Virus record (IMG/VR): IMGVR_UViG_2537561992_000040 | Reading direction: 5' to 3' (one strand) | DNA from: a virus | Taxonomy: Duplodnaviria > Heunggongvirae > Uroviricota > Caudoviricetes | Length of the DNA stretch: 6,107 nucleotides | Shown here: in pieces, positions 1-6,107 of the stretch | Numbering within the stretch: position 1 is the first letter of the stretch | How the letters are laid out: every line of letters starts with the position of its first letter | Made by a program: the position numbers and the translations under genes | The notes under the pieces: generated by a model | The model's input: the letters and a program-made list of their open reading frames with translations, nothing else | Told to the model about the DNA's origin: nothing | The model's database searches: none

Positions 1-342
1 ATGATGAAAAAAAGTATTCTGACGTTTCTGTTACTCACCAGTTCTGCAGCGGCGCTGGCTGCACCGCAGGTGATTACCGTCAGTCGTTTTGAAGTGGGTA
101 AAGACAAATGGGCGTTTAATCGCGAAGAGGTGATGCTGACTTGCAGACCGGGTAATGCTTTGTATGTCATTAACCCAAGTACCCTCGTGCAGTATCCTTT
201 AAACGATATCGCACAAAAGGAAGTTGCCAGTGGGAAGACTAAAGCCCAACCCATTTCGGTGATTCAGATTGATGATCCTAACAATCCCGGCGAAAAAATG
301 AGTCTGGCACCGTTTATAGAACGAGCTGAAAAACTCTGTTAA
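1..342 (+). CDS. yebY: Small secreted/periplasmic protein, YebY-like (DUF2511 family), 113 aa
   Basis: ATG at 1, stop at 340-342. N-terminus [23 protein letters not shown] looks like a Sec signal peptide with an ALA-A cleavage motif. Length and sequence match my recollection of E. coli YebY, the last gene of the yobA-yebZ-yebY cluster. A hairpin terminator follows directly. Name is from memory, not a search. Confidence 0.7.
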
Positions 343-371
343 TTACCTAAAATAGCCTTTTGATTTCCAAT

Positions 372-412
372 AAAAAACCGCCTCAGTTCTTTCACCAGAA
401 CGGGCGGTTTTT
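372..412. terminator. Bidirectional Rho-independent terminator (yebY on +, candidate RyeA on -)
   Basis: Stem AAAACCGCC (374-382) pairs with GGCGGTTTT (403-411), with inner GTTCT/AGAAC pairing. T-run 408-412 on the + strand and A-run 372-377 (T-run on the - strand), so it can terminate in both directions. Confidence 0.6.
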
Positions 413-483
413 AACATTTCAGCTGATGACCACCACGCTTTTTATTGACCATTTTGCACGCAAACTGGAAAACCTGGCGTCGT

Positions 484-497
484 CATCTATTCTTAAA
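484..497 (+). promoter_or_regulatory. Sigma-S-type -10 element for the SdsR-like sRNA
   Basis: TCTATTCTTAA at 486-496 matches the extended sigma-S -10 pattern (T/C at -14/-13, TATACT-like hexamer, TAA downstream). The predicted start about 7 nt downstream coincides with the GCAAGG 5' end at 500. No convincing -35, as is common for sigma-S promoters. Confidence 0.5.
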
Positions 498-499
498 GG

Positions 500-602
500 G
501 CAAGGCAACTAAGCCTGCATTAATGCCAACTTTTAGCGCACGGCTCTCTCCCAAGAGCCATTTCCCTGGACCGAATACAGGAATCGTATTCGGTCTTTTT
601 TT
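500..602 (+). ncRNA. sdsR: SdsR (RyeB)-like small RNA, about 103 nt
   Basis: Sits between yebY and the prophage junction. 5' end GCAAGGCAACUAAGCCUGCAUUAAUGCC... matches what I recall of SdsR. 3' hairpin CCGAATAC(571-578)/GTATTCGG(586-593) is followed by UCUUUUUUU (594-602). The sigma-S -10 upstream fits the known RpoS dependence of SdsR. Confidence 0.65.
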
Positions 603-668
603 AATTGTATTTAAAATCAATTAGTTGCAAACGTCTCCCCGAAATTACTCGAAATTTACTCGAATTTC
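584..668. other. Candidate prophage attL (core in sRNA 3' end, IHF site, arm-type repeats)
   Basis: Layout parallels lambda attL (bacterial DNA, core, H' IHF site, P' arm sites, int). Candidate core is the sdsR terminator 3' half (586-602). AAATCAATTAGTTG at 615-627 matches the IHF consensus WATCAANNNNTTR. Tandem direct repeats GAAATTACTC / GAAATTTACTC lie at 641-661. The int stop is at 694-696, with int reading toward the site. Confidence 0.45.
641..668. repeat. Tandem direct repeats GAAAT(T)TACTC x2 plus a partial third (GAATTTC); putative integrase arm-type sites
   Basis: 641-650 GAAATTACTC, 651-661 GAAATTTACTC, 662-668 GAATTTC. Position between the candidate core and the int 3' end matches lambda P' arm-site placement. 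Confidence 0.45.
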
Positions 669-693
669 TGTATTCCGGTCTTTTTTGGTTATA

Positions 694-1809
694 TCACAAC
701 CAAAACACATTTAACAATCCATTTACGTTAAAATCAGAGCAGTAGTACGTTTTTTCTCTCTCATCAAGATACATTTTTGTTGTCTTCTCCGATGTGTGGC
801 CAAGTAGACGTTGAGCAAATTCTTCCCCACATGTTTCTTTGTACAATCGTCCAGCCAGGCTTCTGATCTCGTGAAAAGTTGGTGGGTTTTCACTGAACTG
901 GATACCTGTTAATTTTCTGGCTGCGACAAATTTCTTTGTCAGGCCGTCCGGGTGAATGCTGCCGTCAGGGCTGTTTTTTCTAATCCCGGCACTGATTAGA
1001 TAATCCCCCCTACTTACCATGCGGCACTGTTCAACTACTGTACCAAGTCGTAAACCAGCGACAGGAAGGCTGAGTGACAGGGGGATAGCAATCATCATTC
1101 CTGTCTTAATTTGCCTGATGTGGAGACGATCATCATAAATCTCACTGAACCGCATATTTGTTATGTCTTCGCGACGTTGTCCTGTTACAAGGGCTAAGTC
1201 CATAGCTAATGGGAACCATGTCGGAAGTTGATCTGCTGCCTCCCTGATGCAGTTGTATGTCTTTAGTTTCAGCCGTTCTCTTGTAACTACTATTTTCGGT
1301 GCTCTTGTTGGCGTTACTGGATTTTGAGATATACGTCCTTCAACAATGGCCTCGCGGAACATATCAGATAACACAGAACGCATTGATCCTGCCATCGTGT
1401 TTTTCCCTCCTTCAATCCACAAATCAAGAAACTCGGCAATATGGCGAGTGGTTATTTCTGTCAGTAAAACCCCTCCTAATTTTTCTTTTATTGTCTCCAG
1501 TTGATTTACCCGAATTTTATAAGTATTTCTGGACACTTTTCTCCTTATAAGAATCGTTTTGTAACGTTCAATCCAGTCTGCCATAGTAAATGAGTCGAAC
1601 CCTTTTAGTTTTTCAATTAAGGCAGCAGGAGAGTAGTTTTTGTATATATAATGATTTGCTTCAATTGCCTGCGCTACTGCATCTCTTCTTGAAATTTTAC
1701 CTAGTGTAAATTCTTCTTTCGTCAGAGGGTTGCGCCAGTAATATGCTTTGTCCCTCCTTCGATATGTTAAGTTTTTAGGTAAATTGGGATCGTATTTTTT
1801 CCGCTGCAT
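694..1809 (-). CDS. int: Lambda-family tyrosine integrase, 371 aa
   Basis: N-terminus ...[27 protein letters not shown] parallels lambda Int ...PPNLYIRNNGYYCYRDPRTGKEFGLG. Catalytic-core motifs are present: TGQRREDI (Arg), [15 protein letters not shown] (His-x-x-Arg), [13 protein letters not shown] (His and Tyr nucleophile). Starts with ATG at 1809, overlapping the xis 3' end, and lies next to the att site. Confidence 0.9.
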
Positions 1810-2056
1810 GTTTTAACTTCTCCAGTAACGGACTGTCTCTCCCTTGTCGCCCATTAGGCTGATGGTGTGTTATATCGGTATCAACCTTATTTGGGTTGAT
1901 ATAGAAAGCTTCCGGAACCACCCTGTAACTCCTCCCGTGTAGTTCAGGTGCAGGATAAATGTTTCCATTCCTTGCCCATCGTCTCAGCGTTGATATTGAT
2001 GGTGGGTTATCCGGATATCTGAGTTTTCCCCACGTTTTGAGTGTCACAAGATTCAT
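1775..2056 (-). CDS. xis: Excisionase (lambda Xis-like), 93 aa from the second ATG
   Basis: MNLVTLKTWGKLRYPDNPPSISTLRRWARNGNIYPAPELHGRSYRV parallels lambda Xis MYLTLQEWNARQRRPRSLETVRRWVRECRIFPPPVKDGREYLF. Overlaps the int start by 35 nt, as xis-int does in lambda. SD AAGAGG has good spacing to the ATG at 2056; the ATG at 2062 is too close to the SD. Confidence 0.75.
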   Translation of the reverse strand: MNLVTLKTWGKLRYPDNPPSISTLRRWARNGNIYPAPELHGRSYRVVPEAFYINPNKVDTDITHHQPNGRQGRDSPLLEKLKHAAEKIRSQFT

Positions 2057-2162
2057 TGCCATACCTCTTACGATATGACCGCCAGTAAATATACAGAATA
2101 CTGGCGGGTGTGGTTGATTTTTAATAATCAGCTATGAAGTTCTAATTTGTATATAATGCAAC

Positions 2163-2351
2163 TCACGAGGACAGAAGTTTCTCGCAATTAAAATTTATCA
2201 GCTTTACTTTCTGCTCTCTGGACACGCCTGCTTCTTTTTTCCCTGAGAGCATTTTTTCGCATTCTGATTTCGTTAATTTAGATTTTGAATATCTTGTCCA
2301 GTTAGTAGGAGTGCCACCTTCTTTTTCAATAGTGGCAGTTATTTTATACAT
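2163..2351 (-). CDS. Small hypothetical protein, YdaC-like by position (62 aa)
   Basis: Internal ATG at 2351 is preceded by GGAGGT at about 5 nt spacing and overlaps the ralR stop (ATG at 2349-2351, TAA at 2344-2346), suggesting translational coupling. Occupies the position of ydaC between xis and ralR in Rac. The 86-aa form in the ORF track (start 2423) would overlap ralR by 80 nt and is less likely. Confidence 0.5.
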   Translation of the reverse strand: MYKITATIEKEGGTPTNWTRYSKSKLTKSECEKMLSGKKEAGVSREQKVKLINFNCEKLLSS

Positions 2352-2538
2352 GAACACCTCCATTATTATTTCCAGTAGTTCGTTTATTCCATCTTTCGAG
2401 TGCTTCTTTTTCACTTCCACCATAGCCAGTTCGGGATTCGCATCCGTTGCATTTTGCCCGGTAATATCCTGAAATTGCTTTCACTGTAACAGATGGACAA
2501 CCACAAAACGGACATGGTTTAACATCGTCATATCTCAT
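2344..2538 (-). CDS. ralR: RalR/Lar-like restriction-alleviation protein and type I toxin (64 aa)
   Basis: MRYDDVKPCPFCGCPSVTVKAISGYYRAKCNGCESRTGYGGSEKEALERWNKRTTGNNNGGVHV has a CxxC...CxxC zinc-ribbon-like pattern, and matches the length and sequence I recall for Rac RalR (Lar). Lies immediately downstream of recT as in Rac. In-frame ATGs at 2550 and 2577 are alternative starts; none has a strong SD. Confidence 0.75.
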   Translation of the reverse strand: MRYDDVKPCPFCGCPSVTVKAISGYYRAKCNGCESRTGYGGSEKEALERWNKRTTGNNNGGVHV

Positions 2539-2594
2539 AATTTTTGTCATAAAAACTGTCTCACGTTGGCGGTGCATTACACCGCCAGGCTGAA

Positions 2595-3404
2595 TTATTC
2601 TTCTGAATTATCGATTACACTGTATTCCCCGGTTAATACAGAGGAGTCTGCCGGATCGATTGTCAGTGGTTCCTTTTCATCCATTGATACTGCACGCTGG
2701 ATTTCAATTGAGACAGGCAGGTATTTAAACAGGCGACGAATAGCCGTTTTTTTTGCCATTTCTTCCCAGTGAGTTACCCATGGCCCGTTATTACCAGCCT
2801 TACTCTGGCTGCGCACCAGTTCAATCTGTTTGCGCGTCATAACTTCAAACTGAGTCCCTCCGTCTTTCAGTCTTGCGACAGCATAGACGTGGGTCACTGG
2901 TGCATCTTCGTTTTCTCCCGGGCGGTGTATTAACTTTTCATCAAGGCCAAATTCAAAACTAAACTCGTCACCTTCACGGACAACACGGGCTGACAGGCTG
3001 GCGATTTGACCAGAACGGCGAGCCAGATCAATCATGCCGCGATAACCAATGATTAGCTGAACGTTCTTTTTACCGCTCTTTTCGTTTTTATTACCAAAAG
3101 GCAGTAAATATGCGTGGCCGAGGGCGCTACCTGGCTCAAGGCCGAGCTGTGAACACTGAACGATCGCACTGACAAAACTCATGGTGTCACAGTTTCCTAG
3201 CGCCGGAACCTTACGAATTTCTGTGGTGGCGATACGTATCATTCGTTCAGCCGTCATATGGCGTGGGAGAGCTGCTGCCAGTTGCTCTTTCATTGATGGC
3301 TGATTAATAAAGCTGATCACGTCGTTATTTTTTACTGCTGCTGGTGCACGGTTTCCCTGGGTTTTTTGCAGATCGGCTTTTGCGATAGGTGGTTGCTTAG
3401 TCAT
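2595..3404 (-). CDS. recT: RecT single-strand annealing protein, 269 aa
   Basis: From [16 protein letters not shown]... the ORF matches RecT of the Rac prophage in length and sequence as I recall it. SD AAGGAG sits 7 nt before the ATG at 3404. The start overlaps the recE stop by 8 nt (ATGACTAA), the known recE-recT arrangement. The track's 288-aa start lies inside recE and is rejected. Confidence 0.9.
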
Positions 3405-5767
3405 TTGCATACTCCTTAGCCCAGCGGGGCAGTGATAACGTTTTAATAGCTGGCCATTCATCGGTATTCAGGCAGTCAGCCAGGGTCCTCAGATTGCGGT
3501 GATATTCCTGCTGGCCTGCCAGTTTTGCTTCTTCGCCCATCATGAAAATCTCAACCGGGTAACGTCCGCATTCAACAGTTGTGCTGGCAACCAGAAAAAC
3601 GAAAGTTGGCAGCACGCCAAACTGTGCTTCATAACCGTCACTGTAGAATGCATCCTGAACGTGATAGCGGTAGTCGTAATAAGCCGTTTTGAATCGTTGA
3701 ATATCCGCTGTGGTTTTCACGTCCATGATCCAGTGAAATTCAGGAATAATTTTGTCCGGACGGCACCGACACAAAATTCCTGTTTCCGGATCTTCCCAGT
3801 AAATTGATGATTCAGCGTGTCCGGCGCTTTCAACAAGCCATTGCCCCAGCGGCAAAGCCATAACGCGTTGATACATGAGTTCAATTTTCCGGCCTTCTTC
3901 CGCAGTGATAACCGTTTTTCCTGTGCTTGCGCATTCCATCAGAAACGCTTTCTCTTCTTCTTTTCCGGCGTTTGTACGGCGGTTAAATTCAGGTGCTACG
4001 ATAAAGCGGTTACTGAATTCTTCCGGTTCAAGTACCCGGCAGTGGAAAGCGGTTCCTAAATCGAGCGTTTTTGTCTTTGTAGTGTCCACGGGGGCATTTT
4101 TACGCCACAAATACAGTGCCGGAGTATCAGCAATGTCATCGAGCTGAGACTTACTGACGCCGGGACCCGCGTGGTAATTCTCATTCGAAATTCCGTAATA
4201 AATACCTGGCTCTATGTCTTCTACGATTACGGGATCTGCGACTTCGCCAGTTTCATCACTGCAATCGCGATGCGGATCGCTGCCAGCATTCTCATTGTGC
4301 GGATGTTCAGCGCCTTCCATTTCCTCCGGATCTTTTTCCTTAGCTTCAACCTGATTCTCTTCACCGAATGTTTCCTGGTATGTTGCGTCGCCCATCACCG
4401 CACCACAGTCAGGGCAGTTATCCCCGCCAGTCTGACCGCAGGCATTGCAGACTATTTCCGGTTCCTGTTGCACTACTGGCTCAGGTTGTTTCGCATCCGG
4501 GCTGATTTTTTCCGTTTCTGGCTGGTTCTGGTACACAGAATCGCGAGTCTGGATCCCCTTAACCCATTTCGGATCGTTCGGGTCGCTAATTCCGTCAACA
4601 AATTCACCACGTGATGCAGCAAGCAATTTATCGGCATCGACAGGATTTTTTGATGGAATGTTTTTCCGGGCTTCATGGAGTTCTGCCCGCAGTTCCTGAT
4701 ATTTCGCATCAACAGAATTTACCTGTGACTGAGCATCCAGCGGCTGCGTGTTCTGATGATGTTCAGTTGCATTCGGTTCCACTGTTTCAGCCGTTGCCTG
4801 TTCATCTGCCATTGCGCCAGATGGTTGTGGTTTTTCTTCATCGTCCTGTTTTCCTTCTTCTGTTACTCGTTGCGGCATCGGGGCCGAGGAGCGACCGCAG
4901 GCAATATCCACGATTTCCGGATCAGGGTTGGCATGATCGGTTTCAGTCAGTACTTTGTTCAGATATTCAGTGACGTGTGCGGGGATGACCTCGATCCCAA
5001 TTGGTGCTTCTTTCACGGACGCAACCACGATGGCGCGGGAATAATCCAGCCCGCCAGGCATGGTGATGAATTTGTCGCGGAAAACAGAAAAGGGTGGTTT
5101 ATTTTCAGCGATAATTTCCTCAATGCGTTTAGCGTGTGCCGGATGAAGGTTATAGATGTCCACGTCCATTGAACGGGCCAGTACGCCAGTGGCTACATCG
5201 CGCGCCAGTGATGTCAGATCGTGGACGAAACCTTCGCCGCGATCGGTGAGGTTCCCGCCGCCAGCATTAGCACCGGAAGCCGTGCGAGTGATGCGTGAAA
5301 CACGATTCCCTTTTCGCCATTCTTTTGTCAGAAGACCGCGATCAATGTGTTCGGTATCCAGCCAGGCTGAAATGAAATTCTTAAATTCATAGGGCTGATG
5401 TTTTTTCGTGATAGAGAACACTGCCTTAATTGCATCAGTCAGGCGGAGCAGGGCGGCATTATCCAGAGTTGTCGGTTCTGCCATGCTGCGTATGGCCAAC
5501 AGCAGATTCTGGACATAGCTGTTTTCCTGATCCATCTCAAGAGCAGTAATGTGTTTGCGTTGTTCACGGGTGGCATGATGCAGGTATTTTCGATCCCCGG
5601 CTGCATACGTAAAAATGTGCAGAAGACGCTGTGTGAACCGCAAAGTGGCTACAGAGACTTCGCAATCCTGGCAATCCTCGTGGGCGTCTGCCTGCGCGTT
5701 TTCTTCCTGGCCTCCCGTCGGTTCTTCGGTTTCCGGTGCATCCTCCTGATGGTGAACGTCGTCTGGC
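3397..5767 (-). CDS. recE: RecE (exodeoxyribonuclease VIII), 5'-truncated by an IS insertion; C-terminal nuclease region intact
   Basis: C-terminus ...[56 protein letters not shown] and the internal region DRGLLTKEW...[27 protein letters not shown] match recalled RecE. The frame stays open up to the IS terminal repeat at 5768. The track ORF reaches 5793 only by using a GTG inside the IS end. About 790 recE codons remain, against 866 in K-12 RecE (recalled), implying roughly 75 N-terminal codons displaced. Confidence 0.85.
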
Positions 5768-5795
5768 TGAGGTAGCCTGAGTTTAACGGACACTC
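5768..5795 (+). repeat. Left terminal inverted repeat (IRL) of the IS600-like element
   Basis: TG-initiated terminus with the conserved GGACAC block at the same offset as in IS3. Exact inner boundary is uncertain, and the partner IRR is outside the window. Confidence 0.5.
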
Positions 5796-5831
5796 CTTCC
5801 TGAAATAGAATGGCATCAGAAGGAGCTAATA

Positions 5832-6107
5832 ATGAGCAGAAAAACCCAACGTTACTCTAAAGAGTTCAAAGCCGAAGCTGTCAGAACGGTTCTTGAAAAT
5901 CAACTTTCGATCAGTGAAGGCGCTTCCCGATTATCTCTTCCTGAAGGCACTTTAGGACAATGGGTTACCGCCGCCAGAAAAGGGCTCGGTACTCCTGGTT
6001 CCCGCACGGTGGCTGAACTGGAATCTGAAATTCTGCAACTGCGTAAGGCGTTAAATGAAGCTCGCCTTGAGCGAGATATATTAAAAAAAGCAACAGCGTA
6101 TTTTGCA
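5832..6107 (+). CDS. IS3-family transposase OrfA (helix-turn-helix plus leucine-zipper region), partial with 3' end beyond window
   Basis: SD AGGAG at 5821-5825 sits 6 nt before the ATG at 5832. [45 protein letters not shown] has an HTH-like segment, and [30 protein letters not shown] is the heptad leucine-zipper region typical of IS3 OrfA just upstream of the frameshift site. Confidence 0.85.
6083..6089 (+). promoter_or_regulatory. Candidate -1 programmed ribosomal frameshift slippery heptamer (A AAA AAA G) for an OrfAB fusion
   Basis: Zero-frame codons are TTA AAA AAA GCA, giving the heptamer A_AAA_AAA at 6083-6089 followed by G. It sits at the end of the zipper region, where IS3-family elements carry their A6G-type frameshift signal. 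The downstream stimulatory structure is outside the window. Confidence 0.45.

Follow-up and report, generated by a model that had tools for sequence, protein, structure and literature searches.

SdsR (RyeB) is a conserved sigma-S-dependent small RNA whose published targets include tolC, mutS, yhcB and ompD, and RyeA (SraC) is its antisense antagonist, described as an antitoxin. What becomes of two such overlapping RNAs when a phage integrates into the DNA that encodes them? This question is raised by a 6,107-nucleotide stretch of DNA (hereafter the window, positions counted from its first letter) from the Caudoviricetes record IMGVR_UViG_2537561992_000040, for which a preliminary description had proposed a prophage at the SdsR/RyeA locus rather than at a tRNA. 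Our analysis gives us considerable confidence that the window holds the attL junction of a ~48-kb lambdoid prophage, and that integration has rebuilt sdsR and cut RyeA, probably placing the latter under a new promoter. The early region of this prophage is Rac-like, and its copies in O26-type strains include nleG7.

The host side of the window begins with yebY (DUF2511; 1–342, + strand; Pfam PF10709, 4.8e-45), a conserved chromosomal gene 5′ of sdsR that is annotated in all matching genomes. SdsR itself was identified by Rfam (RF00111), with a match at 503–602 on the + strand that covers model positions 1–100 of 100 and scores 118.1 bits against a gathering threshold of 38 (E = 2.2e-23). The published K-12 SdsR start, GCAAGG... 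(Choi 2019), sets +1 at position 500 and the 3′ end at 599–601, so that the complete sRNA occupies 500–601. Upstream lies a promoter that we assign to the sigma-S type from its motifs (487–493, + strand): C-13 at 487, whose role in the sdsR promoter is known from Frohlich 2012, and the −10 element TATTCT at 488–493, the hexamer that Choi 2019 mutated to CTCGAG (primer PM_SdsRR); both are the same in K-12. The SdsR terminator consists of an 11-bp stem (568–596) followed by a run of seven T. With the −10 hexamer and the stem at these positions, the earlier placement of an SdsR-like sRNA downstream of yebY, with a sigma-S −10 at 486–496 and a terminator at 571–602, was essentially right. Between yebY and sdsR, an A run, CCGCC...GGCGG and a T run (372–412) make up a putative bidirectional hairpin terminator, read from the sequence and not flagged by a simple terminator scan, which would terminate yebY in one direction (+) and RyeA in the other (−); the 3′ ends of K-12 RyeA (+261 to +270; Choi 2019) fall at this hairpin. 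Across the window, ARAGORN detected neither a tRNA nor a tmRNA, in agreement with the proposed insertion at the sRNA locus.

Comparison with chromosomes lacking the prophage places the junction at a single base. In an ungapped comparison, K-12 and the window are identical through position 603 and diverge from 604, and when positions 340–700 were aligned to empty-site genomes, the match likewise ended at query base 264, corresponding to window position 603; host identity thus stops short of int. Of 5426 complete E. coli genomes, 5191 have an unoccupied sdsR site, while 228 contain the junction of the window. Since the window covers attL only, the far prophage end was taken from related genomes. 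In the lysogen H19, a second copy of the 27-bp core ACAGGAATCGTRTTCGGTCTYTTTTTA lies 48.0 kb away, adjoining pphA, and the flank of this attR equals K-12 sequence through the RyeA promoter. The free-phage record PP818812.1 contains a contiguous attP, in which P arm, core and P′ arm follow one another (2850–3170 of L004) and carry phage-type SNPs.

The same arrangement recurs beyond these genomes. Integrases 95% identical to that of the window adjoin sdsR in two other genomes, and Shigella flexneri has the same P′ arm beside sdsR. We gathered P′ arms by an IMG/VR pattern scan, an integrase search of species-representative genomes having given only 2 loci, and the core boundary proved constant across 67 unique arms belonging to two diverged families (A and B). 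We also considered whether the junction might not be site-specific at all, the int region being native or having been joined to sdsR by an insertion sequence or by illegitimate recombination, as the IS600 at 5768–6107 and the further copies near pphA in H19 might suggest. Such an origin has practically no chance of being correct: in 5191 genomes the unoccupied site stops precisely at the core, the unique arms share one boundary, and the duplicated core at attR, the empty sites and the contiguous attP of the free phage already refute it.

Comparison of attL, attB, attR and attP defines the att core, whose attL copy ACAGGAATCGTATTCGGTCTTTTTTTA occupies 577–603. Positions 577–599 are the final 23 bp of sdsR, and with the SdsR 3′ end at 599–601 the overlap between core and sRNA amounts to 23–25 bp. 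Within the core, A588 and T597 are of the phage type in this four-way comparison; as read from these two SNPs, the crossover is within 577–587, in the loop region of the terminator, and the 3′ end of SdsR is thus supplied by the phage. The preliminary description had called the SdsR promoter and body intact; both are indeed native, but the 3′ end to the right of 577–587 is not. The last 15–25 nt of SdsR in the lysogen are phage-derived, with a U-A pair in the stem instead of U.G and a U tract lengthened from 5 to 7. The idea that the phage SNPs make a stronger terminator was rejected, as ViennaRNA gave −15.8 kcal/mol for K-12 and lysogen alike, and with equal energies the U tract is the sole difference between the two terminators.

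These data show how the site was used. A lambda-type Int/Xis system inserted the phage at the final 23 bp of sdsR, and since attP has a version of the terminator's 3′ half of its own, a complete SdsR is regenerated. Strand exchange within 577–587 most likely took place in the 7-nt loop AGGAATC (579–585), which, by analogy with lambda and the tRNA-site paradigm, is likely the 7-bp overlap, while the arms of the stem would be the two core-type Int sites. A candidate 7-bp overlap between inverted core sites is itself a likeness to lambda and HK022. The crossover in a 7-nt loop with a symmetric stem on both sides, and an attP that carries the 3′ part of an RNA gene and regenerates it, are shared with integration at tRNA and tmRNA 3′ ends, as far as that paradigm (Williams 2002) is outlined in PMC3603311; here, in contrast, the target is the terminator of an Hfq-binding sRNA.

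The recombination genes next to the junction are of the expected lambda type. The tyrosine integrase (694–1809, − strand; Pfam PF00589, PF22022 and PF09003) has catalytic, central and arm-binding (PF09003) domains and is 98% identical to the Int of PP818812.1, 69% identical to that of a Salmonella relative and 41% identical to HK022 Int. Its reading frame in the window carries a 1-nt deletion at 743, with the effect that a 16-codon tail stands in place of the final 3 codons, a frameshift located after the catalytic Tyr region; intact relatives have 358 aa and stop at 734–736. A second apparent 1-nt deletion in the window lies at 371. The TGA at 696–694 was therefore discarded as the normal int stop, comparison with H19 and pPE4 having revealed the deletion. 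This TGA overlaps a −10-like element. An excisionase gene (1775–2062, − strand; Pfam PF07825, 6.5e-14; annotated as such in H19) follows, and then a Rac-like early region (2163–5767, − strand; Pfam and H19 annotation) with a DUF1187 gene, ralR, recT and a 5′-truncated recE, together with the RalA sRNA on the opposite strand (2167–2345, +; Rfam RF02694, 219 bits). The left end of an IS600 interrupts recE (5768–6107, + strand) and matches the annotated IS600 of H19 at 100%. The early gene set int, xis, DUF1187 gene, ralR/RalA, recT, recE and kilR is a likeness to K-12 Rac. Rac lies in ttcA (ydaO) and has a different integrase, while the present element sits in sdsR.

Between the core and the normal end of int lies the non-coding P′ arm of the phage att site (604–733), which is missing from K-12 and is joined to the P arm in PP818812.1. 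Sequence and conservation allowed us to predict Int arm, core and IHF sites here. An IHF-like site AATCAATTAGTTG (consensus WATCAANNNNTTR) at 615–627 (+ strand), precedes a tandem array of three arm-type repeats C[CT]CGAA[AT]TT (638–667, + strand, starting at 638, 648 and 659) on the side away from the core; a motif search found six matches in the whole window, three of them in this cluster. The IHF-like site and the repeats are conserved in both arm families, and the repeats look like lambda P′1–P′3. The Int with its arm-binding N-domain, the Xis, the position of int next to attL and the order of an IHF-like site before three tandem repeats ~55–85 bp from the crossover are shared with lambda and HK022, whereas Int is only ~41% identical and an extra conserved block (668–698) extends past the third arm repeat. 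The core also differs from that of lambda, whose attB is located between gal and bio, in being an sRNA terminator hairpin. The + strand half of the 668–698 block, GTATTCCGGTCTTTTTT, nearly duplicates the core. On the − strand, the block contains TGaTATAAC (696–688), an extended −10-like element that is the same in families A and B. We also asked whether the K-12 sdsR–pphA spacer, where the native RyeA promoter is located, is an old P′ arm, and dismissed this because its alignment scores were matched by 19/500 and 42/500 shuffles, leaving no detectable homology between spacer and P′ arm.

While SdsR is regenerated, RyeA is not. Both strands of the locus give rise to an RNA, so regenerating one RNA truncates the other. 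In K-12, RyeA has 272 nt and starts at SdsR +141 (Choi 2019), 39 nt past the SdsR end, which means that integration cuts it and moves its promoter and first 37 nt to attR. In coordinates of locus L001, the K-12 RyeA +1 is at 2802 and its −10 element TATGGT at 2815–2810 (from the primers of Choi 2019), both beyond the end of the core at 2765. The preliminary description was accordingly correct in placing the 5′ end and promoter of RyeA in what is now phage-derived DNA: the native −10 TATGGT and 5′ end (AAAGUCAGCG...; L001 2815–2766) are absent next to the core, where P′ arm DNA stands instead, and in H19 they are found at attR. The sigma-70 promoter of RyeA and its first 37 nt thus lie ~48 kb away, beside pphA. 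Integration likewise puts pphA out of reach of transcripts running on from sdsR. What remains beside sdsR in the window (372–603, − strand) begins at about nt 38 of K-12 RyeA and continues to its 3′ end; Rfam recognises the RyeA/SraC core (RF00101) at 606–462 with 179.1 bits against a threshold of 37.

Antisense transcription over sdsR in the lysogen would then depend on phage DNA. Our reading of the P′ arm is that RyeA has probably acquired another promoter instead of disappearing, and that TGaTATAAC is most likely the candidate replacement promoter, giving an RNA ~40 nt longer. A chimeric, longer RyeA with altered level and timing would result, its transcription resting chiefly on this element. 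We would expect RyeA to fall and SdsR to rise or to appear earlier, a shift of the kind reported in Salmonella lysogens of PhiW104. According to Frohlich 2012, SraC of Shigella and Salmonella is ~35 nt longer than that of K-12 and has its −10 box ~35 bp further upstream; TGaTATAAC lies 39–40 nt upstream, an approximate match to that position. As a −10 element, TATAAC is missing the conserved T at its last position, its −35 element is weak (TTGTTA, 18-nt spacer), and the 668–698 block could serve recombination instead of transcription. Another promoter-like match on the − strand, TTTGCA (631–626) separated by 16 nt from TACAAT (609–604), was set aside as the main candidate since one such match was found against a chance expectation of 1.1, and since it overlaps the IHF-like site.

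The P′ arm might instead lack a working promoter, leaving RyeA silent and SdsR fully uncoupled, as the preliminary description suggested. The displacement of the native promoter and 5′ end fits this idea, as do the missing final T of TATAAC and the single 9/12 promoter match in 340–800, no more than chance would give; PhiW104 lysogeny, too, lowers ryeA in the account given by PMC7380047. That account describes ryeA transcription as decreased rather than absent, the TGnTATAAC block is kept across diverged arm families, and published SraC, though longer, is still detected in Shigella and Salmonella, S. flexneri having the arm of the window. We therefore regard complete silencing as unlikely; RyeA has lost its own promoter, but the uncoupling is probably partial, the Shigella SraC still being expressed and ~35 nt longer.

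Read-through from int would be a second possible source of antisense RNA. In the lambda prophage, the tI/sib region lies beyond att and is parted from int. In the window, int points toward sdsR, and no terminator-like site was predicted on the − strand from int to position 412, so that the antisense RNA might come mainly through attL, from a pI-like promoter (or an induced pL) to the 372–412 terminator. If so, antisense control of SdsR would be coupled to prophage state. That this is the main source appears rather improbable, as the prophage is cryptic, IS600 splitting its recE and the H19 copy containing pseudogenes, and read-through predicts long, heterogeneous RNAs rather than the discrete species ~35 nt longer that has been reported.

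The preliminary description had mentioned that sdsR/ryeA is a known insertion site, and such literature exists. PhiW104 (Balbontin et al. 2008, J Bacteriol 190:4075), as summarised in PMC7380047 and PMC3333887, integrates at ryeA/ryeB; the former summary states that it uses the last 23 bp of ryeB, that the 5′ part of ryeA is changed, and that ryeA is lowered and ryeB raised. Going by these summaries, the target, the last 23 bp of ryeB/sdsR and internal to ryeA, corresponds to window positions 577–599, and the 5′ part of ryeA is in both cases replaced by phage DNA. Salmonella-type P′ arms of family B (e.g. OK490361.1) have the core, IHF-like site, arm repeats and conserved block in common with the window. 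The present element differs from PhiW104 in its host, E. coli of the O26/STEC type, and in its family A arm; set against the published description of PhiW104, it also differs in its Rac-like early region (ralR/RalA, recET) and in nleG7 at the far end. A literature search combining ryeB, STEC and prophage found no published mention of the ryeB site in STEC prophages. The mechanism, as those summaries present it, is already published for Salmonella PhiW104, and since the principle dates from 2008, our analysis is of value less as a discovery than for confirming it and resolving it to the base in E. coli.

The far end of the prophage points to a further consequence. At attR, the RyeA promoter precedes nleG7 by 858 nt and shares its strand, the stretch from one to the other containing no predicted terminator; in locus L003 the two stand at about 19473 and at 20331. 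The orphaned promoter faces this gene in 116 genomes. If this reading is true, a host RyeA promoter has become an exponential-phase promoter into the prophage moron nleG7. The combined proposal, that the P′ arm promoter swaps in for that of RyeA and resets the toxin-antitoxin-like SdsR/RyeA balance while the orphaned RyeA promoter drives nleG7, is speculative and improbable as a whole. Were both parts true, one integration would rewire RyeA, a type III effector and pphA together.

The prophage is present in about 4% of complete E. coli genomes, for the most part O26-type STEC, which thus have a changed RyeA 5′ end and promoter and a pphA disconnected from sdsR. Results obtained in K-12 on the regulation of SdsR, RyeA and pphA are therefore not safely transferable to lysogenic strains, and the case illustrates that the terminator hairpin of an sRNA can be used by a phage in the same way as the stem-loop of a tRNA.

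The window opens with yebY (1–342, plus strand; Pfam DUF2511) and a hairpin terminator acting on both strands (372–412), followed by the sdsR/ryeA locus and, from 604 onwards, by prophage DNA. The preliminary description had placed the prophage at this sRNA locus and not at a tRNA gene, and ARAGORN indeed returned zero tRNA or tmRNA on the window. When window 340–700 was queried against 5426 complete E. coli genomes, all matched; in K-12-type genomes the match comprises query bases 1–264 only, so that K-12 identity ends at window 603 without continuing into int, and the entire query was matched in 228 genomes. In the reverse test, the K-12 stretch from sdsR through the start of pphA (2662–2900 of L001, the K-12 sdsR-ryeA-pphA locus) was uninterrupted in 5191 of the same 5426 genomes; about 96% of strains thus have an empty site, and nearly all occupied sites carry the present junction. 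In a few genomes (e.g. NZ_AP027783.1 and NZ_CP116976.1), the locus is broken elsewhere, inside sdsR or the ryeA promoter region, with its two parts in separate places; these events are distinct from the present prophage.

Base-by-base comparison shows that attL (window 577–603) reads ACAGGAATCGT-A-TTCGGTCT-T-TTTTTA with phage DNA beyond it, and that the empty K-12 site, attB, differs within the core by a G for the variable A and a C for the variable T, continuing into the ryeA promoter and pphA. In H19 (O26-type, NZ_AP027165.1), the window region leads into a lambdoid prophage whose other boundary lies between nleG7 and pphA; the second core copy sought at the far prophage end was found there (19536–19510 of L003, the attR side), 48.0 kb from the first, with K-12-type G and C and a flank that does not differ from K-12 up to and including the ryeA promoter. 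The GenBank record PP818812.1 encodes an Int 98% identical to that of the window and holds P arm, core and P' arm in one contiguous stretch with phage-type A and T; this stretch is attP. This record (region 2850–4239 of L004) is labelled Actinobacillus phage vB_Apl-pPE4 (Actinobacillus pleuropneumoniae), a host label that looks doubtful given an attP core that is an enterobacterial sdsR terminator and an Int 98% identical to an E. coli prophage Int.

Base 576, adjacent to the core on the left, and the SNP at 588 are each found with the arm to which they belong, which confines strand exchange to 577–587. The 7-nt terminator loop AGGAATC (579–585) falls inside this interval, with the stem arms inverted on its two sides. 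Judging from lambda and from integrases that target tRNA genes, the overlap region is probably this loop, and its stem arms would be the core-type Int sites. Window 577–599 coincides exactly with the final 23 bp of sdsR, and Salmonella phage PhiW104 uses this very site, given as the last 23 bp of ryeB (Balbontin 2008, as summarised in PMC7380047). The event is a lambda-type integration on the pattern of tRNA-gene targeting, with an sRNA terminator as its target.

Integration regenerates the sdsR gene. Rfam places full-length SdsR_RyeB at 503–602 (plus strand; 118.1 bits, E = 2.2e-23), and transfer of the K-12 ends of Choi et al. 2019 (PMC6610125) puts +1 at G500 and the 3' end at 599–601. The −10 hexamer TATTCT (488–493) is the one mutated in that study, a C-13, characteristic of sigma-S promoters (Frohlich 2012), lies at 487, and the terminator forms an 11-bp stem (568–596) followed by seven T, so the SdsR coordinates first proposed are correct. 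Promoter, seed and body match K-12 exactly, and the phage contributes the last 15–25 nt of SdsR. Compared with K-12, a U.G pair in the stem is replaced by U-A and the U tract has 7 residues instead of 5, with no difference in predicted hairpin energy (−15.8 kcal/mol for both).

The integrase (int, 694–1809, minus strand) has catalytic, central and lambda-type arm-binding domains, lies next to the excisionase gene (xis, 1775–2062, minus strand), and is closest among characterised integrases to those of HK022 and mEp phages, at about 41% identity. In two further genomes, one E. coli and one Shigella flexneri, int genes with 95% identical products directly adjoin sdsR. Scanning IMG/VR with the P' arm pattern gave 92 stretches and 67 unique arms, which split into two diverged families, A (E. 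coli type, including the window) and B (Salmonella type, e.g. OK490361.1); sdsR similarity begins at the same base in every arm. Both families keep the core, an IHF-like site (AATCAATTAGTTG, 615–627), three tandem repeats C[CT]CGAA[AT]TT (638, 648 and 659), in an arrangement like that of lambda P'1–P'3 and accounting for three of the six motif matches in the whole window, and a conserved non-coding block (668–698). Within this block, 668–687 (GTATTCCGGTCTTTTTT) nearly duplicates window 586–602, the 3' half of the sdsR terminator and core, but has an additional C; both families keep this copy too. It may be the remnant of an older core, a further Int site or a weak plus-strand terminator (fold energy −5.5 kcal/mol).

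The antisense partner fares differently, as the preliminary description had correctly anticipated in proposing that the RyeA 5' end and promoter would have to lie in what has become phage DNA. Rfam recovers the conserved part of SraC_RyeA at 606–462 (minus strand; 179.1 bits). K-12 RyeA is 272 nt long (Choi 2019, PMC6610125); mapping the primers HINDIIIryeAPF, 3RACE_RyeAF and PM_RyeAF of that study onto L001 puts its start at SdsR +141 (L001 2802, 5'-AAAGUCAGCG...) and its −10, TATGGT, at L001 2815–2810. As the core ends at L001 2765, the promoter and nt 1–37 lie beyond the junction, and in the lysogen they are found at attR, about 48 kb from sdsR.

RyeA is probably not entirely lost. SraC is still expressed in Shigella and Salmonella; relative to the E. 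coli RNA it is longer by about 35 nt and peaks earlier in growth, and its potential −10 box is displaced upstream by about 35 bp (Frohlich et al. 2012); in a sampled S. flexneri genome, the same family-A P' arm adjoins sdsR. [quoted passage not shown] Because this element survives in both arm families, with TG and TATAA retained in the variants seen, it is the best candidate for a replacement RyeA promoter. Its −10, TATAAC, does not have the usual final T, and the block may have its role in recombination and not in transcription. Int transcripts reading through are a second possible source of antisense RNA, consistent with the absence of any predicted minus-strand terminator between int and 412. 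PhiW104 lysogeny is reported, in the summary of PMC7380047, to reduce ryeA and increase ryeB.

Beyond xis, the prophage part of the window carries a DUF1187 gene and ralR (2163–2577), recT and recE, all on the minus strand. A full-length RalA antitoxin sRNA (2167–2345, plus strand; Rfam RF02694, 219 bits) overlies the DUF1187 gene and the Lar/RalR-type toxin gene ralR, so that a prophage at a non-Rac site carries the Rac-type type I toxin-antitoxin pair. IS600 (5768–6107) cuts recE at 5768; in H19 and other best-matching genomes it lies 612 bp off, at window-equivalent 5155; these appear to be separate insertions in one gene, and none of the genomes listed has the window arrangement in one piece. 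An ALIL pseudoknot (Rfam RF01497, an IS3-family frameshift element) at 837–953 in L005 and L006, loci of related prophage copies, about 1.5 kb from int, points to IS3-family insertions there also. Relative to H19, a single base is missing from A runs of the window at each of two positions, 371 and 743; the loss at 743 shifts the frame of the last three int codons, turning a 358-aa protein ending in ...EKTYLLL* into a 371-aa product, and may represent either a genuine inactivating mutation or an artefact of assembly.

In K-12, read-through transcription joins pphA to sdsR, and ryeA transcription modulates pphA (Choi 2019, PMC6610125); in the lysogen pphA is physically separated from sdsR. The pphA next to the H19 prophage is also shortened by another IS600 copy (L003 17452–19376), and is thus both uncoupled and damaged in that strain. 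The intact RyeA promoter at attR points into the right end of the prophage, and its transcripts might extend to nleG7; in H19 the two are on one strand, 858 nt apart with nleG7 downstream, and no intrinsic terminator is predicted between them. In 116 complete genomes, an unbroken stretch holds the promoter, attR, P arm and nleG7.

Together, these results confirm the prophage at the SdsR/RyeA locus and support, with refinements, the interpretation first given to it. The prophage structure is well supported, and the integration mechanism is already published. Bobay et al. 2013 listed ryeB among known phage targets in Salmonella, and a 2023 study named a Citrobacter prophage after its RyeB site. 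Our literature search, with the O26 genome paper outside its coverage, found no description of the site in E. coli or STEC. The present analysis contributes, for E. coli, the exact core and the interval of the crossover; it also locates attP in a free-phage record, gives site occupancy over complete genomes and defines two arm families with the elements they share. Two ideas go with it: that the P' arm may supply a replacement promoter for RyeA, and that the orphan RyeA promoter, facing nleG7, may read into that gene.

Follow-up and report, generated by a model that had tools for sequence, protein, structure and literature searches.

A prophage attL at the sdsR terminator: a probable crossover in the terminator loop and a conserved phage-borne near-copy of the C' half-site

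The window (the whole 6,107-nucleotide stretch of DNA that we analysed) very probably carries at 569-693 the attL (B-O-P') of a lambdoid, rac-like prophage, inserted by a lambda-family integrase at the intrinsic terminator of the small RNA gene sdsR (ryeB). Comparison with the other attachment sites places the strand exchange around the terminator loop, and a near-copy of the C' half-site beyond the P' arm-type repeats is best read as a conserved DNA element. This element appears to be undescribed. Considering that the insertion hot spot and the lambda attL layout are already known, most of the finding is confirmation; the useful points are the precise crossover, the phage-encoded 3' end of SdsR, and the conserved C'-like element, which lies in the P' arm at a fixed distance from C'. 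Coordinates of the features are collected in Table 1.

Table 1. Features annotated or predicted in the attL region and the adjoining genes (window coordinates)
Feature	Position	Strand	Basis
RyeA (SraC) antisense remnant adjoining sdsR	462..606	-	Rfam RF00101, 179 bits
sdsR (ryeB) sRNA gene	503..602	+	Rfam RF00111, 118 bits, full length; 588 onward phage-supplied
SdsR terminator hairpin, then T-run	568-596	+	Terminator scan
B, left terminator stem arm, host-derived, probable core-type Int half-site, GACCGAATAC	569..578	+	Inverted repeat; Int binding inferred
O, probable 7-bp overlap AGGAATC = terminator loop	579..585	+	Polymorphisms place exchange in 577-587
C' half-site GTATTCGGTC plus T-run, phage-supplied SdsR terminator 3' half	586..602	+	Identity to pPE4 attP
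H', IHF consensus site (predicted), AATCAATTAGTTG	615..627	+	Perfect match to 13-nt consensus WATCAANNNNTTR
P'1 arm-type repeat CCCGAAATTA	638..647	+	YYCGAAWT at +56, all attP/attL sites examined
P'2 arm-type repeat CTCGAAATTTA	648..658	+	YYCGAAWT at +66
P'3 arm-type repeat CTCGAATTTC	659..668	+	YYCGAAWT at +77
Phage-borne near-copy of C' (GTATTCCGGTC plus T6), full GTATTCCGGTCTTTTTT	670..686	+	In three phage-record attPs
int, lambda-family tyrosine integrase, arm-binding N-domain	694..1809	-	PF09003 + PF22022 + PF00589; RefSeq
xis (excisionase), overlaps int start	1775..2062	-	RefSeq "excisionase" within ORF; same-position gene in relatives: PF07825

The crossover and the sdsR locus

We compared four attachment sites: the attL of the window, the attR of E2865, the attP of PP818812.1 (pPE4), whose integrase is 98% identical, and the attB represented by the empty site of K-12. 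The attB of the actual ancestor strain was assumed to be K-12-like, and the flank of the E2865 attR agrees with this. Position 582, the centre of the 7-bp terminator loop (AGGAATC), served as the zero point for att coordinates. The K-12 attB reads GACCGAATACAGGAATCGTGTTCGGTCTCTTTTTATCTG and is parsed as GACCGAATAC AGGAATC GTGTTCGGTC TCTTTTT ATCTG, and the attP reads GACGAAAACAGGAATCGTATTCGGTCTTTTTTTAATTG, parsed as GACGAAAAC AGGAATC GTATTCGGTC TTTTTTT AATTG. On its left side attL has the host version (…CCGAAT, with T at 576) and on its right the phage version (A at 588, T7, AATTG); attR is phage on the left and matches K-12 exactly on the right (G, TCTCTTTTT, ATCTG…). The informative differences thus fall at 576 (T versus A) and 588 (A versus G), and the segment common to all four sites is ACAGGAATCGT(A/G)TTCGGTCT. 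These host/phage polymorphisms therefore limit strand exchange to 577-587 (ACAGGAATCGT), which comprises the terminator loop and two bases on either side of it. With the crossover mapped here, 588-602 is phage DNA and the crossover is unambiguous. The preliminary description had taken 586-602 to be the core and had left the crossover point ambiguous, proposing comparison with attR and attB as a check; that comparison shifts the core leftward and assigns 588-602 to the phage C' half-site and its T-run.

Positions 569-578 and 586-595 form a 10/10 inverted repeat with a 7-nt spacer, and attP has GACGAAAAC at the left arm. The sRNA 3'-end segment at 586-602 (GTATTCGGTCTTTTTTT) is the same as in the pPE4 attP and unlike the K-12 attB, which has GTGTTCGGTCTCTTTTT. 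The predicted core is thus laid out as a canonical tyrosine-recombinase core, with two inverted half-sites around a 7-bp overlap. We propose that the stem arms would act as inverted core-type sites and that the strands would be exchanged in the 7-nt loop (AGGAATC, 579-585), with the phage DNA to the right of 588 supplying a substitute 3' half of the terminator that would leave SdsR intact. Binding of integrase and IHF at the sites named here as core-type, arm-type and IHF is inferred from their position, symmetry and conservation. Junctions in other prophages were also inspected. A tandem junction in Yersinia (L081) shares identity only from TAGGAATC onward, consistent with the mapped exchange, and a few related attL sites have mixed polymorphisms next to P', for example GTG or TCTC. 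In Rahnella (L089), no recognisable sdsR junction was found within 300 bp of int.

In 2002, Williams reportedly treated integrases whose targets are symmetric stem-loops in tRNA and tmRNA genes, a study cited in PMC3603311. By analogy, the site described here would likewise use the dyad of an RNA-gene hairpin as its core, with the overlap in a 7-nt loop and the stem arms as inverted sites, and the phage would likewise bring a substitute 3' end so that the gene stays functional. The hairpin differs in kind, being the Rho-independent terminator of an sRNA and not an anticodon or T-loop. Mapping of the crossover to the SdsR terminator loop would thus provide a clean sRNA counterpart of integration into tRNA anticodon loops.

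The gene order in the window is yebY (1-342), the convergent pair sdsR/ryeA, int, xis, ralA/ralR, recT and recE. The junction at 577-587 lies within sdsR (503-602), with yebY to its left and pphA past attR, which places the prophage at the sdsR hot spot. As summarised in excerpts of PMC7380047, Balbontín 2008 (J Bacteriol 190:4075) described ryeA/ryeB as a hot spot of insertions at which PhiW104 attaches, the site lying inside ryeA and in the final 23 bp of ryeB; in the same summary, PhiW104 lysogeny replaces the 5' part of ryeA and alters the expression of both ryeA and ryeB. Passages of PMC3333887 and PMC3603311 also refer to the ryeA/ryeB hot spot. The prophage in the window shares its target with PhiW104 and the Salmonella ryeA/ryeB hot spot, as that hot spot is described in the excerpts of PMC7380047. 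The P' arm is laid out in the same way beside Salmonella-type relatives of this integrase, and the window integrase, from an E. coli O26-type chromosome, is 72-74% identical to the Salmonella/Citrobacter ones. In Yersinia enterocolitica (L081, GCA_040259775.1), the P' arm is joined on its left to the arm of another element with CCCGAAAAATT-type repeats and not to sdsR, an arrangement that looks like tandem occupancy of the hot spot.

Insertion at this position has consequences for both RNAs of the locus: the 3' end of SdsR is phage-encoded in the lysogen, and the native ryeA start is moved by about 46 kb. The last 15 nucleotides of SdsR (588-602) read GUAUUCGGUCUUUUUUU in the lysogen and GUGUUCGGUCUCUUUUU in K-12 (L004 2099-2145, minus strand), so that a G-U pair becomes A-U and the U-tract is uninterrupted. 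We considered whether the phage supplies a stronger terminator stem and rejected this, as the K-12 and lysogen hairpins are both predicted at -15.8 kcal/mol and the U-tract is the sole difference. The K-12-annotated start of RyeA lies 38 nt past the sdsR 3' end, and the K-12 flank that begins ATCTGTTAAAAGCC sits at attR. Those 38 nt of RyeA, along with any promoter beyond them, are therefore found at attR (L003 about 21960-22003), with 603-640 as their counterpart in the window. Considering this displacement, RyeA in the lysogen must start in phage DNA or arise by read-through from int. The displaced start fits the effect of PhiW104 lysogeny on ryeA reported in the excerpts of PMC7380047. A leftward promoter candidate for a RyeA-like RNA (TTTGCA-16-TACAAT, 631 to 604) was discarded: it matches at 9/12 positions, about one chance match is expected in the region, and by eye it is not kept in Salmonella-type sequences.

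The IHF site and the arm-type repeats

The P' arm would be lambda-like in its order, with an IHF site (615-627) followed by three arm-type repeats (638-668). The H' site spans +33 to +45, compared with +32 to +44 for lambda H', and the two agree at 14/15 positions (ATCAATTAGTTGCAA versus ATCAATTTGTTGCAA). Chance matches to the IHF consensus are expected 0.37 times over both strands of the whole window, yet this one falls 1 bp or less from where lambda has H', more than chance would account for. In close relatives the site varies mostly at N positions; in distant lineages its 5' half is degenerate and the TTR half is kept. The three direct P' repeats are 10-11 bp long and start at +56, +66 and +77 (638, 648 and 659), and P'3 has zero variable columns in 50 E. 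coli-type haplotypes. The same motif recurs in the P arm: both attP and attR have it at -149 and -128, and two phage records that are more distant have it at -149 or -151. The sequence of the repeat varies by integrase lineage, being CCCGAAATT in E. coli, CCTCGAAATT at Salmonella-type loci, TCCGAAATT in Serratia and Cronobacter, and ACACGAAAAT in Yersinia and Pantoea, and its positions are fixed. Variation by lineage at fixed positions is the pattern expected of arm-type sites that co-evolve with the integrase N-domain, and the lambda-like attL reading is thus well supported. The site is also adjoined by an arm-binding, heterobivalent tyrosine integrase and an excisionase, as in a lambda-type attL.

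All of the elements listed in the preliminary description are present in the sequence where it had placed them, and its lambda-like attL reading is borne out by the H' IHF site, the P' arm-type repeats and the adjoining int and xis genes. Several details need amendment. The IHF site is real, and the 14-nt string quoted for it begins at 614, a slip relative to the 13-nt consensus at 615-627. Tandem repeats do exist at 641-661 (GAAATTACTC at 641-650 and GAAATTTACTC at 651-661), but the count of two missed a third at 659-668. The repeat unit, which had been given as ending in ACTC, is conserved as YYCGAAWT, and the perfect ACTC tandem occurs in only 8 of about 70 close relatives. We looked for the repeats in homologous phage att regions and found them there.

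Comparison with lambda reveals both shared and distinct features. The integrase is homologous to that of lambda along its full length, and there is a probable 7-bp overlap between inverted half-sites. Three contiguous P' repeats lie at +56/+66/+77 here and at +52/+63/+73 in lambda; the outer P-arm site is at -149, with lambda P1 at -144; and int and xis directly follow. In contrast, the target here is an sRNA terminator, whereas that of lambda is the gal-bio intergenic site, and neither the arm motifs nor the core motifs are related to lambda's in sequence. The second P-arm motif is direct here rather than inverted. The int stop also lies at +112 rather than +80, so that about 30 extra bp follow P'3 and carry the C' copy, whereas in lambda the int stop overlaps P'3.

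Two observations concern the outer part of the P arm. A mirror core-like copy at its outer end (GACCTGAAATA at -162) was rejected as an element of the site, since it occurs in E2865 only and is absent from three phage attPs. At the far end of the arm, about 290 bp from the core, a G+C-rich hairpin of 12-14 bp is followed by a U-rich stretch on the int-sense strand (L001 2655-2725 in attP and L003 22270-22340 in attR; -29.6 kcal/mol, z = -4.1). The position of this hairpin recalls lambda tI/sib, and integration would part the hairpin from int.

The near-copy of C'

The preliminary description had noted a second, imperfect copy of the sRNA 3' end at 670-686, and had offered it either as a phage-borne segment of att homology or as the scar of an earlier integration. 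Among 2,000 simulated 6.1-kb sequences, just one contained a copy of the 16-mer GTATTCGGTCTTTTTT with one edit or fewer, so that chance does not account for the near-copy, and a repeat search places the starts of C' and the near-copy 84 bp apart. Three phage records, PP818812.1, OK490361.1 and OL617042.1, carry the near-copy in their attP; besides PP818812.1 they are Salmonella ZC-S1_prp, a prophage-derived record, and the Flyfo siphovirus, a circular genome (Int only 51% identical). It is also present in every related prophage recovered beside yebY/sdsR. These loci comprise about 70 from E. coli/Shigella, others of Salmonella/Citrobacter type, two lineages in Serratia, and further ones in Yersinia, Pantoea, Cronobacter, Citrobacter portucalensis and Cedecea, along with a clade of 80 viral contigs (L094-L173). 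The first of the two proposals is thus right as a description, given that the element occurs in phage attP sites. The second would make the near-copy a relic of integration and excision at the hot spot, with two candidate crossovers. Repeated insertions are known at sdsR (Balbontín 2008, as summarised in excerpts of PMC7380047; passages of PMC3333887), and in the Yersinia locus the junction is a tandem one that involves a second element. However, the near-copy lies within the attP of phage records and on the phage side of the 577-587 crossover, the empty K-12 site has no copy, and the distance from C' is fixed at 83-85 bp in 13 integrase lineages. We therefore regard a scar as extremely improbable.

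These 13 lineages, in which the integrases are about 50-100% identical in amino acid sequence, come from several genera. Across them, the near-copy is 0-2 edits from the C' 9-mer TATTCGGTC and 2-4 edits from the lineage's own arm motif, and that alignment also shows the spacers between the P' elements to have diverged. A scan of genome contigs yielded two loci, and the range of relatives was drawn from viral contigs and exact-protein look-ups. In 50 E. coli-type haplotypes, P'2, P'3 and the near-copy vary least and the spacers most. The near-copy departs from C' at a single shared position in most lineages (TTCGG to TCCGG or TTCCGG), and in one clade it reads TATCCTGTC. Possible covariation between its first base (G or A) and the final base of the left, host-derived stem arm (C or T) was compared by eye, with agreement in 6 of 9 lineages.

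We tentatively favour the reading that the near-copy serves the assembly of the recombination complex as an accessory, core-type half-site bound by integrase, although we rate this somewhat below an even chance. It is favoured because the near-copy tracks the core half-site and not the arm motif. Whatever its function, the near-copy is a fixed part of the phage attP, a copy of C' placed about 84 bp (about eight helical turns) out, directly after P'3 and just before the int stop. Two points count against an accessory half-site: the change that recurs at one position could make a core-type site proper less effective, and lambda has no core-type site in its arm, with no precedent found. A broader version, in which the attP of this whole sdsR-targeting clade, spread over many enterobacterial genera, carries an extra core-type half-site about eight turns out that the complex requires, is a more doubtful proposition. 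In that version, the half-site might, for example, hold the catalytic domain of the P'3-bound integrase or set directionality. If it were true, the extra half-site would be an exception to the rule, seen in lambda, that confines core-type sites to the crossover; and if the near-copy binds integrase, it would be a new component in a very well-studied recombination machine and would matter to those who use these integrases as site-specific tools.

The near-copy could instead be a fourth arm-type site, inverted and bound by the N-terminal domain of the integrase, with its likeness to the sRNA secondary. The element abuts P'3, with which it forms an imperfect palindrome; its reverse complement, GACCGGAATAC, has CCG.AAT in common with YYCGAAAT; and lambda P2 is likewise inverted relative to P1. 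However, the arm motifs vary among lineages (CCCGAAATT, CCTCGAAATT, TCCGAAATT and ACACGAAAAT) while the near-copy stays C'-like; moreover, the arm-invariant CGAA is broken in most copies (CGGAA or CGGAT). We consider an inverted arm site unlikely.

We also considered whether the near-copy acts as RNA, either as a back-up terminator for SdsR read-through that pairs with the left stem arm and loop upstream of its own U-run or as an element of the int mRNA 3' UTR. The inverted repeat 573-584/664-675 is 92% complementary, and the predicted fold of 560-692 has a long-range helix ending at a U-run (-28.7 kcal/mol, z = -2.5). In most lineages the copy is followed by 3-6 Ts. In contrast, the terminator scan finds just the SdsR terminator at 568-596 and predicts none at 630-692, the fold of 630-692 is no better than that of shuffled sequences (z = -0.06), and no hairpin partner for the near-copy is conserved between lineages. 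The earlier remark that the near-copy forms no terminator hairpin accordingly holds by both scan and fold. The T-run is missing in the Flyfo phage and in the L094-L173 clade because the near-copy there overlaps the int stop codon, and the T-run is thus not essential to the near-copy. In addition, the local SdsR hairpin forms first during transcription. An RNA role therefore seems still less probable than an inverted arm site.

The near-copy might, finally, have no function and be left over from an old duplication of the att core in an ancestral phage, still recognisable for lack of time. The copy varies at one position, and two copies are a recombination liability, as two loci illustrate. In L025 (IMGVR_UViG_2728369554_000022), a deletion between C' and the near-copy has taken out the IHF site along with all three P' repeats, so that sdsR runs straight into the int stop region, and this prophage has probably lost the ability to excise; in L029 the near-copy is perfect. 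Such a liability is not an obvious asset, as would suit a relic. However, the copy and its spacing persist while the spacers diverge and the integrases are only about 50-74% identical, and within E. coli the diversity of the near-copy is below that of the spacers. A relic is in our view improbable, to much the same degree as an inverted arm site.

The prophage and its integrase

The window has its matches in E. coli chromosomes, and STEC strains of O26 type are numerous among the best-scoring ones. Bases 1-5767 are 100% identical to E2865, in which the prophage is about 46 kb long and ends at attR beside pphA. The segment 5767-6107 behaves differently: where a strain matches over the full window, the match is broken into three pieces and has IS600 annotated under it, and the many strains that match in one piece stop at 5767. 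The right end of the window is therefore not contiguous with recE in those strains. The integrase aligns to lambda Int structures with E = 1e-71 over residues 8-353. Its stop codon is TGA (TCA on the + strand, 694-696), and its real start is probably 13 codons downstream of the start of the ORF, since homologues are 358-359 aa long. The antitoxin sRNA RalA is present at full length (219 bits) at 2167-2345, opposite ralR, so that this sdsR-integrated prophage carries a rac-type type I toxin-antitoxin system.

The record PP818812.1 was deposited as "Actinobacillus phage vB_Apl-pPE4", a phage of A. pleuropneumoniae. The host given there looks doubtful, considering that the integrase is 98% identical to the E. 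coli one and that the enterobacterial sdsR terminator forms the basis of the attP. In Cronobacter (L085), Citrobacter portucalensis (L086) and Cedecea (L090), the annotated int stop lies 50-75 bp farther from the near-copy than in E. coli, and the sequence TTATACCACA, which is the end of int in Salmonella-type relatives, persists as non-coding DNA. This arrangement suggests that the 3' end of int has been replaced in these three lineages.

What the first reader, a model, noticed from the sequence alone, without database searches (positions are those of the whole stretch)
2150..2350. Candidate antisense small RNA opposite the ydaC-like/ralR pair (possible RalA-type antitoxin)
On the + strand there is a consensus TATAAT at 2152-2157, preceded by an AT-rich tract and a near-extended TG at 2148-2149 but no clear -35. 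Transcription would start at about 2164, exactly at the ydaC-like stop. A weak hairpin follows (TGCCAC 2312-2317 / GTGGCA 2332-2337) with a U-rich tail TTATTTTAT at 2339-2346, next to the ralR stop. That defines a roughly 180-nt antisense transcript. RalR in Rac is a DNase toxin of a type I TA pair whose antitoxin is a small RNA (RalA, about 180 nt, recalled). I do not remember the exact position of ralA relative to ralR, so this placement is an inference.
Basis: inference. Interest (0 to 1): 0.55.

Follow-up and report, generated by a model that had tools for sequence, protein, structure and literature searches.

The report
RalA antitoxin small RNA, already known
The flagged stretch is the known small RNA RalA, the antitoxin of the RalR DNase toxin of Rac-type prophages.

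Summary
Window 2167-2345 (+) matches Rfam RF02694 (RalA, "RalR antitoxin") over the whole 179-nt model: 219.2 bits against a gathering score of 170, E 3.6e-53. It aligns without gaps, 171 of 179 identical, to the ralA gene (b4714) annotated in K-12 MG1655.

The layout is the same as in K-12. RalA lies antisense inside the ydaC/rcbA-type DUF1187 ORF (2163-2351, -) and overlaps the ralR stop codon (2344-2346) by 2 nt. The elements that were tested in K-12 are present. The 16-nt repeat is at RalA 63-78 (2229-2244) and its 11-nt core TGCTTCTTTTT is intact. The ralR target site (2401-2416) is identical. The terminator hairpin and U-run are there too.

Taken alone they are not above chance, and the mapped K-12 5' end corresponds to 2167, not 2164.

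The window is 100% identical over 1700-2900 to O26/O103-type E. coli chromosomes, whose records annotate the DUF1187 and ralR genes but no ralA. That is an annotation gap, not a discovery.

This haplotype has minor differences from K-12: a consensus -10, a weakened 5' stem-loop, one pair fewer in the seed duplex, and a second 11-nt complement in the terminator loop.

The parts
2152..2157 (+). Probable -10 hexamer of the ralA promoter. It reads TATAAT here and TACAAT in K-12. There is no recognisable -35.
   Evidence: Sequence and alignment to K-12. Both hexamer variants occur in related loci. The consensus scan does not call it, and the hexamer alone is at chance level. Assignment as a promoter is inferred from its position 10-15 nt upstream of the position corresponding to the K-12 mapped 5' end.
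2167..2345 (+). RalA small RNA, 179 nt, the type I antitoxin of RalR.
   Evidence: Rfam RF02694 at 219.2 bits (gathering score 170), E 3.6e-53, model 1-179. 171 of 179 nt identical, without gaps, to K-12 ralA b4714.
2229..2244 (+). The '16-nt repeat' of RalA (RNA positions 63-78), which is the seed that pairs with ralR mRNA. The 11-nt perfect core TGCTTCTTTTT is at 2229-2239.
   Evidence: 13 of 16 nt identical to the repeat copy in ralR, against 14 of 16 in K-12, with the core intact. T63 and G64, whose mutation weakens antitoxin activity in K-12 (PMC4041452), are present. The predicted local duplex is -17.3 kcal/mol, against -19.8 in K-12.
2312..2345 (+). Intrinsic-terminator-like 3' end of RalA. 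A 6-bp stem (UGCCAC/GUGGCA) with a 14-nt loop is followed by GUUAUUUU.
   Evidence: Rfam consensus helix 146-151/166-171. It folds at -9.8 kcal/mol, z -2.0, against -7.8 for K-12. The A171 change turns the K-12 U.G pair into U-A. The terminator was only predicted in K-12, never mapped (PMC4041452).
2318..2328 (+). A second 11-nt word (CTTCTTTTTCA, RalA 152-162) in the terminator loop that is complementary to the same ralR mRNA site. It is created by the C156T change and is absent from K-12. Its function is unknown.
   Evidence: Predicted unpaired probability is 0.94. The predicted duplex is -14.3 kcal/mol, against -10.3 in K-12.
2344..2538 (-). ralR, the 64-aa toxin gene (a non-specific endodeoxyribonuclease in K-12).
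   Evidence: NCBIfam equivalog NF007260 at 165.9 bits (cut-off 113), and Pfam Lar_restr_allev. 63 of 64 aa identical to K-12 RalR. Annotated as ralR in identical O26 records.
2401..2416 (-). Target site in the ralR coding region, the other copy of the 16-nt repeat. The mRNA reads AAGUGAAAAAGAAGCA.
   Evidence: The site is invariant in all 86 related loci examined.
2163..2351 (-). DUF1187 (ydaC/rcbA-type) ORF of 62 aa that RalA lies antisense to. Its start overlaps the ralR stop (ATGTATAA).
   Evidence: Pfam PF06688 at 129.5 bits. Annotated as a CDS in identical genomes. 19 of 31 variable sites fall on its third codon positions.

Best explanation
Window 2167-2345 (+) is the orthologue of ralA, the RNA antitoxin of the RalR/RalA type I toxin-antitoxin pair, carried by a Rac-like prophage.

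Shown here:
- It has full-length sequence and structure homology to the RalA family.
- It is in the same place, on the same strand and with the same overlaps as in K-12.
- The cognate toxin gene ralR lies next to it, in convergent orientation.
- The seed (RalA 63-73) and its target in the ralR coding region are both intact.

Inferred by transfer from the K-12 experiments of Guo et al. 2014:
- The RNA is transcribed from its own weak promoter, whose -10 is at 2152-2157, and starts at about 2167.
- It ends at the weak hairpin and U-run at about 2345.
- It is bound and stabilised by Hfq.
- It pairs through the seed with the ralR mRNA at codons 41-46 (window 2401-2416).
- That pairing lowers RalR protein without much loss of mRNA, so the DNase toxin is held in check.

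RalA is also perfectly complementary to the DUF1187/rcbA-type cistron, which probably lies on the same mRNA as ralR. It is therefore a cis-antisense RNA to that gene as well. Whether this has any consequence is untested.
For: - Rfam RalA match at 219.2 bits (gathering score 170), model 1-179.
- K-12 ralA is annotated inside rcbA and overlaps ralR by 2 nt. The window aligns to it without gaps, 96% identical over 501 nt and 171 of 179 over the RNA.
- The 16-nt repeat is at RalA 63-78, which agrees with the primer-extension result that the transcript starts 62 nt upstream of the repeat (PMC4041452). The 11-nt core and T63/G64 are present.
- The ralR target is invariant in 86 loci.
- An 11-nt shared word is uncommon in shuffles, reached in 8 of 300.
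- RalR is an NCBIfam equivalog hit and 63 of 64 aa identical to K-12.
- The terminator hairpin is retained and slightly stronger than in K-12.
- The locus occurs in 1920 of 5426 complete E. coli genomes.
- K-12 experiments cover antitoxin activity, compensatory seed mutations, the Hfq requirement and Hfq binding (PMC4041452).
- RalA is detected by RNA-seq in K-12 under all eight conditions tested (PMC12266141) and rises 5.4-fold after replication inhibition (PMC11228462).
Against: - There are no expression data for this strain or haplotype.
- The promoter has no -35 and is not called by the scan.
- The terminator has a 14-nt loop, is not called either, and has never been mapped experimentally, even in K-12.
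- Folding of the whole RNA is not better than shuffles (z -1.28).
- None of the 48 Rfam pairs shows a compensatory change among 19 haplotypes.
- Sequence conservation is largely explained by the protein-coding ORF on the other strand: 19 of 31 variable sites are third codon positions.
- Two substitutions in this haplotype (A7, C36) break the K-12 5' stem-loop, which is said to stabilise the RNA.
- C75 removes one pair of the seed duplex.
- Natural variants with a 12-nt deletion of the seed still keep an intact ralR. This suggests the seed is not indispensable at native expression levels.
Confidence: 0.88

Rival explanations
1. RalA here works mainly as a cis-antisense RNA against the DUF1187/rcbA-type cistron, or against the 3' part of a ralR-DUF1187 bicistronic mRNA. 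It would pair over its full 179 nt, for example leading to RNase III processing. The short trans-type seed against ralR would then be secondary.
For: RalA lies entirely within, and is perfectly complementary to, the DUF1187 ORF at 2163-2351. The ralR stop and the DUF1187 start overlap (ATGTATAA), which suggests one transcript. The DUF1187 ORF looks genuinely protein-coding, and its protein is conserved in Citrobacter-type loci. Seed-deletion variants coexist with an intact ralR.
Against: In K-12, seed point mutations abolish antitoxin activity and matching mutations in ralR restore it (PMC4041452). That maps antitoxin action to the 16-nt repeat. ralR mRNA levels hardly change when RalA is overproduced. 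Nothing tested here addresses cis-antisense effects either way.
Confidence: 0.07
2. In this strain nothing functional is made from the + strand. The sequence would be conserved only because it encodes the DUF1187 protein on the - strand, the -10 and hairpin would be chance features, and the Rfam hit would simply reflect 95% DNA identity to K-12.
For: The motifs are at chance level. There is no covariation. Substitutions show a codon-position bias. The Rfam hits in the Citrobacter-type loci L009 and L010 are weak (35 and 29 bits), are full of non-canonical pairs and have no seed complementarity. This shows that coding conservation alone can produce RalA-like matches.
Against: The -10 is closer to consensus here than in K-12, where the RNA is demonstrably made. 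The terminator stem is strengthened, not eroded. The seed core and its target are both intact. ralR is intact and would presumably need its antitoxin.
Confidence: 0.05

Closest known systems
RalA sRNA of E. coli K-12 cryptic prophage Rac (ralA, b4714; Rfam RF02694; Guo et al. 2014, PMC4041452)
   Same: The length is the same (179 nt), as are the strand and the position: inside the ydaC/rcbA ORF on the opposite strand, with a 2-nt overlap of the ralR stop. The 11-nt seed core, the ralR target site, the long-range helix 42-56/131-145 and the terminator hairpin are all the same. Identity is 171 of 179 nt.
   Different: There are eight substitutions.
- A7 and C36 break two pairs of the 5' stem-loop.
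- C75 removes one seed pair.
- T156 creates a second 11-nt complement in the terminator loop.
- A171 strengthens the terminator stem.

The -10 is TATAAT instead of TACAAT. The overlapped DUF1187 ORF is 62 aa instead of 69. The host prophage has a different integrase and sits next to yebY and ryeA/ryeB rather than at ttcA.
Divergently or convergently encoded type I antitoxins with short seeds (IstR-1/TisB, OhsC/ShoB, OrzO/ZorO)
   Same: Each is a small RNA encoded beside, not opposite, its toxin gene, and acts through limited complementarity of 16-21 nt. RalA in addition requires Hfq (PMC4041452).
   Different: The RalR toxin is a soluble DNase rather than a small membrane peptide. The RalA seed targets the coding region late in the gene rather than the 5' UTR. 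RalA also overlaps a third, protein-coding gene.

Membership tests
RalA (Rfam RF02694) | Covariance-model score at or above the family's gathering score, over the full model | tested here: met
   219.2 bits against 170, E 3.6e-53, model 1-179, window 2167-2345 +.
RalA (Rfam RF02694) | Position: convergent with ralR, adjacent to it, and on the strand opposite the ydaC/rcbA ORF | tested here: met
   K-12 annotation, colinear alignment and ORF coordinates. RalA lies within 2163-2351 (-) and overlaps the ralR stop by 2 nt.
RalA (Rfam RF02694) | 16-nt repeat complementary to the ralR coding region, with an 11-nt contiguous core that includes T63 and G64 | tested here: met
   RalA 63-78 compared with window 2401-2416 gives 13 of 16 identical (14 of 16 in K-12). 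The core TGCTTCTTTTT is intact. The duplex is -17.3 kcal/mol.
RalA (Rfam RF02694) | Cognate toxin RalR encoded alongside | tested here: met
   NCBIfam equivalog NF007260 at 165.9 bits against a cut-off of 113. 63 of 64 aa identical to K-12 RalR.
RalA (Rfam RF02694) | 3' GC-rich stem-loop followed by a U-run (predicted Rho-independent terminator) | tested here: met
   UGCCAC, a 14-nt loop, GUGGCA, then GUUAUUUU. It folds at -9.8 kcal/mol, z -2.0. A simple terminator scan does not call it because of the long loop.
RalA (Rfam RF02694) | [quoted passage not shown] Guo et al. describe it as stabilising; it is an accessory feature rather than a defining one. | tested here: inconclusive
   Pairs 5-36 and 7-34 are mismatched in this haplotype. 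The K-12 helix (-5.5 kcal/mol) is replaced by a -3.3 kcal/mol mini-hairpin. Even the K-12 helix is not better than shuffles.
RalA (Rfam RF02694) | Structure supported by compensatory base changes | tested here: not met
   None of 48 pairs shows a change on both sides among 19 haplotypes. The available diversity is too low, at 98% mean column identity, and is constrained by the overlapping ORF. This is a lack of evidence, not evidence against.
Type I toxin-antitoxin system | The RNA is transcribed, depends on Hfq, and neutralises the toxin by pairing with its mRNA | not testable with these tools
   Shown only for the K-12 allele (PMC4041452). It is transferred here by homology.

The most novel reading that the evidence does not exclude
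In the O26/O103/O111-type haplotype RalA may have been partly rewired. It has lost the K-12 5' stem-loop and one pair of the canonical seed. Through C156T it has gained a second, fully exposed 11-nt complement (CUUCUUUUUCA, in the 14-nt terminator loop) to the same ralR mRNA site. Toxin recognition might therefore begin as a loop-presented contact rather than through the partly sequestered canonical seed. A related point is that seed-deleted natural variants with an intact ralR exist (L050, L059). This hints that the 16-nt seed is not the only determinant of neutralisation.
Probability: 0.1. Interest if true: 0.3.

Novelty: already known. Interest (0 to 1): 0.1.

Why it matters
It matters little for discovery. 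RalA/RalR was described in 2014, has an Rfam family and is annotated in K-12.

The practical point is about annotation. The O26:H11 11368 record examined here shows no ralA feature. Across the RefSeq E. coli records listed in the searches, only DUF1187/rcbA and ralR appear under the matching stretch. The locus is present in about 35% of complete E. coli genomes, so ralA probably goes unannotated in most of them.

The region is also a compact example of three overlapping functions: the end of a toxin gene, a small protein gene, and an antitoxin RNA on the opposite strand. My codon-position analysis suggests the ydaC/DUF1187 ORF is truly protein-coding. That qualifies the original paper's statement that it is not.

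Tried and rejected
- The promoter/terminator consensus scan of 1900-2700 called neither the ralA promoter nor its terminator. Motif evidence alone would not have supported the finding.
- Whole-RNA folding stability against shuffles was not significant on either strand.
- A first RalA/ralR-mRNA duplex script timed out. The rerun over full-length RNAs gave meaningless whole-length duplexes no better than shuffles. I replaced it with shared-word and local-duplex analyses.
- I looked for covariation support for the Rfam structure among 19 haplotypes and found none.
- I looked for distant RalA homologues through RalR-encoding loci in one genome per species. Only two diverged loci turned up: Citrobacter braakii L009 and the MAG L010. 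Their RalA hits are weak and below threshold, are explained by the conserved DUF1187 coding sequence, and have no seed complementarity. I therefore do not count them as RalA.
- A literature search for RalA in RIL-seq data found nothing, and a search for RalA in EHEC sRNA work returned one paper that lists ralA only in an expression table. The rcbA paper (PMC3347072) is not held.

Full report
**What is in the sequence.** The window is the left end of a Rac-like prophage.
- yebY runs from 1 to 342.
- The sRNA pair SraC/RyeA and SdsR/RyeB lies at 462-606.
- On the minus strand come an integrase (694-1809), an excisionase (1775-2062), a DUF1187 ORF (2163-2351), ralR (2344-2538), recT (2595-3404) and recE.

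Positions 1700-2900 are 100% identical to chromosomes of O26:H11, O103 and related E. coli.

These are TATAAT at 2152-2157, TG at 2148-2149, no -35, the DUF1187 stop at 2163-2165, hairpin arms at 2312-2317 and 2332-2337 with a 14-nt loop, a U-rich tail (2339-2347, one base longer than stated), and the ralR stop at 2344-2346.

**Is it more than chance?** On motifs alone it is not.
- TATAAT occurs twice in the window against 2.3 expected.
- The consensus scan calls neither a promoter nor a terminator here.
- The 179-nt RNA folds no better than shuffles, z -1.28.
- Only the terminator hairpin is mildly better than shuffles, at -9.8 kcal/mol, z -2.0.

**Identification.** A scan of the whole window against Rfam gives a full-length match to RF02694, RalA ('RalR antitoxin'). 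It covers 2167-2345 on the + strand, at 219.2 bits against a gathering score of 170, E 3.6e-53.

The curated K-12 MG1655 record annotates ralA (b4714) at 1413556-1413734 (+). That lies inside rcbA/ydaC (1413531-1413740, -) and overlaps ralR (1413733-1413927, -) by 2 nt. Window 2100-2600 aligns to that K-12 stretch without a gap at 96% identity. Over the RNA, 171 of 179 positions are identical.

The geometry here is the same. RalA lies within the DUF1187 ORF on the other strand and overlaps the ralR stop by 2 nt. RalR itself is 63 of 64 aa identical to K-12 and hits the NCBIfam equivalog for the RalR toxin.

**What is known about how it works (from the literature, not tested here).** Guo et al. 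2014 (PMC4041452) reported the following for K-12.
- DNA of the ydaC region relieves RalR toxicity even when the ydaC ORF is knocked out.
- Primer extension places the 5' end 62 nt upstream of a 16-nt repeat shared with the ralR coding region.
- The 3' end was predicted, not mapped, at a 5-bp stem, 14-nt loop and U4 terminator. That gives an RNA of 179 nt.
- Mutations T63C and G64C and a 4-nt change in the repeat weaken or abolish antitoxin activity. Matching changes in ralR restore it.
- RalR protein falls, but its mRNA does not.
- Hfq is required and binds RalA.

RalA is also detected by RNA-seq in K-12 in all eight conditions tested (PMC12266141). It rises 5.4-fold after replication inhibition (PMC11228462).

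**Are the functional elements intact in the window?** Mostly yes, with some differences.
- The repeat is at RalA 63-78 (2229-2244, TGCTTCTTTTTTCCCT). Its copy in ralR is at 2401-2416 (TGCTTCTTTTTCACTT). The 11-nt core with T63 and G64 is intact.
- As RNA, K-12 forms 14 contiguous pairs: 11 Watson-Crick, one G.U and two more. The A75C change here removes one. The local duplex drops from -19.8 to -17.3 kcal/mol.
- The ralR target is identical in all 86 related loci I examined.
- The -10 is consensus here and TACAAT in K-12. Both forms occur in the population.
- A171 converts the K-12 U.G closing pair of the terminator into U-A.
- A7 and C36 each break a pair of the K-12 5' stem-loop, which no longer forms in the predicted fold.
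- C156T creates a second 11-nt word in the terminator loop, CTTCTTTTTCA at RalA 152-162. It is complementary to the same ralR site and predicted to be 94% unpaired. Its local duplex is -14.3 kcal/mol, against -10.3 in K-12. I regard this as a curiosity with a low prior of function.

**Limits of the comparative evidence.** I collected 89 RalR-encoding loci. They gave 24 distinct versions of the RalA stretch: 21 of the E. coli type at 179 nt, two with an insertion or deletion, and the diverged Citrobacter locus L009.
- None of the 48 Rfam base pairs shows a compensatory change among 19 of the 179-nt haplotypes.
- Of 31 variable sites, 19 are third codon positions of the minus-strand DUF1187 ORF.

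Sequence conservation therefore mostly reflects a protein-coding constraint. It also argues that this ORF is a real gene (Pfam DUF1187, 129.5 bits), which qualifies the original paper's conclusion that ydaC encodes no protein.

In the two diverged loci (Citrobacter braakii L009 and the MAG L010) the DUF1187 protein is conserved. The 'RalA' match is far below threshold (35 and 29 bits), is full of non-canonical pairs, and has no complementarity to ralR above chance. RalA as characterised therefore appears confined to the E. coli/Shigella Rac lineage.

**Distribution.** The 211-nt stretch 2140-2350 is found in 1920 of 5426 complete E. coli genomes. In 186 of them the match is at least 99% identical to this haplotype. 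Six phage records also match, including Rac-SA53. The O26:H11 11368 record carries no ralA feature, and the feature lists under the other matches show only DUF1187/rcbA and ralR. The curated K-12 record NC_000913.3 does annotate ralA.

**Verdict.** The feature is the already known RalA antitoxin sRNA in an allele 95.5% identical to the characterised one. The mechanism is transferred from K-12 by homology and is not shown for this allele. Interest is low.

The residual open points are:
- whether the allele-specific changes matter;
- whether RalA also acts as a cis-antisense RNA on the DUF1187/rcbA cistron;
- how natural variants with the seed deleted tolerate an intact ralR.

Noticed in passing
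window 462-606: The overlapping sRNA pair SraC/RyeA (606-462, -, 179.1 bits) and SdsR/RyeB (503-602, +, 118.1 bits) lies between yebY (1-342) and the prophage integrase (694-1809, -). This Rac-like prophage is therefore integrated right next to ryeA/ryeB, not at ttcA like K-12 Rac, and its integrase has a different length (371 aa against 411 aa).
   Followed up: partly
L050 and L059 (IMG/VR), region equivalent to window 2224-2235: A 12-nt in-frame deletion removes RalA positions ~58-69, including most of the 11-nt seed core. ralR in the same loci is intact (98% identical, residues 1-64). Either the seed is dispensable at native expression levels or these prophages tolerate an unneutralised ralR.
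   Followed up: partly
window 2163-2351 (-): The DUF1187 (ydaC/rcbA-type) ORF shows a strong third-codon-position bias in its polymorphisms (19 of 31). Its protein is conserved in Citrobacter-type loci where the RalA features are not. It therefore looks protein-coding, unlike the conclusion of the 2014 RalA paper. Here it is 62 aa, because a TGA at 2163-2165 replaces the AGA codon of K-12, where the protein is 69 aa.
   Followed up: partly
window 2318-2328 (+): The terminator loop of this RalA allele carries a second 11-nt complement to the ralR target site. It is created by a single synonymous change (C156T) and is absent from K-12.
   Followed up: partly
window 2569-2587 and 2607-2636: Between recT and ralR there is a perfect 7-bp inverted repeat (GGCGGTG CATTA CACCGCC). 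On the minus strand there is also a promoter-like site (TTAACC-18-GATAAT, 2636-2607) inside the 3' end of recT. These may be the recT terminator and the ralR promoter.
   Followed up: no
L041 (IMG/VR), equivalent to window ~2252: A 2-nt insertion (TT) in the T-run of RalA frameshifts the DUF1187 ORF but leaves the RalA seed and terminator intact.
   Followed up: no
H66, PP818812.1 positions 331-541: A record named Actinobacillus phage vB_Apl-pPE4 carries this E. coli Rac-type ralA/DUF1187 stretch at 91.9% identity. That is an unexpected host attribution for this sequence.
   Followed up: no

Follow-up and report, generated by a model that had tools for sequence, protein, structure and literature searches.

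An insertion sequence that enters the 5' end of a prophage recombination gene may silence that gene or, if transcription reads out of its end, may switch on a truncated product. Which of the two outcomes applies to recE in E. coli EPECa14, in a Rac-like, lambdoid prophage integrated beside yebY/sdsR, is the question raised by this locus. An earlier note placed an IS600-like insertion in the 5' end of recE, held recT and the recE nuclease region to be intact, and allowed either that recET was silenced or that an sbcA-like expressed allele had been created. The window, which is the whole stretch of 6,107 nucleotides analysed, was examined to locate the junction and to identify the signals that remain around it.

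The recE-IS600 junction

On the minus strand, window positions 3397-5767 hold the last 2371 nt of recE, corresponding to nt 282-2652 of the uninterrupted gene. The reference was the intact recE of E. coli O26:H11 11368 (locus L002, 5198-7849, 883 aa), which the window matches at 2371 of 2371 nt. The nucleotide alignment gives residues Pro95-Asp883 plus the stop codon as retained, or 789 of the 883 RecE codons. The O26:H11 gene runs 281 nt further upstream, and the window switches to the left end of IS600 at 5768. The element entered after recE nt 281, in codon Ala94 of 883. The complete 883-codon frame from the native start is absent, IS600 standing in place of the first 281 nt (codons 1-94); what is encoded is hence a disrupted gene and does not count as a functional RecE family member. 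The last recE bases before the IS are GGC (5765-5767), the presumed 3-bp target. The junction at 5767/5768 is exact and not a statistical signal. As the earlier note had claimed, the insertion disrupts the recE 5' end, and every coordinate it gave was correct.

A location of IS600 upstream of recE, with the native start at or downstream of 5767, was considered and ruled out. The O26:H11 11368 recE continues 281 nt beyond the junction, which places the IS inside the gene. An N-terminus of about 96 residues, conserved between the uninterrupted allele and K-12 RecE, is encoded in that region upstream of the junction. Window 1-5767 as a whole is 99.95% identical to the intact O26:H11 11368 prophage, which occupies the same chromosomal site.

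The inserted DNA (5768-6107, plus strand) is the left 340 bp of IS600, an IS3-family element, and begins with the terminal inverted repeat starting TGAGGTAGCC. It is identical at 340 of 340 positions to the 1264-bp IS600 (L001) of strain 08_4358, which sharpens the description "IS600-like" to IS600 itself. It also matches IS600 on Shigella flexneri M90T, Shigella sonnei and E. coli plasmids, again at 340/340. In the identical 08_4358 copy, the ends TGAGG...CCTCA are flanked by a 3-bp direct repeat, which fixes the IS end exactly and sets the terminus at 5768, where it had been proposed to lie. The full element ends in TGAGGT...ACCTCA, imperfect repeats of ~27 bp, and the window contains the left end alone. 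From ATG 5832 orfA runs off the window on the plus strand (HTH_Tnp_1, E=1.2e-20). The window holds this part of orfA only; the frameshift site and orfB, which give the fused DDE transposase (orfAB), fall past the contig end and are annotated in the identical copy of 08_4358. The IS600 transposase genes are directed away from the remaining recE.

The EPECa14 draft contig ends 341 nt into IS600. A chimeric contig end joining recE to an unrelated IS600 copy is suggested by this proximity of the junction to a draft contig end and by its being shared by no other genome. However, the break coincides exactly with the outermost base of the IS600 terminal repeat, as a genuine transposition would leave it, and independent IS600 insertions are found in recE of finished genomes. 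An assembly artefact is extremely improbable.

Other IS600 insertions in recE and the course of the event

Two other strains carry IS600 in the same recE allele through independent insertions, and NCBI PGAP marks both as pseudogenes. Strain 08_4358 (NZ_CP074904.1, KIM11_RS17865 / RS17855) resembles EPECa14 in prophage, yebY/sdsR site, IS and orientation. Its recT and nuclease domain are likewise intact, and PGAP annotates its recE as incomplete, a pseudogene. Window 1-5767 aligns to this genome in two pieces at 99.98% identity with 1 gap. The 08_4358 insertion is nevertheless an independent event, with the IS ~260 bp further into recE at window-equivalent 5505-5507, a 3-bp duplication GAT, and ~180 N-terminal codons displaced as against 94 in EPECa14. 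In FDAARGOS_943, the presence of IS600 in recE goes along with the loss of neighbouring prophage DNA.

The EPECa14 junction itself was not seen elsewhere. An exact 40-nt scan for the left junction gave 0 matches in the GTDB species representatives, and the junction was found in none of 5,426 complete E. coli genomes. The single full-coverage match, to 08_4358, was rejected as the same junction, being three joined pieces around a different IS600 site. A 712-aa form beginning at Met87, present on 9 other contigs, was also rejected; it reflects an assembly break, because these contigs start at window-equivalent 5546, in recE, with no IS.

We propose that a 1264-bp IS600 copy transposed into codon 94 of the 883-codon recE, probably as a simple insertion. 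The event is recent, as no other change has arisen in the 2371 nt of recE that are left. A simple insertion predicts the right junction GTACACCTCA-GGC-GCTGCTCCCGG, in which the right end of the IS is followed by a second copy of GGC and then by recE read from nt 281 towards nt 1. The other IS end was sought in the protein collection through the predicted 100-aa N-terminal hybrid, and none was tied to EPECa14. The same was true of 16 hybrid variants (90-99 aa truncations; target duplications of 0-9 bp). N-terminal fragments of 90, 92 and 96 aa were rejected as the EPECa14 product, since they belong to other assemblies.

The absence of the hybrid and its variants, together with the DNA loss that accompanies IS600 in FDAARGOS_943, is consistent with an IS-mediated deletion or inversion that removed the 5' fragment of recE together with the early-left genes upstream of it, or moved them elsewhere in the EPECa14 genome. 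On the other hand, a repeat such as an IS is where a draft contig would be expected to stop, gene callers often miss short ORFs beside a contig end, and the 08_4358 sister copy entered by simple insertion with a 3-bp target duplication. A deletion or inversion is possible but unlikely. Deletion, inversion and simple insertion have the same consequence for recE.

Expression signals left to recE and recT

As the earlier note had it, recT and the nuclease region of recE are intact, and both are matched by Pfam. The 269-aa recT frame lies at 2595-3404 on the minus strand (Pfam RecT, E=1.5e-56), coordinates shared by annotated homologues. The last 8 nt of recE lie within recT (recE stop 3397-3399, recT start 3404), and recT has its own Shine-Dalgarno sequence, AAGGAG, with a pairing energy of -8.6 kcal/mol. 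The PD-(D/E)XK nuclease domain of RecE is encoded at 3448-4155 on the same strand (Pfam DUF3799, hybrid residues 547-782, E=1.1e-27). By alignment to K-12 RecE, the K-12 nuclease domain (564-866) corresponds to window 3400-4308. Identity to K-12 RecE is 84% overall and ~95% over the nuclease region.

The IS stands between the surviving recE (95-883) and recT on one side and the native ATG, with its ribosome-binding site and all that precedes it, on the other. The recE frame remains open into the IS as a 798-aa hybrid ORF (3397-5793, minus strand; GenBank EFZ38886.1, "exodeoxyribonuclease 8"). The hybrid consists of MSVKLRLPQ, nine codons that come wholly or in part from the IS600 end, followed by RecE 95-883, and the exact 798-aa protein was matched on one contig only, that of EPECa14. 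On direct reading of the minus strand, its GTG start (5791-5793, complement of "cac") lies inside the IS600 terminal repeat and is directly abutted by the Shine-Dalgarno-like AGGAAGGA (5794-5801, complement of "tccttcct"). The anti-Shine-Dalgarno pairing at this GTG, -6.5 kcal/mol, compares with -6.6 kcal/mol at the native recE start and the recT value above in the same scan. The spacing is zero, and the GTG is therefore probably a poor start; the previous judgement that it is unlikely to function was reasonable. Two further features that had been described are present in the sequence: an in-frame TAG (5857-5859, minus strand, complement of "cta"), 66 nt or 22 codons upstream of 5793, and the first in-frame ATG within recE (5533-5535, minus strand), which is hybrid codon 87 and Met172 of intact RecE. 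No Shine-Dalgarno-like sequence precedes this ATG (-1.5 kcal/mol). An additional in-frame TTG at 5641-5643 (codon 51), absent from the earlier note, is also without one (-0.5 kcal/mol).

Transcription from the IS600 left end with initiation at GTG 5793 would make this an sbcA-like allele, giving constitutive MSVKLRLPQ-RecE(95-883) and RecT and equipping the strain with a RecET pathway independent of RecA. The open frame from the IS-borne GTG into recE, the Shine-Dalgarno-like sequence, and the intact nuclease domain and recT are compatible with such activation. In addition, the C-terminal part of RecE suffices genetically (PMC11611040), and K-12 recET is switched on by rare sbcA mutations (PMC3945230, PMC6379578). 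The promoter scans, however, argue against it. The strict scan of the minus strand over 5300-6107 and of the full IS found no outward site, the sole match being the inward promoter-like site of IS600 itself (TTAACG-17-TAGAAT, 5783-5811, plus strand). The relaxed scan of the outward strand gave 8 matches against 7.9 expected by chance. Against silencing stand two 9/12 matches on this strand, at 5960-5930 and 5884-5854, albeit with a poor 19-nt spacer, and the sigma-70-like consensus behind these scans may miss weak or non-canonical outward promoters.

In the known mode by which IS3-family elements activate their neighbours, the outward -35 is located in the right end, but recE here adjoins the left end of IS600. 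No outward promoter of IS600 was reported in the literature searched, and AGGAAGGA touches the GTG. With no promoter-like site reading out of the IS above chance, the proposal of an sbcA-like expressed truncated RecE was not borne out, and activation of this kind is very unlikely. We give hardly any credence to the broader idea that this is a natural sbcA-like allele in pathogenic E. coli, with the three independent IS600 hits in the recE 5' part reflecting selection and not chance.

The earlier note had also stated that recET in Rac is normally silent until sbcA-type rearrangements supply a promoter. This describes the defective K-12 Rac prophage in ttcA. The prophage at yebY/sdsR is a related one at another site, and induction would presumably bring its recET to expression as part of the early-left operon. 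With the IS in place, early-left transcription would have to cross ~1.25-1.26 kb of antisense IS RNA. This stretch is predicted to be untranslated, since the displaced 5' fragment would end 5 codons into the IS, and Rho-dependent polarity is expected as a result. No antisense open stretch crossing the IS was longer than 97 codons. The C/G composition of the antisense IS RNA, taken as a hint of Rho loading, gave no clear signal.

The antisense IS strand showed no convincing intrinsic terminator, so antiterminated early-left transcription might read through on induction. Even weak initiation could then give activity, because the nuclease domain alone substitutes genetically for full-length RecE (PMC11611040). 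The gene pair may accordingly keep a conditional, partial function, in which induced and (we assume) antiterminated read-through combined with a weak start yields a truncated active RecE together with RecT. The candidate starts for such a product are GTG 5793, TTG 5643, ATG 5535 or one further in, and the contribution of the first 94 residues, e.g. to efficient linear-linear recombination, would be lost. The lack of a strong terminator and the strong Shine-Dalgarno sequence of recT are in its favor. It is countered by ~1.25 kb of untranslated RNA, which has no spanning ORF and is expected to provoke polarity, and by a usable Shine-Dalgarno sequence at no in-frame start. Conditional function of this kind is quite unlikely.

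Outcome and comparison with known systems

Silencing is the favoured reading, and we consider it likely that recE in EPECa14 is a simple IS-made pseudogene and not an activating sbcA-like allele. The IS left end would supply no outward promoter, and no in-frame start seems to be preceded by a properly spaced ribosome-binding site. Full-length RecE cannot be produced, little or no N-truncated RecE would be made, and recT expression would probably be reduced by polarity. The recE::IS600 allele is a real but ordinary pseudogene. Its importance beyond annotation is small: EFZ38886.1, a 798-aa IS-recE hybrid listed as an ordinary exonuclease VIII, deserves a disrupted-gene flag. The allele also adds to the cases in which IS600 wears away prophage genes in EPEC/STEC-type lineages. 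Activation, if it were true, would make the allele more important, as a natural constitutive source of RecET that could accelerate prophage mosaicism and the rearrangement of a pathogen's genome.

From the work of Kaiser and Murray in 1980 and Chu et al. in 1989, sbcA alleles reportedly supply transcription and, in the fusion alleles, translation as well. The EPECa14 allele differs in that, as judged from its sequence, it appears to supply neither a promoter nor a usable start. The EPECa14 prophage also differs from K-12 Rac in its integration site and in its mosaic RecE. A precedent for activation is that recE and rusA of cryptic K-12 prophages are switched on by Tn5/IS50 and IS2/IS10 insertions. 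In rus-1 and rus-2, IS2 or IS10 lies upstream of an intact rusA and reads outward from a known promoter, and Tn5-activated recE is similar. EPECa14 resembles these cases in having a transposable element beside a silent prophage recombination gene; unlike them, it carries the IS within the gene, with no detectable outward promoter in the IS end next to recE. The likeness to the K-12 Rac sbcA mutations is one of position, the region affected being just upstream of or in the recE 5' part. What matters in the K-12 sbcA pathway is C-terminal RecE and RecT (PMC11611040, PMC6379578, PMC3945230), both retained in EPECa14.

IS600 is amplified and active in EPEC/STEC-type lineages, where it inactivates genes such as lacZ, reversibly through the IS-excision enhancer (IEE) (PMC9397093). 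In lacZ::IS600 of STEC O121:H19 the target gene is different from that in EPECa14, but the same IS inactivates a gene in a pathogenic E. coli lineage in which IS600 is amplified, and precise excision through the enhancer is possible (PMC9397093). The insertion in recE could likewise be reversible if the EPECa14 strain carries IEE.

The prophage arm and the insertion in recE

The window forms the final 6.1 kb of contig ADUN01000180.1 (32,185 bp) in the draft assembly GCA_000188755.2 of Escherichia coli EPECa14, a contig that ends 341 nt inside an insertion sequence. It is the left arm of a Rac-like lambdoid prophage. Chromosomal yebY (1-342, plus strand) is followed by the SraC/RyeA and SdsR/RyeB sRNA pair (462-606, both strands, Rfam matches), and then by genes for an integrase (694-1809) and an excisionase (1775-2062), a DUF1187 (rcbA-like) gene overlain by the antisense antitoxin sRNA RalA (2167-2345, plus), ralR/lar (about 2344-2538, Pfam Lar_restr_allev), recT (2595-3404) and recE (3397-5767), all of these genes on the minus strand, and the start of the IS (5768-6107, plus). 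The RalR/RalA type I toxin-antitoxin pair is intact, the RalA sRNA scoring 219 bits in Rfam. The prophage adjoins the 3' end of the SraC/RyeA-SdsR/RyeB pair, downstream of yebY (462-694, the integrase gene ending at 694). Whereas K-12 Rac occupies a site in ttcA, the EPECa14 prophage joins the same recET module to another integrase and attachment site. O26:H11 11368 and strain 08_4358 both differ from the window in the length of the yebY-integrase intergenic region (about 343-693), by a single nucleotide.

E. coli O26:H11 11368 carries the same prophage, uninterrupted, at this chromosomal position, and window 1-5767 matches it with 99.95% identity. Its recE is 2652 nt long (883 aa), and window 3397-5767 corresponds to nt 282-2652 with zero differences. 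From 5768 the intact gene reads GCTGCTCCCGG... and the window reads TGAGGTAGCCTGAG..., which puts the junction within codon Ala94, between nt 281 and 282. This displaces residues 1-94 of RecE and leaves 95-883 in place. Residues 1-96 match the N-terminus of K-12 RecE (866 aa) at ~95% identity, 97-232 form a mosaic block unrelated to K-12, and 233-883 are again ~95% identical. What was displaced is, by this comparison, genuine coding DNA rather than DNA upstream of a native start at or downstream of 5767, so the IS lies within recE, as the earlier note had proposed. The IS stands at codon 94, immediately before the variable RecE block (window 5060-5767, given as residues 95-232 of the intact protein).

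The element, described earlier as IS600-like, can be named more exactly. Its copy in the finished 08_4358 genome measures 1264 bp, begins TGAGGT and ends ACCTCA, has imperfect terminal repeats and sits between copies of a 3-bp direct repeat; the annotation there gives an IS3-like IS600 transposase with programmed frameshift. Window 5768-6107 is identical at 340/340 positions to this element and to IS600 copies on plasmids of Shigella flexneri M90T and S. sonnei, and orfA (ATG 5832) matches HTH_Tnp_1. By identity, annotation and domain match the element is IS600 itself. Its left end faces recE and its transposase genes are directed away from recE.

Transcription and translation of the remaining recE

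Three requirements for expression were examined: transcription from the IS, transcription from upstream, and translation. On the minus strand, a strict sigma-70 scan found nothing promoter-like in 5300-6107 or over the whole IS; its sole match was IS600's own inward promoter (5783-5811). With relaxed criteria the outward strand yielded 8 matches vs 7.9 for shuffled sequence, and both of the best matches have a poor 19-nt spacer. In the IS3 family, activation of neighbours comes from an outward -35 that the right end carries; recE abuts the left end of IS600, not the right. No report of an outward IS600 promoter was found in the literature searched. From the operon promoter, transcription would reach the remaining recE only across 1264 bp of antisense IS. 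The frame of the displaced 5' fragment would end 5 codons into IS600, and the antisense IS strand has no open stretch >97 codons; therefore ~1.25 kb would go untranslated, so that Rho-dependent polarity can be expected there. A scan for antisense terminators gave only weak terminator-like hairpins, at chance level.

The coordinates that the earlier note gave for the recE frame agree with the sequence and the ORF list. The minus-strand ORF 3397-5793 (798 aa) starts at a GTG (complement of 5791-5793), a TAG lies in frame at 5857-5859, and codon 87 (5533-5535) is the earliest ATG in frame. An additional in-frame TTG, missing from that account, lies at 5641-5643 (codon 51). The only Shine-Dalgarno-like sequence, AGGAAGGA (complement of 5794-5801, -6.5 kcal/mol), directly abuts the GTG with zero spacing; TTG 5643 (-0.5) and ATG 5535 (-1.5) are without one. 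The corresponding values are -6.6 at the native recE start, where the spacing is normal, and -8.6 at recT. The older GenBank record EFZ38886.1 for EPECa14 names the hybrid ORF (3397-5793, minus strand), whose start codon is inside IS600, an ordinary "exodeoxyribonuclease 8" with the disruption unflagged. An exact protein look-up placed the 798-aa hybrid in one contig only, that of EPECa14.

Together, the transcription and translation scans indicate that full-length RecE cannot be made, that a truncated form would be produced at best weakly, and that recT is probably subject to polarity, though it retains its own ribosome-binding site. The nuclease domain of K-12 RecE (564-866) genetically replaces the whole protein, and full-length RecE increases the efficiency of linear-linear recombination (PMC11611040). 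Truncated EPECa14 RecE would be competent if expressed; the scans give no reason to think that it is. In K-12 Rac, recET is repressed and rare sbcA mutations activate it (PMC3945230; PMC6379578). The earlier note left silencing and sbcA-like activation as alternatives. The promoter, read-through and start-site scans favour silencing, and with no sequence feature speaking for it, sbcA-like activation of EPECa14 recET is very improbable.

Independent IS600 insertions in the same recE allele

The contig does not extend to the other IS end, the displaced recE 5' fragment or the expected duplication of GGC. The EPECa14 junction is absent from complete E. coli genomes and from GTDB species representatives, and protein look-ups with the predicted N-terminal hybrid and many variants of it turned up no EPECa14 fragment. 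Nine further draft assemblies have contigs starting at window-equivalent 5546 in recE (1-60 of one such contig, L006), with recE sequence and no IS; several prophages per genome with a common recE 3' part, breaking assembly, are the likely cause.

Two more independent IS600 insertions are found in the same recE allele, in the finished genomes 08_4358 and FDAARGOS_943, and NCBI PGAP labels both genes incomplete recE. In 08_4358 the element (8309-9572 of the recE locus, L001) has the same orientation as in EPECa14 and the target is GAT at window-equivalent 5505-5507. In FDAARGOS_943 the orientation of the element (4738-6001 of the recE locus, L004) is opposite, with an end at window-equivalent about 5514 and a deletion alongside. 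The deletion associated with this IS600 covers the recE 3' part, recT and DNA up to the integrase gene. By analogy with the event in 08_4358, a simple insertion would be the likeliest state of EPECa14 recE. An IS-mediated deletion or inversion is possible, and in FDAARGOS_943 IS600 lies in recE beside exactly such an outcome. The insertions in 08_4358 and FDAARGOS_943 are 6-8 bp apart in opposite orientations. Locally, the recE 5' region may be a hot spot for IS600.

That the remaining recE has not diverged at all and the IS end is 100% identical indicates a recent insertion in EPECa14, in the likeliest case a simple one. IS600 is multi-copy in such strains: the search matched as many as 43 places in one genome and 20 in that of 08_4358, counts that combine IS600 and recE matches. 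IS600 has amplified in STEC lineages, where its insertion knocks out genes, lacZ among them, and an IS-excision enhancer can excise it (PMC9397093). The structural reading of the earlier note, recE disrupted by IS600, holds: EPECa14 recE is a prophage gene that IS600 recently turned into a pseudogene of an ordinary kind, and the finding adds nothing beyond known kinds of system.
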